Origin: a virus
DNA length: 64,000 bases
Virus record (IMG/VR): IMGVR_UViG_3300044846_001842
Coordinates: 16,107-80,106 of that record
Reading direction: 5' to 3' (one strand)
The notes beneath the pieces were generated by a model. It saw only the letters and a program-made list of their open reading frames with translations, was not told where the DNA came from and searched no databases. The position numbers were made by a program, and so were the translations under genes. This document shows positions 1-64,000 of the stretch, piece by piece (the stretch's first letter is position 1; each line of letters opens with the position of its first letter).

Positions 1-1
1 A

Positions 2-454
2 GGACACAGAGTACACTCTTTTGGAGAACTTTATCAATTTGATAGAACCCTTACACCTTCTTGTCCTCAAGAAGAAGCTATTGTGAAGTTCTGGAAAGAG
101 TTACCAGAACATATTATACCAGTAGCTGCAGAACTTAGGATGTACCACTTTAAAGAGTTATATGCAGGTACAGCAGATATAATCTTATTTGATACAAAAA
201 CACAGACCTATATAATAGCTGACTACAAGACAAATAAAGACTTGTATAAGAACTTTAAAGGTAAAACAATGACAGGTATATTTAGTCACCTATTAGATTG
301 TCCTTTAAATCATTATGTAATTCAGCTTTCTTATTACCAAATACTTCTAGAACAAGTAGGAGTTAAAGTAGGTAGAAGAGTTATTATATGGTTAGGATTA
401 GATGGTAACTATACACTAATAGATACAGACAACGTAACTAATTTATTATTATGA
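2..454 (+). CDS. PD-(D/E)XK exonuclease (Cas4/RecB-like), 5'-truncated by window edge
   Basis: Frame is open from nt 2 (GHRVHSFGE...); motifs AGTADII and IADYKT, YxxQLxxY. Confidence 0.8.
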   Translation, partial: GHRVHSFGELYQFDRTLTPSCPQEEAIVKFWKELPEHIIPVAAELRMYHFKELYAGTADIILFDTKTQTYIIADYKTNKDLYKNFKGKTMTGIFSHLLDCPLNHYVIQLSYYQILLEQVGVKVGRRVIIWLGLDGNYTLIDTDNVTNLLL

Positions 455-825
455 AACACATTGAATTACACAGATTTAAAAAAGCTTTAGGAGTTGCCTT
501 TGGTATTTTCTTTCCTTCTGATGCTAAAAAATTAGAGCAAAAGCAGGGTATTGGAAAACAACTTGATTTAGTTTTAGTTACTCCAAGTAGACAGACTGCT
601 ACTGTAACTCATCTTAGAAAACTTACAGGTTGGACTGTTAAACAAGCCACTGCTTTTTTTAAAGAAGGAGACTATCCTAAAGTAGTTATTTATAATGTAA
701 ATCCTAAAGGAAAACTAAATCCAGATGAATCAAAAGAAAAAAAAGCAATAGAAAAATATATGGATATAGAATTTTACATAGAAAATGTAGCTACAAAAGA
801 TAATGTAATTTTCAAAATCTACTAA
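451..825 (+). CDS. Hypothetical protein with ribosomal protein bL12 (L7/L12) C-terminal-like segment
   Basis: LDLVLVTPSRQTATVTHLRKLTGWTVKQATAFFKEGDYPKVV resembles the bL12 CTD pattern (FDVIL...KV.VIK.VR..TGLGLKEAK.LVE..P). Confidence 0.45.
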   Translation: MKHIELHRFKKALGVAFGIFFPSDAKKLEQKQGIGKQLDLVLVTPSRQTATVTHLRKLTGWTVKQATAFFKEGDYPKVVIYNVNPKGKLNPDESKEKKAIEKYMDIEFYIENVATKDNVIFKIY

Positions 826-826
826 G

Positions 827-1528
827 ATGTTTATAAGAGAAGTCATAGAAAGAATTCAATCTTTATACTCTAAAGGAGTATCCAGTGATGAGTCTAGGTT
901 ATCTGACAGACATGTCTATAACAAAGTCTTAACAGTTAGGATGCAACTTCTTGCACAACAACTTAAAAAGAAACAAAGAATTAGTGATTGGAACTATTCA
1001 ATCCTGCCTTGTGTAGAATTAATTAAAGTTCCTAATCATGAGTGTTCTTGCTTAGGAGATTTAGGTTGTGATGTGTACAGAACTAAATATGAGATACCTA
1101 GAGTAATGACAGACTCTAATAGACACTATATTGACTTTGTAATGTCTGTTGAAAATGGAATGAGAATTGAGGAAACTACAAGACAAGGTGTACTTTATTT
1201 AAAAGGTAATAAATACACAGGAGTTAAACCTAAATTTTTATTTGAGAATGGATATTTGTACTTTCCATTAAAAAAGAATCCAGGAGTAGTAAAGATTAAA
1301 TTACTTGCTGAAGATCCTTTAATAGCTAAACACTACCCTTCTTTATGTGATTCTTGTCAAGATTGTACAGACTGTATTCCAGCTTATGATCATGAATTTG
1401 CTATTGATGGGGATTTAATTGAACCATTAATTGATATATGTGTACAAGAAATTATAGGTATATTTGGGCAGAGAAAAGAAGACCTCTCTAATAACTCAAG
1501 AGATATACAAAGACCTGAAGGTAGATAA
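827..1528 (+). CDS. Tail ring / head-tail connector protein (crAss-like conserved structural gene)
   Basis: N-terminal helices, beta-sandwich and C-terminal helix typical of podoviral ring proteins; sits directly before an IHF-like gene as in crAss-like phages. Confidence 0.6.
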   Translation: MFIREVIERIQSLYSKGVSSDESRLSDRHVYNKVLTVRMQLLAQQLKKKQRISDWNYSILPCVELIKVPNHECSCLGDLGCDVYRTKYEIPRVMTDSNRHYIDFVMSVENGMRIEETTRQGVLYLKGNKYTGVKPKFLFENGYLYFPLKKNPGVVKIKLLAEDPLIAKHYPSLCDSCQDCTDCIPAYDHEFAIDGDLIEPLIDICVQEIIGIFGQRKEDLSNNSRDIQRPEGR

Positions 1529-2001
1529 TGCAAAAAACAGATTTAAACATTAGAAGTTCTTACAAGAGATACTCCAAAGAAGTTGAGAATCCTGTAGAAA
1601 TAAAAGAGTTCATTTCAATAGCCAATGGGTATATGGAATTTCTCATGAATAAAGTAGTTGAAGGTGAAGAGGTAACACTACCTGCAAGATTAGGAACTAT
1701 CTTTATACAAGGTACAAAGAAGAAACTAAAATTCAATAAAGATGGTGTTCCTATGTTGCCTCCTAATTGGTCAGAAACTAAAAAACTTTGGGATAGAAAT
1801 CCTGAAGCTAAGGCAACAAAAAAGATTGTTTACTGTCTTAATGAAGAAACTGATGGGGTAGTATATAAATTACATTGGTCTAAGAATAGAGTGCCTATAG
1901 AAAATAAACTGTTCTATAATTTTATTTTAACTAGAGGTAATAAAAGAGCAATACATAATTCTATTAAACAAGGAAAAGAATATATAATTAAAACTGAATA
2001 A
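1528..2001 (+). CDS. IHF/HU-like DNA-binding protein (crAss IHF-like family)
   Basis: FLMNKVVEGEEVTLPARLGTIFI matches the HU/IHF 'l..Ge.V.l.gfGtF' signature. Confidence 0.75.
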   Translation: MQKTDLNIRSSYKRYSKEVENPVEIKEFISIANGYMEFLMNKVVEGEEVTLPARLGTIFIQGTKKKLKFNKDGVPMLPPNWSETKKLWDRNPEAKATKKIVYCLNEETDGVVYKLHWSKNRVPIENKLFYNFILTRGNKRAIHNSIKQGKEYIIKTE

Positions 2002-2003
2002 CC

Positions 2004-2618
2004 ATGTCAAAATCATTACAAGAAAGACTTAATAGTCTTGAAAGAAAATACAGAAGTCTTTGTTGTAAGGCAAATTCAGAAACACCTTCTGCACCTGCAT
2101 ATAAAGTGTTTACAGCTCTTCTTGCACAGAGTGGAAATAGAGGTGATAGAGATACTATATGTGATGGTGAACTAATAGTAGGAGTAACATATTACATAAA
2201 TAATAATGTTAACGGAGATTTTACAAATGTAGGAGCACCTAATAATACTAATGGTACATATTTTATAGCAACAGGAACAACTCCAAATAGTTGGGGTCTA
2301 AGTGCTTTATGTGACACACTTACTTTTGTTCCAGATGCTCCAGTAGTAACAGTATTAGAGAATACTATTGGGAATGTTTGGTTTACTTATGAGGTAACTG
2401 GAAGTTATGGGATTAACTCTAATGGATTATTTATTCCAAATAAAACATACGCAGATTTTAAAGTTGTATTTGGATCACAATGGGATAGAAATATATGGGA
2501 AAATTATGAAGAATCTAATTTTCCAAATACTCTTTTAATAAAAAATTATAGTTTAGATACTGGTGCTCCAATAGATGGTATTGATGGAGCAAGAATAGAA
2601 ATCAGAGTATACAATTAA
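2004..2618 (+). CDS. Putative virion structural / tail appendage protein
   Basis: N-terminal coiled coil followed by G/T/N-rich beta region; tail-module context. Confidence 0.5.
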   Translation: MSKSLQERLNSLERKYRSLCCKANSETPSAPAYKVFTALLAQSGNRGDRDTICDGELIVGVTYYINNNVNGDFTNVGAPNNTNGTYFIATGTTPNSWGLSALCDTLTFVPDAPVVTVLENTIGNVWFTYEVTGSYGINSNGLFIPNKTYADFKVVFGSQWDRNIWENYEESNFPNTLLIKNYSLDTGAPIDGIDGARIEIRVYN

Positions 2619-2641
2619 TATGAACCTTAATATAAGAAATA

Positions 2642-4432
2642 ATGGATAAGCAAATACTTGATAGAATCAAGAAATCAGAACAAAGAGTCGTAGACTTGTA
2701 TGCTAAAGTCAAAGACTTAAATACTACCGTATATGGTGGTGGAGGCACTCAAGGTCTTAAAGAACAGTATACTATTCTTCAGATAGATCCTGATAATGAT
2801 ACAGATGCAAATAGAGGTAAAGCTTTAAAAGATTTGTATCAAAAAATAAAAGATAGAAATGAAAATAGTAGTTCTTGGATACATACTATTTTAGTTCCTC
2901 CTGGAGATTATTATTTCCAAGATGGAGAACCTCTTGTATTAGATTATGAAGGTATTAATGTAGTGTCTTTAACAGGAGAACCTGATGTATTTATATCAGT
3001 TAGATATGATAGTCAACCTTTTGCTATTAATGAACTTATTTACAGTGGAGCTGAAACTGCTGAAGAATTTCTTGATACTTTTAATTTTTCTGAAACTGTT
3101 GGAAATAATGTATATGGAAGTAACTATGGAGTAGATTCTCAAGGTGTATTTTTTAATGATGTAGATCAAGGAGATGAAGATGGAGAATCTTATCCTATAA
3201 GATTTGGACTTGTAAATACTAATGTTAATGATTATCTTAATTATAATATTTCTTTTATACAAGAAGATAATTGTTCTGATTTAGGTTTTGCTATATGGCA
3301 AGAAGGAAGTACTCCTCAATGGAATTGGGGAGAAGATCATTTTGGTACTTTATTTAAAGTTCAAATAAATTGTGAAGATACTATAGAAATTGTAGGATTT
3401 AGTAGTTACGATGAATTAACTATTCCTGGAGGTTTAACTATAGGTCATACTTATATGCTTATAATTAATATGGAACCTAGTTCTGGATTTCTTTTTGTAG
3501 GTTTATATGATCAAACTACAGGTTCTTGGGTAGTAAGTGACAATTATAGTCCAAGGTATGCTATTCCTACAGGATATAATATTATTGCAGGAATAGCTGC
3601 TGATTCTGATGAGGGAAGTACTATTCATATAACTTATCTAAATGGACCAAATGATGTATATACAACATATACTCCTTGTCTTTCTGTAGAGACTAGTAAT
3701 GTAACAGTAAGAGGTATAGTAGGAAAAAGAGACTCTTCTAGTAATTGGGGTAGTTGGTCTGAACTTGATTATGATTATAATCTTCCAATTTTTGTAGATG
3801 AAGGTTTGGCTAATGTAGTTATTGAGAATTGTATTGGAGGTCCTTTCTCTTTTGGAGCAGACCCTGAATTTAATGGAAATGGACAATATAATAGTACCTA
3901 CACATTTAAAAACTGTAGAGCACCTCAAGGATATTCTTTTGGTTATGGAGTAGAAGATTATGAAGTTACTGCTATAGGTTGTAATAGTCTCAATTATTAT
4001 GGAAGCTATTCTCCTCGTTGTTTTGATGTAGATGATGAATTATATGTTACTGTTATTGATTGTCATTTTGGAGATTACTCTTTTAGAGGTTATGAAATAG
4101 ATATAACTGTAAAAGACACTGAAGTTGGATCTAGTTGTTTTGGAGCAGATGGTTATTTTGAAGGAAATTTTGAAAATGTTACAACTGGAGAAGATTGTTT
4201 TAATAATGGGAATGGTAGTATTTATGGAATTTATAGAAACTGTAAAGTAGGTACTTATTGTTTTAGTTCTTATGATAGTATTTATGCTGACTTTTATAAT
4301 TGTTATTTTATAGATGCAAGTAATTTAGATCAATCTAATGCTACTTGTCACTTTTGTATAAATGACGATTATTTAGAAAATGGAACAGCTACAGTTGGCT
4401 ATGCTAGTTACAATGTAAACATAAATGATTAA
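2642..4432 (+). CDS. Tail spike / receptor-binding protein with beta-helix repeats
   Basis: N-terminal coiled coil, ILVPPGDY pectin-lyase-like start, C-terminal repeats of the G..CF...F.NC type, acidic. Confidence 0.65.
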   Translation: MDKQILDRIKKSEQRVVDLYAKVKDLNTTVYGGGGTQGLKEQYTILQIDPDNDTDANRGKALKDLYQKIKDRNENSSSWIHTILVPPGDYYFQDGEPLVLDYEGINVVSLTGEPDVFISVRYDSQPFAINELIYSGAETAEEFLDTFNFSETVGNNVYGSNYGVDSQGVFFNDVDQGDEDGESYPIRFGLVNTNVNDYLNYNISFIQEDNCSDLGFAIWQEGSTPQWNWGEDHFGTLFKVQINCEDTIEIVGFSSYDELTIPGGLTIGHTYMLIINMEPSSGFLFVGLYDQTTGSWVVSDNYSPRYAIPTGYNIIAGIAADSDEGSTIHITYLNGPNDVYTTYTPCLSVETSNVTVRGIVGKRDSSSNWGSWSELDYDYNLPIFVDEGLANVVIENCIGGPFSFGADPEFNGNGQYNSTYTFKNCRAPQGYSFGYGVEDYEVTAIGCNSLNYYGSYSPRCFDVDDELYVTVIDCHFGDYSFRGYEIDITVKDTEVGSSCFGADGYFEGNFENVTTGEDCFNNGNGSIYGIYRNCKVGTYCFSSYDSIYADFYNCYFIDASNLDQSNATCHFCINDDYLENGTATVGYASYNVNIND

Positions 4433-4455
4433 TTTAATTTTAAAAATAAATAAAA

Positions 4456-4803
4456 ATGAAACTATTTAACTTAAACTCAGAAGGTAATTGGATGGCACAA
4501 GTTGCTTATAGTGACTTAGGTTTTACTACTGAACAAAAAGAATTATTAAGATCTGAAAAAGAAGAGGATGCTACAGCAAAAGCTGAACTAGTAGCTTATT
4601 GGAGAACTATTAAAGAAGTTGCAGCTACTGCAGAAGAGGTAACTCTTTTATCTACTTTCTTAGATACTAAAAAACCTACTTTAAAACCTGAAGAAACTCT
4701 TACTATAGTAAATGCTATTGTATTTGTTAAAGATGGAGTTCCTAACAAAGGTCAAATTTCTTTTAAAATTAATGAAGGAAAAATAAAACACACTAGATTT
4801 TAG
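4456..4803 (+). CDS. Hypothetical protein (possible fibre chaperone)
   Basis: Intact ORF after tail spike, followed by a terminator. Confidence 0.5.
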   Translation: MKLFNLNSEGNWMAQVAYSDLGFTTEQKELLRSEKEEDATAKAELVAYWRTIKEVAATAEEVTLLSTFLDTKKPTLKPEETLTIVNAIVFVKDGVPNKGQISFKINEGKIKHTRF

Positions 4804-4818
4804 TCTAGTGTGTTTTTT
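4785..4818 (+). terminator. Rho-independent terminator
   Basis: 13-bp stem AAAACACACTAGA / TCTAGTGTGTTTT, 6-nt loop, T-run. Confidence 0.75.
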
Positions 4819-4838
4819 CCTTTAGTAAACAGATAGAT

Positions 4839-5180
4839 ATGTCTATATACCTTGTAGTGAATTTCTTAAAGAAACAATGGCTTGGTTCTATATTAATCAT
4901 TATTTTTGTATTGGTATTACTTTATGGTAATATCAAGAAAGAAGAAATGCTAAAAGAAAAACAACGTCTTGAAGCAGAGATTAAAGTCTTAGAACAAAAA
5001 GAAAAGTTTCATTGGAGTAAACTTGATAGTTTAAAAATCAGTGAAACTACCATTAATAATAAAGAAAAAATACTAATACAAATACAACATGATACAGTTA
5101 AGGTTATTGATTCTATGTCTATTAGTGAGCTTCAAGGGTATTTCTCAAACAGATACCATAAAGAAGATAGTCTTAGATGA
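4839..5180 (+). CDS. Putative inner-membrane spanin (i-spanin-like)
   Basis: N-terminal TM (WLGSILIIIFVLVLLY) followed by coiled coil; 92-nt overlap with next gene. Confidence 0.55.
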   Translation: MSIYLVVNFLKKQWLGSILIIIFVLVLLYGNIKKEEMLKEKQRLEAEIKVLEQKEKFHWSKLDSLKISETTINNKEKILIQIQHDTVKVIDSMSISELQGYFSNRYHKEDSLR

Positions 5181-5556
5181 GAAAGTAGCTAGAGAAGTTG
5201 TTAAAGACCTTGTCAAAGGGGATATATGTAAACAACTACTTTCTGTTAAAGATGAAAGAATCCTTAATCTTAAAAGTCAAATATCTGAGTTGAGAAGTCT
5301 TTTATCTATAAAAGATAGTATCATAGTAAACAAGGATAGGATAATTGAAATACAAGATGATGTTATAGGGTGGTGGAAGAAACCTGAGTTACATGGTTAC
5401 ATGGGAATGCAGTCTATTCAGTTTACAGCTACAAACCCTATTATCTATGGTAGAGTATTTCTAGAATATCCAAAGGTTAAAGTTGGTGTACAAGGATTTG
5501 TACAACCTAATAATCCTGCAGGATACAATGTTATTGTAGAATATAAATTGTTTTAA
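5089..5556 (+). CDS. Secreted coiled-coil protein with C-terminal outer-membrane beta-strands (outer spanin-like partner)
   Basis: Signal peptide ending before Gln (SFKGIS-Q), coiled coil, amphipathic strands ending YNVIVEYKLF (C-terminal Phe). Confidence 0.5.
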   Translation: MIQLRLLILCLLVSFKGISQTDTIKKIVLDEKVAREVVKDLVKGDICKQLLSVKDERILNLKSQISELRSLLSIKDSIIVNKDRIIEIQDDVIGWWKKPELHGYMGMQSIQFTATNPIIYGRVFLEYPKVKVGVQGFVQPNNPAGYNVIVEYKLF

Positions 5557-5557
5557 T

Positions 5558-5824
5558 ATGTCAGAAATTATGAATGCAAGAGTAGAAGGTAAAAAGGAAT
5601 TTACCCTACCAGAAGGAGCTACAATTATAAAAAAGAGTACAAATATTACTGTTAGAGAGATTGAAAATGGATTTGTAATTTGTAAAAATTATGATATTCA
5701 ATGGTCTCCTAAAGGAAGTGATGATACTAAGTATGATTATATTTGTAAAGAGTGGTTCCAAAAAGAAAATCCAGTAAAAATTAATATGCCTAAAGAAAAA
5801 TCTTTAGCAGATAAATTAGACTAA
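5558..5824 (+). CDS. Hypothetical protein
   Basis: Tightly packed ORF. Confidence 0.5.
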   Translation: MSEIMNARVEGKKEFTLPEGATIIKKSTNITVREIENGFVICKNYDIQWSPKGSDDTKYDYICKEWFQKENPVKINMPKEKSLADKLD

Positions 5825-5827
5825 TTT

Positions 5828-6055
5828 ATGAAATTACCTTTGATTCCTTTAGACAAAGCAAATCATATCATATATGGAATTGCAATATACATTTTAGCTA
5901 ACCTACTATTAATAGAGATGTTAGCTTTTCTTGTTGTTATGTTATTTGGAATAGCAAAAGAATTATATGACTTTAAGAGTTATGGCAAGTTTGACATACT
6001 TGATTTGCTAGCTACAATTAGTGGAGCAGCAATACTAACAATAATATACAGATAA
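5828..6055 (+). CDS. Small multi-pass membrane protein (VanZ-like DKxxH motif; holin candidate)
   Basis: DKANH motif, about three hydrophobic helices, D..A in last helix. Confidence 0.45.
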   Translation: MKLPLIPLDKANHIIYGIAIYILANLLLIEMLAFLVVMLFGIAKELYDFKSYGKFDILDLLATISGAAILTIIYR

Positions 6056-6056
6056 A

Positions 6057-7085
6057 ATGAATCAGAGATTTCAATATGTAACAGTAGATACAATCCTATC
6101 TAAGTATCTAAGAGACTTCAGAGGTAATGAACTTAATGAAGATGATGCTATTGAATGGATAGGAGAAGCATTAGGACACATGAAGATGGCTACTGTAACA
6201 GAGGAAGCCATTGCTTTTTTAGAGGTAAAAAACTATCAAGCAACTTTGCCTAATGGATTACAATATATAATTCAGGTAGCAAAGAATAATGCTTGGACTC
6301 CTACAGAAGTTAAAGTCTGTACTCCTGAAGCTATTATTACAGAGTTAACTTCTGAAACTCCAGAATCAAATTGTGGCTGTAGTGCTTGTTGTAGCACTCC
6401 TGCAAATGATATGGTACTTCTTGATTGTCAAGGAGAGTTGATAGCTGAACCTGAAGTTGGTTATTACAGACCTTACTTTGACCTTCAATATGAATACTTA
6501 GGTTGGGTTCATTCTAAATCTTTTAGAACTAAATTTACTCCAGTTAGACTAGCTAACCACACTTTCTTTAATACTTTAGTATGTCAGAATACTGCTGGAG
6601 ATGGACTATATAATAATAGTAACTATTTAGCTGATGAATACACTATTATTGAAGACCAACTTAGATTTAGTTTCAAAGAAGGTCTTGTAGCTGTAGCATA
6701 TCTTAGAACTAAAGTAGACACTGCTACAGGTTATCCTATGGTTCCTGATGATGAGTCAGCTAAAGCAGCTATTACTTACTACTTAGGTTGGAAAGTAAAA
6801 GAAAGAGAAGCTTGGAACCACAGAGAAGGTTCTATGCAGATTGCTCAAGTAGCAGAAGCAAGATGGTTAAAATACATCAAACAGTTTAAGAACAAAGCTA
6901 AGATGCCTTGGGGAACTGATGACTATGAAGACCTCATGGAACAATCAAATTACTTATTACCAAGAAACAAAAGATACTATGGCTTCTTTGGTAAATTAGG
7001 AAAAGCTGAAGATAGAATCTTTAATGATCCTAACTTTACAAACAAATACAGATACACATCAGGTAACTCAGCTTATATGAGATAA
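6057..7085 (+). CDS. Tail tubular / ring protein (P22 gp4-like, crAss Ttub)
   Basis: D.IEWIGEAL N-terminus, GYPMVPD motif; immediately before the stabilisation protein as in crAss-like phages. Confidence 0.65.
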   Translation: MNQRFQYVTVDTILSKYLRDFRGNELNEDDAIEWIGEALGHMKMATVTEEAIAFLEVKNYQATLPNGLQYIIQVAKNNAWTPTEVKVCTPEAIITELTSETPESNCGCSACCSTPANDMVLLDCQGELIAEPEVGYYRPYFDLQYEYLGWVHSKSFRTKFTPVRLANHTFFNTLVCQNTAGDGLYNNSNYLADEYTIIEDQLRFSFKEGLVAVAYLRTKVDTATGYPMVPDDESAKAAITYYLGWKVKEREAWNHREGSMQIAQVAEARWLKYIKQFKNKAKMPWGTDDYEDLMEQSNYLLPRNKRYYGFFGKLGKAEDRIFNDPNFTNKYRYTSGNSAYMR

Positions 7086-7087
7086 TT

Positions 7088-10000
7088 ATGGCTCAAGATC
7101 AAGAACAAAGACAAGAACAGAATTCTGTTAATACTTTAGGAGGATTGAATACAGACTCCTCTTTAGTTAATCAACCTCAAGGTACTACAAGATTTGTAAT
7201 GACTGGAGTAGATGAAACTAAAGAAGGAGATTTAGGTTTTATATCTAATGAGGAATCCAACTTAGAATGTTATGAGCTCCCTATAGGTTATATTCCCATA
7301 GGTCAAGTTTATATAGGGGATGAAACTAACTTATTATTTTTAGTAAATAGAGCAGGAGATTCACTCTTAGCTACTATAGATAAAGAGTGTAATTTAACTG
7401 TTGTACTTTCTGATGCAGACCAAACAGAGAAATTTGGTTTCACAGTAGATAATCAAATTGATGCTACTTTTAGATTAAGAAGAGGTTGTGAAAGAACTGT
7501 GTATTGGGTAGACCCAAAACCTAGATTATTTGTTATTGATAAACCTGAAGAGTTTCAAGATACTGTTACAGGAGATTGGGACATTGCTAAGTTTAATCTT
7601 TTTAGAACTTATAAATCAATTCCTGTAGTAACTGATATTGAAGTTGTAGATGGAGGAGGACAACTTGCTCCTGGTAGTTATAACTTTTCTATTAGATATT
7701 TAGACCAAGATTTTAATCCTACAGAATTTATTACAAGTACTGAAACTATAATGATTTATAATACTTCTGTAATTCAAAATTATAGAGATATTAGAGGGGC
7801 TACTAAAGAAGTTAATCAGTCTTATTTAAATTTTACAGATAGTAATAAGTCTATTAAAATTAGTATAGACCCTGCTTCTTTAGATACTAGTTTTCCTTTT
7901 TATCAGTTTGCTATTACAGAAGCTAATACTGGAAATGGATTAATAAGTGATACAAAATACACACAAGAGATTTCTACAAGAGATAGTATCTTTTATTATA
8001 CAGGAATTAATTTTGAGACTCAAGGTTCTCAAGAAGAGATTACTGCTTACAATCAAATTATAGAAAAAGCTCAGAGTATTGAGCAAATTGAAAATAGATT
8101 AATACTTGGTGATGTTGAAGGAAAACAAGTTAATTTTTGTAGACTTCAAAAATATGCAAGTCAAATTTCTGCTGACCTTGTAACTAAAGAAATGTTCTTG
8201 AGTAATATTCCTTTAGATGAAGGTAATCCTAAAGACCCTGCTGCACACTTTAATGGCATAGGTTACATGCCAGGAGAAATTTATTCTTTTGGTATTGTAT
8301 ATATTTTTGAAGACAATAGTCTTTCTCCTGTATTTCATATCCCAGGTAAAGGGCCTACAGTATCTCCTTCTTCAATTTATGTTACAGGTGTACCTAATGT
8401 GTATGGAATGGAAAGAGGACTAGGAAATGAAAGTAACTCTTCTTTAGATAATTCATACATAGATAATAATACTTGTGGTTCAGATTCATATTGGGGTTAT
8501 GATTGTGAAGGATTGCCTTTAAAAGATCAGCCTGTAAGACATCATAGATTTCCTGTGAGAAATAAATATGGACTAAGATTTGTAGAAGAGCTTACAGGAG
8601 ATGATATAGAAAATGAATTAAAAAGTTTATCTGTAACAATTACAGGAACAGATATTACTGTACCTTCATACTGTGCTCCTGAAGGGGAGCAATACTATAG
8701 TTCAACTTGTATACCTACTTTTGTAGATTCTATTAGTTTTGATATTACTTATACTGATGGTCAAACTCAACACTATATAGAAGCAGTAGACTTAGATAAC
8801 TTTGCAACAGTTGAAGGCAGTGGGCCTAATGAATCTAATGTATATTTTTCTTACAATTCTTCTCCTATTACTTCTAGTGTTTTTGAATTGATAAGTATTA
8901 AAGAAACAGTAGGAAACACTGAAAATACTTTGACATTTTCAGTTTCTCTTTCTTTAGGTATGAATGTTTATACAGCAGTCTCACCTCACTCAGGTTTAAC
9001 TTATCAAGTTAGAGTTAATGTAAGTTCTTTTGTTACAACTGAAAAACAATATGTAACAGATTTATATGGTATTAAGTTTTCTAACATTAAGAAACCAAGT
9101 TTATCAGATACTAATGGTCAAAGTATAATTGGATACTACATTGTAAGAAATGAAAGAACAGAACAAGAAAGAACTATTTTAGATAGTGCTTTATTGGCTC
9201 CTACTGTAAAACATAAGAACTATGTTTCTCAAGGTTTTATTTATCCTGAATTTACAGCTTTACCTAGTGGAGCTCCTGATCCAAAACAAGGTACTTTTAA
9301 AAGAGATATCTATGGTCTTATTTATCCTGAGCATAAGTTTAATAATAAAGTTTATTCTAACTTTACTACTCTACTTCAACAAGGAGAATTTGAAACTATA
9401 AACACAATTAAAAGTTTTTCTAAAATAAATGATGTTGCAGATGGAACAAGTTACATAGGTAACAGACATAAGAGTAATGAAAGAGATAATGATGGTTGGA
9501 CACTAGATATTAAAACTAGAGATAGTCATACTAAATACAATGAAAAAGATGATATTAACATTGACTATACTCAAGATGTAAATGATGTTTTTTATTTAAA
9601 TGCTTTAGCAGATAAAGCAATACAAGATAGTGCAGGAGTATTTCAAAATGTTTTTAATCTTGCTGCAGATAATAAAGTAGGAATAATAACTCTTAAAGAA
9701 AACTTGACTGTTGCTCCTAATAAAATTCCTTATGTTTATATCTATAAAGAAAATCTAAATCCTTATTCTAACTTTAGGTTAGACCCTTATTACAAAGAAA
9801 GTAAAAATCCTCATTATTTTACTTCAGGCATATTACCTGAGACTTGTGATATATTTAATGGAGATTCTTATATTAATCCTATTAGATATACTAATAGTTT
9901 GTTCTATATGAACAGACTTAGAAAGAGAGCAGGACAAACTAATGCTTGGAATTATATTGCAGCTGCAGCTTTAGTTATTGTTGCTGCAGCATTAATATTT

Positions 10001-12583
10001 ATTCCTGGGGTAGGTATAGCAGGTTCTATAGCTTTAGGTACTTTAGCTGCAAGTCTTGTAGGAGTAGCTACTGCTTTAGTTCTTTCTGGTATTGAACAAA
10101 ATGCTTGGGCTAAGGCTTATGGTAGATTGTACAATGAAGGCTTAAGAGAAACTGTTACAGACAGTTTCATACTGTATGACAAAGATACAGTTTCAGGGCA
10201 TGAAAGAGGATTCTATAAAAATCCTGAAGATGATGATTTACAATGGTTAGGAGAATGTGGTAACTTTTGGTTTGAGTCTTCGGTAAATATGGGATTAAGA
10301 CATGGAGCATCAGATAATACTCCTGATTTTTTAAATGCTCCTGGAGCTGGAGAACCTGGTACTAGTCTAGTAGAATGGGAATGGGAGAATTATGGAATTA
10401 GATCTGTAGGTTCAGGAACAAAAGATGTATTACCTACAAATACTTTAGATACACACATGGTTGAAAAACTTTCTAGCTTTGACATAGAGAGAGAAAGTTT
10501 GAGAAGTTATTTAGGTATACCTGCTGCAGAAATGTATCTTTTAAATCCTGATTACACTAGAAGAAACAAACAAAAGTCTTTTTTCCATTTAGGATTAGAA
10601 TATGATTGTTGTACAGATTGTGTTGAAAGTTTTCCTCATAGATTTCACTGGTCAGAACAAGCTTTTCAAGAAGAGCTTACTGATAACTTTAGAATGTTTT
10701 TACCTAATAACTACAAAGACCTTGAAGGAGAAACAGGAAGAATCACAGACATATTTAGAATTCAGAATGCTCTTTATGTACACACTGAAGAAGGTTTGTG
10801 GCAATGCCCTCAAACTTTTCAAGAAAGGGTAACTTCTGATATTATTTCCTTTATAGGTACAGGAGAATATTTCTCTGTTCCTCCTAGAAAGATTGTAGAT
10901 GATAATAACTCTTCTGCAGGTAATAAACATAAATGGGCTAGACTTAAAACTAAGTATGGAATTTTATTTCCTTCTTACAAAGAAAAGAAATGGTATTTAT
11001 TTGATGGTCAGCAGTTAAATCCTATTTCTGATAGAGGAAACTATTCTTGGTTTTTACAAAATATGGATTTTAAAATCTTAGATCAATACTATAGTGCTAA
11101 CCTTAAAGAGTATCCTTTTAATAACAATCCTTCTAATCACATAGGTATAGGTTATTTATCTACTTATGATACTGCTAAAGAAAGATTAATTATTACTAAA
11201 AAAGATTTTGAGATAACTAATCTTCCTACTTCAGATTTTGAAATTTGTAGTGATGGGAGTACTGTTACTATCTTTAATGATATTAGTCAAACTATAGCTG
11301 ACAGAGTAGATGATGGTTGGACTTATGTGGGAATAGAAGATTGTAGACTTAAGTTTATTAAACCTACTTCTTCTATCCAAGAAGTTGAAAGAGAAGTAGT
11401 TGTTTATGTTGAACCAACAGTTACTACAAGTTACTTAGATTCTGAATGTGATAATGTAATTTCTATAACTATTCCTTTTTCAGTAGAGTTTCCTTTACTT
11501 TATCCAGTTGTTTCTGCTGGTGTACAAATAACAAATTGTAGAAATGAAATAGAATTTACATCTCAATACTTTTTTGTAACTCCAGAGTCTAATTCATTTG
11601 TTTTAACTCTTTATGTAAATGATTGTGTTAATTTAGGAGAAGATAATGCTAATGTAATAAGTGGTCTTAGTTATAGTACAGGAGTTACACAGGATGGTCC
11701 CATAGTAATTACTTACTATGATGTAACTTGTGATCTTATCCCAGTTCTTACTAATGTTCCTGGGTATTACACTTTGTCTACTATAACAGTAGAGGTTGAA
11801 GTATTTGAAGACCTTGTAGAATATGAAGAAGGAGAAGAGTTTTCTTTTAACTCTGAAAATGTAATTGACCACAGTTGGACTATGTCTTATTCTCTTAAAA
11901 GACAAGAATGGAGAAGTTGGCATCCTTACCTTCCTCATTTTTACTTACAAGTACAAAACAGATTCTATTCTTGGAAAAATGGATTGACTCATTTATATAA
12001 ACATAACATTGAAGGTAGTTATCAAACTTTTTATAATATTCGTTATCCTTTTATTGTAGAGTTTGTAGATAATCCTAATCCTTTACTTAATAAAGTATGG
12101 AATAGTGTATTGTTCCAAAGTGAGGCTAAAAGATTTGACAGTTCAGAACAAGAATATTTTGATGTTAAAGATGTTACTTTTAATAAAGCCATTCTTTATA
12201 ATACCCATCAAACTACAGGAATGATAGACTTAACTCTTAAAGCAAACTCAAGTGTAAACTATTTAATGGATCAGACTAAGAACAGTGTTACAGGTTCTGT
12301 ACCTTTAGATAGAAATGAAAGAGATTGGACTTTTAATGCTTTCAGAGATTTAAGAGATAACTATAATGTACCTATGTTTATTAAAGATCCTACTCAATTA
12401 CAGAGTAATTATTACATAGATAAGATTGTAAATCCTGCTGCCATAGACCTTAATAAAGACTGGGCTGAACAAGAGAGTTTCAGAGATAAGTTTTTGGTTG
12501 TAAGGTTAATATTTGATACATTTGCTGATAAAAAACTTACTTTTAATTTTTCAGCTCTTGATAAAAACATATCTGAAAGATAA
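7088..12583 (+). CDS. Tail stabilisation / muzzle protein (P22 gp10-like)
   Basis: 1831 aa; GLNTD...ISNE start, beta-propeller-like repeats, WTMSYS...W.SWHPYLP near C-terminus. Confidence 0.75.
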   Translation: MAQDQEQRQEQNSVNTLGGLNTDSSLVNQPQGTTRFVMTGVDETKEGDLGFISNEESNLECYELPIGYIPIGQVYIGDETNLLFLVNRAGDSLLATIDKECNLTVVLSDADQTEKFGFTVDNQIDATFRLRRGCERTVYWVDPKPRLFVIDKPEEFQDTVTGDWDIAKFNLFRTYKSIPVVTDIEVVDGGGQLAPGSYNFSIRYLDQDFNPTEFITSTETIMIYNTSVIQNYRDIRGATKEVNQSYLNFTDSNKSIKISIDPASLDTSFPFYQFAITEANTGNGLISDTKYTQEISTRDSIFYYTGINFETQGSQEEITAYNQIIEKAQSIEQIENRLILGDVEGKQVNFCRLQKYASQISADLVTKEMFLSNIPLDEGNPKDPAAHFNGIGYMPGEIYSFGIVYIFEDNSLSPVFHIPGKGPTVSPSSIYVTGVPNVYGMERGLGNESNSSLDNSYIDNNTCGSDSYWGYDCEGLPLKDQPVRHHRFPVRNKYGLRFVEELTGDDIENELKSLSVTITGTDITVPSYCAPEGEQYYSSTCIPTFVDSISFDITYTDGQTQHYIEAVDLDNFATVEGSGPNESNVYFSYNSSPITSSVFELISIKETVGNTENTLTFSVSLSLGMNVYTAVSPHSGLTYQVRVNVSSFVTTEKQYVTDLYGIKFSNIKKPSLSDTNGQSIIGYYIVRNERTEQERTILDSALLAPTVKHKNYVSQGFIYPEFTALPSGAPDPKQGTFKRDIYGLIYPEHKFNNKVYSNFTTLLQQGEFETINTIKSFSKINDVADGTSYIGNRHKSNERDNDGWTLDIKTRDSHTKYNEKDDINIDYTQDVNDVFYLNALADKAIQDSAGVFQNVFNLAADNKVGIITLKENLTVAPNKIPYVYIYKENLNPYSNFRLDPYYKESKNPHYFTSGILPETCDIFNGDSYINPIRYTNSLFYMNRLRKRAGQTNAWNYIAAAALVIVAAALIFIPGVGIAGSIALGTLAASLVGVATALVLSGIEQNAWAKAYGRLYNEGLRETVTDSFILYDKDTVSGHERGFYKNPEDDDLQWLGECGNFWFESSVNMGLRHGASDNTPDFLNAPGAGEPGTSLVEWEWENYGIRSVGSGTKDVLPTNTLDTHMVEKLSSFDIERESLRSYLGIPAAEMYLLNPDYTRRNKQKSFFHLGLEYDCCTDCVESFPHRFHWSEQAFQEELTDNFRMFLPNNYKDLEGETGRITDIFRIQNALYVHTEEGLWQCPQTFQERVTSDIISFIGTGEYFSVPPRKIVDDNNSSAGNKHKWARLKTKYGILFPSYKEKKWYLFDGQQLNPISDRGNYSWFLQNMDFKILDQYYSANLKEYPFNNNPSNHIGIGYLSTYDTAKERLIITKKDFEITNLPTSDFEICSDGSTVTIFNDISQTIADRVDDGWTYVGIEDCRLKFIKPTSSIQEVEREVVVYVEPTVTTSYLDSECDNVISITIPFSVEFPLLYPVVSAGVQITNCRNEIEFTSQYFFVTPESNSFVLTLYVNDCVNLGEDNANVISGLSYSTGVTQDGPIVITYYDVTCDLIPVLTNVPGYYTLSTITVEVEVFEDLVEYEEGEEFSFNSENVIDHSWTMSYSLKRQEWRSWHPYLPHFYLQVQNRFYSWKNGLTHLYKHNIEGSYQTFYNIRYPFIVEFVDNPNPLLNKVWNSVLFQSEAKRFDSSEQEYFDVKDVTFNKAILYNTHQTTGMIDLTLKANSSVNYLMDQTKNSVTGSVPLDRNERDWTFNAFRDLRDNYNVPMFIKDPTQLQSNYYIDKIVNPAAIDLNKDWAEQESFRDKFLVVRLIFDTFADKKLTFNFSALDKNISER
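12493..12524 (+). promoter_or_regulatory. Bacteroidota sigma70-type promoter upstream of cargo genes
   Basis: TTTG (12493-96), 20-nt spacer, TACATTTG (12517-24). Confidence 0.5.
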
Positions 12584-12645
12584 AGCTTAACCTTTAATAA
12601 ACTAAAGTAAGACATTAAAATCTAAAAATTAATACAAAAGGAACT

Positions 12646-14571
12646 ATGAAATCAAAAATGAATTTCAGAAAAAAATATGCTGCTGGTACTAATTTAGGTG
12701 GTATGGGAACTCCTGGTCAAATAACTTCTCCTAATGAGACTTTAAATGATTACAACATTATGTTAGCTAAAGCTAGTTCTGAAGCTATGAGTAATCCTTG
12801 GTTACCTGTAGTATCTCTTATTGGAGGTCTTGCTCAACAAACTGTAGGAGGTCTTGCAGGTAAATTAGGTAAAAAATCTAATAGTAATACTCCTAATAGT
12901 ACTAATACTAATGATATTAATGCTTCTTTAGGGGTAGGTGTTCAAGCTGCTATGGGTATGAATAATGTTCAACAAAATGTAGAAGTTGAAGGGGGAGAAA
13001 TGTATGAAACACCACAAGGACAAGTAGGAGAATTTCAAGGGCCTACCCATGAAGAAGGAGGTATTCCATTAGAAGTAGGACAAGATGTAGAAGAAGGAAC
13101 TAAAGTGTATTCTGATAGACTTAAAATAGGGAAGAAAACTCTTGCTGAAAGAAAAGCTACAAGAGAAAGACAAAAAGCTAATCTTGAAAAACAAGCTACT
13201 CAACCTAATATAGACCAAGCTCTTAAGAATGCACTTCAAAGAAAGATGGCAGCTCTTCAACAAGAAGAAGACATGGATTTACAATTCCAAGGTCAGGTTG
13301 ATGAAATGCAACAAATGGCAGATATGGCAGTACAAGCTTTTGCTTATGGTACAAGCATGGAAGGTATTCAAGATAACTCTATAGAAGAGTCTATGAGATA
13401 TGGTTATGGTACAAATGCAGAAGGAATTAAAAAATATAGCACTGGAACTACTATTAATGGTATTCAGTATGATAAAAATGGTAATCCTATTATAGGTTTT
13501 GTAGATGGTTTTGGGATGAATGTAGATCAAACAGAACAAAATTTGCAACCTCTACAAGCAGGCTCTAATTTTAAATTTGAGACTGTAGATATGCCTACTT
13601 TAGATTTAAAAGTGCCTAATGTTGCAAAAGATGCTTTAAACTCTTCAAAATTTAAAGACTCTTTTGCTTTAAAAAGTGCAGGAGATGCTTGGGCAAATAA
13701 AAAAGAAAATCAATTACCTACAGGAGTCATAGACCCTTCTGTACCTGACAGTATAGATTATCAATCAGAAAATTTCCCTAATTTTAACAAAGGGGTCACT
13801 AGCCAAGAAGAACAAAGACCTAGTAAATTTAATACAATCTTATCAAAGTTAGGAGAGAGCACTCCTGGTATAGGGGACTTGACCAAACTTGCAGGTAACT
13901 ATATGGGAATGACTGCAGGAACAAAAACTGCTTATGAGCAAAGAGCTTCTGATGTTACTCAGAAAAATACTTTTGCTAATGCAGGTAAAAAAGCTCAAGA
14001 ATTGTATGACCAAGCTTTAAAAAATCTTGAAGGACAAAAAGCCCAAGCTTTACTTAAAAGTACTACTCAACAAAGAACTGCTCAAAGATCAGGTAGAAAT
14101 AGTGCTAGAGGTATTAATCAAGTGAGAGCTATTGATTGGTTATATAATAGTGCTGCAACTACTGCAGCTAATGATATTGTAAATAATACTCAAGGACAGA
14201 TTGCTCAGATATTCCAAGCAAAAGCAGGGGCTTCTATGAATGCAGATCAAATGGTAGGTACTGGAGAATACCAAGCTAATATGGCTAACATGGCTAGTAA
14301 AGATGCCTTCTATACTGCATTAGGTCAAGGAAGGAAAGATTTTGCTACAGGTCTGCAACAGACAGGTAAAGATCTTAATGATATGAAAGAGAATAAGATT
14401 ATACAAAATCTTATGAAAAACTATGGTAAATGGGTTGGTGCAAGTAATACTGGGGAATTAATGAACAAAGCTGGTATTACTCAAGACTCTAAGACAAAAC
14501 AATATAAAGATGCTAGTGGTAAAATACTAACTGAAGAAGAAGTACAAGCTGTATTATTAAAAGTAAAATAA
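12646..14571 (+). CDS. Virion cargo / ejection protein
   Basis: NVEVEGGE...GPTHEEGGI motif, Q/A/G-rich helical C-terminal half; position between muzzle and RNAP. Confidence 0.6.
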   Translation: MKSKMNFRKKYAAGTNLGGMGTPGQITSPNETLNDYNIMLAKASSEAMSNPWLPVVSLIGGLAQQTVGGLAGKLGKKSNSNTPNSTNTNDINASLGVGVQAAMGMNNVQQNVEVEGGEMYETPQGQVGEFQGPTHEEGGIPLEVGQDVEEGTKVYSDRLKIGKKTLAERKATRERQKANLEKQATQPNIDQALKNALQRKMAALQQEEDMDLQFQGQVDEMQQMADMAVQAFAYGTSMEGIQDNSIEESMRYGYGTNAEGIKKYSTGTTINGIQYDKNGNPIIGFVDGFGMNVDQTEQNLQPLQAGSNFKFETVDMPTLDLKVPNVAKDALNSSKFKDSFALKSAGDAWANKKENQLPTGVIDPSVPDSIDYQSENFPNFNKGVTSQEEQRPSKFNTILSKLGESTPGIGDLTKLAGNYMGMTAGTKTAYEQRASDVTQKNTFANAGKKAQELYDQALKNLEGQKAQALLKSTTQQRTAQRSGRNSARGINQVRAIDWLYNSAATTAANDIVNNTQGQIAQIFQAKAGASMNADQMVGTGEYQANMANMASKDAFYTALGQGRKDFATGLQQTGKDLNDMKENKIIQNLMKNYGKWVGASNTGELMNKAGITQDSKTKQYKDASGKILTEEEVQAVLLKVK

Positions 14572-14577
14572 TAAATC

Positions 14578-16725
14578 ATGGGACAATTTTATAAAGGAAC
14601 AGAAGCTACATTTATTGATGATGCAATGTTTAAACTTCCTTATGAATTAATGGGAGTTGTCATTGACAAAAAAGATAAAGCTATAGATGATACTATTGGG
14701 CAATACCAAGGGTATTTAGATAAGCTAAAAGCTGATGTTTTAGAACAAGACTCTCCTGAATTAAGAGCCACTATAAAACAGTATCAAGATAAAATTGATA
14801 CTGCTGTGCAAGGCATTATGGCAAACCCTATGGACTATCAAAAGTTTACTCCAGGTATAACTACTCTTGCAAGAGATATATCAAACACTTGGAGTTCTAC
14901 AGGTAAAGTAGGAACTATGGAAGCTAATAAGAAAAAGGTTCTAGCTGAGTATGAAGCTATTGATAAACTCCATGAAAAAGATCCTAAAGCTTATGATGCT
15001 AATTATGTGACCTTAGAAAAACAAAAAATACTTTCTAAGTACAAAGGAGTTCAGTGGAATGAAGAAAAACAGAAAGCTGAAGGCACTCCTGATATAGCAT
15101 CTTCTTACTATGGTTTAGAGGTAGATGAGAAATGGTTAGCACACATGAAAGCTACAGGAGTAGAGACAGTACAAGATACACCAGGAGGACCATGGGTATA
15201 TAGACACAAAGATTCTAGAAAAACTTTAACTCCTTCAGAAATCCAAAATGCTTATATTACTTATGCTCAAACAGATACAGCAGCTCAAGCTGCTTTAGAA
15301 AGAAGAAAATCATTAGGAGATCCTGACTTTCAAGATGTAGGATTGAATTCTATTTATATGAAAGTTCCACAACTTGATGCACAAGGTAAGGGAGTTTATG
15401 AAAATGGGGAATTAAAAACTAAAACAGTTCTAAACCCTAATAACTTTTGGGCTAAAAGAATGTCTTTAGCATCTCAAGTTTACAAACAAAATGATACTAG
15501 TGTTGAAGATACTCTTTCTAATAATGAAGGGTACTGGAAACAATGGCAAAGAGGAAATGAATTAGAAGATAAAGCTAAAGAAAACATAACTGCAGAGACT
15601 GTAGATAGCACTCTTATTACTGCTAGAGATGCAACTGTTAAAGCTTTAGGAAGTAGTTGGACTGCTTCTACTCAAAAGGTAAATTCTACTGTAACTAATG
15701 CTTTAGAGATTGCAAAACAGTTAAAAATAACTGGGCCAGAATCTTTGAAACAAATAAAAAATGGTAACTTTACTGCTTTAAGAAAAGCTGGAGCTAATAA
15801 AGACGGAATGTCTGCAACTATAGATCAATTAGAGAAATCCTATAAAAGAGCAAATGCAGAAAAGCAACTTACTAATGCAAGTATTCAGGCTTTTAAAGCA
15901 ACTCTACCTGCTAACTTACAAAAGGTAATGGATAAACCAGGTTGGGATAATGATAAAGCTCTTTCAGATGCTTATTCACTTTACACTGAAAAAGCAAAAG
16001 CTGAAGGAAGATTTAATCAAAACAATGAAGAACTTCAGGTTACAAGTATGAATGGTATGGACATGGATAAAAATACTAAAGAATCTTTTAAAAAGGTTAT
16101 AGTAGATGACATGGACAAGTTCCAATTCAAATTAGATGAAAGTAAAATTTATGAATCTGCTAGTGGAACTAAATTAGTATTTAGTAAAGACCCATCTAAG
16201 ATAGGGAAAACAGGAACATATCAAGGACAAAATGTTACTTTTGTAAAGAATACAGGAATACACTCTTTATCAGAGTTGCAACAATTAGGGATTGTTTCTA
16301 AAGCAGTTGCTACAGTAAAAAGTGGAACAACAGCTAAACCTGTAGTTAAATACAGTTTCTTTGAAAATGGAAAAGAAGTAGGAATGGATGTAGCTGAAGA
16401 TACTTTTGGAGTAGTTAAAAACTTAGATAATAGTGGACAAGCTAATATGGGAGTTCATATTCAAATGGGTAAGAATACTTTAAGAGCAACTTTAGGAGTT
16501 AATCAAATAACAAGTCCTCAAGTACAAAATTGGTTTGCAGCTAATGATGATAATCTTTATTTAGAAAATCAAAGAACTAAAACTAACTGGGGAGTTATTG
16601 ATATGACTAAAAAGGATGGTGGACAAGTTTACAGAGCTAACAAAGGAAAGTATTCTATTAATGGAGTAGAAAGAACAGATGCTGCAAGTATTAAAATAAT
16701 TCAGCAAGCTGTAATGGGATTATAA
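14578..16725 (+). CDS. Virion cargo / ejection protein
   Basis: 715 aa, largely helical, between cargo gene and virion RNAP. Confidence 0.55.
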   Translation: MGQFYKGTEATFIDDAMFKLPYELMGVVIDKKDKAIDDTIGQYQGYLDKLKADVLEQDSPELRATIKQYQDKIDTAVQGIMANPMDYQKFTPGITTLARDISNTWSSTGKVGTMEANKKKVLAEYEAIDKLHEKDPKAYDANYVTLEKQKILSKYKGVQWNEEKQKAEGTPDIASSYYGLEVDEKWLAHMKATGVETVQDTPGGPWVYRHKDSRKTLTPSEIQNAYITYAQTDTAAQAALERRKSLGDPDFQDVGLNSIYMKVPQLDAQGKGVYENGELKTKTVLNPNNFWAKRMSLASQVYKQNDTSVEDTLSNNEGYWKQWQRGNELEDKAKENITAETVDSTLITARDATVKALGSSWTASTQKVNSTVTNALEIAKQLKITGPESLKQIKNGNFTALRKAGANKDGMSATIDQLEKSYKRANAEKQLTNASIQAFKATLPANLQKVMDKPGWDNDKALSDAYSLYTEKAKAEGRFNQNNEELQVTSMNGMDMDKNTKESFKKVIVDDMDKFQFKLDESKIYESASGTKLVFSKDPSKIGKTGTYQGQNVTFVKNTGIHSLSELQQLGIVSKAVATVKSGTTAKPVVKYSFFENGKEVGMDVAEDTFGVVKNLDNSGQANMGVHIQMGKNTLRATLGVNQITSPQVQNWFAANDDNLYLENQRTKTNWGVIDMTKKDGGQVYRANKGKYSINGVERTDAASIKIIQQAVMGL

Positions 16726-16746
16726 TAAAACTAAAAAGAAAGTAAA

Positions 16747-19700
16747 ATGACATTTCCATCAAGAAAAATTTTAACTAGATTTCAACAAATCCAACAGGAG
16801 GAAGCTAACAAAGATAAAGGTATCTCTTCTGCTACAGGTCAAGGACTAAGTTTTGATGAAATCAGATCTGTAGATACTTCTTTAAATAATAAAGATATTA
16901 GTACTATTTCTAAGTTTGTAGATAAAGGAGAAAGAGACTTAAGGGAATTCAATGCTTCTGAAGCAAGAAAAGAAATGGAGAAGCATGCTAAACAGCAAGC
17001 TATTGAAGGAGATAAACTTTACTCTACTTATGCCCAGCAAACTTCTTCTGAAGAAGCTATGTCTTTAATGGATGATAATAATAAGATAAAAAATCTTGAA
17101 GAAAAAAGTTGGGCTACTGCTTATAGTAGAAATGCTAAATTTTATGATGACAGTAAACCTTGGTATGAAAGTGTCAATGTAGCTGCACCTATTATAAAAG
17201 CAGCAGGTTTTCTTAGTGAAATTGCTAATGATTTATTTTCTGATAAAAAGATAGGTCTTTCTAAAAAAGAAACTCAAGAGTTAGCTAAGTTAAAAGAGCA
17301 GACTAGAGTAAAACTACAACCTACTTTAGACATTCTTAAAACACAGTATGACACTGAAAAGAAAAGACTTCAAGATTTAAAACTTAAAGCTCATATAGAA
17401 TTAGGTAAAAAAACAGGAGGGGGTGCTTATACAGGCAATATTACTACTGATGAAATAGATGACTTAACTACAGCTATTGCTAAATATGACAAATTAGGTA
17501 CTCAGTTAACTGATTATCAATCTGGTAAAGCTGGATTTTGGGATGGACTTGGTACACAAAAAGAAGATCTACTTACACTAGGTCTTTATTCATTAGGAGA
17601 AAATTTACATGTTGCTAGAATAAAAGATAAATCAGATAGAATTGAAAAAGATAAAGTAGCAAATTCTAAAAATCCTAGTTATGTACCTAAAGAAAAACTG
17701 ACTCCTTCTGAGTATGCTGTCTTAGAATCTGAAGGGTATACACAAGAGTTAGAAAGCAAAAATTTATTTGAAGGTAAGTTAGGATATACTTGGGGAGCTG
17801 GAGTTGGACAGTCTTTAGTTATGCTAGAGCAAACTGCAGCTACAGGAGGTTTTGGTGCTGCTGTTGAAAAAACTGTTGCTGAAAGTATTCTTTCAGGAAG
17901 TATGAACACTACTTTAAGAGAAGCTTGGCAACAAGGTGGTACTAAACTTATGTTATCTACTTTAGGAGCTAAAAGTGCTGGAGGTATAGCTAATGTTGCA
18001 GGTACTTCTGCTATAAGTCCTGGTGCTGCTAGTATGGCAGCTAAACATCATATTGGTAATATTGAATTTGTCACTGATGAAAAAGGTAAAAAGAAACTAT
18101 TAGTTGGGGAAGAAAGATACAACTATTACAAAAAAGACTTTGACAAAAGGGTAGACTTAGTAGGGTATGAAATTGAAAACCTTGAGAAAAAACAAAAAAG
18201 AACTGAAGCAGAAGAGCAAAAACTTCAAGGTTTAAAAGATGGATTAGAAAATTTAAAAGAAGAATTTGATACTTTATACAAACCTGAAAGCTGGGCTGAG
18301 TCAGGATGGTATGGTTTTACTGAAACTGCAAAAGAAAACTTTTCTGAAAAGTATGTTGGTGATGCTTTGCCAGGGGTGGCTAATAATATGCTTACTAGAA
18401 GAATTGCTAAAACTCAAGTAGGAGGAAAAATTGCAAAAGGAGCTACAGAGTTAGGAGAGAAGTTTTCTCAGTCTACAGCAGGAAAAGTTATTACAGCTCC
18501 TCTTAAAGGATATAATGCTGCAAGAAATGTAGTAAACAACTTGGCTTTAGGTAAGTTATCTAATGAAGCTATTGCTCATACAGGACAAGCTAGTCTTATT
18601 AGCAGTTTACCTGGAGAAATAGCTGAAGAGGTATGGAATCAATTTATGCCAACTTATAAACAAGATTATGCTGAGCAATTAGAAGAACTAAAGAATGCTT
18701 CTTTCTATAGAGATGTAGTTGCTCAAACTCTTATTATGGGTGGAGGTTTTGCTGGAGTAGGTATGGCTATGAGAGGCAGAAATTATCTTAGTGATAAAGC
18801 TAGATTGAAAGAAATGTATAAGAGTTTAGATGCTTCAATAACTGATGATGATGTAGCACAAAGCATTCTTATGAATACAGGAGGTACTTTGTACAGTCCT
18901 TTAGATTATGACCACAAAATAATGCAGTTAAGAAAACAAAATACTGCAGAGTCTCATAACCAAGCTAATAAAATGGAGCAAAACAAGTTTACAAACTTGG
19001 CTGCTATGGCTATTAGAACAGGTACAGTTGACAACTTTAAAAAGAGTTTAGAAGGAATTCTAAGTAAGAAAGATGTTAGTGATCAAACTAAACAGAATGT
19101 TGCTTTAGCTCAAGGTAGAATTGATAGTCTTATGGAAGTTTATGACAAACATTCTGAGAAAGATAACTTTGCAACTATCTTTGACCTATCTGAAAGAAAA
19201 CTTGCTAATGAGCAAACAGTAGGTTTAATTAATGAAAACCTAGCTAAACAAAAAGAAGGGGCTAAAGAAGAAGTTGATGCTTTTTTATTAAGAAATAACA
19301 TGTCTGTAGACTATGATATAGATCATTTACTAGATGCTGATTATAATGACCAAGGAAATAATCCAGAGTATGTTAGTTTTATTGAAGCTCTTAACAAAGA
19401 AAACTTAACTAGAGTTCAAACTTATGGGGCATTGCTTGTTGAAAAAGCTGGTTTTCAAATGGATAATGTAAATTTATTGAAAGAAATAAATGATCAAACT
19501 AGTCCATTGTATGAAGAAAGAGTTAAAATAAAACAAGGTATTAACCAAGTTTATGAAAAGACTTTAGAGAAATATCAAAAATCTATTTTGACTTCTGACA
19601 AAGCTGAATTCAATTACAACAATGAGTTGCAAGAGTCTCCAGAATTAGCTGAAGAAGTTATGGCTAAAGTCAAAGAGCAATACAAAGGAAGAGTTGATGC

Positions 19701-22700
19701 AGAGTTTTTTGATGAGGTATTACAAAAAAGAAAAGATGTTCTTGAGATTAAAGAATTAAGAAAACAACAACAACTTCAACAAGATAACTTAAAAAAATTA
19801 CTTGCTGGTAGAGAGGCTAAAACTCAACCTTTTAATCCGGAGACAGGAGAAGAAAATATACCTGCTATAATTCCTCCTGGCACTACGGTTACTGTGGTAG
19901 ATGATATTGCTGAAAATGAACATCAAAACTTTGTTGAAGAGTCTGTTAATGCTTTGACAGATGTTTTTCCAGTAGATGCTAATACTCCTATTGTGGCTCC
20001 AAATGCTATAGAGACTCCTGATGCAATTATTATAGATGACTCAGAATTTGATTTGTCTTTGACTAATTATACTCCAGAGCAAAGTGCTGCAGCTAAAGCT
20101 TTTACTCAAGATGCTATAGAAAGAATTGAAACTAGGTTAGGAAGAAAACCTACCTTTAGAGAATTTATTGAGCAAACTTATAAGTATGCTTCTAACAAAG
20201 AAGCTATTAAATCTTTATTCCCTCACATGATTAAAGGGTGGGAAGATAATGGTTATGCCAAAGAGAATTATTGGGATGTGTACAATGACTTATTCAATCC
20301 TTTTGAAAATGCTGTTACTGAATACTTAAAAGGTATGCAGAATATTTTTGAGATAGAAATGCCTGTAGAAGAAAAAGACATTTATTCTGAATTTGAAGAA
20401 AAACAAGCAGAAGTTGAAAAGCAAGTAGTGGCTAAAACTACTTCTGTTGTGACTTATGATGAAGAGAATATGGCAGTAGTAACTGTAGCTCAAACTGAAC
20501 AAGAGATAAGAAACAACTTAGCAATTACTCCTAAGATGGGATATACTGCTTTAGGGTCTATAACCTCTGTAGATGAAGCTGGCAACATTACTAAAAGACC
20601 TGCAGGTACTGAATTGACTTATCAAGAAGGAGATGTAGTAGACTCTAGAGATTTACTAGACCCAAATAAATTTCCAACAGGAACTAAAGTCTCTGTAGAA
20701 ATTGGGGATGAATCTTTATGGAACAAAGTCATTGCCACTAATGGTAGAAATGAAAAAGGAGAATTACAGTTTACTACTTTTGATAAGTGGGTAAAAGAAA
20801 GACAAGACAAAGATCCTAACTTTAGAAATACTCAGGAGTTCATAGATAAAGTTCCTATGTTTTATGTTGATAAGACAGGAAAAAGAATAGCTTATGTACA
20901 AGAAGTAGATAAGTTTGATGCTTACTCTGTGCCTAATCCAAAGGGAAGCTCTAAGAATCCACAGAAAGCTGCTCAAGATCTTGCATGGTCTAACCAAATA
21001 CAAAGAGCCAAAGACAATGCCAGAGATTTGAGAAATAACATTAATGCAGGTTTAAAAGAAGTGTCTATCACTAAGAGTGAAGATGGCCCTTTTAATAAGT
21101 TGCCTTTGACTATGACTAAAATTTCTGTAAAAGAAGCTAACCCTCAAGCTGTATTAGTAGTACAAAGAGGTACAGATTTGCACATAGGTTTTAGTAAAAA
21201 ATTCCCAGGCAAAGTAATTGATAGACAATTATTTAATGCTGGAGAAGGAGGCACTAATGGTAACACTTGGGCAATGTGTCAAATAGGTACTATTAGAAAT
21301 GATAAAGGAGAAGTAGTACCACAATACAGAGCATATCCTCTTTTAAGAGAAGTACCTGATGTTCAAGTTGAAACTGCTAGATGGGCTCTAGCTGCTCACA
21401 TGACTTTATCAGGAATGACTGATAAGATAAAAGACACAGAGTTTGACATGACAAGAGAGGATGCAGAAAGAATCCAAGCACAAATAAATAAACACATGGG
21501 ATTCAATATTGAATCTCACTTAGAAGCTGTTTCTTTTATCAAAACTTTCTTTCAGACTTATTCTCAAGGGGATAAGATTAGTTCTTATGTAGATACTTTA
21601 TTTAATAGAGAAGAAGCACCTAACTTAAGACAGCACACTAATCTTAAATTATTAGATACTTCTCATAAAATTGTAGAGATCCAAAATGGTAAAGTGACTT
21701 CTACAGATAAGACTTATAAAGAGTACTTAATGGAAAACTTAACTACTAACATTAAATCTTTAAATGTTGGTACTGAAGAAAAACCTATATATGCTACTAA
21801 CATTCATCCTACTATTACTATTGACTATGTACCTTTAGTAGAAAATCCTGGTACTCAACAAGTTCAAGAAAAGCAAGCAGAAACTACACAGTTAGCAGAA
21901 ACTATAAAACAAGAAACTACTATAGACATTGCTCAGCATGAGAAATTTTTAGAGGGGTTGAATATTAGTTTAGATGATTTTGAAGTAAGTGATGATATGA
22001 TTGCCGGGACTGATAAGTTGGCTAACTTATTTAAAACAACTGGTAACTTAAACATTCTTCAAGAAAAAGCTATAAGACAATTTATTGTTCACAGCATTGG
22101 GGAAAAAGTAAGTATGGAGTACAAGTCTAATGTTTTAAAAGCAGTACTTAAAGATGCTGTTAAAAAAGAACTAGGAGAAGTGCTAGTCAACTTAAATAGT
22201 CAAATAAAGGATTTACTTGCTCAAGTGAATAATACTTCTTCTACAGACCCTAAAGTGGCTTTGTTGAAAGAAGCTTACACTACTACTTTACAAAACATTA
22301 AAGACATCAATTCTAATTTTACTGATTTGTTTGACAAGTCTTTTGCTGATATTCAAAAGCAAACTCAACTTGTAGAAAAAGAAAAAGAAGTTGAGAATGA
22401 AAATGACAGTGAAGAAACTTTAAGTGTAAAAGATTATAATAAAGAATCTATTGAAGAGTCTGGGAAATCTAAAGCTTCTTATAGACTTAGAAGATTTTTA
22501 CATAAAATCAATAAGTATAATACTAAAGGAGTAGCTCAAACTACTTATTTAGGGTTGCCTTCTTATATGACATTCAATGATGTGTATAATGAATTAAGCA
22601 AAGTTTTAAGTATGGGTTCTGAATTAGAGTCTGACTATAGTAAACTTATTGAAAAATTAAAACAAAGTGAGGCTCCTTTTGTCAAAGAAATTGTTGCTAA

Positions 22701-25700
22701 ATTAGAGAATGCAGATCAACAAATTAAAAATGAGTTTGTTTACAATTTTGTAAGACACACTCTTTCTTCTAAGTTTGGTATGTATGAGAATGTTAATGGA
22801 GAAACCACTCTTAAGATGTACAATACTAATGCCAATGAAGCAAATAGAATTGTAACTAACAAGTGGAAAAATGACAATATGGTTTCAGGTCTTTACAATA
22901 AGAATGGAACTGTAAATGTTACTTTTGCAGAAAAATTGATAACAGAGTTTGAGTCTTGGGATAAAGATTATACAAAAGTTGACCAAAAAGATTTGAGAGG
23001 TTGGTTAGGTAAGTTAGGTATAACTTTTCAAGATGCTGCTTGGAATCAAATTTATGAAAAAGGTATTTACAATTCTCAAAGAGAGACTCCTTTCAAAGAT
23101 TTGTATACTGTAGAAGGGGGTGGGTTATTCATTCCTATAGTTAAGTTTTTAACTCAAGCTAAAAACAATCCAGAGAAAATGAAGTTTGATATTAACTCAA
23201 ACATTTTCTCTGACTTAGGTGGAGTTACTAAAGCTTTAACTTTAGTTGAAACTAAGTATAACCCTAATCTTATTGCTTTATCTTTTAGAGATACAGGGAA
23301 AAACATTTCTACTCTTGTACCTACAAAGTACATAACAGATATGGTTGAGAACTTAAAAAGAGCTGTAGGAGATGATTCTAATACATTGATTCAAGACTTA
23401 AAAGCTTTGTCTTTCTCTGAAGACTCTGTTATATTAGATTTACTTGAAAATGTACCTGCATTCAAAAGTTTATTTAAAGTTCATCATGTAGGATTGACTT
23501 CTATTAAAGAAAGAGGAGAGAACCCTAACAAAGCAGGTATTACAGACTTAAGTGATATTGATTTTGACATGAATGCTTTGGCAGGATTTCAAGATAGAAA
23601 AGTAGATAAACTTCCTCCAGGAACTAAGATTGAAGGCATCAATATGAGAATGGCACACATGCTATCTCCAACTATGTCTGATAAGAGTACTGGTCTTTAT
23701 ATAGAAACTGCTGTCTTTGATTTTATGAAAGACAAATCTCTTTTATTCAATGTAGAAGAGGATGGTTCTGTAACTGGATTTAAGATTGCTCTTAAAGAAT
23801 TGTTGTTTGAAAAACTAGTACTTCCTGAGTTAAAAAGAATTGTAAAATTCCATAGAACTGTAGGAGGAACTAACATTAAGAATTATGATAATGGAGCACA
23901 ATTATTTCATTTGTTGCCTGTTATGAATACTTTAAAAGCTGAAGATGGGACTAGGATTCTAGAAAAATTAGCTGACCCTGTGTTAAATTATAGCATAGAA
24001 GAAGCTATGGAAGAATTTGGACCTATCTTTCAAAATGCTATTGAAGATGTAGTTAATCAAGAAGTTGCTCACAAAAAACAATCTTGGGCCCCATATACAG
24101 AAACTGTAAATGGTAAGACTACATCTAAACTTTTTGATAAAACTTATTTTACTGAGGGGGATATTAAAAGAGATCCTAGTGTAGACCATGACTTAGCAAT
24201 CATTGACTTTGTTTTAAATAACATGCTTTTCAATGCTGAGATGTTTAAAGTATTTGCAGGAGATGTTGCTAACTACAGTCAAGACAAAGTATATACTGAA
24301 GAAAGAGAAAACAGAGAAACTGGCAAAAAAGAAAATCAAAGAGTTGCTCCTTGGGAAATCAAGAGTGATGAAGCCTACATTTCAATCAATAAACAAATTG
24401 GAACTAATCTTGGTAAGAGGTTAGCTTTACTTATTGCTCCGGGTAACAAAGTGGCTAACTCAAGAAATGAAAGTTACAATCAAATCTTTTTAGAGGATTC
24501 TGTAGACATTACAGAAAATGCTAGCTATTTGATTAAAAACTATTATGGAGAAGAAGCTTTAACAAAAGCTACACCTACTCTTGACAAATACAATGAAGCA
24601 GCTAGGTTATTAGATAAACACCAACAAGGTGCTATCACTTTGGCTCCAGAGGTTTACACTGAAGTTGTAAATACTATGAAAGAAGCAAGAGACAAACTGT
24701 CAAAAGACTTTGCTGACTTGTCTGCATACTTTGATATTGAGTCTACTGATGCACAAGAGTATTCAACTGCTGCAGAACATATTTCTTTATTACACAGAAT
24801 GGGAAGACTTACTGATAAAGAAAAAGCTACTATTAGTGCTAAATTAGACAAAGGAGAAATCCTAACTAAAGAAGAGTTAAATGTAGTTTTCCAACCTATT
24901 AAACCTGTTCACACAGGGACTTATATCAATAAAGATATGGATGTGAACAGAGTAGTTTACATTAAATCTTCAGCTTTTCCTCTGTTACCTCAGCTTACTG
25001 CAGGTACTAAATTAGAAGGACTGAGAAATAAGATGGAAGAACTAGAAAAATCTACAGGTAGATTCACTAGAGCTTCTTTTCAAACTGCTAACAAGGTAGG
25101 TGCTACTAAGAAGACAATCAATCCTTTTGATGTAAATTCTCTTTTAGATATAAGAGAGTATTCAGAGACTGATGTAAACAGTAGTGTTCTAACTCTTAAA
25201 AGAGATAACTTTAGAATACAACAAGATGTACCTTTCAAATCTGATAAAGCTCAAGATGACAAAGTATCTATGGGAACTCAGTTTTTCAAACTTCTTTTTG
25301 GAGATGGAGTAATTGAAGAATATAAAGAAGAAGAAAGAGATAAATATGCTACTTTTTCTTTAGATGGAAAAATGGTTACTGGTAAAGAATTGTATCAACA
25401 CTACAATAAAGCTTTTAAGGATATAGTTGACAGTAAAAAGAAAACTTTATTTAATGAGTTAGGTTTAGATAATAATGGAAATGTAGTAGATCAAAATCAG
25501 TTTATGGTTAAGCTACAAGACCTTTTAATCAAAGAAGCTACTAGTAGAGGTTACAGTCTTAAGTCTTTAGCAGGACTAAAGATAGAGCAGTTACAAGCTA
25601 AAGCTGGTATTTACTATGAATTTAAAACTCCATTGTGGTTGTCTTCTGATAGTAACAGATATGAATCATTATTGAATGCTATCATTACTAACAGAATAAT

Positions 25701-28700
25701 GAAACACAAAATGCCTGGTAACAGCTTTGTAGCTGGTTCTGAATCAGGGTTTAAATTCAAAGAAAGTTTAGAAGGTATTGAACAATCAAGAATTATTTTT
25801 TTTGATAATTGGAATGGTAAAGAATTACAAGGAACTCACACCACTGAAGTAAATGGCAAGACTGTTTTAAACAAAGCTCAAGTTTTTGTCCCTTCTAAAT
25901 TTAAAGGTCCGGATAAGAAGTTAATTGATTTGTTTGAAGGGTTTAATGGTAAAGAGGGTAAATATATTACTAGAAGAGAAAATGGTACTTTAGGTTTAAA
26001 GCCAGGTATGATAGATCCTACTTTATTCAATAGTTTTACTTTTAGAACTCCTACTTCTTCCCATGTATCTGGGTCTAGTGTAGAAATTGCAGGTATTTTG
26101 CCTCCTGAATCTGGAGATTTAATGATAGTACCTAAAAACTTTACTAAGCAAAAAGGTCTTGATTATGATATTGATAAAGAATCCGCTTACCAATTAAATC
26201 ATATTGTAGATGCTGATGGTAAAATTAAACCTCTTACTAAAGAGTATGCTGAAGCTAAGATACAAGAGTTAAAAGATAAAATTGAAAAGGCTAATTTTAA
26301 TAATCTTACAGCTTCAGCAAAAAGTAATTTTGCTCAAGAGTTATTTAAAAGCTTTGTTCAAGGAACAGGAAGTCTATTAGATGAAGAGTCTTTAGAAACT
26401 TTACTGCTTCCTCAAATTAGTCTTGTAGAAAAACTGACTAAAGTAGAAGCAGAGTTATCAAGAAAAATAGCTGAAAATGAGTTCATTAAGTGTCACTTAG
26501 CTGTGTTTAACAATCCTGATACTGCTATTCAAAGTAAAATTAACAAGGTACTTTCCATAAAATTTGCTGGAAAACAAGCTGATTTGATTGAAGAATTAAC
26601 TGCTGCAGGAGAAAAAAACCAAGCTGTAGAAAAGATTAAAGCAGAGAATCCAGGTATGTCTTCTACAGAAGCAAACAAAAGATATGCTAAGACTGTCTTA
26701 AACTTTACTATGTTGACTAATACTTACCAAAAATCTAAAATGAATTTAGGTTCTATTGGTAAGACTGCTATTGGAGTGTATGCAAACTACACTACTTTTA
26801 ATGGATTATTACAACAAAATATTTCAGGTAAAGAAGTGTACATAATGGATGAGAATGGAGATCCAAAAACTATAACTATTGGAGGCTTTGTTTCTAATGG
26901 TACATTAGGAGTTGGAAAAACTCTCTCTCCAACAAGTAATGCTAACACTTGGGCAACTAAACACCAAAGAACTACTGCTGAGGTATTTGCTGAAAAAGAA
27001 AATACTGCAACAGATAATGAAAAAGAGCAAATCTTAGGTAGAGTTGGTGTTAATGAAGACACTATCAATGTAGATGCTTATTTGTCTTTGTTAGGTTTTG
27101 ATAGAGATGAACTAGGAAATTCTATTTCTTACATGCTTCTTTCTCAGCCTGCAATTAGAGAGTTAGTTTCTATAAGAAAGACTAGTAAAGGTATCTTAAA
27201 AGACTTCACTAAAAAAGAAGAGTTGCTTAGAAATCTAATTGAAAAAGTTTCTGAAGGCAATGTTACTTATAAAGAAGTAAAACCAGGCAAGTTTGAATTT
27301 GTGAGTAAAGAAACTGGAGAAATTGTGATTCCAGAAGGAAGCTTATTGACAGGTCAAAACTTAATGGAAGGTATTAAATATGGAGGGTCAGATCCAAAAG
27401 TTCAAGCTCATGCTTTAATTTCTTATATACAATTAGAAAAAGAAGCTAGAACTTTATCTACTCTTCAAAAAACTATCAATGCAAATAACTTAGGTAAGTC
27501 AATGATTGAGTCTCAGTTAAAACTAGAGGCTTTGAAAAGCTTACCTGATAATGGTGTAGTTAAAAATGTAGAGTCTTTAATTGGAGAGTTTAATACTGAA
27601 GCAGGAACAGGTGGTTTTTGGATGGGTAAATATTATGTTACTCCAACTACTCCTCAAGGGCAAATTGTAATTAATGGTCTTCAGTTAGGTAACACTCTTT
27701 ACAAAGACTTCTTCCCTTATCAAGAAAAAGCTATTGTAGAAGTAGTAAAAGAGATTCTTGCAATACAAGGTAAAGAAGAAGTTTCAGACAGTGTGATCAT
27801 TGAAAACTTTGAAGATATAGTAGAAAGCATTAAAAGATACATCTACTCAAGACAAGGAAACAATGTGTTTGAAATGGACCCAAGATTCAAAAGGTTTGAG
27901 TTATTCAAAGACACTGAAACAAACACCTCATTATCTACTTATCTTAAGAGTTTGGCTGACAGTAAAGATGTAGCATTTGGTAAAGGTTTAAGAGTTGTTT
28001 CTCAAAATGCTTTACTAAGAAGCTTTACTTATGAAAGTGCTTTGAGTGAAGAGGATTACTCTGTGATTAAGTATAACAATGCTGCTACAGATAACTTGGA
28101 TGAAGAAGAATTGTACAACTCTATCCCAGAACTTATCCTTATGGATAAACCTCTGCCACCTAAAAATGGACAACCTTATTCTACTAAGCAATTAGCAGAA
28201 GATTTAGTAGCATACTCTTTCTTACAAGGAGGAGTTCAAAAAGCTACTGAGTTTGTGAAGTATGTTCCTGTAGAATACTTAGAAACAGTAGGAGCTTATG
28301 AGACAGTTAAGTCTTTTGAGAATGGAGAGTTAGTTGAGAAAAGTGTTTTTGTACCTGCAAATAGAAAACTACAAGGTTTCAATTCTAAGAAAAACTCTAG
28401 CATTGATATCTTTGGAGTAGCTTTAGGTGTTGAGTCTTCTCAAGTAGGAAAGGGTCCTAGTATGTTTACTAGACAGTATTTCCAACACAACCCAAGTAAA
28501 GCTCCTAAAATGTCTTCTAAAGGTAAAAAATCAGAAGAGAATGGCTTACTCTCTTATGTGAGTGAGACTGGCAAAAGTCCTGCTTTTATTTCAGTTAAGA
28601 ATAAAAAAGGAGAAGGCCAAAGATATTCTCTCTATGAAAATGTAGGAAATGGAGTGTACCAAAAAATAGACACTTTAGGTAATAAAGGAGTTAATGAATA

Positions 28701-29769
28701 TGAGTATAGAAATGCTAATGTGATTTCTATGAATTCAACTACAATACCTACTACTCCTAAAGTTGAAAATAAGGTTGAGACTGCAGATTCAGGATTGCCA
28801 TTTAATATCTTAGAAGGTAAAACTACTGTAAAAGAGGTTGCTACAGCTATTTCAGAAGCTTTGTTATCTCCGGAGTATGCTCATTTAGCTACTGCTGCTA
28901 AGTGGTTATTACCTGTAATCAAGAATGGTGGTCAAAAAGTAATCTTAGATAAAAACTTACCTGCTGCAGGTAGAGCAGGCAGAGAGTCTTTAGCTATAAC
29001 TCTTAACCCTAAATACACAACAGAGACTTCTGCTGACACTACTGCCTTAGTGTTTATCCACGAGTTAATTCACACTGTTAGTGCTAAAGAAGTTACAGCT
29101 TACTATGAAGCTGATGGGGTTAGTTTAAAATCAAACATTGATATACCTCCTCATGTTCAAAAGTTACACAAGGTTTTTGAAAGTTTCAGAGAATTGTATA
29201 AAGATGAAATTGAAACTTTAAAGAATAAGAGAGACAATAAAGATGCTTCTTTAGACACTACTTATAGTGAAAGAGAAAGAGAAATAATCTATGCTGGTGT
29301 AAATATCAGAGAGTTTATGACTGTGGCTTTAACTTCTCCTGTATTCCAAAAAGAATTAAGTCAGGTGCCTTCTAAAACTCATGCTAATTTATGGGAAGAA
29401 ATTAAGGATATTTTTATGAATATCATTAATGAAATCTACCCAGGGTTAAAAGATAACACAATGGCAAAAGATGCTATAGTGGCCTCTATGAATTTTATTA
29501 ATGAAGAATCTAAAGTTAGAAGAGAAAAACAAGAGCAAGAAGTTTTACCTGCTGACATTGAAACTGAAATGGCAAAAGAAAATAGTACTAAACCTAAGTA
29601 TGGTGTGCCTCAATCCTCTGAAGTAAAACCTTTTAATGAACCTAATACAGACCCTTCAAATAACATCAGAGATGAGAATAGTGGAGACTTAAGTATTACA
29701 GATACAGAAAATATTGATACCTTTGCTAAAGAAGAAAAATCAGCCTGTGAAGGAGGTTTAGCAATTTAA
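16747..29769 (+). CDS. Giant virion-packaged DNA-dependent RNA polymerase polyprotein (crAss/phi14:2 gp66-like) with C-terminal zincin motif
   Basis: 4340 aa; STDAQ, FQPIKP, FRTPTSS and GLDYDIDK (nt ~26155-26178, DxDxD metal motif); HELIH at ~29059-29073. Confidence 0.85.
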   Translation: MTFPSRKILTRFQQIQQEEANKDKGISSATGQGLSFDEIRSVDTSLNNKDISTISKFVDKGERDLREFNASEARKEMEKHAKQQAIEGDKLYSTYAQQTSSEEAMSLMDDNNKIKNLEEKSWATAYSRNAKFYDDSKPWYESVNVAAPIIKAAGFLSEIANDLFSDKKIGLSKKETQELAKLKEQTRVKLQPTLDILKTQYDTEKKRLQDLKLKAHIELGKKTGGGAYTGNITTDEIDDLTTAIAKYDKLGTQLTDYQSGKAGFWDGLGTQKEDLLTLGLYSLGENLHVARIKDKSDRIEKDKVANSKNPSYVPKEKLTPSEYAVLESEGYTQELESKNLFEGKLGYTWGAGVGQSLVMLEQTAATGGFGAAVEKTVAESILSGSMNTTLREAWQQGGTKLMLSTLGAKSAGGIANVAGTSAISPGAASMAAKHHIGNIEFVTDEKGKKKLLVGEERYNYYKKDFDKRVDLVGYEIENLEKKQKRTEAEEQKLQGLKDGLENLKEEFDTLYKPESWAESGWYGFTETAKENFSEKYVGDALPGVANNMLTRRIAKTQVGGKIAKGATELGEKFSQSTAGKVITAPLKGYNAARNVVNNLALGKLSNEAIAHTGQASLISSLPGEIAEEVWNQFMPTYKQDYAEQLEELKNASFYRDVVAQTLIMGGGFAGVGMAMRGRNYLSDKARLKEMYKSLDASITDDDVAQSILMNTGGTLYSPLDYDHKIMQLRKQNTAESHNQANKMEQNKFTNLAAMAIRTGTVDNFKKSLEGILSKKDVSDQTKQNVALAQGRIDSLMEVYDKHSEKDNFATIFDLSERKLANEQTVGLINENLAKQKEGAKEEVDAFLLRNNMSVDYDIDHLLDADYNDQGNNPEYVSFIEALNKENLTRVQTYGALLVEKAGFQMDNVNLLKEINDQTSPLYEERVKIKQGINQVYEKTLEKYQKSILTSDKAEFNYNNELQESPELAEEVMAKVKEQYKGRVDAEFFDEVLQKRKDVLEIKELRKQQQLQQDNLKKLLAGREAKTQPFNPETGEENIPAIIPPGTTVTVVDDIAENEHQNFVEESVNALTDVFPVDANTPIVAPNAIETPDAIIIDDSEFDLSLTNYTPEQSAAAKAFTQDAIERIETRLGRKPTFREFIEQTYKYASNKEAIKSLFPHMIKGWEDNGYAKENYWDVYNDLFNPFENAVTEYLKGMQNIFEIEMPVEEKDIYSEFEEKQAEVEKQVVAKTTSVVTYDEENMAVVTVAQTEQEIRNNLAITPKMGYTALGSITSVDEAGNITKRPAGTELTYQEGDVVDSRDLLDPNKFPTGTKVSVEIGDESLWNKVIATNGRNEKGELQFTTFDKWVKERQDKDPNFRNTQEFIDKVPMFYVDKTGKRIAYVQEVDKFDAYSVPNPKGSSKNPQKAAQDLAWSNQIQRAKDNARDLRNNINAGLKEVSITKSEDGPFNKLPLTMTKISVKEANPQAVLVVQRGTDLHIGFSKKFPGKVIDRQLFNAGEGGTNGNTWAMCQIGTIRNDKGEVVPQYRAYPLLREVPDVQVETARWALAAHMTLSGMTDKIKDTEFDMTREDAERIQAQINKHMGFNIESHLEAVSFIKTFFQTYSQGDKISSYVDTLFNREEAPNLRQHTNLKLLDTSHKIVEIQNGKVTSTDKTYKEYLMENLTTNIKSLNVGTEEKPIYATNIHPTITIDYVPLVENPGTQQVQEKQAETTQLAETIKQETTIDIAQHEKFLEGLNISLDDFEVSDDMIAGTDKLANLFKTTGNLNILQEKAIRQFIVHSIGEKVSMEYKSNVLKAVLKDAVKKELGEVLVNLNSQIKDLLAQVNNTSSTDPKVALLKEAYTTTLQNIKDINSNFTDLFDKSFADIQKQTQLVEKEKEVENENDSEETLSVKDYNKESIEESGKSKASYRLRRFLHKINKYNTKGVAQTTYLGLPSYMTFNDVYNELSKVLSMGSELESDYSKLIEKLKQSEAPFVKEIVAKLENADQQIKNEFVYNFVRHTLSSKFGMYENVNGETTLKMYNTNANEANRIVTNKWKNDNMVSGLYNKNGTVNVTFAEKLITEFESWDKDYTKVDQKDLRGWLGKLGITFQDAAWNQIYEKGIYNSQRETPFKDLYTVEGGGLFIPIVKFLTQAKNNPEKMKFDINSNIFSDLGGVTKALTLVETKYNPNLIALSFRDTGKNISTLVPTKYITDMVENLKRAVGDDSNTLIQDLKALSFSEDSVILDLLENVPAFKSLFKVHHVGLTSIKERGENPNKAGITDLSDIDFDMNALAGFQDRKVDKLPPGTKIEGINMRMAHMLSPTMSDKSTGLYIETAVFDFMKDKSLLFNVEEDGSVTGFKIALKELLFEKLVLPELKRIVKFHRTVGGTNIKNYDNGAQLFHLLPVMNTLKAEDGTRILEKLADPVLNYSIEEAMEEFGPIFQNAIEDVVNQEVAHKKQSWAPYTETVNGKTTSKLFDKTYFTEGDIKRDPSVDHDLAIIDFVLNNMLFNAEMFKVFAGDVANYSQDKVYTEERENRETGKKENQRVAPWEIKSDEAYISINKQIGTNLGKRLALLIAPGNKVANSRNESYNQIFLEDSVDITENASYLIKNYYGEEALTKATPTLDKYNEAARLLDKHQQGAITLAPEVYTEVVNTMKEARDKLSKDFADLSAYFDIESTDAQEYSTAAEHISLLHRMGRLTDKEKATISAKLDKGEILTKEELNVVFQPIKPVHTGTYINKDMDVNRVVYIKSSAFPLLPQLTAGTKLEGLRNKMEELEKSTGRFTRASFQTANKVGATKKTINPFDVNSLLDIREYSETDVNSSVLTLKRDNFRIQQDVPFKSDKAQDDKVSMGTQFFKLLFGDGVIEEYKEEERDKYATFSLDGKMVTGKELYQHYNKAFKDIVDSKKKTLFNELGLDNNGNVVDQNQFMVKLQDLLIKEATSRGYSLKSLAGLKIEQLQAKAGIYYEFKTPLWLSSDSNRYESLLNAIITNRIMKHKMPGNSFVAGSESGFKFKESLEGIEQSRIIFFDNWNGKELQGTHTTEVNGKTVLNKAQVFVPSKFKGPDKKLIDLFEGFNGKEGKYITRRENGTLGLKPGMIDPTLFNSFTFRTPTSSHVSGSSVEIAGILPPESGDLMIVPKNFTKQKGLDYDIDKESAYQLNHIVDADGKIKPLTKEYAEAKIQELKDKIEKANFNNLTASAKSNFAQELFKSFVQGTGSLLDEESLETLLLPQISLVEKLTKVEAELSRKIAENEFIKCHLAVFNNPDTAIQSKINKVLSIKFAGKQADLIEELTAAGEKNQAVEKIKAENPGMSSTEANKRYAKTVLNFTMLTNTYQKSKMNLGSIGKTAIGVYANYTTFNGLLQQNISGKEVYIMDENGDPKTITIGGFVSNGTLGVGKTLSPTSNANTWATKHQRTTAEVFAEKENTATDNEKEQILGRVGVNEDTINVDAYLSLLGFDRDELGNSISYMLLSQPAIRELVSIRKTSKGILKDFTKKEELLRNLIEKVSEGNVTYKEVKPGKFEFVSKETGEIVIPEGSLLTGQNLMEGIKYGGSDPKVQAHALISYIQLEKEARTLSTLQKTINANNLGKSMIESQLKLEALKSLPDNGVVKNVESLIGEFNTEAGTGGFWMGKYYVTPTTPQGQIVINGLQLGNTLYKDFFPYQEKAIVEVVKEILAIQGKEEVSDSVIIENFEDIVESIKRYIYSRQGNNVFEMDPRFKRFELFKDTETNTSLSTYLKSLADSKDVAFGKGLRVVSQNALLRSFTYESALSEEDYSVIKYNNAATDNLDEEELYNSIPELILMDKPLPPKNGQPYSTKQLAEDLVAYSFLQGGVQKATEFVKYVPVEYLETVGAYETVKSFENGELVEKSVFVPANRKLQGFNSKKNSSIDIFGVALGVESSQVGKGPSMFTRQYFQHNPSKAPKMSSKGKKSEENGLLSYVSETGKSPAFISVKNKKGEGQRYSLYENVGNGVYQKIDTLGNKGVNEYEYRNANVISMNSTTIPTTPKVENKVETADSGLPFNILEGKTTVKEVATAISEALLSPEYAHLATAAKWLLPVIKNGGQKVILDKNLPAAGRAGRESLAITLNPKYTTETSADTTALVFIHELIHTVSAKEVTAYYEADGVSLKSNIDIPPHVQKLHKVFESFRELYKDEIETLKNKRDNKDASLDTTYSEREREIIYAGVNIREFMTVALTSPVFQKELSQVPSKTHANLWEEIKDIFMNIINEIYPGLKDNTMAKDAIVASMNFINEESKVRREKQEQEVLPADIETEMAKENSTKPKYGVPQSSEVKPFNEPNTDPSNNIRDENSGDLSITDTENIDTFAKEEKSACEGGLAI

Positions 29770-29780
29770 AAGACAAAACT

Positions 29781-32700
29781 ATGGGATGTTTACCACACAA
29801 AGAATCAATCTCTAATGCTACTAAAGATTTAAAAGAAAAAGGATTTTTAGGGGCTAAAAGAGATGTACCTTTAGATAAAGTAGATGAGGTAAAAGAATAT
29901 CACAATTCTTTATTAAAAACTATTAATGATAATTATGGTTTACAACTTACTTCTTTATTTGAAGTAGAAATTAAAGTTACAAATTCTGAATCAGATTCTA
30001 AGTTTTCAAGAGATACTGTTGCTAGGTTAACTTTTACAGAGAGTGCTTTTACTCAAATAGATGCCAAAAGAAAAGAGTTAGGCATTTATGAAGATAAAGT
30101 TTCTATTGGAGAGTATAATGATTTTATGACTATTGAAAAAGAGACTAAAGTAGAAGAAGAAATAAAAAGACTGGCTGAGATTAGAGAAGTTAATGCTCAG
30201 TCAGGTTTTATCAATGAAGCTGGAGATATTTTTGCTACAGCAGAAGAAGCTATGCTCTCTCAAGAAGAGGATTTATTTCTAGAAGAAAGTGATGATAACT
30301 TGATTATCTCTAGGAGTACAAGTGCTTCTTTAAATGATCCTTCTTATGACAGTTACTTAAAACAAAAAGAAAATATCTTAAGAAAAGTAGAAATTAATAT
30401 TGAAAGACTTTATAATGAAAAGAGAGTAAGTCCTCAGTCTGATACAACTGCTAAAATTTCTAGGTTAACTAGAATACAGGAGAGTTTAAAAAGAGAAATA
30501 GATGACTTTAATACTCAAGCTAATAAGGTAGATTTAATAAATGACTATTTTCAAAGAGATTTTGATTTAATTCAAGAGCTTTTAGATAATCCTACATTAG
30601 ACAATCTTTTCTTAGCCAAAGAAGTTTTTAAATACATTGAAACTTCAGCTAACACAAGTATTGAGAACAGAAATAACTCTTTATTTACCCCTAAAAGCAA
30701 CACTTATTTTGCTCCTGAAGTTAAAACTCTTATAGATGAAATAGCTTCTAAAGTAAATGATGTAAGAGCTGACATTGATACTTCTCTAGACAACATTTTT
30801 CTAAACCTTTTAGAAAAGCATGCTCCTAATTTAGCTACTCTTTATCCTCAGTATGTGACTACTGATTCTGCTGGAAATCAAGATGTAGATATTGAAGCTA
30901 TAAAAGAAGAGTTGCTACAACAACTTCAAGACATTACTTGGGGAGAATCTATGTTTTTTGGGCTAGGACAAAATGTGTCAAGTCCTAATAACATCTTAGA
31001 TGATTTGATGGTTTTAGAGTATGAGAAGGCTTCTATTAGAGAATCTGCTAAAGCTCAGAGAATTATTGCTGACATTGATTCAGCTATAGAAGATGCTGAA
31101 AAAGAACTGGAAAAATTAGGTAAAAAAATCACAGCCAGAGTAGGTAAAATTGTTTATTCCGGATATGATTATAGTATTTTTTATCAAAAAGACAGTAATA
31201 AAAATGTAAAACCTAATCTAGTAGGTAAGTATTCTAAAAAATGGGGAGATACTATTGGGTCTATATTTTCTGACTCTAATAAAAAAGTATTTCAAGCAAG
31301 ACAAAACAAAGACTGGTCAGAAGTAGAAAGACTCTTATCTGAAAAATACAGAGAGATGAATGATGTTTCTGATTTTGTAGATTTCACCTTGCTTCATGAT
31401 GTTGTGTCAGGCCCAGCTTATGCTAAATTTAAAAACCCTGATACTGCTGCAGCTCAGCAATATAAGCAAGATCTTGTTGATAAGATTGGAGAAGAAGAAT
31501 ATCAAAATCTAGTAGAACAACAAAAAAACTTCCTAGATAATTTTATGGAAGAAATGAAAGTTCTTACTGATTTTAAAAAAGCAGAAGAAAATGTCACTAA
31601 ATATAGATATTTATCTGATGCTGCTAAAACTAGTTTAGAAATTACTGAAAAAAGATTGAGTCCTTTAGAGTTTTTAAAGGCACATCAATCTAATCAACAA
31701 AATATGATTACCTACACTATAGGTACTCAAACTAATCAAAAACCTTCTTTTTTAAAATACAACACTGTAATACCTAAAGTGCAAACTTCTAATGGAGTTG
31801 ATACAGATTTTTATGATAAGGATTTTGATATGATAGACACTAATCCTGCCCTAAAGAAACTATGGACAGCAATGAGAGCTAGCTCTAAAACTATTGCAGA
31901 GAACCTTGTAGATTCTGATTTAAGAGTAAGTACAGACTCAGTCTTGTTTATGGAGAAACAGAATGCAGAACAGCTTATGGATAAGAGCTTTCTTGATTTA
32001 GTGAAAAGAGGATTAGGTAAATTATTTAATGTAAAAGGGTTTTTAAAAGGTATTGTTAGTGCTAAAAGACCTAATTACAACCATCAAAATAATGAAGTAG
32101 TTTTAGCTGGAGAACTAAAAACAGTTCAAGGCCAAGTTAAAAAAGACTATGATTTAACTAAGACTGAAGTTTCTAATATTTTAGATAAACAAATATTAGA
32201 TAACACAGATATAACACTGTCTAGTCTTAGCCCTCAGCAAGTAAAAGCTCTTTTAGATACTTTAGGAGTATCTTCTATCCAAGAGTTTCAAACTGATATT
32301 CCTAGTGATGTTTTTAAAGTTTCAGAATTAAAAGTGTTTTCTGAAAGAAGAGTCATGCAGTCTCAAACTTTAAACTTGCCAGTTTTAATGAAAGCTCTAC
32401 TAGAAATCTCTGCAGAGCACAAAGCTAGAACTGAAGCAAAGAATGAAATGGCTGTTTACATCACTAAAAGTAACACTATAAAAAACCAAAAAGATACTGT
32501 CTTTAATAAAAAAGGAGGAGATAGAAAAAGTGAGAGAGAAAGACAAGAGTTTTGGAATGAAAGAGTAGTTCTTAATAAGAATCAAAAAGACTTAGGGGGT
32601 AGTATAAGCCAAAGTTTAATCAGTGCTTTTGGAAAAGCTGATTTTAATGTAGCTTTACTAGGTCAGCATTTCTATAAAAATTTCTCAAAAGAAGAAAAAT

Positions 32701-34730
32701 TAATCTACAACTCCGCTATAAAAAGGTTGGGTAAAATTGAAACTGAAATTGCTAATGCAACTTCTGATAAAAAGATTAAAGAATTACAATCTGAAAAACA
32801 AGATTTAGAACAAAGAATTAGACTCTTAGGTAAAGACTATATGTTTGCTGCTTTATTTGATAAGGTAGTAAATGAACTTACAGTTAAAGTAGGATTAGGT
32901 TATAATGTAGTGGCTAATGTTAGAAACAGATTTCAAGCTTTCTTTACTTTACTTGCTAGAGATGGAGAATTTTGGAGTAATGGAAATATCTATCCTGTAA
33001 ACCATTTTATAGGATTAAATAAACTAAGATTTACTAATAAAAATTATGCTACCCAATGGGATATAAGTGAACTTTTTGTAAAACAATTAGGTAGAATCCA
33101 AGATGGTACTAATGAGTTACAAAAAGCTGAAAGTAAATTACAAAAAAGAGCTAGGTGGTTTTCTCCTATGTATGGAACTCAAGTAGTTGAGTACTATAAC
33201 CAAAAGTCAGGTATACTAGCTATGGCTATGGATGTCATGGTTAAAGATGTCAATGGAAAAGAAGAACCTTTATTTGATGGAGGAGCTTTTAATGTGTATA
33301 AAGACCCAAAAGAAACAGGAGGAAAGCTAGTATTAAAAGATGAGTTTAGAACTCCAGAGAATATAGCTCAGTTTGAATCTATGGACTCTGAAGATATGAC
33401 TACCTGGAAAACTGATATAGATAATATGACTAAAAGTATTGCTGGAGATTACAGCAAGACTGGTATCACTAGAATCAAAGGTAGTATCTACACTAAACCT
33501 TTTATGGTTTTTAAAACCTGGCTTCCTAGATTTATTTCTTCAAGATATAGATATGAGCAAAAAAATATCAGAACAGGTCAGACTGAAACAGGGTATTTAT
33601 TGTCTACTTTCTTAAATAAAAAAACTTCTGTGGCAGGAGGATTAATGCTTGGAGTTACTAGTCTTATAGGTATAGCTGCATCTTCTCCAATTCTTGTGGG
33701 AGGTTTTGTAACAGCAGGTTCTATAGCAGCAGCTATGGCTATATACAAGAAAAGTAAAGGGCAAGGGCCTATTGTTGATCCTACTGAGTTAATTAGTATT
33801 AAAGAGCAAGCTTTATTTGTTCTGAAGAGTGTAGCTTACACTCCTTTAGAATGGGGTAATATTGTTTCCGGAAAACAGCTAATAAAACAACCTACTTTTA
33901 GTGAGGATGCTAAACTAACTAAACAAGAAAAAAGAGATGTTAGGTTAATGGCAAGAAACATGCAGACTACTATTGCCTTTATAATGATAAAACTTGCAAT
34001 ACAAGCTTTGTTTCAAGACAATGAAGAAGATGAACCAAAACCTGAAGACCCAGATGAAATCTTAGCTTGGGAACAAAGAAAAAAGGATAAGGAAGAAGAT
34101 AAAAAATGGTACAACTTTGTAGAAAATCAAGTTACAGGAATGTACCAAGAGATTTCTTTAGCTATGGATCCTTATGCTATGGCAAGTACTTTAGGTAGTA
34201 AAAATGGTCTTCAAAATAGTATGGATAAAATAGTTAAAATCTGTACTAGTCTTATTAATTATGCAAAAGGAGAGGATGAAATATCTAGAGGAGAAAGACA
34301 AGGTCAATCTAAATTAGGTAATTCTATTAGAAAACAGTTTCTTCCTGCTCTAGTTAGAGATATTGGCCATGATACTTGGAGAGGAGGTCTTGAAGCTTCT
34401 ATGGAGACTGAGTGGGACAAAGATGAGTGGATGGATGGAATATTTGATTCTGATTATAAAGAGGATAAGACTGCTGCAGAGAAAAAAAGAAAAGAAGTGA
34501 GGCTTCAAATTATTGAGGATTATGACAATTCTTTAAACCCTGATCTTAGAAATATGACAGAAGATGAAAAGAAAAGTTCAGCTAAAGCAGAAGCTCTAGA
34601 TTTGTTTCCTAATCCGGAAAGAGAAAATTACACTGAAGAACAAGAAAGAAATCCAGGAGTAGAAGAATTTACAGGAGAACCTGTAAAACCTGCACCAGAA
34701 GAAACAGATCCTAATCAAGGACAATATTAA
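29781..34730 (+). CDS. Large ejected virion protein (RNAP-associated), with membrane segments
   Basis: 1649 aa, helical, hydrophobic hairpin VAGGLMLGV...AAMAIY; follows RNAP gene. Confidence 0.6.
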   Translation: MGCLPHKESISNATKDLKEKGFLGAKRDVPLDKVDEVKEYHNSLLKTINDNYGLQLTSLFEVEIKVTNSESDSKFSRDTVARLTFTESAFTQIDAKRKELGIYEDKVSIGEYNDFMTIEKETKVEEEIKRLAEIREVNAQSGFINEAGDIFATAEEAMLSQEEDLFLEESDDNLIISRSTSASLNDPSYDSYLKQKENILRKVEINIERLYNEKRVSPQSDTTAKISRLTRIQESLKREIDDFNTQANKVDLINDYFQRDFDLIQELLDNPTLDNLFLAKEVFKYIETSANTSIENRNNSLFTPKSNTYFAPEVKTLIDEIASKVNDVRADIDTSLDNIFLNLLEKHAPNLATLYPQYVTTDSAGNQDVDIEAIKEELLQQLQDITWGESMFFGLGQNVSSPNNILDDLMVLEYEKASIRESAKAQRIIADIDSAIEDAEKELEKLGKKITARVGKIVYSGYDYSIFYQKDSNKNVKPNLVGKYSKKWGDTIGSIFSDSNKKVFQARQNKDWSEVERLLSEKYREMNDVSDFVDFTLLHDVVSGPAYAKFKNPDTAAAQQYKQDLVDKIGEEEYQNLVEQQKNFLDNFMEEMKVLTDFKKAEENVTKYRYLSDAAKTSLEITEKRLSPLEFLKAHQSNQQNMITYTIGTQTNQKPSFLKYNTVIPKVQTSNGVDTDFYDKDFDMIDTNPALKKLWTAMRASSKTIAENLVDSDLRVSTDSVLFMEKQNAEQLMDKSFLDLVKRGLGKLFNVKGFLKGIVSAKRPNYNHQNNEVVLAGELKTVQGQVKKDYDLTKTEVSNILDKQILDNTDITLSSLSPQQVKALLDTLGVSSIQEFQTDIPSDVFKVSELKVFSERRVMQSQTLNLPVLMKALLEISAEHKARTEAKNEMAVYITKSNTIKNQKDTVFNKKGGDRKSERERQEFWNERVVLNKNQKDLGGSISQSLISAFGKADFNVALLGQHFYKNFSKEEKLIYNSAIKRLGKIETEIANATSDKKIKELQSEKQDLEQRIRLLGKDYMFAALFDKVVNELTVKVGLGYNVVANVRNRFQAFFTLLARDGEFWSNGNIYPVNHFIGLNKLRFTNKNYATQWDISELFVKQLGRIQDGTNELQKAESKLQKRARWFSPMYGTQVVEYYNQKSGILAMAMDVMVKDVNGKEEPLFDGGAFNVYKDPKETGGKLVLKDEFRTPENIAQFESMDSEDMTTWKTDIDNMTKSIAGDYSKTGITRIKGSIYTKPFMVFKTWLPRFISSRYRYEQKNIRTGQTETGYLLSTFLNKKTSVAGGLMLGVTSLIGIAASSPILVGGFVTAGSIAAAMAIYKKSKGQGPIVDPTELISIKEQALFVLKSVAYTPLEWGNIVSGKQLIKQPTFSEDAKLTKQEKRDVRLMARNMQTTIAFIMIKLAIQALFQDNEEDEPKPEDPDEILAWEQRKKDKEEDKKWYNFVENQVTGMYQEISLAMDPYAMASTLGSKNGLQNSMDKIVKICTSLINYAKGEDEISRGERQGQSKLGNSIRKQFLPALVRDIGHDTWRGGLEASMETEWDKDEWMDGIFDSDYKEDKTAAEKKRKEVRLQIIEDYDNSLNPDLRNMTEDEKKSSAKAEALDLFPNPERENYTEEQERNPGVEEFTGEPVKPAPEETDPNQGQY

Positions 34731-34769
34731 AAAAAAAATAAAGTAAGGCTTTTTAAAAGCCTTACTTTA
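34731..34769. terminator. Bidirectional terminator at the convergence of the two gene blocks
   Basis: Perfect 15-bp inverted repeat TAAAGTAAGGCTTTT / AAAAGCCTTACTTTA (34739-53 / 34755-69) with adjacent A-run. Confidence 0.8.
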
Positions 34770-35099
34770 GGTATAATTAAAATGTAATTTCTGTAAAAAG
34801 TCATCTTCTCTCTTGTCTAGAGCTGCTACTAAGGGTAGTGGAGTAGTGTCAAAGGTATCTGTATTAAAATACTTGGCTAACCTGAAGCACTCCTTAAGGT
34901 GAGCTTTTATCACCAGTGCTTTTTCTGACTTAGTCCTTGCTACATAACAACTCTCAATAGGAAAAAGATAGACTTTTAAAGTTTCCTCACTGTCCTTGTG
35001 AATATGAATGGCACTTCTAAAGACATAAATGTTATCTTCTGTACTTTCTGTTTCATAATCAGGAAAGATTGGAAGATCTTCAATGTCCTCTTGTCTCAT
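34767..35099 (-). CDS. Hypothetical protein
   Basis: ORF packed in the - strand block. Confidence 0.5.
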   Translation of the reverse strand: MRQEDIEDLPIFPDYETESTEDNIYVFRSAIHIHKDSEETLKVYLFPIESCYVARTKSEKALVIKAHLKECFRLAKYFNTDTFDTTPLPLVAALDKREDDFLQKLHFNYT

Positions 35100-35295
35100 C
35101 TATAATTGGTTCTTGTATGGGATTTTCAGTTCTTTCTTGCCAACCTGTTAACTTTTTCCATTGTGCTAAAAGACTGTTAGCTTTATGGACTAAAAAAGTA
35201 GGAATGTACTCTCTATTAAAAATAGACCTAAGATTCTCTTCTACATTTTTTATTTCTTCTAACTCATGTTTTGTGAAAGTTTTTCTTGATTTCAT
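35080..35295 (-). CDS. Hypothetical protein
   Basis: Short ORF overlapping its downstream neighbour. Confidence 0.45.
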   Translation of the reverse strand: MKSRKTFTKHELEEIKNVEENLRSIFNREYIPTFLVHKANSLLAQWKKLTGWQERTENPIQEPIIDETRGH

Positions 35296-35351
35296 TTTAA
35301 ATTTTCAAAACTGCAAAAGTTGCAGGTTTTGCAACTCTTGCAAGTTATTAA

Positions 35352-36041
35352 TTATTTTTCTAGTTCAGCTCTTTCAGCTTCTAAGTCTCTGTTTTGAGCA
35401 GCTTCATTAGTAAATTTTTCCGGGTATCTTACTTTCAACTTATCAATGTTATTAGTAAGTAATTGGAAAAAGTCTAACTCATAAAACTGAGCAATATTTG
35501 CTAAGACAGCTAGTTGTACAATAGGAGCATTAAACATGTTGTTAGTTGGACCACAATAAGTCATCAAAATAACAGTTAATAATGCTTCAGATTTTAATTC
35601 TAAAGGAAGTTCAGCTTCAGTAAACATACCTTCTTTAATTATTGTACTTATCTCTGCAACAACTGTATCAAAGTTATCATCAAGAGGTACTTCATGAAAT
35701 CTACATTTGTTTACAATGTACCAAGCTGTGTCAGCAAGTTCTTCTCCTAAGTTGACAATGTCAATAGGTTTTTGATAGGCTAAGAATTTCTTGAAGATAT
35801 CAAGAGTCTCTCCAATTTCAGTCACAACACCTAAATTCATGTGTCTTTCATTTAGGTCTGGAGTTCCTAAATCTGGGCAGGTTCTGGCTGCAAGTCCTTG
35901 ATATTCAAGGATAGTTTCAATTTTACTCATTCTTTTTGTTTTGGTTAAAAATTCTGTCATTTTCATTCCTGAAATAAAAGGCTTGTCAAAGATAGGAATA
36001 AAATTCTTCTTAAACAGAGCCTTTTCCCATTCCGGATTCAT
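35352..36041 (-). CDS. MazG-like NTP pyrophosphohydrolase
   Basis: GVVTEIGE...EELADTAWY...NIDKLKVRYP; the true start may be an internal Met. Confidence 0.8.
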   Translation of the reverse strand: MNPEWEKALFKKNFIPIFDKPFISGMKMTEFLTKTKRMSKIETILEYQGLAARTCPDLGTPDLNERHMNLGVVTEIGETLDIFKKFLAYQKPIDIVNLGEELADTAWYIVNKCRFHEVPLDDNFDTVVAEISTIIKEGMFTEAELPLELKSEALLTVILMTYCGPTNNMFNAPIVQLAVLANIAQFYELDFFQLLTNNIDKLKVRYPEKFTNEAAQNRDLEAERAELEK

Positions 36042-37135
36042 TATTTATCAAGTCTAAAACCTACACATACAGGAAATCTTGGGATGCCACCATCTGTGTA
36101 CTCAAAGAATCTAACCTCTGCCATCTTACCAATGTAATTCTGCTTGTTAGCTAAGATCTCTTCTCTTTCAGCATGACTAAATTTCATACCACAGTTAAAG
36201 TTTTGGACCCAAACATTGTCTCCTGCTTGTTCCATTTTCTTAGAACAAACTACAACACCTTGTTCAGGTCTACTTTCAGAAGGAACTACATCAACTACTT
36301 GATAAACTTCATCTAAGAAATCTTTGTATTTTAGTAATTGAGAACTTCTCTTGTTTACAGCATACCCTTCTTCAGAGTGTCTCACCATAGTGCCTTCATA
36401 TCCTTGAGCAATAAATCTCTGATGAAAGTCTATGATTTCTTCCTGGGAATTTACAATCCAAGTAGGTACAATCTCAATGTTAGGATTATCTAGATTTCTA
36501 AGTAAGTTATATAATATAGCATGTCTTTCTTCAAAAGGAGCATCCATAACTATATCATAGACATGATATTTAACCTGCTCTGTAAGATGAGGTCTGTATT
36601 TCTTGATTAGTTTCATATTCTCTTGGAAAGAGATGCCATGGGCATATAACTCTCCATCTAAAACCACATCTTCAAGATCTGCCAACACTATATGACCAAG
36701 AGTATCTATAGCCTTTCCTGTTCTTGACATAAACCCATCATCTTCAGAACCTAAAGATCTCATACCATCTAGCTTAGGTTGTACATAACAAGGAAATGTA
36801 ACTTTCTTCACTTCCTTCTTAAAATCCTTAGCTAGCATTGGTAATAAGAAATCCTTACCTCCTTTTTCTTGAGCTTCTTCTATACTATTGAAGTAACCTA
36901 ATCTCATCTTTTCAGTAAGTTTAGCTTGAGCTTCAATTAAGGCTTGTGATTCAGGTGTAGTAGCATTGCTTTTACCTACATTCTTTGCTTCACAAGCACT
37001 TCTGTTAATCACTGGGTTATTGGTACCAACTACCCCTGATTCTTGCACTACAAAGTGCCCTTCATTACTTATCTCTAAGTATCTGATTTTTCCTGATGAA
37101 TCTTTCTTGTAGATTCTTTTACAAAGTATTGCCAT
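36041..37135 (-). CDS. lig: ATP-dependent DNA ligase
   Basis: QPKLDGMR (motif I), LDGELY, YEGTMVR, LLKYK, PRFP. Confidence 0.93.
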   Translation of the reverse strand: MAILCKRIYKKDSSGKIRYLEISNEGHFVVQESGVVGTNNPVINRSACEAKNVGKSNATTPESQALIEAQAKLTEKMRLGYFNSIEEAQEKGGKDFLLPMLAKDFKKEVKKVTFPCYVQPKLDGMRSLGSEDDGFMSRTGKAIDTLGHIVLADLEDVVLDGELYAHGISFQENMKLIKKYRPHLTEQVKYHVYDIVMDAPFEERHAILYNLLRNLDNPNIEIVPTWIVNSQEEIIDFHQRFIAQGYEGTMVRHSEEGYAVNKRSSQLLKYKDFLDEVYQVVDVVPSESRPEQGVVVCSKKMEQAGDNVWVQNFNCGMKFSHAEREEILANKQNYIGKMAEVRFFEYTDGGIPRFPVCVGFRLDK

Positions 37136-37343
37136 ATTGATGAATATAAAGAGGAAGTCTTTCCTCTGTTTTGTGAAGATCTACTATCATCCATTGGCAT
37201 TGACTTTCTTTAAAAGTTTGACCATGTTCTGAATAGTGTTCAGTTAAAAAATGCTCACCACTTTCCCAAATATTAGGGTCATAGGAAAAAATATGGACTT
37301 CCTGTGTAGAGAAGTCCATAATAATTATCTTCTGATTAACCAT
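37119..37343 (-). CDS. Hypothetical protein
   Basis: Packed ORF. Confidence 0.5.
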   Translation of the reverse strand: MVNQKIIIMDFSTQEVHIFSYDPNIWESGEHFLTEHYSEHGQTFKESQCQWMIVDLHKTEERLPLYIHQYGNTL

Positions 37344-37630
37344 TACTCTAACCCAATAATATCAAGATAGTGTACAATAGTCAAAGCAGTAACTGGGTCT
37401 TTTTGGTCTTTAGGAGAAGTTACATTCATCCCATTAAAAGTTACATGATTTTGAAAGATAGGTGCTTTACCCACTTCTATTCCATGTGCTTCAGGAACCA
37501 TAGGCCCAATTTCTTTGATTTCAAAAGTGGTTGTGTAACCATCTTTTTCATTCTTGCCTGGCAAGATTACAAAACTTTTCTTTTTAGTGTCTGTTTGTTG
37601 CACTAATACATATTCCCCTGTTACTTTCAT
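37343..37630 (-). CDS. GroES-like co-chaperonin
   Basis: MKVTGEYVLV...VILP...IGP...VG...DIIG pattern, 95 aa. Confidence 0.65.
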   Translation of the reverse strand: MKVTGEYVLVQQTDTKKKSFVILPGKNEKDGYTTTFEIKEIGPMVPEAHGIEVGKAPIFQNHVTFNGMNVTSPKDQKDPVTALTIVHYLDIIGLE

Positions 37631-37944
37631 TACTTTAATTGTTTACCTTCAACATTTCTTTTAATTCTGTCTGCAGTTCTTTTATTTAACCATAAAAGAG
37701 CTTCATCAAGCTTTGTAATAGCAATGGCATTTTCTCTACAAGGAAATTTAGATTGCAAAAAGTTTAATCTATTTAATAAAACTTCTAAAAGTTCTTCATT
37801 AGTAGTACCATCAACAATAGTTTCTAATTCAGTAGAACCTTCTTCTTTTGGCTCTTTATGAATAAATTGTAAAAGCTGACCTGGATTTTCTTTGTTTTCA
37901 AAATTGGACAATTCATATTGATGCCCTGGAACATTTACTTTCAT
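37630..37944 (-). CDS. tad1: Tad1-like anti-defence nucleotide sponge (anti-Thoeris/CBASS)
   Basis: DGTTNEELL...RLNFLQ..FPCRENAIAITKLDEALLWLNKRTADR..RNVEG matches the Tad1 family C-terminal signature. Confidence 0.75.
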   Translation of the reverse strand: MKVNVPGHQYELSNFENKENPGQLLQFIHKEPKEEGSTELETIVDGTTNEELLEVLLNRLNFLQSKFPCRENAIAITKLDEALLWLNKRTADRIKRNVEGKQLK

Positions 37945-37967
37945 AGGATTTTAAATTTATTTGTTTA

Positions 37968-37975
37968 CAAATATA
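37968..37975 (-). promoter_or_regulatory. Bacteroidota -7 promoter element upstream of tad1-like gene
   Basis: TATATTTG on - strand in the intergenic gap; no clear -33 element. Confidence 0.45.
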
Positions 37976-37991
37976 AAGAAAAATATTTACA

Positions 37992-38843
37992 CTAAAAAAT
38001 GTATCTAATTGTTTCTAAGGGAAAATACTTAGAATATAGTTCTTTAAATTGTTGAATTAAACTGTTTTTGAATTGCCATTGGTATCTAATATTATCAGCA
38101 GCATACTGAGAGTTTTTAGACTCTTGAATTGTAGGTTGCCAAAGGTAATAGTTAACATCAGCTTTATTCCTTGAAAATTGATTTACATTATAAGTCATAA
38201 ATATACATTCTGACTTAAAATCAATGCCTTGTAGTTGTTTAAATAATTCCTCATAGTCTTCTAACCAAGTAGGATAGTAAACTATAGGACTGAAATTTAT
38301 ATGCACTTCCATTTTTGTTTGAAGTATAGGTATCATAGCAATTCTATCAGCTATGCTGTCAGTATTGGGTTCTAAGATACTTGATATAAATTGGGGCATA
38401 AGACTTACTCTTATTCTATGCTTACCCGGAGTCAAGTTATACTTTTGTAGCTTAAACTTTGTTGGGTATTTGGTGGCAAAAGTTGTTTTCAGTTTGTATT
38501 GTGTATTGAAGAAATCAAATACCTGTTGCCAATTATAGTGTTTACTATGTAAAGGCACATCAGTACTACATCCTATATCAACACAATAATAAGTGTCATC
38601 TACTTGATTAGGTTCTTTGGGCCAAGGCTTAGTGTCTACCCAGTCATAAATAGATCTTAGAATTTGCTCTGTGTTTTCATTGATATAAACCTTGTCATGA
38701 TTATACCTACCTACATAGCAATTATGAGTAAGAATGTTATTAGCAAAGTAATTTTCATTATCTTTTACAGCAAAGTTATAAAAAATTTTGCTATTTTTGT
38801 TGTCTAAAATCTTACTGATTCTCGTAATTTTTAATTTTCTCAT
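37992..38843 (-). CDS. C-terminal half of radical SAM (spore photoproduct lyase-like) protein preceded by split-intein C fragment (IntC, 41 aa, 38721-38843)
   Basis: ...YNFAVKDNENYFANNILTHN|CY intein blocks F/G; extein has FATK, RIRVSLMP, VHINFSPIV. Confidence 0.85.
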   Translation of the reverse strand: MRKLKITRISKILDNKNSKIFYNFAVKDNENYFANNILTHNCYVGRYNHDKVYINENTEQILRSIYDWVDTKPWPKEPNQVDDTYYCVDIGCSTDVPLHSKHYNWQQVFDFFNTQYKLKTTFATKYPTKFKLQKYNLTPGKHRIRVSLMPQFISSILEPNTDSIADRIAMIPILQTKMEVHINFSPIVYYPTWLEDYEELFKQLQGIDFKSECIFMTYNVNQFSRNKADVNYYLWQPTIQESKNSQYAADNIRYQWQFKNSLIQQFKELYSKYFPLETIRYIF

Positions 38844-38844
38844 T

Positions 38845-39675
38845 ATGTTAATTTTTTACTCTCACATTGAAGCAGGAAAACATTTTAAATGTGATCCAAG
38901 GACTGCAAAAAACAATCTACTCAATACCCAATACGTTATTGACAAATCTTCAGAGTATAACCCTAATACTTTATTTAGAACCTGTAAAAAATGTGAAAAT
39001 AAATACACTTCTTCTAAAGGTAGGGCAGGATACTGTCCTAGTTGTAAAAATAAAATTTCTAAAAAAATATTAAATAGAGTTTGTAAAATCTGTAGTATTA
39101 CTGCAACTAATATCAACCCTGTGTCTTTAAAATCTTGTATTTGTAAAAAATGTTCTCAGACAGGGATAGGAAGAAAGCTTCAAGCAATTTTTATTTCAAA
39201 TTTACAAACAGGTGTAAACAACTCTAATTTTGTACATGGTAATTCTACAATAAAAATATGGCAAAACAGTAGATGGGTAAAACTAAGAAAGAATTACCCA
39301 AATAAAGTTTGTTTAAAATGTGGTAAAACAACTAATATACATTTACATCACATAATTCCTCAATGTTTATTACCTCATGAAGAAAAGTTTAACTTAGATA
39401 ATATAATACCTTTATGTTCTAATCATCACAAAGAACTTCATCATCTTCAGTTAGATATTGTGCTTCTACCCAGCCTTTACCTACAATATAAAAAGGATGC
39501 TCAGCAGTTACAACAATTTTTTTACCTTCAACCTCAATTTCAATCCATGAGTTTGACTCCCTTGAAAAAATATGATGACATTTCTTTGGTTCAACTAACT
39601 CCAAAGAATTATTATAAGATAATACAAAAGTGTCATCCTGAATTTTTTCAACAGGAATTTGCCCATTTGGTGTAG
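38845..39675 (+). CDS. Free-standing HNH homing endonuclease with Zn-ribbons, antisense to the host gene
   Basis: CLKCG...LHHIIP...NIIPLCSNHHKELH; several CxxC; ATG at 38845 preferred over TTG 38788. Confidence 0.8.
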   Translation: MLIFYSHIEAGKHFKCDPRTAKNNLLNTQYVIDKSSEYNPNTLFRTCKKCENKYTSSKGRAGYCPSCKNKISKKILNRVCKICSITATNINPVSLKSCICKKCSQTGIGRKLQAIFISNLQTGVNNSNFVHGNSTIKIWQNSRWVKLRKNYPNKVCLKCGKTTNIHLHHIIPQCLLPHEEKFNLDNIIPLCSNHHKELHHLQLDIVLLPSLYLQYKKDAQQLQQFFYLQPQFQSMSLTPLKKYDDISLVQLTPKNYYKIIQKCHPEFFQQEFAHLV

Positions 39676-39817
39676 AAATTAGTGTGCCTTTTTCTACACA
39701 ATATGATTTCATACACCCTCCTAAACAGCCATAAATAAAATTAGGAGAAATAGCATCACTGCTTCTCCCATTATCTCTAGTTACTAGGGTTTTAGTCTTT
39801 TGTTTCTTGATTTCCAT
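39419..39817 (-). CDS. N-terminal 39 aa of radical SAM protein fused to split-intein N fragment (IntN, 39422-39700)
   Basis: GCLGGCMKSY|CVEKGTLISTPNG (block A), VTAEHPFY (block B), GWVEAQYL, then stop. Confidence 0.85.
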   Translation of the reverse strand: MEIKKQKTKTLVTRDNGRSSDAISPNFIYGCLGGCMKSYCVEKGTLISTPNGQIPVEKIQDDTFVLSYNNSLELVEPKKCHHIFSRESNSWIEIEVEGKKIVVTAEHPFYIVGKGWVEAQYLTEDDEVLCDD

Positions 39818-40037
39818 TAGGTAAATAAATTGCTATAATTTGTTTATAAGCTTTATCATAATCAAAAGGTAAAAGACTAGTCCATGTTTCAAAGTCTACT
39901 GTAATATTAGGTTGAATACTATTTCCAGACTCTACTACAGTTAAAGTAAAAGAATAATCTAGATTGTTATGATTATAAATTCCTTTATAAAAAATGTGTT
40001 TTGCAAAAGGTTGTCTTTCAAGATTTACTTGTGTCAT
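39792..40037 (-). CDS. Hypothetical protein
   Basis: Packed ORF. Confidence 0.45.
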   Translation of the reverse strand: MTQVNLERQPFAKHIFYKGIYNHNNLDYSFTLTVVESGNSIQPNITVDFETWTSLLPFDYDKAYKQIIAIYLPNGNQETKD

Positions 40038-40055
40038 CTTTAATTTGTTTTAAGG

Positions 40056-40241
40056 TTATTCATCTATTCCTACTAAATCACAAATATCATTGTAAGCTAA
40101 CTGAACTTCATGAGCTTCTGAGCCACCTTCTTCTACCTCATCTTGACAAAGAGAGATAAAAGACCAAATTTCATCTTTGTGTTTGGGGTGTTCTTTTGCA
40201 ACATTCCTTGCCCACTGCACTAATTGCTCTAAATTAGTCAT
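40056..40241 (-). CDS. Hypothetical small acidic helical protein
   Basis: Packed ORF. Confidence 0.45.
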   Translation of the reverse strand: MTNLEQLVQWARNVAKEHPKHKDEIWSFISLCQDEVEEGGSEAHEVQLAYNDICDLVGIDE

Positions 40242-40470
40242 CTTCTTGAGCTGAGTCTATAACATTAAACATGCCTGTAACAATTTTGTCCTTATCTTCA
40301 AATTTGTAAAACTCTCCAAAGTCAGTGTCATCTAACCCTCTATCAATAGCTGCTCTATCTCTAGAACTAACCTCAGGGCAAGGAATTTGTTTCTGAGTCT
40401 TAGTTGTTTTATCATATTCATTCATAATACACTCTATAGTAAGGCTTTTAATTTTAATTTTTTGATTCAT
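40234..40470 (-). CDS. Hypothetical protein
   Basis: Packed ORF. Confidence 0.45.
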   Translation of the reverse strand: MNQKIKIKSLTIECIMNEYDKTTKTQKQIPCPEVSSRDRAAIDRGLDDTDFGEFYKFEDKDKIVTGMFNVIDSAQEDD

Positions 40471-40472
40471 TT

Positions 40473-40856
40473 TTAGTAATTATTAATTTTTTCTTTAATA
40501 CTTGCCTCACATAAGATTAGATAGTTTATCAAATCTCCTATTTTTTCATCTACTACTTCTTGTTCAGGAAGCTTCCCTTGTTCTATATCATTCAGTATAT
40601 CTAAGAATGATACATAGTGCTTAACTGCAAAACCCCAAAGAGCTTTCTCTTCAGTAGTGTTTTGCACTTTAGCAGCTATCCTAAAATTGTGTAGAGGGTC
40701 ATTGTCTCTTCTGTACTCTTTCCCTTTTTCTACAAGAGTCCTCTTGATTATCATACATCTTGTATCTACAAGAGTGTCAAATTGAGTTTCACTTAGCTTA
40801 TTATAAATTACTGATTTAGGCTTTTCTTCCATACCAAATATTTTGAAGTTTAACAA
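40473..40856 (-). CDS. DUF1599 / nucleotide-modification-associated all-alpha pyrophosphatase-like protein
   Basis: KGKEY...DPLHNF...KH...EKIGDLINYLIL; start probably at internal Met (MEEKP). Confidence 0.6.
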   Translation of the reverse strand: MLNFKIFGMEEKPKSVIYNKLSETQFDTLVDTRCMIIKRTLVEKGKEYRRDNDPLHNFRIAAKVQNTTEEKALWGFAVKHYVSFLDILNDIEQGKLPEQEVVDEKIGDLINYLILCEASIKEKINNY

Positions 40857-41127
40857 TTAACTTTTGCCACCATTTGAGAGCTATTCTCCCAAGAGCTTTG
40901 TAAGAAGGTTTTTGAAGTTCTTCTGGGGTAAATGCTACACAAAGAGCTTCTCTAACCCATTTAGGCTTAAATTGCTCACTTGCATAGTTTTCCCATCTAA
41001 GTAAAAGATAGATGTTTTTACCTCTTTTTTCAACAGCCATAACCCTAGCAGGGTTAGAGTTGTTTTTGTAGAGAACATAGACTTTTTCTTCACTAAGGCT
41101 GTTTTTTTCTTTTTTAAAATTCCACAT
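40816..41127 (-). CDS. Hypothetical protein
   Basis: Packed ORF. Confidence 0.45.
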   Translation of the reverse strand: MWNFKKEKNSLSEEKVYVLYKNNSNPARVMAVEKRGKNIYLLLRWENYASEQFKPKWVREALCVAFTPEELQKPSYKALGRIALKWWQKLIVKLQNIWYGRKA

Positions 41128-41335
41128 ATTCTACATTTTGAGATTGCAACTCTGCAATTAATATAGAATCTTCTACTGAAATAGCTGGTGTCTCATCTAG
41201 AATAGTTTCTAAATTGTAACTACATTCTTCATCATTAGGATTTACCATAGAAGGAGAAATATTTTTCTTTATCCAAGCTTTAAAAGAAGGAGTAAAGTCA
41301 GGCTGAAAAGCTGTAATAATTAATGTGTGTGCCAT
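41114..41335 (-). CDS. Hypothetical protein
   Basis: Packed ORF. Confidence 0.45.
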   Translation of the reverse strand: MAHTLIITAFQPDFTPSFKAWIKKNISPSMVNPNDEECSYNLETILDETPAISVEDSILIAELQSQNVEYVEF

Positions 41336-41359
41336 CTGATTAAAATTAATGAAAGCTAA

Positions 41360-41375
41360 GGGGGATCACTCCCCC
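41360..41375 (-). terminator. GC-rich hairpin (possible terminator)
   Basis: GGGGGA-GUGA-UCCCCC on - strand at the end of 41366..42013; weak U-tract. Confidence 0.4.
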
Positions 41376-42013
41376 AAAGGCTTCCAAGTGTTAAAAAATT
41401 CTTCTTCTTTATTAGGAGGAAGATCATATTCCCAAGAACCTTGTAAAAAATCTTGTTCTTCTAACTGAACATTAAATACTTCTTTAACTAAAAGTTTAAA
41501 CTGCTCTTTAGCAAATAGTGTTTTAAACAATACATGTCTAGCAGTAGCTTTATTTTCATCTCCAAAAAAAAGATTAATTTCATTCTTGGTGTACATTAAA
41601 CTATACTTACCCAATAAAAATTTATCATAGACATCAGCTAATTCAGGTGGAAAGGCTAATACTATCATTTGTTTTCTACTGTTGTGCTCAAGAATTGAGT
41701 CATAAGCATAATCTGTGACATAATATTCTTGATGTTTTACCCAATCCATAAAGTTTTGGAATAAATCAGGTCTTACAAGTTTGTCTACAAGAATAAAAAT
41801 ATTCTTTTGACCTTCTAAATGAGTACCTTCTAACAAAGAATCATGTATGCCAAAGGCTAACTTAAAGACCAAGTTTAACTTGGTCTTCAAAGTAGGCCCA
41901 TAGAAATTAAGAGCAGGAACTAAGTACTTAACGGTTCTGTTTACATACAATTTTCCTAACTCAATTTCTATACCTGTTTTTACAATTTTAGACAATACCA
42001 TCCCATGATACAA
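41366..42013 (-). CDS. Hypothetical protein
   Basis: 215-aa ORF coupled to the exonuclease gene. Confidence 0.55.
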   Translation of the reverse strand: MYHGMVLSKIVKTGIEIELGKLYVNRTVKYLVPALNFYGPTLKTKLNLVFKLAFGIHDSLLEGTHLEGQKNIFILVDKLVRPDLFQNFMDWVKHQEYYVTDYAYDSILEHNSRKQMIVLAFPPELADVYDKFLLGKYSLMYTKNEINLFFGDENKATARHVLFKTLFAKEQFKLLVKEVFNVQLEEQDFLQGSWEYDLPPNKEEEFFNTWKPLGE

Positions 42014-43157
42014 CTAATGGGGTTAAACCTGCTTCTTGAATTTCTCTTTCTTCATTAAAACCATTCTCACTATGGTAAATATAAAGGTCTAAGAGTTGTT
42101 CAAAGCCCTTAACTTCATGTTGAATAATAGCAGTTGCCATAGCATCTTCATCAAACAGATTAGTGTCTATTAAAGATATAGCTTTTCTGCCATATCTCCC
42201 CATATTTAGGAGAGATTTATCTACTATAAAGTTTAAAGGTTTTCCTTGAAATGAAGTAGATTCTACTACAAATTGGAAAGGTTTAATCACATCACTTCCT
42301 TCAGGAACTGCAAAGTGTGAATGTAATGCTAGGGTGTACCAAGCAGCTTGAATATCATATCTTCTGGCTTTGATACTACTAGGGAAATAATAAGTATTTC
42401 CATTCATAGTTTTCAAATCAATTCCTGTGATAGAAAGAATTTTTCCTTCAATATCTCTTTCTACAATAACCATGTCTAACAATCCTTTACATTGTACTCC
42501 TCTGTACTCAAAGTAAATAGGAAACTGATAATAAATTGTTATGTGTGGTAATGCTTCAAAAGAAGCCCTATCAAAGAATGCTGAGGTTCTAGGATTATTG
42601 CATAAAGATATTACAATACTTGCAATAGTTTCTGCTTGTGTTTTGCTGATAACCCTTTTCCCAAAGGCTTTGCATAAATCCATGAAATACTCAGTTCCAG
42701 GTTCAATAATATTCTTTAACTTGGCATCTGCTCCCCATCTAGGTTGCCATTCTGCTCTATCACAGGCATCTAGAATATAAGTAGAGTGATCTTTCAAATC
42801 ACCTACAAATTCTACAAAAGAAGTTACAGGTAAAGGCTCTTCCTGTCCCTGTATTACTTCTAAATGCTCTGCATAGTCCTGCAATAAATCTTGATGAACT
42901 GCTTGCAAAATTCCTATTACAGTTTCAGAAGGAAGTTTCTCCACTCCTGAAATGTAATACTCTGCCTCAAAGGCTTCTTTTGAGTTAGTTAATATACAAT
43001 CTACTGCAGAACCTATAACAAAATGCTCAGCTGAGGAGTCTTCTACTTTATGAAAGGACCCTAAGTCCCCCAGTAATCTTTTTAATTTTGATTGACCTAA
43101 TGCACTAGACTCATAATATTCTAGTACTTCTTCCTTTGTGGCTACTATTACTGACAT
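41988..43157 (-). CDS. PD-(D/E)XK exonuclease (RecE/ExoVIII, DUF3799-like)
   Basis: GSAVDC, CKGLLDMV, IDLKT, YDIQAAWY. Confidence 0.8.
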   Translation of the reverse strand: MSVIVATKEEVLEYYESSALGQSKLKRLLGDLGSFHKVEDSSAEHFVIGSAVDCILTNSKEAFEAEYYISGVEKLPSETVIGILQAVHQDLLQDYAEHLEVIQGQEEPLPVTSFVEFVGDLKDHSTYILDACDRAEWQPRWGADAKLKNIIEPGTEYFMDLCKAFGKRVISKTQAETIASIVISLCNNPRTSAFFDRASFEALPHITIYYQFPIYFEYRGVQCKGLLDMVIVERDIEGKILSITGIDLKTMNGNTYYFPSSIKARRYDIQAAWYTLALHSHFAVPEGSDVIKPFQFVVESTSFQGKPLNFIVDKSLLNMGRYGRKAISLIDTNLFDEDAMATAIIQHEVKGFEQLLDLYIYHSENGFNEEREIQEAGLTPLVVSWDGIV

Positions 43158-43660
43158 GCTACATACTGTTTAATGATTACTTGTTCTTTAAAATGGTCAA
43201 GTGTCATGCCTACAACAGTTTTAAACTCAGAGTTCAAGTCAAACTTGAAGTCCTTCATCATAGAATACTCTAAATCAGGACTTTTACTTCTAAATACATC
43301 AAACTGTGTTGAGGACATATACACCATTTCCATGTCCGGAGTTCTTTTAACTCCAGGCTTACCTTGCTTGTAATGAAACAATACACAAGGTCTTTTTGTA
43401 ACTTCATCTTCAGGGGGAAACATAGCAGTAATGGATGTTGCCATCATAAATAACTCCTTTCCAGGATTCATATTTTTTTGGACACCAGCCTTAATCTGCA
43501 CATTGAAAGGAATGTACAACAAGTCAATCTTTGCATTGTCATGTTTTTTACTTCCAAATCTAGCAGTTTCACAGAATGTAAAGCCTAGTTCTCTAAAGAA
43601 TTTGGCGTAATATCTTTCTGCAGAACTGCCCTTTCTTTTGTTTGTGGCTCCTAATCCCAT
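43148..43660 (-). CDS. Holliday junction resolvase-like PD-(D/E)XK nuclease
   Basis: KRKGSSAER...KIDL...VQIK pattern. Confidence 0.65.
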   Translation of the reverse strand: MGLGATNKRKGSSAERYYAKFFRELGFTFCETARFGSKKHDNAKIDLLYIPFNVQIKAGVQKNMNPGKELFMMATSITAMFPPEDEVTKRPCVLFHYKQGKPGVKRTPDMEMVYMSSTQFDVFRSKSPDLEYSMMKDFKFDLNSEFKTVVGMTLDHFKEQVIIKQYVACQ

Positions 43661-43707
43661 ATAAGATTTTTAAAATTATAACTAAAAAACTTACATACCT
43701 TTTGGAA

Positions 43708-44637
43708 TTATCCTTCATCATCAATTAGTTCTATTGGTCTAGTGTCAGTCCTTAGTCTTGAGCCTGTTTCAAAACTTCCTCTTGTAGTATACACTTCCAC
43801 AGGTAACGTAGGAAAATCTTCTGAAGAAACAGTCAAGTTAACATATCCAGACTCTGTATGGGCAGAGTCTAAAATATTGGATTCTGTTAAAAATAAATCA
43901 GGAATTTCTTCAATAGGATTGACAGATTCAAATAATAGAGCTTCTTCTTCAATAGGTAATTCCTCATTTTGAGTTTGTACTTCTAGTTCATTAAATACAT
44001 AAGAGTCCTCTTCTTCTGTATATAAGAATGTTGGTAGTACTTTACTCATGTACTCTTCTAACTGGCTAACAGAGTTAGCTTTAGGGATTTCAAATACGTC
44101 TGCAAAGGTATTTCTTTCAATTTCTTGAGAGGTAATCACTCTGACCTCTATACCTTTTTCATAGCAAGACATTAATATTTCTTTTTGAAATCTTCTGTTA
44201 AGTGAAGCAAGATCTGGATTAGTAAAAAAAGATGTGGAGTAAAACAAAACAAAATCTTTATAGTCAACAGAGTTGACTTCTTCCCGATACCTTATTTCAG
44301 AGAATTTTTTAGTATCTGGGTTTAAGTATTTTTCTCTAGGCATTGCAAAAACTATCATAGGTATCCCTGTTTCAGTAAACATGACACCTTTAACAAAAAA
44401 GTATATTCTTTTCCCTATAGTTATTTTTGTTGGAGAAATAGCTAGTTCTAAAGCATCTTTAATATTCTTAAGCGTATTTGCTTTTTTTAAATTGCCTGAT
44501 TCTAAACAAGGTTTATGATAATACCCTTCCTTTGAAGTTTTAAAGGCAAAAATAGGAATATATTTATTTGCTGTTATAGGAGTTTTAAAAAATTTATCTT
44601 CTATGTGATAGCCTACACTTTTTGGATTTGCTATCAT
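43708..44637 (-). CDS. Hypothetical protein with acidic C-terminal tail, translationally coupled to E1 gene
   Basis: ATGA start/stop overlap at 44634-44637. Confidence 0.6.
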   Translation of the reverse strand: MIANPKSVGYHIEDKFFKTPITANKYIPIFAFKTSKEGYYHKPCLESGNLKKANTLKNIKDALELAISPTKITIGKRIYFFVKGVMFTETGIPMIVFAMPREKYLNPDTKKFSEIRYREEVNSVDYKDFVLFYSTSFFTNPDLASLNRRFQKEILMSCYEKGIEVRVITSQEIERNTFADVFEIPKANSVSQLEEYMSKVLPTFLYTEEEDSYVFNELEVQTQNEELPIEEEALLFESVNPIEEIPDLFLTESNILDSAHTESGYVNLTVSSEDFPTLPVEVYTTRGSFETGSRLRTDTRPIELIDDEG

Positions 44638-46413
44638 AATTCTGAAGCAGAATAATTCATAGGAACTACAAATTCATAGTAGAAAGGAACTTCTCTGATA
44701 GTTTCTCCACTATAAATGTTAGCAATATGATTAGTAAAATAGGAAGTCATAAGAGTTCCTATCATAGCTGCTGTATGAGAACTTTGCTTCATAGTACAAG
44801 GGGCTTCCTCCACTATTGAATCATGAAACAAATGGTCTTTTTCATACCTGTCAGCATTTTCCGGAGTAACACAGAATATCTGTAATTGCTCTATCTCTAG
44901 TCTACCATCTATGAAGATTGGAGTCACCCCTGGTGGAGCTATACTCCAGGACTTCTTCCAGACATGAAACAATGCATTTCTTGCCTCCATGTTATCAAAA
45001 GCAGAAAACATAAAGTAATGTGTCATTGTATTCATATCAATTCTCTCATTGAATGTAGATATAGGAGTATTACAAAAAGAGTTTACAACTCTTGCTACTG
45101 CTGTTACTTTAGCTTGACCTAAGTCAGTCTGCATAAATAATTGACCACCTAGATTATGGTCTTCTACAGTATCAAAGTCATAGAGGTTAACTCTAAAACC
45201 TATCTTAGTTAAGAAATAACATAACCAACTCGACGTATCTACATATTTCTATATAGGTCGGACTATATCTTCACCCTTATAGGGTGGGGGACACTTTTTC
45301 ATTAAGGGACTAACCTTAATTACTTCCTGTTATTAAGCCACATTGCTGTGGCTCAGGTAGTCTCTGAACCTTCCATCTCTGATGGCTTGGCTGCTGATTA
45401 ACAACTTAGTATAAGCTTTTTTCTCACTTATATACCTTAGTGGCTTTAGTCTTCCAGCAATTCATCCCCTCCACCAATAGTATTACTACTATTGGGGGCA
45501 GTTATAACTTGGCTCATTTTATTACAACTTTTACATTTTATCCTTGTTTTCCCATTTCTAAATCCATTATAAGAAGTAGACAGAGATAAACATTTAGGAC
45601 ATTGTATCCTTTCTTTTTGTTCATATTCTGCAATTACATTTAATTTTTCATATTTTCTTTGTAGAAAAATTGAAGCTTCCTTGTAAATATATTCTCCAAA
45701 TAATTTAGAGACAGAGTAAGAACTTGTGTATAATTTATAATAATCCAAAGTTCTTAAACCTATTCCTTTAAAAGAACAAGTCAAATTTACTGGAATTCTG
45801 TTATCATACAATTGTTTAATTATTTCTGTTATAAGAGTAAAAGATGTTCCTCCTATTTCAATTTTTAAATTAAAAAGTTTTTGAGAATACACACTCCCAT
45901 CTCCATCAAAATAACCTCTTATGAAATGGTTCATAAATTGTAAAGGAATATGATTAAGAGAAAGTAATTCCCTATTAACAGAAGATTTTAAACAAAAAAC
46001 TCCCTTTTCTAAAAGATCTTTTTTAAGTTTTTTAGAAGTGCAATCTAGCTTATATGCTTTTGCATGAGATTTTCTTATTGTAAAAAAAGGAAAAATTTGA
46101 ACAAGTTTTTGTAAAAGCATTAAATCTTGTTCATGTAAAGTGATACCACAATTATTATTAGCAGAACAAACATACCCATCTGCGTAAAAAAGTCCTAACA
46201 AATATGCTTTTTCTTGTGTATCAAGTTGTTGTAATTCATTTGCATATTTCATATTTTCTAAGTTTTAGAATACAAAAATACAAACTATAAATGAGATATA
46301 CAAATATATCTACCAATACCACCTGCACCACCCACCATACACACTTCATTATTTCTAGGGAACCAAGGGGCATCTTTAAATCTAGACTGTTGGGTTGTGC
46401 TATTTTGTCTCAT
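44634..46413 (-). CDS. ThiF/E1-like ubiquitin-activating-family enzyme, 232 aa, two exons (46413-46312 and 45230-44634)
   Basis: Joined exons read MVGGAGGIG|SWLCYFLTKIG...YDFDTVEDHNLGGQLF...AFDNMEAR...IDGR...APCT. Confidence 0.88.
45446..46252 (-). CDS. Double-motif LAGLIDADG homing endonuclease with C-terminal Zn ribbon (intron-encoded)
   Basis: YLLGLFYADG and FIRGYFDGDG; CPKC...CKSC. Confidence 0.9.
   Translation of the reverse strand: MKYANELQQLDTQEKAYLLGLFYADGYVCSANNNCGITLHEQDLMLLQKLVQIFPFFTIRKSHAKAYKLDCTSKKLKKDLLEKGVFCLKSSVNRELLSLNHIPLQFMNHFIRGYFDGDGSVYSQKLFNLKIEIGGTSFTLITEIIKQLYDNRIPVNLTCSFKGIGLRTLDYYKLYTSSYSVSKLFGEYIYKEASIFLQRKYEKLNVIAEYEQKERIQCPKCLSLSTSYNGFRNGKTRIKCKSCNKMSQVITAPNSSNTIGGGDELLED
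46273..46304 (-). promoter_or_regulatory. Intron-internal Bacteroidota promoter for the LAGLIDADG gene
   Basis: TTTG (46304-01), 20 nt, TATTTTTG (46280-73). Confidence 0.65.
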
Positions 46414-47647
46414 TTTCTATAAATTTGTTTATCATTGCATTAATAGTTTTAATAGTCAGCCCTATCTCTGGATAAAGTTGTTTTACATCTTCTAGCAAAT
46501 CTACAATTTCATGAGTGTACTGCACAAATTCAGCAGCATTAGCATTAGGAAAATGTTGAGCAAAGTTCTTAGCATAATCATTAATTACAGATTTTGCTAT
46601 TTCTTGAGGCGTTAACTCATACTCAGCTACAATGTCAAGAACATCTTCAATAGTTTCTTCTTCCTCTAAGGGACTATTAGTGTAACTAAATAAAGACTTA
46701 GCAAAGTTGTAGATAGACATAGTTTTTAAATCTTCTTCTTCTAAATCATCAATAAGATTACCAGGAACCTCCCAATCTTCAAAAAGTTTTTTTTGATTAT
46801 TTTTAAGATTTTGTGTAAAATTTTTGTTCCAGCTTTCCATTTCTCTTTCTTCTTGAGATTTAAATTGCTTAGAATTGTTTTTATTGGGGGGATTACTAGA
46901 AGTTCTTTGCCATCCTTGTCCTATTTTAAGAAGGTCTGGAGTAGTAGGAAAGTTAGATGCTACTTTTTTTACAGGTTTAGGCTCCATGATTTTTGCTACT
47001 TGAGCTGAGAACTGATCTGTCACTAAGATTGTAGTCTTAGGAGCATCAATATCACAATCATAGATAAACAACTTCTTAGTGTTAACTTCAAAGTCTTGTT
47101 TTTCAATGATATAATCTTGGCCTTGTACATTTTTAGCTGTATAAGGAACCTGTTTAATATCCTTCTTAGCTTCTCCAATAAAAGCAACTTTGGCAATAAA
47201 GTCCATATAGTTGTTTACAATAAGAGAAAGATAGAAGTTATGTGCTGGAGCATTGTCATTAAGCTCTGCCATATCTGTACCTGAGAAGAAAACTGCCATG
47301 CTGTGATGACTGTGAACATGGCCTAGTTTCCAAGTACATCTTTCTTCAAAATCTTCTTCAATGAAGTCAATAAATCTATCATCAAGATGGTATTCAGTAT
47401 AAGCTGAACTACCCATATCTAAAGGAAGTATTGTCTTTAAAGTAATTTTGAATGTGCCAGGTTTTTCAATACTACCTTCTGTAGTATAAAATAGAGCACC
47501 TGACCACTCTACTTTTGGTATGTTTTTACACAGATACTGAATCTGATGTAATACTTCTATTGGCATTACCAAGGGAATTGTGAATTTTAATTCCACTCTG
47601 GATAACTGCTTTGCTATAGATTCTTGACTCAAGCTGGCTAAGGACAT
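46400..47647 (-). CDS. JAB/MPN+ metallo-isopeptidase (deubiquitinase-like) with C-terminal extension
   Basis: VEWSG (catalytic Glu) and GHVHSHHSMAVFFSGTD (JAMM HxH-x7-S-x2-D). Confidence 0.85.
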   Translation of the reverse strand: MSLASLSQESIAKQLSRVELKFTIPLVMPIEVLHQIQYLCKNIPKVEWSGALFYTTEGSIEKPGTFKITLKTILPLDMGSSAYTEYHLDDRFIDFIEEDFEERCTWKLGHVHSHHSMAVFFSGTDMAELNDNAPAHNFYLSLIVNNYMDFIAKVAFIGEAKKDIKQVPYTAKNVQGQDYIIEKQDFEVNTKKLFIYDCDIDAPKTTILVTDQFSAQVAKIMEPKPVKKVASNFPTTPDLLKIGQGWQRTSSNPPNKNNSKQFKSQEEREMESWNKNFTQNLKNNQKKLFEDWEVPGNLIDDLEEEDLKTMSIYNFAKSLFSYTNSPLEEEETIEDVLDIVAEYELTPQEIAKSVINDYAKNFAQHFPNANAAEFVQYTHEIVDLLEDVKQLYPEIGLTIKTINAMINKFIENETK

Positions 47648-48710
47648 GTTTTAAAAATTTAGGATAAATAATAAGGTTTTCTAAAGAAACAATAGCTTCA
47701 TTTCTTGTGTCTTCTTTAATTAATTTGGCAAACACTTTCTTGCCTCTAAAAATAGTGTATTCTCTAGGAAAAGTAAATTCAAAACTTCGCTTAGGTTGTT
47801 GCTCAGCTCTTCCTTGAAGAAATTCACTAAAAGTATTAGGTACTCTGGAAACTAAAATGTTTTTATATTGGTCAAAAGTAAAGTTTTGTAATACTAAATT
47901 TTTGACAAATTCATTAGCTCTTTCATTAGGTCTAATTCTATATCTTCTTTTTTCAATATAAAAATCCACATCTAGAGGAATTTTATCATTAAGAATTTTA
48001 CTAACAAGAGTGCTGACATCACTTGCGGTTACAGAATTAACTTTGTTGTTAAGAGCATTTTTAATGTCTTTTATTTTTCTGTAAGGAACACCCTCTAAAG
48101 ATTCCCAAGTAATCATAGAGTCAATACAAAATAAATATAGTTCATATCTATCCCAGTCCATTTCTACTTCAAACTCAGCTATCATTCTACTCACATCAGT
48201 ATCTCCACCTACACAAAAACGAGTAGTATCAAAAGGGCGTTTATTCCAGTCTGAAATACCAGGTAAATGACTTTGCTGATAAGAAGAAGCTATTTCTAAC
48301 TTAGTAAGACTAAATCTACCTCCAAAAGGGCGCTTAGTATAAATATGTCCTTCATTATTAGAATTATAAGCTATTCGATGAACTATCACTAAATCTTTAA
48401 TTTTATGTGAATCCCCATGACTATTTGTAATAGTAAATTCTGGATAAAAGACTTTAAAGTAAGGATAAAACCTAAATCCATCATAAGTAAAACCTAAGTC
48501 ATATAAATCTTTGTACTTAGCATCAAATAAGTTTAACAATTTATAAAACTCATTAATAGCTTTTTGATTAGGTCTATCAAAAAGTAATTTATCTTTATCA
48601 AACAAAAATTGTAGAAAATTTTTGTCTTTATGCGTATTCATTAGCATAGCATTGTGGACTATTTTAGATAGTCTATCATAAGATGCTAAAGGATGATCAG
48701 ATATGTTCAT
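47526..48710 (-). CDS. Putative prokaryotic E2 (ubiquitin-conjugating-like) protein
   Basis: SHLPG...RFCVGG resembles the E2 'HP...xC' flap and catalytic Cys; sits between Ubl-like and JAB genes. Confidence 0.55.
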   Translation of the reverse strand: MNISDHPLASYDRLSKIVHNAMLMNTHKDKNFLQFLFDKDKLLFDRPNQKAINEFYKLLNLFDAKYKDLYDLGFTYDGFRFYPYFKVFYPEFTITNSHGDSHKIKDLVIVHRIAYNSNNEGHIYTKRPFGGRFSLTKLEIASSYQQSHLPGISDWNKRPFDTTRFCVGGDTDVSRMIAEFEVEMDWDRYELYLFCIDSMITWESLEGVPYRKIKDIKNALNNKVNSVTASDVSTLVSKILNDKIPLDVDFYIEKRRYRIRPNERANEFVKNLVLQNFTFDQYKNILVSRVPNTFSEFLQGRAEQQPKRSFEFTFPREYTIFRGKKVFAKLIKEDTRNEAIVSLENLIIYPKFLKHVLSQLESRIYSKAVIQSGIKIHNSLGNANRSITSDSVSV

Positions 48711-48716
48711 AATATG

Positions 48717-48749
48717 AAAATTAAAGGGCTTATATTACCTAAGCCCTTT
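48717..48749 (-). terminator. Terminator/attenuator between Ubl-like and E2-like genes
   Basis: 10-bp stem AAAGGGCTTA / TAAGCCCTTT, 7-nt loop, U-rich tail on - strand. Confidence 0.65.
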
Positions 48750-48756
48750 GTTAATA

Positions 48757-49440
48757 CTATCTGTAACCTGCAGACATTTCTCTAGCTTCTCTAGCTATAG
48801 CTTCTTCTTCAGTTTCTTTTGAGACAGGAGCATTTGCAATAGCCACTTCATCATGAAGTCTATTCAAATGTTTCTCTGCTTTCTCATAAGAGTCATACTC
48901 TGACAAAGAAGCAATAAGATTTAAAGCTGTTTGAACTTTTACTGCATCAGAAACAGGCTCTCCAGGCAATTCTGTTTTTGCAGCTTTCTCTTTTACAGCA
49001 GTAGCAGTAGCAGCAATAGCAGGTGAAATAGCACTATTACAATACTTAGCTACTAAATCCTGTACTACAGGAGTTGATAACTGAGTCATGTTTTTACCAT
49101 CAATAACAAACTTAGATTTGTCACCAGGGTAATTAGCTAAGTGAGCTTTAATAATAGCAAAACATTCTTTTCTATCTAAAGCACCAGACTTAGTTTGCTT
49201 TGGTCTTAAAAACAATCTAAAAGCAGTTGCTGGCAATATTGCTAAATCATTTACAAGATCTGCCTTGTTAATGTTTTCTGCAGCTAATAAAGAAGATAAA
49301 TCAAAACCTTCTCTTCTTACTAGGGGCTGTAATTCTCCCCAAGTAGTTACAGCAGTTGTGATTTTCTTCATTTGACCACCTCTAGTGGCATAAATTGTAA
49401 TTTCTCTTTCTTGAGAAACTGGAGCTTGTACTTCACTCAT
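48757..49440 (-). CDS. Ubiquitin-like (beta-grasp) precursor protein with C-terminal extension
   Basis: ITIY..(b1)/KITT..(b2)/TWGELQPLV (helix)...DLAILP..FRLFLRPKQTKSG86, then about 140 aa helical extension; first gene of the E2-JAB-E1 run. Confidence 0.6.
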   Translation of the reverse strand: MSEVQAPVSQEREITIYATRGGQMKKITTAVTTWGELQPLVRREGFDLSSLLAAENINKADLVNDLAILPATAFRLFLRPKQTKSGALDRKECFAIIKAHLANYPGDKSKFVIDGKNMTQLSTPVVQDLVAKYCNSAISPAIAATATAVKEKAAKTELPGEPVSDAVKVQTALNLIASLSEYDSYEKAEKHLNRLHDEVAIANAPVSKETEEEAIAREAREMSAGYR

Positions 49441-49455
49441 GATTTTTAAATTTGA

Positions 49456-49995
49456 TTACCAATTAATTGTGTCCTTACCTAATCTTTTTAGGAGGATGTT
49501 TACATGTTCAGTATTGACAAACTTGCCTTTGAACACATAGTTGTAATCTACATTGATAGGAATTTGATGAATAGTGCTATCATCATATCTCAGCACATTA
49601 AATATAGATTTGACAGGTAGATTAGCTGCAAATTTTTGTGCTTCTGTGGTAGGTAATAGCCAAAGAGTAGAATTACTCCTGGCTATATAATACACTACCT
49701 TTTTAATGAAGGGTTCCCAATATTCTGTGTGGTCCACATCTACACCTGATGTTAAAGAAACAGGTAGCCAGAACAAGCCTTGCTTTTCTAGTTCTCTCAC
49801 ATTAGGATGTTTCCATGAGCCAATAACTACTATTCTAATAGCTGACACAGGCATAGAAAAAACCCTGAAAACTTTATCAGCTTCAGGGTAGTATTTCTCT
49901 CTTGGGAGCAATTCATTTTTAAAGTAAAGGAAAGCATCTGTATTGAATTCACTCAGAATAGGTTTCCAAGAATAATGAATATGTTTAAAATTCAT
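49456..49995 (-). CDS. Degenerate uracil-DNA glycosylase-like protein
   Basis: SWKPIL...YYPEADKVFRVF...IRIVVIG and H..YWEPF resemble UNG, but the catalytic GQDPY is replaced by GSWKH. Confidence 0.6.
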   Translation of the reverse strand: MNFKHIHYSWKPILSEFNTDAFLYFKNELLPREKYYPEADKVFRVFSMPVSAIRIVVIGSWKHPNVRELEKQGLFWLPVSLTSGVDVDHTEYWEPFIKKVVYYIARSNSTLWLLPTTEAQKFAANLPVKSIFNVLRYDDSTIHQIPINVDYNYVFKGKFVNTEHVNILLKRLGKDTINW

Positions 49996-51020
49996 CCAGT
50001 AAATGTTTTAAGAAATTGCTTAAAATAGGCTGTATCTTTAGCTATACAGTCAGAAGGATCTTTAATTCCAAAGTCTAAACCCCTTTCAGATAACCATAGG
50101 TTTTTTGCTTTACCTGGAAACATAGTATTGATGTGATTTTTGACTTTTTCAGAGGCTGTAATACCAGGTTGATCATTATCAAACCATACAATGACATTAA
50201 CAAAATGTTTAACCAACTGATTTAAGATTAAATCATTGGGTATCATGCCTTCATTTTGAAACCAAACTACATTTTTACCATGATTCTTCAGTACTCTATA
50301 ATCCTTATAACCTTTGGTAATTATAAGCTCACTACCATAACTCAGTAGAGAATTGATGCCACCTACATCATTCTGTGAGCAATTAGTAATAAACCTTCTT
50401 TTACCCTCTCTCATAGGGAAATAGATTTTCTTCTTTGAGTCAGGAAAATCAGTGTAACTGTATGCAATATCTCTGCATTCAATAGCATGACTTCCTGTCT
50501 TAGTATTCAAAGCATATAGTCTATGGATAGGAAATACTTTGTCCTCAATTAGATTCTTTTTGGATATACCATACTGTGACCAGAATTGCCCATCTTGGGC
50601 ACTAAATGGTCTTGCTTCTATTAGGAGTTTGACTTTCTTTTTGGCTTCTTTTTGAACCTCTTTCTTAGCTTCTATTGGCCTTAGTTCTTCTCTGCCTCTG
50701 ATTAGAGAGTTAAAGATAAATTCTAAGGTTAGATAAAAATTAGGAAATTTAAAGTAGTCTTGTACTATGTTAAAGCAATCACTGTGGGTTCTATTGTTAC
50801 CAAAATCCACAAAGTATAGTACTCCATTGTCATGTAAACTAAACCAGCAACCAGCAACATCATCATTCCTTAAAGGAGAAACAACATAGTCAAATTCAAC
50901 AGGTTTATATTTGAACACTAATTCAAAAATATCTTCTTGAGTAACCAATGACAAGATGCTTTCTTTACTTATAAATCCTCTTCTATCAAGTTTATCTGAA
51001 TTATACTGAAATAAGCTCAT
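49992..51020 (-). CDS. DNA primase (TOPRIM)
   Basis: SPLRND...FVDFG; IITKGYKD, WFDNDQPG, KDPSD. Confidence 0.8.
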   Translation of the reverse strand: MSLFQYNSDKLDRRGFISKESILSLVTQEDIFELVFKYKPVEFDYVVSPLRNDDVAGCWFSLHDNGVLYFVDFGNNRTHSDCFNIVQDYFKFPNFYLTLEFIFNSLIRGREELRPIEAKKEVQKEAKKKVKLLIEARPFSAQDGQFWSQYGISKKNLIEDKVFPIHRLYALNTKTGSHAIECRDIAYSYTDFPDSKKKIYFPMREGKRRFITNCSQNDVGGINSLLSYGSELIITKGYKDYRVLKNHGKNVVWFQNEGMIPNDLILNQLVKHFVNVIVWFDNDQPGITASEKVKNHINTMFPGKAKNLWLSERGLDFGIKDPSDCIAKDTAYFKQFLKTFTG

Positions 51021-51048
51021 ATAAGAAGAGGATTTAGTTTAGATTAGA

Positions 51049-51813
51049 TTAAGACCAAGCACCAGCTGGAGCTGCACCCATAGCTCCCATAGGAGATGCT
51101 GCAGCAGGACCACCCATTACTTGTTGAGTACCTTTGTTAGAAGACATGAAATTAGCATCTCTTTCAAAAGGATGCTTTTGGCCATTAGAATTAACATAAG
51201 TTAATTTGCCATCTTCTCTGTTTTCAACAAATACTCCAGGTTGAGCAGGTACAATAAAGTAACCACCCTTCATGTTTTTTGGTAAGGTTGGATAAGTCTT
51301 ATCTTGCAAAGACCCATCTTGTTTTTTACCAAAATTCCACTGGTATTCAAGGAACAAATCTAGTGGTTTTTTGTCATAACCAATAGGCAACAAAGAACAA
51401 ATTCTAGTTGCATAATCTGCAAAACTAACTGGAGCTGTTGCAAATGCTGCTCTTAGAGCCTCTTCTGTAACTCCTACTGCTTTCAAGTAATGAGTTACTG
51501 TAGCATTTTGTTGAACAATAAGAGTATTAAACCCTGCAATGTATTCAGCAGATGCTTTGTCAGCAATCTCTACATTATTTTTGTCAACTACTCTGTCTAC
51601 AGGATTAATCCACTCTTTGTAGCTTCTCTCTCCCACTGTGATTTCTAATTCAATAGCTTCTCTAGGAGCTTGCCCTTCTTTAGCGACATTGCTGTTGTAA
51701 GCAAATTTACTTAAGAAAGCAACACCAAAGTTACCACCAAATTTAGCACCACTTTTGGTTTTTAATGATTCATCTGAATCTGATACAAATCCGTACCCTT
51801 GTAATTGTGACAT
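51049..51813 (-). CDS. Putative single-stranded DNA-binding protein
   Basis: Located between Sak4-like ATPase and primase; flexible tail ending in aromatic residue. Confidence 0.4.
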   Translation of the reverse strand: MSQLQGYGFVSDSDESLKTKSGAKFGGNFGVAFLSKFAYNSNVAKEGQAPREAIELEITVGERSYKEWINPVDRVVDKNNVEIADKASAEYIAGFNTLIVQQNATVTHYLKAVGVTEEALRAAFATAPVSFADYATRICSLLPIGYDKKPLDLFLEYQWNFGKKQDGSLQDKTYPTLPKNMKGGYFIVPAQPGVFVENREDGKLTYVNSNGQKHPFERDANFMSSNKGTQQVMGGPAAASPMGAMGAAPAGAWS

Positions 51814-51841
51814 ATTAGTCTTTTTAGAAATTAAACAATTT

Positions 51842-52216
51842 TTAAACCCACTCTGCAGTTGCAGGGGCTATTTCTTCAGTGGCTTTTTCAATGGCTTCAT
51901 CATTACCTATTTCTTCTTGGTTCTTAAAAGCTTGTACACTTTCAGGTGCCTGAGATACAGCATCAGAAATTTGATCATTTACTTCAGCTATAGAACCGTC
52001 ACTTTCTTCATCATCTATAAGCTCAACACCTGTGTATTGTTTCTTAGCTTTAAGATTTTTCAATTTTGGACTACTCCAAACCATTCTCTGCATTTCTGCT
52101 TGAGTTTTGCCATAGTAATCAGCAATTTCTTTTCTGCTTTTTCCTTGGTCTAAAAGACTTTTTACTTCACTTACTGTGATTCTTAATGGAGCTTGTTGCT
52201 CAGCATTTTGTGACAT
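51842..52216 (-). CDS. HTH protein with acidic tail
   Basis: LLDQGKSRKEIADYYG helix-turn-helix. Confidence 0.55.
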   Translation of the reverse strand: MSQNAEQQAPLRITVSEVKSLLDQGKSRKEIADYYGKTQAEMQRMVWSSPKLKNLKAKKQYTGVELIDDEESDGSIAEVNDQISDAVSQAPESVQAFKNQEEIGNDEAIEKATEEIAPATAEWV

Positions 52217-52241
52217 AATTATATCAATTAAAAATTAAAGA

Positions 52242-52442
52242 TTAATATCCTTTTTGTTGGTTTTCCCAATCCTGTTTCAACTGTCTTTCTTCTTCAGTTT
52301 CACTAGAACATCTTGGGCAGAGATTCTCAGTAGGCTTATTGCTTTTCATTAAAGCAATAGCTACTATTCCTAATAGGCCACCAACAACAATGCCTATTAG
52401 AAAGACTACAGACACAGTTAAACTATCCATAGTACTCAGCAA
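52242..52442 (-). CDS. Small single-pass membrane protein with CxxC
   Basis: Hydrophobic N-terminus, CPRC. Confidence 0.45.
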   Translation of the reverse strand: MLSTMDSLTVSVVFLIGIVVGGLLGIVAIALMKSNKPTENLCPRCSSETEEERQLKQDWENQQKGY

Positions 52443-53133
52443 TTTTATTAACTACATAACCTAAGTCATTAGGAATAAACTGCTTATCAAACATTCCAAT
52501 AGGAGATTTAGCTGATGAATACATTTCATTCTCATTGGTTAAGAACTCTTTTACAGCTTTCTTGTCAGTAGCATCATATCTACTAATACCAATAAGAGTT
52601 ACATCTACTTTACCCTCTACAGTCAAATACTCATCTACCATTTTACCTGTAGATTTGTACTTCATATAGATTCTACCATCAGGGCCAGGAACACTGTCAC
52701 CATGAGCTAAGATGATTACATTTTTACCTGCAGCATCTAGTTTCTCTATAGCATCAAATATTCTACCCATCATAAAACCAATTTGTTTTGGGGCATCCCA
52801 ACCCTTAGCTAAAGCATTAGCCATGTACCAATTCTGCATTACATAGTTGCTATCATCCCACACAATATTCTTATGAGGACTAGCTACCAATGCTAAAAAG
52901 ATTTCAGCTATTGCTTTTGCATCATCAGTAATAACTCTTCTGCCTGATTTTATGTCTCCAGGTGCACATATTGGATATGCAGCACCACTTCCTTTGAATG
53001 GAAGAGGCTTAGAAGTTACTGAGATAAGGAAAGTCTCTTCAGGCTTTAATCCTATGATACCTAATTCAGGTATCTGTCCTATACTGGTGGACTTACCAAA
53101 GCCACTAGGGGCAAGCACTAAAATTTTAGCCAT
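52423..53133 (-). CDS. AAA_24 / Sak4-like P-loop ATPase
   Basis: APSGFGKST Walker A, IVWDD Walker B, ILAH, AKSP.GMF. Confidence 0.8.
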   Translation of the reverse strand: MAKILVLAPSGFGKSTSIGQIPELGIIGLKPEETFLISVTSKPLPFKGSGAAYPICAPGDIKSGRRVITDDAKAIAEIFLALVASPHKNIVWDDSNYVMQNWYMANALAKGWDAPKQIGFMMGRIFDAIEKLDAAGKNVIILAHGDSVPGPDGRIYMKYKSTGKMVDEYLTVEGKVDVTLIGISRYDATDKKAVKEFLTNENEMYSSAKSPIGMFDKQFIPNDLGYVVNKIAEYYG

Positions 53134-53139
53134 TTTGTT

Positions 53140-54707
53140 TTAAATAAGTAAAGGTTCAAATTTCTTAACATCACCATACATGTTGACTCTAAAGTGTTGA
53201 GGACAAACACAATGTCTAGATTCAACTAAATGGATAGTTCTCATAAAAGGGTATAAAAGTGACTTATCAGGTCTCCTTATTGTCTTACCAAAATGCTTAG
53301 TCAAGTTGAACTTGTCATCATTAGGGTTAAACATAGTAAAGATGTAATTGCTATCCTCACTTAAATTCAGTTTTGTTATCCTAAAGGCTTTTTATCCTCT
53401 AGTTCTTATGGTTCTTATTCCCATAAGCTCAGCATATCTTTTCATCTCCAACTAAATGGTAAGATGCTGCGGCCTCGTGGAGAAATTATATTTTTTTCAT
53501 TCTCTATGCGTTGCCCCTGACTATACTTAGCATAGCCTTCGGTTCTGATTAGGATTCACACCCTCCCAGCTTAATTCCGCAGTCATAATCTTAATTATTT
53601 CTAACTAAGACGGCAGTTGTATTTCTTAATCTTATATAAGAATATTAAAGATTAACAAATAATTTTTATTCCACCAGTTTCTTTGATGTCATCAGATTGT
53701 GGAAATAGTCTGTCATCATCAAATTGTCTTCTTCCAATGTCACTAAGTGCCCTATTAAGGTGGATAATGTGCACAAAAGTGAAATTACAAGTGTTCCTAA
53801 ATTCTACAGCATACTCTGAGAATTTATCTACAGTTTCTTTCATTTTGAAACCTCTCTCAGGAAGTAGCTTTCTCAAATGGTCAGTAATAATGATAACATA
53901 CTTCTTAGGATTATGGGGTTTATACCCAATCATTCTTGTAAAGGTCTGTCCATCTTTTACTGTTTGTTTGTAGAGAAACTCACCATTTTCTTTAGCATAC
54001 TCTAAGAGATAGTTTCTAACTCCAGTTGGGTTATCCTTGATTTCTAGAAACTTGATTAACCCTTTAGAAACTTTTTCTCCCCTCTCATTATACTCTCCAA
54101 AAAGAGGTATTATTCTAGTCTTGTAAACAGTCTTGATTTTCTCAATAATGTCTTGTGGGACCCTAATAATTTCTTTGGGAGCATCAGGAATTTCAGTATC
54201 ATATTCTAATTCTCCTTTGAGAAAAGCAGAAGATAGATATACAAAATTATTTCCTTTGTAGAGCTTTCCAGAGGGTAAAAATATTTGATAAATTGCAAAA
54301 TCTGTATTTAGAAAATGTGCAACAAAATCAAATTCTTTACTGACTCTATCAATCTCATAAGAGTTGTAGATAAACTCCAAATCTATTAACTGACCATTAA
54401 GTTTTTCATACTCTTGATTTAGAGTATCTCTAACACTAGGGTCAGTTGTAGCTTGTAGTTTAGTACTAAGTACTTCCATAGAAGTTCTAGTTTTGGCATT
54501 GTGGGTTAATACATAAAGGGCAGGTTCTATACAAAAACCTATATCCACCATTGTGGATTTGCCTCCTTTTGGAGCCGCGGCAACTGTATACACCCTTCCT
54601 CTCTGGATTCCATTAATTGCCTGTGAGATAGTTTTGAGACCTTCCCCCATAGGAAGACCTTTATTACTACCTTTTTGACCTGCTTCAAATGCTGCTCTAA
54701 AATTCAT
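53140..54707 (-). CDS. dnaB: DnaB-like replicative helicase, 420 aa, two exons (54707-53673 and 53367-53140)
   Basis: AAPKGGKST Walker A, IITDHL, IHLNR; splicing restores DIKETG|NLSEDSNYIF (cf. DLRESGSIEQDAD). Confidence 0.85.
53368..53672 (-). mobile_element. ORF-less group I intron (305 nt) in dnaB
   Basis: Exon ends in GGU, intron ends in G; P3 CTGCGG/CCGCAG, P7 GCATA/TATGC, AATCAGAACC Q-like element. Confidence 0.82.
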
Positions 54708-55249
54708 TATTGCATTCTTGAAGTTATGTCCTCAGTGTTGTTAGAAGAAGTATCAGAGATTGCTTCTCTGTATTTTTCTATCCAACCTAGTAATGCAGAA
54801 GTTCTGTCTCTACCCACTCCCTTACTAATAAAGTAATGTGAAGTAATAAGATAATCAGCACTGCTTAAGCTTTTGAAATACAGGTTAGTACCTTCAATAA
54901 CTTCTTCTTTTCTAACATCAGGATTGTCAGCAAAGAATGCTTTCATTCTTGTAATGACATCCTTATCCGGAGCTTTTCTTAGTTTATTTATTCTTTTAAA
55001 CTCAGCATTCCATTCTAATACCCATTGCCATTTATCTTGACTGTCTTGTTCAAATAAAGGAACATGCCATATAACTTCTCTGTTGGCATCAATGCCCAAG
55101 ATATTAGTTACATTCATTCTTTGTACTAAGAGTGGTGGTGTATAAGAGGGTCTGCAGTTAAAATAAATAGACAAAAGATAAGCCACACCATCAGCTACAG
55201 GAATGTTAAACTCCTGCAGTACTGTTGCTATTTGTGGATTTATTTTCAT
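54707..55249 (-). CDS. Hypothetical replication protein (possible helicase loader/initiator)
   Basis: Directly upstream of and coupled to dnaB. Confidence 0.45.
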   Translation of the reverse strand: MKINPQIATVLQEFNIPVADGVAYLLSIYFNCRPSYTPPLLVQRMNVTNILGIDANREVIWHVPLFEQDSQDKWQWVLEWNAEFKRINKLRKAPDKDVITRMKAFFADNPDVRKEEVIEGTNLYFKSLSSADYLITSHYFISKGVGRDRTSALLGWIEKYREAISDTSSNNTEDITSRMQ

Positions 55250-55461
55250 CTTTTTTTCTTTTTTAATGATTCAACAAAATCTAAGATCTTTCTAACTTCT
55301 GTAAGACTAAAAGCTGTATTATAATTATTAATAAACATTCTTCTATCTACAGTAACAATAGCACTTGTAGCACTAATCTCTTTCAGTGCTTTAACTTCTT
55401 CTGAGGTAATTTCTTTGAACTTACCTTTACCTAAATGTCTGTAATAAGCAACTAAACTCAT
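55246..55461 (-). CDS. Hypothetical protein
   Basis: Packed ORF. Confidence 0.45.
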   Translation of the reverse strand: MSLVAYYRHLGKGKFKEITSEEVKALKEISATSAIVTVDRRMFINNYNTAFSLTEVRKILDFVESLKKKKR

Positions 55462-55733
55462 AACACTTCAAAATAATGCCATATTAAAGCTCCTCCCATT
55501 TCTTGAACAGTACCAATGTATTCATACTTTTTAGTGTCATCAAAAGAGTGACCTGTACCTACTTTTAGAATTCTTCTAGATTCAAGAGTAGTGCCTTCAC
55601 TAGCATGTAATGCCCAAAAACAAATATATGGACCTTGTTTTTGAACAGTCAGGATTTTAGCTTCTTTAGGTAGCATTAAGTGAGTAATATCTCCACTAGT
55701 AGCTAGGTATTTATAAACTACTTGCATTTTCAA
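55458..55733 (-). CDS. Conserved phage hypothetical protein
   Basis: VYKY.L...LP..AKIL.VQ.Q...W...GTGH...YIGTVQ...WH.FE, a recurrent small phage family. Confidence 0.55.
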   Translation of the reverse strand: MKMQVVYKYLATSGDITHLMLPKEAKILTVQKQGPYICFWALHASEGTTLESRRILKVGTGHSFDDTKKYEYIGTVQEMGGALIWHYFEVL

Positions 55734-58081
55734 TTCTAGTTTTAAAGTTAGGAAATCTTATATAATTGATCTTAGATTGATTCAAGTTTTCTACAGCTTT
55801 TTCAAGCCATTTTTCATCTTGAGTGCCTTCAGATACAACAATCCAAATGTGAGCTTCATGCCCTGGTCTGTATCTAATGATCCTACCTCTAGGATGTTAT
55901 TACTCTTAGATTTTACTTGAGTAATCTTCTCATATTTCTATGAGGATTGGACTATATCTTTATTTGCATATTCCCAATAGAAACCGACTCTTTTACCATT
56001 TGTTTTAATGGCTTTAGCTATTGTAACTGCTCCTGTTTTCTTTTGGGCTTCTGTTACACTATCAAAGGTCTCTATTATATTTTTATTAATATCTAATTTA
56101 TTTACTGGTACACTACTGTGATGGAACTTGCCTGTTTTGCCTTTCATACAATTATTAGTTGTTTGTCTTTTAGATAGAGCTATTTTCTGAGCTTCAGTAA
56201 CATTCCAAGAAGGTTTAGTAGGATGCTTATCAAAAGAGTCTTCAAAATATCTCCAAATGAATTTTTTAAAAGTCACCCTTCCATACTTACCTTGACAACA
56301 ACAAGAAATTTTATTATTATTTTTTCTGTTTCCTGTAACTTTTTCAGCGGCATCACTAATAGAATCAAAAATTTGAATTAAATTTCCTTTTAAATCAAAT
56401 TGCTTAACTTTTTTAATTCTTTTTTCTAATTGTTCTTGAGACCACTTATGTCCAACACTTCCAATTCCTCCTTCACAAGTATTTACTAAGTTTTTTCCTT
56501 GCTGTCTAAAAAAACCAATCCAAAAAATCTCTTTTTGCAATATTTCTTCAAGGTTAGTAGACTCATCTATAAGTTTTATTATAGGTTTGTTTTCTAAAGA
56601 TTTTAGCCAAGAAATTCTGTGACATTGTTGTCCTTTTTTTGTTCTTGTTTGCCAGTGTGTTTTTAGTCTTTCTTTAAGACTTTTAGAGGTGTAACCAATG
56701 TATTTTAAATCTTCTTTATGATAAAGACCATAAATTTTATATTTCATATTCTTTGTATTTGATACAAAGATATGGTATTAGATATTAATATGCAAATACT
56801 TCCCGTTTCCACCTCAGTTATCAACTTGGGTGTACCATACTCAGTTCAACAAATTGTTGCTTTTCTGTAGTCTCTGCACCTTCCACAAAATATGGCTTGG
56901 CTCAGGATTGCCTTATCATTTCTGACTTAGGTTTCCCTGAATTAAAGAAGTTTATAGAGGACAGGTATGTTTATCCTCTGAACCAAATCTTTTTCTTTAG
57001 AGTTAAGTTGTCCAATAATACCTGAATCAACTCCGGGAAAGTTATGACCTTCATTTACTGCCTTTACACAAGATAATCTATTGATTCTTTCTGCTTTGAA
57101 AGCATCATAAGAATCATTACTAGACTTAGAATGGTAAAAAGTAGGACATACATCTTCAGCTTGCTCTATGTTACCACAAAAGATAATAGTTCTATCATCT
57201 TCAGGGATAACTTTGTTTAGCAAAAAGTGGATTACTTCTGTTTTACTAGGAATTTTGTAGATAAACTGCATTCTACCTAAGATAGCAAACTTAAGTTTAG
57301 CTTTACCTTGTGGAGTTTGATCAAACATAGCTCCTTGAACTCTTTTATTCCAATAAGTATAGCATGCTGCTTCAGTAGTCATAAAAGGTTTAGCTTTAGT
57401 ACCACCTGGAATGTTCTTGGTTGTAGCATCTAAAGGCACTGTAATAACAGTAATCTTATATGGTGCTACAAAACCTAATCTTACAGCTTGGTCTAAGGTA
57501 AGTTCATAAACAAGTTTAACCCCTAAGTCAGATAAGATTTGTCTTTTAACCATATCAGTAGGAGGAGTTGCAGTAAGTAACACAATGTTTTCTACTCCAT
57601 TGTTTATAAAGAACTCTGAAGATAACTCTGTGATATTATGGCCTTCATCAAGGATAGCCAATGGAAAATCATATCCTTTGACTTTAGATGCAGAAGCATA
57701 ACAAAGTCTTTCAGTATGTTTCCACACATTCTGAGCTTCCCATTTAGTAAACTCTTCTGCCCAATTCTCATCTCTTAGCTTTTCAGTAGGTACTAAAAGA
57801 GCTGCATGATGGTCATTTTTAGGATCAAAGTAAAATTTAGCTAATTCAACTGCTACTCTAGACTTACCGGAACCTGTAGCCATAGCTATCATGCCACCAT
57901 TATTTCTAATAACAGCTTGTTTGGCTTCATCCTGGACTCTTTCTCTAACTTTATTTACAAATTCAGTACTTAGTTCCGGATCTGTAATTTTGTCTCTTAA
58001 AGCTTCTATTTTGTCAATATAGGTTAGAATTGATTTTGGGTTTTGAAAGAGTTCCTCCAACTCTCTAAAATACTTTCTCAT
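55711..58081 (-). CDS. SF2 (UvsW/ResIII-like) helicase, 428 aa, two exons (58081-56973 and 55888-55711)
   Basis: ATGSGKS, LDEGH, LTATP, NEGHN; splicing restores motif VI VQRI|GRIIR. Confidence 0.88.
55938..56747 (-). CDS. GIY-YIG homing endonuclease with NUMOD1-like repeats (intron-encoded)
   Basis: KIYGL...KYIG...RL..H...E...N; two VxxxDxxxNxIxxFDSxxxA repeats. Confidence 0.9.
   Translation of the reverse strand: MKYKIYGLYHKEDLKYIGYTSKSLKERLKTHWQTRTKKGQQCHRISWLKSLENKPIIKLIDESTNLEEILQKEIFWIGFFRQQGKNLVNTCEGGIGSVGHKWSQEQLEKRIKKVKQFDLKGNLIQIFDSISDAAEKVTGNRKNNNKISCCCQGKYGRVTFKKFIWRYFEDSFDKHPTKPSWNVTEAQKIALSKRQTTNNCMKGKTGKFHHSSVPVNKLDINKNIIETFDSVTEAQKKTGAVTIAKAIKTNGKRVGFYWEYANKDIVQSS
56765..56796 (-). 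promoter_or_regulatory. Intron-internal Bacteroidota promoter for the GIY-YIG gene
   Basis: TTTG (56796-93), 20 nt, TATCTTTG (56772-65). Confidence 0.65.
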
Positions 58082-58320
58082 GATAAATACGGTGTGTTAT
58101 ATCCTATTGCAAGGATAATTGATTTAAGTTCTTGTTTTACTCCTTTCTCTCTGAAGTCTTTTGCTAGTCTAATGAATAAAGGATGATTACTATCTTTTAT
58201 AATAACAATAGGATAAGCTTCCATTTCAAGGCAATCTTCTAATATTTCTTTATCACTGATTTCTTCAAATACTGCAACAGGAATGTGTAAAAAGAATTGA
58301 AAGAAATCTGTGTAATTCAT
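58078..58320 (-). CDS. Hypothetical protein
   Basis: Packed ORF. Confidence 0.45.
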   Translation of the reverse strand: MNYTDFFQFFLHIPVAVFEEISDKEILEDCLEMEAYPIVIIKDSNHPLFIRLAKDFREKGVKQELKSIILAIGYNTPYLS

Positions 58321-58321
58321 A

Positions 58322-59224
58322 TTATTTGTTTTTAAATTGTTTAATAATTTCTACTCTTTTTTCTTCATACTTTTGATGTAAATCGGTATCTTCTCTGTAA
58401 ATTGGTCTTAACCTTTCTAATAAATCAATTAACTCACTATACTTATTCTTGTCTTGTTCTTGTTGCCATTGATATGCAAATCCAATCATTAAATCTTGGA
58501 TTTCCCATTCATAATGTTCTCTTGGAATATTTGACTCATCAATATTATCTTCATAATATCTTTTAGCAGCTTCTTCAAGTGTTTCTTGTTTAGGTATGTC
58601 TAATCTAATTTCATTTAATCCAGAATCATCAGGACCATTATTTCCTATGCAACCATTAGGTTCTTCTCTTTTTGTTATTTTAATAGCACAAGGTTCACAC
58701 TGAACTGCTCTTTTATCACCTGTAAATTCTTTTTTACAAGTGATACAAGTACAAGAATAATAACCTGGTGCATAACCACCTATTGGATATTGTTTAGATT
58801 CTTCTTTTGGAATGATGATTTTGTAATTATAAACATATTTGTCTGTTTCAAAATCAAATGACTCAATTTTATTAACATAAATTTCCTCACAACTTGGATT
58901 CTTAACAAACCATTCTAAAAACTCATCATCAATAGCTTGTACACCATCTTTGATTAAGTCTTGGTCAGTTGTTAGGATAATTTTATTACATAAGTCGTCA
59001 ATAATATCTTTTTTTTCTTTTTTAAAGATTTTATTATTGATTTTACTTATACAGTAATCTCCTTCTTTAATTTCTAAATCAGAAGTGATGTGGGTGTTTT
59101 GGTTTGTAAAATCATCATTTCTACTTTGAATTGCTGTTTGTGACATTCCAAATACAAAGTTTCCATTATCTCCTAAATACAACCTACTTGGTTTATCTGT
59201 TGGTAATACGTGTATGTTTTTCAT
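58322..59224 (-). CDS. Hypothetical mosaic protein with Zn-finger module
   Basis: Start at MKNIHV (59224); CxxC...CxxC module; KQETLEEAA segment. Confidence 0.55.
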   Translation of the reverse strand: MKNIHVLPTDKPSRLYLGDNGNFVFGMSQTAIQSRNDDFTNQNTHITSDLEIKEGDYCISKINNKIFKKEKKDIIDDLCNKIILTTDQDLIKDGVQAIDDEFLEWFVKNPSCEEIYVNKIESFDFETDKYVYNYKIIIPKEESKQYPIGGYAPGYYSCTCITCKKEFTGDKRAVQCEPCAIKITKREEPNGCIGNNGPDDSGLNEIRLDIPKQETLEEAAKRYYEDNIDESNIPREHYEWEIQDLMIGFAYQWQQEQDKNKYSELIDLLERLRPIYREDTDLHQKYEEKRVEIIKQFKNK

Positions 59225-59228
59225 AATT

Positions 59229-61112
59229 TTAATGGGCTTCTGCATAGTTCTTACCAATGTCAATACTAATACCTAATGGTACATTAAGACATAATGTTTG
59301 ATTAGTAAGCTCTATAGCTTTGTTTAGTTTTTCTTTTATTGATTCTTGGTCTTCTTTTAAGAAACCAAATCCAATCTCATCATGATACTGTAAGCTTATC
59401 TTGATGCCTTGTTTTCTCACATTTCTAATGTGAGTATCAAAGCAATAAACTCCTGTACCTTGATTGAGAGTACTGAATCTGTCTTTTGGTTGTCTTAAAG
59501 AATACCAAAATCCACTGACAGGGTTGTATAGCCACATTTGGCCTCTAACCTCTTTGTAAACACAGTCATTTACTACTTGTTTAACAGACTTATTTCTTTC
59601 CCAATAAATCTTATGTAGCAATGTGGCATCTTCCAATGACATACCTGTAGTTAAGGCTATCTTTGGTGGGCCTGCTCCATAAATACCTGAAAAGTTTACC
59701 ACTTTAGCCTTGCTTCTAACCTTCTTGTAAGATGTACCTTGTTCTCCATGTGTGGCTTCAAAAAGCTTATGCTCATTAACCTGTTCAGGTGTAAGCATAC
59801 CTGATAGTACAGCAATATCAAGATGAGGGTCAAACCCTGGCACTCTCATTTGTGTTACATAATCAGGATCATAAAAATACATGTAGTGTTGTTTAGTAGT
59901 GTCTTCCAATGAACTCATATCACTACCACAAAAGAGATGGTTATCATCAGGTGCTATAATAGCTCCTCTGATTTCTTTACCATAAGGTTTATCTACACCG
60001 GGTAGATTAGCAACAGGCTTCTTGTGTTTAAATCTAAGAGTATTAGTAAATCCTGCTATCTGAGCTTGCATCTTACCTTGCTCATTAGAGCACTCTAAGA
60101 ATCCATTAAGAACACCAATTCTATGTTGTAACATAAACAATCCCTTTAGATTCTCAAGAACAGGATGTGTTTCAGCTAGCACTATAATATTAGGGCATAG
60201 CTTTTTATCCTTATCTTGTATCTGAGGTATTGCTCTAGTACTATCTCCTTCTTTCACATAGTTAAATACTGTAGGTCTCCAACCTAAGCTGAATAACCAA
60301 GACTTTAACTGTGTTGTTGAGGTTGGATTAGGTTCTTCTGTGGACTTAAGTATAGAAACTTCTCCTTCAAAGTCTGCTTCTAAATCATTATCAGCTAAAA
60401 GTTCTAACCAGCCTATGCCTGCTTTAGTTAGTTCTCCCTTGATATTGAACATTTTAGCAGGTTTCTTCTTAGTTGCCCATTTCTGTACTTTAGGCATTGC
60501 CTCTGATAGATTAGCTTTTCTTTCATCTACAAGAGTATGAAGACTAGCCAATGTTTCTTTACAATATTCCCTGTCAATAGTTAGTGGATTTGCTTCTTGT
60601 TCTGCAGCACAATCTAATTTCCAAGTTAAATAGGCCATAAGTCTATGATAGTCCTCACTCTGATATATCTCTTTCAAATAATTGATGAAATTACCAAGAA
60701 TGATACTATTAATCACAACATCTGTTCTACATCTATTGATGTAATCTTCTGGTTGAAGGTTTTCCCAATCTGTGATTACTGGTTTGGCTACTCCTACTCT
60801 TTCACCCCATACTTCTAAGCCATGCTCTGCTTCATTTGGATACAAATACCAAGACAATGCCAAAGTATCTATTACAGAGCCTGTATGCTTATATCCTGTA
60901 AGCTTTTCAATAGCAGGAAAGTCATATCTTTTGATGTTATGACCTACAAGCATAGCTTGTCCACTTAGAAAGTTAGCCAATTCCCAAGGATTTGTAATGA
61001 CAGTTTCTCCTATTAATTGGTTATCTTCATAAGTATGAGCTACAAGACAATGAAGTCTAGTGAGTTGTTCAAGTAAACCATCTGTCTCCACATCAAACAC
61101 GCAGTATCTCAT
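59229..61112 (-). CDS. polA: Family A DNA polymerase with 3'-5' exonuclease (T7-like)
   Basis: FDVET, GHNIKRYD; motif A GSDMSSLE, motif B RSKAKVVNFSGIYG, motif C YHDE. Confidence 0.95.
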   Translation of the reverse strand: MRYCVFDVETDGLLEQLTRLHCLVAHTYEDNQLIGETVITNPWELANFLSGQAMLVGHNIKRYDFPAIEKLTGYKHTGSVIDTLALSWYLYPNEAEHGLEVWGERVGVAKPVITDWENLQPEDYINRCRTDVVINSIILGNFINYLKEIYQSEDYHRLMAYLTWKLDCAAEQEANPLTIDREYCKETLASLHTLVDERKANLSEAMPKVQKWATKKKPAKMFNIKGELTKAGIGWLELLADNDLEADFEGEVSILKSTEEPNPTSTTQLKSWLFSLGWRPTVFNYVKEGDSTRAIPQIQDKDKKLCPNIIVLAETHPVLENLKGLFMLQHRIGVLNGFLECSNEQGKMQAQIAGFTNTLRFKHKKPVANLPGVDKPYGKEIRGAIIAPDDNHLFCGSDMSSLEDTTKQHYMYFYDPDYVTQMRVPGFDPHLDIAVLSGMLTPEQVNEHKLFEATHGEQGTSYKKVRSKAKVVNFSGIYGAGPPKIALTTGMSLEDATLLHKIYWERNKSVKQVVNDCVYKEVRGQMWLYNPVSGFWYSLRQPKDRFSTLNQGTGVYCFDTHIRNVRKQGIKISLQYHDEIGFGFLKEDQESIKEKLNKAIELTNQTLCLNVPLGISIDIGKNYAEAH

Positions 61113-61115
61113 TGA

Positions 61116-61319
61116 TTAAAAGATTTTATTAATTATCCATTGTTTGAAAGAAACTTTAGTACTTTTAACTTTATACTTTTCTCTCATAAAATTTATGAAC
61201 TCTAGTACATCTTCTTGTATCTCTAAAGGATTTACAGTTGAAGTACTGCAAGAAACATAAACAGAAACAGGATTTTCTCTATCAAGATAAGTGTGTTCTT
61301 TTATTTCAAATTTATTCAT
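61116..61319 (-). CDS. Hypothetical protein
   Basis: Packed ORF. Confidence 0.45.
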   Translation of the reverse strand: MNKFEIKEHTYLDRENPVSVYVSCSTSTVNPLEIQEDVLEFINFMREKYKVKSTKVSFKQWIINKIF

Positions 61320-61322
61320 TGA

Positions 61323-61724
61323 TTAAAAATTAAATAGGTTTCTTTCTTCCATTTCTTTTAAGGCTTTCTCTGCCATAGGCTTAATTAAATAAGTGCCTAA
61401 TACTTCTAAAGCTCTTTCCCTTCTCTCATCTACAGTGAGTACATATTCATTAAGTAATGCTTTTTCTACTCTTTCTTGCATTACCATAAGCTTGTTTGTA
61501 GCATCTTGAGCACTTTGGCCATCAATTTCATCTTGAATTTTAAAGATTTTGCTTATAAACTCTTCAAATTTAGTTTTACCATTTTTTAAAAAAGATTTAA
61601 TAGAACCATACACATATCCTTGTGATTCTAAGAACTCTATCTTTTCAATGATAAGCTGTAATAAAACTACAAATTGTATGTTGTGATCTTGCTCTTTCTT
61701 TTTAAGCTCTTCTTTAGTTAACAT
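61323..61724 (-). CDS. Hypothetical helical protein
   Basis: Packed ORF. Confidence 0.5.
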   Translation of the reverse strand: MLTKEELKKKEQDHNIQFVVLLQLIIEKIEFLESQGYVYGSIKSFLKNGKTKFEEFISKIFKIQDEIDGQSAQDATNKLMVMQERVEKALLNEYVLTVDERRERALEVLGTYLIKPMAEKALKEMEERNLFNF

Positions 61725-62007
61725 AGTCTATCTGATTGATAAACAAATTATTGTATGTTCTTCCTTGTTTTTCAGAACCAATAAAAACAAAACCTATACT
61801 GATTTCATCTCCTTTCCTAATTCCTAACTTTTCTACTCTTGCTATAATAGCATCTCTAACTTCAAAGAAAGCTTTTTGTTCATCTTCAGTGGTTACTGTA
61901 ACAATAGCTCTTTTTTTAGTTGGTCTACCTTCTACTACAATTAGTTCAGGTTTTGACATTCCTTCAAAATACCCTATAAAAGGGGTTAAACTTTTTTTTG
62001 CACTCAT
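61714..62007 (-). CDS. Small OB-fold protein (DUF3127-like)
   Basis: FFEV...GD.I.IGF.F.GSE..GR.YNNL pattern. Confidence 0.55.
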   Translation of the reverse strand: MSAKKSLTPFIGYFEGMSKPELIVVEGRPTKKRAIVTVTTEDEQKAFFEVRDAIIARVEKLGIRKGDEISIGFVFIGSEKQGRTYNNLFINQIDYVN

Positions 62008-62044
62008 GGCTAAATAAATAATGGTTAATAAAAATTAAGGGTTA

Positions 62045-62052
62045 CAAATATA
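62045..62052 (-). promoter_or_regulatory. Bacteroidota -7 promoter element upstream of the replication block
   Basis: TATATTTG just downstream of a terminator in the intergenic region. Confidence 0.5.
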
Positions 62053-62078
62053 TACTTCTCTGCTATAACTCTTAGTGT

Positions 62079-62126
62079 AAAAAAGAAGAAAGTGAGGAAA
62101 TAAGTTCTCACTTTCTGTCTTTTTTT
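62079..62126 (-). terminator. Rho-independent terminator
   Basis: AGAAAGTGAG / CTCACTTTCT stem flanked by A- and T-runs. Confidence 0.7.
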
Positions 62127-62140
62127 GGCTCAATAAAGTA

Positions 62141-62773
62141 CTACAAAGCTTCTTGCTCTGCCATTACAATGTTAGACAATTCTGCCTGCATTGCTGGAGT
62201 TGCATAAAAATCTGCAGCATCAGCAGTTCTCATATCCACATCAGGAGAACCTTCTGATTTAAAGTAAGTTACTCTAAACTGAGGTTTACCATTGTGAGGT
62301 ACAAGTTTTCCTGCTTGTGGATGATCTTTGCTGTATCTCACAGCTTGACCATCAGCAATGATGTCAGTAGATGTTAAACCAGCATCAATACCAGCTTTTT
62401 GACTACTTGACAAAATTGGTTTGTTTGCTAAAATTTTGTAGATAGTAGCATTTGGCAATGTTGCAAGTTTTGCTTGTACAGACTCTAATGTAGAGTCAAC
62501 TGGTACATCAATCCAAGTAACTCTTGTTTCATTCTGTACATAAGGCTCTCCTTCTGCAATACCTAATTGGGCATTAGAAAATGGATTGTCTTTTAATTCA
62601 TTGCTTACAGACTTTGTTGGGTAAAATGACTTTGTAGTCAGAGTCTGTTTTAATTCAGCAGTCATTGTGTTATCTTTTTGATAACTTGCTTTGTAAACTC
62701 TTGACACCATAATAGGTGATGCATTTACTTCTTTTCTGATTCTGCTTTCCGGAGTTGAAACATTTGTTTCCAT
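62141..62773 (-). CDS. Hypothetical protein (own transcription unit)
   Basis: 210-aa ORF followed by a terminator. Confidence 0.6.
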   Translation of the reverse strand: METNVSTPESRIRKEVNASPIMVSRVYKASYQKDNTMTAELKQTLTTKSFYPTKSVSNELKDNPFSNAQLGIAEGEPYVQNETRVTWIDVPVDSTLESVQAKLATLPNATIYKILANKPILSSSQKAGIDAGLTSTDIIADGQAVRYSKDHPQAGKLVPHNGKPQFRVTYFKSEGSPDVDMRTADAADFYATPAMQAELSNIVMAEQEAL

Positions 62774-63053
62774 AATAAATAATTTGATTTAAGTTCTAAA
62801 TACAAGAATAAGAAGGCAATAACTTGCTCTTATATTTAGATTGCGATTTGATTTTTCTTTTGTTGCCTTTTTAATTTAAAAACTAATAAACTTGGTACTA
62901 CAAATTTCCCGAAAGATTTTGCTCCTCTTATTAGCCCAAACCCCAAATACTACAAGCCATTTACTAATCTAGCTCATACTATGTTCAGAGGTATAAAATA
63001 CCACACATAGTTTTGATACAATAGGAGTTCAATCATGTTGATTATGTTTGTAG

Positions 63054-63516
63054 TGGAGGTGGGGGAAGTTGAATCCCCGTATTTAGCATTAGAGTTAAAA
63101 AATTTTATACAGCTTTATTTGTTTGTGATATTCAGTTCCTAATAAACAAATAAACATCGGAACTATTTCAAATTACTATTTAATAAGTATCTTTTAATTC
63201 TGCTGAAATAAGGCAAGAATAGGGCCAACTGATTCTGGTAAAACCAGCAGTAAGCCTCCACCATCTAGTTTTATCCCAAACTAGCAAAAGGGAGTATTAA
63301 CTTAACCTAAGTTATGGTCCTAATCTTTGGCTTAGGCAGCCACAGCTAAATCTACTTCCTTTGAAGTAGACATCAAGTTGTGAACAACTTGCATATTAGC
63401 TTGTATTTGAGCATTCTCTAAAATGTTGCCATTTATTGAAATTTCACCTTAGTTTACAGTTATCTCTCTGGCTGAATTTTTTAATCTTAGATGCTAAAGC
63501 AAAACCCGGCACCCCC
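63054..63516 (-). ncRNA. ssrA: tmRNA
   Basis: 5' GGGGGTG pairs 3' CACCTCC-A with G3-U; T-arm GGGGA-TTCAACT-TCCCC; long P2 pairing; tag ORF 63430-63332 ends LAVAA*. Confidence 0.9.
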
Positions 63517-63575
63517 AATTTGCTTGTCTTTCCAAGCTGTCATTCCTATTATTTTGTAAGGGTGGAACATCCTTA

Positions 63576-63675
63576 TAGTCAGAACAGGATTCGAACCTGT
63601 AACTTTAGCTAAAGCCCTCGAGGATTACGGTTTAACCTACCGCTGCTTTGCGTCTACCAATTCCGCCACCTGACT
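63576..63675 (-). tRNA. Atypical tRNA-like RNA (Leu-type D-arm, enlarged non-canonical anticodon domain)
   Basis: Acceptor AGTCAGG/TCTGACT-A, D-arm GCGGAATTGGTAGACGC, T-arm ACAGG-TTCGAAT-CCTGT; about 49 nt between D and T arms. Confidence 0.7.
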
Positions 63676-63929
63676 ATATTAAACCAAACACACCCATCAA
63701 GATTGGAAATCACATGATGTGCTAACAATTTAATGTCTGATTCTTACTCAACAAACATAACACTTCTTGATAGTGTTGTAATACTTCTCACTTCTGTGAC
63801 TCTCTTTTGCATGTCACCTGTGCGTTGAGCTTATTACATCTCTTTATTAGCTTCTTATCCCTCACTCGAAGTATCCAAGCTGTTAGAATAATATTACCTG
63901 TTTGTCTTTCTGTGTGTTTGATTTAATAT
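63676..63929 (-). ncRNA. Unidentified structured ncRNA (~254 nt)
   Basis: 18-bp terminal helix (one G-U on - strand), nested internal helices, loop-to-3'-end pseudoknot, no ORF in the track. Confidence 0.55.
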
Positions 63930-64000
63930 TATAAACTATTAAGACAGAATGCTATAGCTTGTGAAGCATGGTCTCCCTAAATTATTACTTTAAGTAGTAA

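What the first reader, a model, noticed from the sequence alone, without database searches (positions are those of the whole stretch)
63676..63929. Unidentified ~254-nt pseudoknotted ncRNA abutting a tRNA-like element
On the - strand: an 18-bp closing helix (63929-12 with 63693-76, one G-U), ACAAACA/TGTTTGT, TGTAATA/TATTACA, CTCA/TGAG and GTGAC/GTCAC. There is also a hairpin ACACT-ATCAAGA-AGTGT whose 7-nt loop is exactly complementary to TCTTGAT next to the 3' end, a long-range pseudoknot. Its 3' end directly abuts the tRNA-like 5' end, so RNase P cleavage could release it. I do not see the RNase P RNA consensus. Phage tRNA arrays are known to host large ncRNAs of unknown function.
Basis: partly seen in the sequence, partly recalled or inferred. 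Interest (0 to 1): 0.7.

Follow-up and report, generated by a model that had tools for sequence, protein, structure and literature searches.

The report
New phage structured RNA family
The 254-base stretch is a real gene for a tightly folded non-coding RNA of an uncatalogued family, found so far only in uncultivated freshwater, marine and sediment phages, often beside their tRNA and tmRNA genes; its job is still unknown.

Summary
Window 63929-63676 (minus strand) folds far better than shuffles (z -5.2). It is one of at least 55 distinct homologues in viral and metagenome contigs. A covariance model built without the window scores it 107 bits.

All members share one architecture:
- a closing helix P1, then AGAAAG;
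- helix P2 (ACAAACA/UGUUUGU), which encloses a variable domain and a hairpin with a (A)(U)CAAGA loop;
- UGAGUA(A/U)G, then a variable helix P3;
- a CC[..UCUUGAU]GG mini-loop that pairs with the hairpin loop.

96.6% of pair cells are paired, against 30-51% in slid controls. 25 pairs show double changes, three of them in the loop-loop helix. G-U outnumbers A-C 100 to 20, so the folded strand is the tRNA strand.

I found no Rfam match, no copy in 50,697 GenBank phages and none in 185,579 prokaryote species genomes. It is single-copy in its own genome, so it is not a MITE. It is not RNase P RNA and not T4 RNA C/D.

About a third of members abut a tRNA or tRNA-like gene. Others stand alone behind Bacteroidota-type promoters.

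Function is unknown. My best guess is a stable, trans-acting scaffold or decoy RNA released by tRNA-processing enzymes.

This scan had already noted related uncatalogued phage RNA modules on other genomes.

The parts
63676..63929 (-). Whole ncRNA gene (254 nt), a member of the new family
   Evidence: Fold z -5.24. Model R1, built without the window, scores 63688-63917 at 107.4 bits, E 9e-24.
63912..63929 (-). P1, 5' strand (closing helix, 18 bp here)
   Evidence: Pairs with 63693-63676 with one U-G. In the family the distal P1 pairs covary: AU, CG and UA types occur at three positions.
63906..63911 (-). J1/2, AGAAAG, nearly invariant junction strand
   Evidence: Invariant or >90% conserved in 50-55 sequences. 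The fit to a GAA/AGUA loop-E-type module is my inference.
63899..63905 (-). P2, 5' strand, ACAAACA
   Evidence: Pairs with 63757-63751. 98.7% of cells are paired and 5 pairs have double changes, mostly from the divergent paralog.
63778..63898 (-). Variable domain A, closed by GGUAAUA (63898-63892) / UAUUAC (63783-63778); holds the GTGAC/GTCAC and CTCA/TGAG hairpins
   Evidence: All 5 pairs of the closing helix show double changes. Its length ranges from about 20 to 130 nt across the family.
63760..63776 (-). Hairpin ACACU-AUCAAGA-AGUGU; loop at 63771-63765
   Evidence: The stem covaries (UUACU/AGUAA in L059, AUGU/ACAU in the L056 paralog). CAAG of the loop is invariant in 55 sequences, and the next A is G in one divergent paralog.
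63751..63757 (-). P2, 3' strand, UGUUUGU
63743..63750 (-). J2/3, UGAGUAAG, conserved junction strand
   Evidence: Conservation. Lies opposite J1/2 across the base of P2.
63708..63742 (-). P3 / variable domain B (AAUCAGACAU ... AUGUGAUU here)
   Evidence: The base helix is GAUAA/UUAUC in most members, and all 5 pairs show double changes. The window's version reads differently but still pairs.
63694..63706 (-). Mini-loop CC[AAUCUUGAU]GG; UCUUGAU (63702-63696) pairs with the hairpin loop
   Evidence: Of 7 loop-loop pairs, 4 are invariant and 3 carry compensatory double changes (L091, L062 copy b, the L056/L082 paralog). The CC/GG closure shows C:G to U:A.
63676..63693 (-). P1, 3' strand
63742..63918 (-). 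177-nt cassette, 99.4% identical to contigs L016 and L019, whose flanks are unrelated
   Evidence: This is the only similarity between the 64-kb window and those loci.
63576..63675 (-). Abutting tRNA-like gene: Leu-type acceptor/D arm and T arm, with 35 nt where the 9-nt core of the anticodon arm (loop and closing pair) should be
   Evidence: Rfam tRNA 40.8 bits, not called by ARAGORN. It belongs to a group of tRNA look-alikes with a hypervariable middle.
63051..63516 (-). Phage tmRNA gene downstream on the same strand
   Evidence: Rfam RF00023 at 54.3 bits. The 5' part is 82-84% identical to the tmRNAs of Cellulophaga phage phi14:2 and Flavobacterium phage FpV4.

Best explanation
Window 63929-63676 (minus strand) is a gene for a stable, structured non-coding RNA of a previously uncatalogued, phage-only family.

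Shown:
- The RNA folds as a multi-helix junction. P1 closes the 5' and 3' ends.
- P2 carries a variable domain and a hairpin whose CAAGA loop pairs with UCUUG. That UCUUG sits in a small loop between P3 and P1.
- The junction strands AGAAAG and UGAGUA(A/U)G are almost invariant.
- The fold is read on the same strand as the neighbouring tRNA-like and tmRNA genes.

Inferred:
- The RNA is transcribed together with those genes, or from its own Bacteroidota-type promoter in stand-alone members.
- RNase P cutting at the 5' end of the abutting tRNA-like gene sets its 3' end. In relatives that follow a tRNA-Leu, RNase Z sets the 5' end. The result is an exonuclease-protected RNA with paired termini.
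- The two junction strands face each other at the base of P2 and fit an AGUA/GAA loop-E (bulged-G) module, a common protein or RNA docking platform.

Speculative, but my best guess: the compact core acts in trans as a scaffold or decoy. It would bind a host or phage protein of RNA metabolism, translation or defence during infection, while the variable domains A and B are tolerated decorations.

My odds: about 0.9 that it is a real functional RNA family, about 0.6 that it is released by tRNA-type processing, and about 0.3 for the protein-binding scaffold or decoy role.
For: Fold: z -5.24.

Family:
- Homologues were found with four independent sequence anchors in viral and metagenome contigs.
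- Model R1 was built without the window and scores it 107.4 bits.

Structure:
- 93-97% of pair cells are paired, against 30-51% in slid controls. 23-25 pairs show double changes, and 0 of 500 shuffles reach the observed values.
- The loop-loop helix has three compensatory changes at three positions. The CC/GG closure has one.

Strand: 100 G-U cells against 20 A-C cells.

Coding: there is no minus-strand ORF of 40 aa or more in 62774-64000, and domain lengths vary freely.

Context:
- 18 of 55 members lie within 30 nt of a same-strand tRNA or tRNA-like gene, and 28 of 55 within 1.5 kb of a tRNA or tmRNA. Rfam shows further tRNA-like genes abutting members.
- TAnnTTTG motifs lie 7-27 nt upstream of six members (a seventh lies 49 nt upstream), and U-rich tails follow P1 in many.
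- No neighbouring protein is constant. This fits a trans-acting RNA rather than a guide or cis element of one gene.

Expression: metatranscriptome contigs from four studies hold the conserved part. One runs on into the upstream tRNA-Leu of a relative. This is weak, because these are contigs only.

Precedent:
- The homologous RNA island of phi14:2 is transcribed above most protein genes (10.1101/2020.03.07.982082).
- T4 makes RNA C and RNA D from its tRNA region (PMC3014915).
Against: - No transcript ends, abundance or processing have been measured for any member. The RNA-library data are assembled contigs, and DNA carry-over is possible.
- The record ends 71 nt upstream of the element, so no promoter can be assigned here, and none of the TAnnTTTG type is visible in those 71 nt.
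- About half of the members have no detectable tRNA nearby, though many sit on short contigs.
- No partner protein is indicated by gene neighbourhood.
- The loop-E reading rests on sequence pattern only. One member has A in place of the bulged G (L062).
- The four central loop-loop pairs never vary in 55 sequences. That hints at a further sequence-specific constraint, such as a catalytic or intermolecular role, which the scaffold idea does not explain.
Confidence: 0.5

Rival explanations
1. Self-assembling RNA. The two complementary loops pair between molecules, not within one. The RNA then forms dimers, rings or cages, as phi29 pRNA, ROOL and GOLLD do.
For: - Two 6-7-nt loops are perfectly complementary and conserved.
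- The hairpin sits at the far end of P2, about 12 stacked layers from the junction that holds its partner. An intramolecular contact therefore needs a sharp bend (inference).
- In ROOL, a conserved kissing loop first read as a tertiary contact proved to be intermolecular. ROOL and GOLLD also lie near phage tRNA islands (PMC12286853).
- In one phage the second copy has a changed loop pair, CAAGG:CCUUG, as expected if paralogs need partly separate specificities.
Against: - Covariation cannot tell pairing within one molecule from pairing between molecules.
- SAM-I-like folds make the same loop-to-junction-strand contact within one molecule (general knowledge).
- In L062 both copies keep the same CAAGA:UCUUG core, so they are not orthogonal.
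- At 146-272 nt the RNA is far smaller than ROOL or GOLLD.
Confidence: 0.15
2. A new self-cleaving or otherwise catalytic RNA that helps to process the polycistronic tRNA/tmRNA precursors.
For: - A core of about 70 nt is nearly invariant, including unpaired junction nucleotides, while peripheral domains vary. This is the usual pattern for ribozymes.
- Members often sit directly against tRNA ends.
- To my knowledge, small HDV-like ribozymes are known next to phage tRNAs. I did not check this in a paper here.
Against: - No Rfam ribozyme family matches, even at E<=10.
- The helix order A-B-B'-A' with a loop contact does not fit the HDV, hammerhead, twister, pistol, hatchet or hairpin topologies (my comparison from memory).
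- Many members stand alone with their own promoter and no tRNA to process.
- No candidate cleavage site could be named.
Confidence: 0.08
3. A ligand-sensing aptamer (orphan riboswitch-like RNA) that controls read-through into the downstream RNA genes.
For: - Its building blocks are a multi-helix junction closed by P1, a loop-to-junction pseudoknot and a loop-E-like module. SAM-I and lysine riboswitch aptamers use the same parts (general knowledge).
- P1 is often followed by a U-run, so P1 formation could act as a terminator.
Against: - Downstream genes are not constant. They include tRNA-Thr, tRNA-Cys, tRNA-like genes, tmRNA, a new promoter, or nothing.
- No protein-coding gene is regularly downstream.
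- No alternative (anti-terminator) pairing is conserved.
- No Rfam riboswitch matches.
Confidence: 0.07
4. A very divergent phage copy of a housekeeping RNA such as RNase P RNA, 6S RNA or SRP RNA.
For: It sits with tRNA and tmRNA genes, i.e. among translation-related RNA genes. AGAAAG followed by a long-range helix faintly recalls the GGAAAG(U) of RNase P CR-I/P4 (from memory).
Against: - No match to any RNase P, 6S or SRP model at E<=10.
- There is no P2/P3 before the AGAAAG, and no CR-IV or CR-V equivalents.
- The smallest members are 146 nt.
- The family is absent from 185,579 cellular genomes, so there is no cellular parent.
Confidence: 0.03
5. Not an RNA gene: a MITE-like mobile DNA with terminal inverted repeats, a DNA-level site, or chance hairpins.
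For: The 18-bp terminal inverted repeat looks like MITE ends. A 177-nt internal cassette is 99.4% identical in unrelated phage contexts, which shows mobility of some kind.
Against: - It is single-copy in its 80-kb genome.
- The exchanged cassette excludes the inverted-repeat ends.
- The strong G-U over A-C excess (100 to 20) marks one transcribed strand.
- Compensatory changes occur in every helix and in a non-nested loop pairing.
Confidence: 0.02

Closest known systems
Phage T4 RNA C (species 1) and RNA D (species 2), small stable RNAs of the T4 tRNA gene cluster
   Same: Phage-encoded, non-coding, on the tRNA strand, directly abutting tRNA genes, presumably released by tRNA-processing enzymes, and of unknown role (PMC3014915; T4 annotation).
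   Different: No homology: model R1 finds nothing on rnaC or rnaD with filters off. The T4 RNAs are 139 and 119 nt. The loop-loop pairing and the conserved AGAAAG/UGAGUA core described here are not known for them.
GOLLD and ROOL large ornate RNAs (Rfam)
   Same: Orphan structured RNAs of phages and prophages, often near tRNA islands, with conserved kissing loops and unknown function (PMC5737381; PMC12286853).
   Different: They are 3-5 times larger (about 600-800 nt) and also occur in cellular genomes and prophages. No Rfam match here. Oligomerisation has not been shown for this family.
The two highly transcribed intergenic 'long non-coding RNAs' of Cellulophaga crAss-like phage phi14:2
   Same: They lie in the equivalent genome region: an RNA island around a tmRNA that is 82% identical in part to the window's. 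They are transcribed above most protein genes from early infection onward (10.1101/2020.03.07.982082).
   Different: phi14:2 has no member of this family. Its non-coding stretch upstream of the tmRNA is a different sequence.
freshwater-1 RNA (Rfam RF02979)
   Same: A small orphan RNA motif from freshwater metagenomes. It occurs in the same phage tRNA array as a family member (L083 3299-3360).
   Different: It is 62 nt with an unrelated sequence and structure. It is catalogued in Rfam, and this family is not.
SAM-I and lysine riboswitch aptamers (architecture only)
   Same: A junction closed by P1 and a terminal loop that pairs with a junction strand or a second loop, with a loop-E or K-turn type module in the arm that folds back (general knowledge).
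   Different: No sequence or model match. There is no regulated ORF downstream and no expression platform.
phi29 pRNA
   Same: A phage RNA with paired 5'/3' ends, a multi-helix junction and two complementary loops (general knowledge; cited within PMC12286853).
   Different: No Rfam pRNA match. pRNA is confined to phi29-like phages and lies at a genome end next to the packaging genes. This family lies in RNA-gene islands of many unrelated large phages.

Membership tests
New family defined here (model R1) | Full-length match to a covariance model built from other members | tested here: met
   Window 63688-63917(-) scores 107.4 bits, E 9e-24, over model positions 1-164. The window was not in seed alignment A4.
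New family defined here (model R1) | Core motifs: P1 ..CACAN / N'UGUG.., AGAAAG, ACAAACA/UGUUUGU, CAAGA loop, UGAGUA, CC..UCUUG..GG | tested here: met
   All are present at 63917-63689. The P1 closing pair is C:G instead of U:A, a compensated change.
Any Rfam 15 family (4227 models) | Match at the gathering score, or any match at E<=10, on the element | tested here: not met
   Nothing overlaps 63676-63929. Nothing overlaps 22 other members.
Bacterial RNase P RNA | P1-P4 core with the conserved CR-I, CR-IV and CR-V sequences | tested here: not met
   No RNase P model matches at E<=10. By eye there is no P2/P3 before the AGAAAG. The smallest members are 146 nt.
MITE / transposon-like element | Multiple dispersed copies per genome, bounded by the terminal inverted repeats | tested here: not met
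   One copy in the 80,106-nt record. The segment shared with other phages (63742-63918) lies inside the repeats and excludes them.
T4 rnaC / rnaD | Sequence and structure homology | tested here: not met
   With filters off, R1 gives no hit on T4 70908-71171 (L134 2909-3172). The best hit elsewhere in the locus is 16.7 bits.
GOLLD / ROOL | Match to RF01998 or RF03087; size about 600-800 nt | tested here: not met
   No Rfam hit. The family is 146-272 nt.
Known self-cleaving ribozyme classes (hammerhead, HDV-like, twister, twister-sister, pistol, hatchet, hairpin) | Class-specific core sequence and helix topology | tested here: not met
   No Rfam match at E<=10. The topology comparison is from memory only. 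Cleavage activity itself cannot be tested with these tools.
Loop-E / sarcin-ricin (bulged-G) module | AGUA opposite GAA, flanked by helices, forming the S-turn | tested here: inconclusive
   J2/3 U-G-A-G-U-A faces J1/2 A-G-A-A-A-G in the right register at the base of P2, and both are >90% conserved. One member has A for the bulged G. 3D geometry is not testable here.
tRNA-processing-dependent stable RNA | Mature ends made by RNase P or RNase Z at abutting tRNA genes | not testable with these tools
   Only the geometry is known: the 3' end of P1 is at 63676 and the tRNA-like 5' end at 63675. In ten distinct members of A5 (L006, L016, L030, L100, L106, L107, L110, L115, L117 after tRNA-Leu; L112 after tRNA-Met) the model's P1 core starts 6-8 nt after a tRNA; L018 and L019 duplicate two of these. 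RNA data are contigs only.

The most novel reading that the evidence does not exclude
The RNA is a new functional class and not just another orphan scaffold. Either it is a small self-assembling RNA whose invariant CAAGA/UCUUG loops link copies into rings or cages, or it is a new ribozyme whose near-invariant ~70-nt junction core is an active site. Either way it would be used by many large aquatic phages during takeover of Bacteroidota-type hosts.
Probability: 0.2. Interest if true: 0.85.

Novelty: new variant of a known kind. Interest (0 to 1): 0.6.

Why it matters
Phage tRNA islands have long been known to hide stable RNAs whose purpose is unknown: T4 RNA C/D since the 1970s, and GOLLD and ROOL since 2010-2017. 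This family adds a compact (146-272 nt), sharply defined example.

- Its core is close to invariant across phages from about 20 kb fragments to 340 kb genomes, in lakes, rivers, sediments, estuaries and seas.
- It is absent from every cultured phage and every cellular genome that I could search.
- It is small enough for chemical probing, crystallography or cryo-EM, and for mutate-and-rescue tests.
- A 177-nt cassette that is 99.4% identical in unrelated phage contexts shows that it is being exchanged now, as accessory takeover or anti-defence modules are.

Finding its partner or activity could explain a whole class of phage RNA-island genes. It would also give Rfam a new family that annotation pipelines currently miss or cover with spurious small ORFs.

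Tried and rejected
- MITE reading: rejected. The element is single-copy in its own genome, and the shared cassette excludes the repeats.
- Homology with the RNA islands of the nearest cultured phages, phi14:2 and FpV4: none by blastn, nhmmer or the covariance model. The 38-nt blast match in phi14:2 lies inside gene gp006 and is chance.
- Neighbour-protein route to relatives: only one locus (L005), and its contig starts inside the tmRNA, so it holds no element.
- Cellular genomes: two independent core patterns gave 0 and 5 hits, and all 5 are chance matches inside unrelated sequence.
- Constant neighbouring protein: none. The best clusters occur in 8 of 57 loci. Homing endonucleases (HNH-like, GIY-YIG), an RNA ligase and an SPFH protein are among the recurrent neighbours.
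- Pairing of the conserved loops with the phages' own tmRNAs: no consistent complement.
- Anticodon-arm mimicry by the hairpin (U33, CAA, G37): dropped, because nearly half the members have a 6-nt loop ACAAGA without the U.
A shorter seed worked.
- Metatranscriptome contigs: they cover 63745-63924 in four studies. They break where relatives diverge, so their ends say nothing about RNA ends, and DNA carry-over cannot be excluded. Parts without cover mean nothing.
- Literature: no paper describing this motif turned up in five full-text searches. The 10,006-motif viral catalogue (PMC10690425) has no supplement held, so I could not check whether it lists this motif unnamed.

Full report
WHERE IT IS

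The window is the last 64 kb of an 80,106-nt linear IMG/VR virus record, estimated 85% complete. On the minus strand its end holds an RNA-gene island:
- the element at 63929-63676;
- a 100-nt tRNA-like gene at 63675-63576. It scores 40.8 bits on the Rfam tRNA model, has 35 nt where the 9-nt core of the anticodon arm (loop and closing pair) should be, and is not called by ARAGORN;
- a tmRNA at 63516-63051 (Rfam, 54.3 bits);
- the first minus-strand ORF, from 62773.

The record stops 71 nt upstream of the element. The tmRNA is 82-84% identical in part to those of Cellulophaga phage phi14:2 (Crassvirales) and the Flavobacterium psychrophilum FpV4 group.

CHECK OF THE OBSERVATION

The 254-nt RNA folds to -65.9 kcal/mol, against -45.5 +/- 3.9 for 200 dinucleotide shuffles (z -5.24, none as good). 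Rfam 15 has no match on it, even at E<=10. It occurs once in its genome, so the 18-bp terminal inverted repeat does not mark a MITE.

RELATIVES

The nearest cultured phages have no counterpart, and 50,697 GenBank phage records have none. Exact-pattern scans of IMG/VR used three different anchors: the hairpin, the 3' strand and the 5' strand. A gapped pattern that leaves both loop strands free was run on metagenome contigs. Together these gave about 50 distinct homologues of 146-272 nt.

A covariance model (R1) was built from 15 short members without the window. It scores the window at 107.4 bits (E 9e-24). It recovers 55 distinct sequences, including strongly divergent second copies in two phage contigs at 45.9 bits.

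Two independent core patterns found no true member in one genome each of 185,579 bacterial and archaeal species. The host contigs range from fragments to 309-340 kb. The runs that hold the sequence come from lake, river, sediment, estuary and marine samples.

ANATOMY

From 5' to 3':
- P1 5' strand (..CACAU);
- AGAAAG;
- P2 5' strand (ACAAACA);
- variable domain A, closed by GUAAU/AUUAC;
- a hairpin, ACACU-(A)(U)CAAGA-AGUGU;
- UA;
- P2 3' strand (UGUUUGU);
- UGAGUA(A/U)G;
- P3, with a GAUAA/UUAUC base and variable domain B;
- CC-(C/A)A-UCUUGA(U)-GG;
- P1 3' strand (AUGUG..).

Pair counts:

| Alignment | Sequences | Cells paired | Slid controls | Pairs with double changes | Shuffles reaching observed |
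|---|---|---|---|---|---|
| MAFFT | 50 | 93.4% | 37-46% | 23 | 0 of 500 |
| Model-based | 55 | 96.6% | 30-51% | 25 | 0 of 500 |

The loop-loop helix and the CC/GG closure were not part of the model, so the model-based counts are unbiased for them.

The loop-loop helix keeps its four central pairs (CAAG:CUUG) invariant. Three other positions carry compensatory changes:
- U:A to C:G in L091;
- A:U to U:A in the second copy of L062;
- A:U to G:C in the divergent paralog of L056 and L082.

That same paralog also rewrites P2, the hairpin stem, the P3 base and one CC/GG pair, and keeps them all paired.

G-U cells outnumber A-C cells 100 to 20. So the fold belongs to an RNA, or a single strand, of the tRNA-gene polarity.

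UAUUAC (63783-63778) pairs with GGUAAUA (63898-63892), not with the inner UGUAAUA. L026 shows the double change GCAAUA/UAUUGC there.

J1/2 (A-G-A-A-A-G) and J2/3 (U-G-A-G-U-A) face each other at the base of P2 in the register of an AGUA/GAA loop-E (bulged-G) module. This is my inference from the sequence pattern and is not shown.

CONTEXT

- 18 of 55 members lie within 30 nt of a same-strand tRNA or tRNA-like gene. Ten follow a tRNA (nine a tRNA-Leu(UAG), one a tRNA-Met), nine precede tRNA-Cys or a Leu-type tRNA look-alike, and one does both.
- 28 of 55 have a tRNA or tmRNA within 1.5 kb. Rfam shows further abutting tRNA-like genes that ARAGORN misses.
- In the window and in L040, L046 and L062 the element lies 0.2-0.6 kb upstream of a phage tmRNA.
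- Other members stand alone. Six have a Bacteroidota-type TAnnTTTG motif 7-27 nt upstream (a seventh has one 49 nt upstream), and many have a U-run after P1.
- No protein family is a constant neighbour. Homing endonucleases, an RNA ligase and an SPFH protein recur at most 8 times in 57 loci.

The window shares nothing with contigs L016 and L019 except 63742-63918, at 99.4% identity. This cassette runs from the last P1 pairs to J2/3. It includes domain A, which varies across the family, so the likeness reflects recent exchange and not selection.

EXPRESSION

Assembled metatranscriptomes from four studies contain the conserved part at 95-100% identity. One contig continues into the tRNA-Leu that precedes the element in the L016-type phage. 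These are contigs. They show neither ends nor level, and DNA carry-over is possible.

In phi14:2, the equivalent intergenic RNA island is transcribed above most protein genes from early infection onward (10.1101/2020.03.07.982082). That phage lacks this family.

WHAT IT IS AND HOW IT MAY WORK

Shown: a conserved, single-strand-specific, pseudoknotted fold. It is phage-only, uncatalogued, and located in RNA-gene islands.

Inferred: it is co-transcribed with tRNA-type genes, or from its own promoter. RNase P (3' side here) and RNase Z (5' side in relatives after tRNA-Leu) cut it free, giving an RNA with paired, protected ends.

Speculative: the invariant junction core with a loop-E-like platform binds a protein of host or phage RNA metabolism, translation or defence. 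The RNA would then act in trans as a scaffold or decoy.

Rivals:
- Intermolecular kissing into oligomers. ROOL's conserved 'tertiary' kissing loop proved to be intermolecular (PMC12286853).
- A new ribozyme.
- An orphan aptamer.
- A divergent housekeeping RNA.
- A DNA element.

The data do not separate the first three. The last two are disfavoured or close to refuted.

COMPARISON WITH WHAT IS KNOWN

The element belongs to none of them. There is no Rfam match, and R1 does not hit T4 rnaC or rnaD, phi14:2 or FpV4. By architecture it recalls SAM-I and lysine riboswitch aptamers and pRNA, without homology.

EARLIER NOTES OF THIS SCAN

Other agents had already flagged uncatalogued structured RNA modules upstream of phage tmRNAs and anticodon-less tRNA look-alikes in phages of Bacteroidota-type hosts on other genomes. 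One unchecked note quotes a closing stem AAATCACACAT/ATGTGTGATTT, which matches this family's P1. I used these notes as leads only. The family definition, the covariation and the absence tests above are my own.

VERDICT

This is a real and well-supported new ncRNA family of unknown function. Interest is moderate to high for RNA biology. The novelty lies in the family and its fold, not yet in a mechanism.

Noticed in passing
window 63576-63675 (-); L026 1101-1219, 1343-1439, 1608-1731 (-); L122 303-409; L112 173-293; L128 499-596, 941-1072; L006 4114-4194: The abutting 'tRNA' belongs to a group of tRNA look-alikes. They share a near-identical Leu-type acceptor/D arm (AGTCAGGTGGCGGAATTGGTAGACGC) and T arm (ACAGGTTCGAATCCTGT). 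Their middle is hypervariable and oversized, giving total lengths of 81-132 nt. Several occur in tandem in one phage. They probably cannot decode.
   Followed up: partly
L006 about 3070-3140, L030, L100, L107, L115, L110 (downstream of the element); L026 (upstream of it): A second conserved non-coding block (..CTCGGTGTGATACACCGCCAACTACCTCCTTAAACAACGTGGGAACTGCGG(T/C)TCTCCCAATGTGGC..) recurs next to the element in several phages. It has no Rfam match at gathering score. It may be another uncatalogued RNA.
   Followed up: no
window 63742-63918 versus L016 4741-4917 and L019 2935-3111: A 177-nt internal cassette of the RNA is 99.4% identical between phage contexts that are otherwise unrelated. P1 and domain B differ. 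This suggests recent recombinational exchange of part of an RNA gene.
   Followed up: partly
L056 6517-6718 (-), L082 8806-9007 (-), L062 4582-4766 (+), L021 1565-1764 (-): Some phages carry two copies of the family 1-1.3 kb apart. The second copy can be very divergent (45.9 bits), with rewritten helices and a changed loop-loop pair.
   Followed up: partly
L083 3299-3360 (+): A freshwater-1 RNA (RF02979, 82 bits) sits in the same phage tRNA array as a family member. This gives that orphan Rfam motif a phage tRNA-island context.
   Followed up: no
window 63051-63516 (-); L041 8755-9020; L051 3075-3335: The phage tmRNA in the window scores only 54 bits and ARAGORN does not call it. Two related phages carry permuted (two-piece) tmRNA genes according to both Rfam and ARAGORN.
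   Followed up: no
window 45239-45519 (-): Group I intron (RF00028, 89 bits) elsewhere in the window.
   Followed up: no
L003 1336-1990 (phi14:2 record 2905-3559); L040 about 1745-1790; L111: The promoter-like block TAGGTTAAACATTGAA..ACCTTTG(T/A)AA heads the non-coding stretch of phi14:2 upstream of its tmRNA. The same block follows the element directly in L040 and L111. GenBank annotates small, probably spurious ORFs (gp007-gp009) over the phi14:2 stretch.
   Followed up: partly
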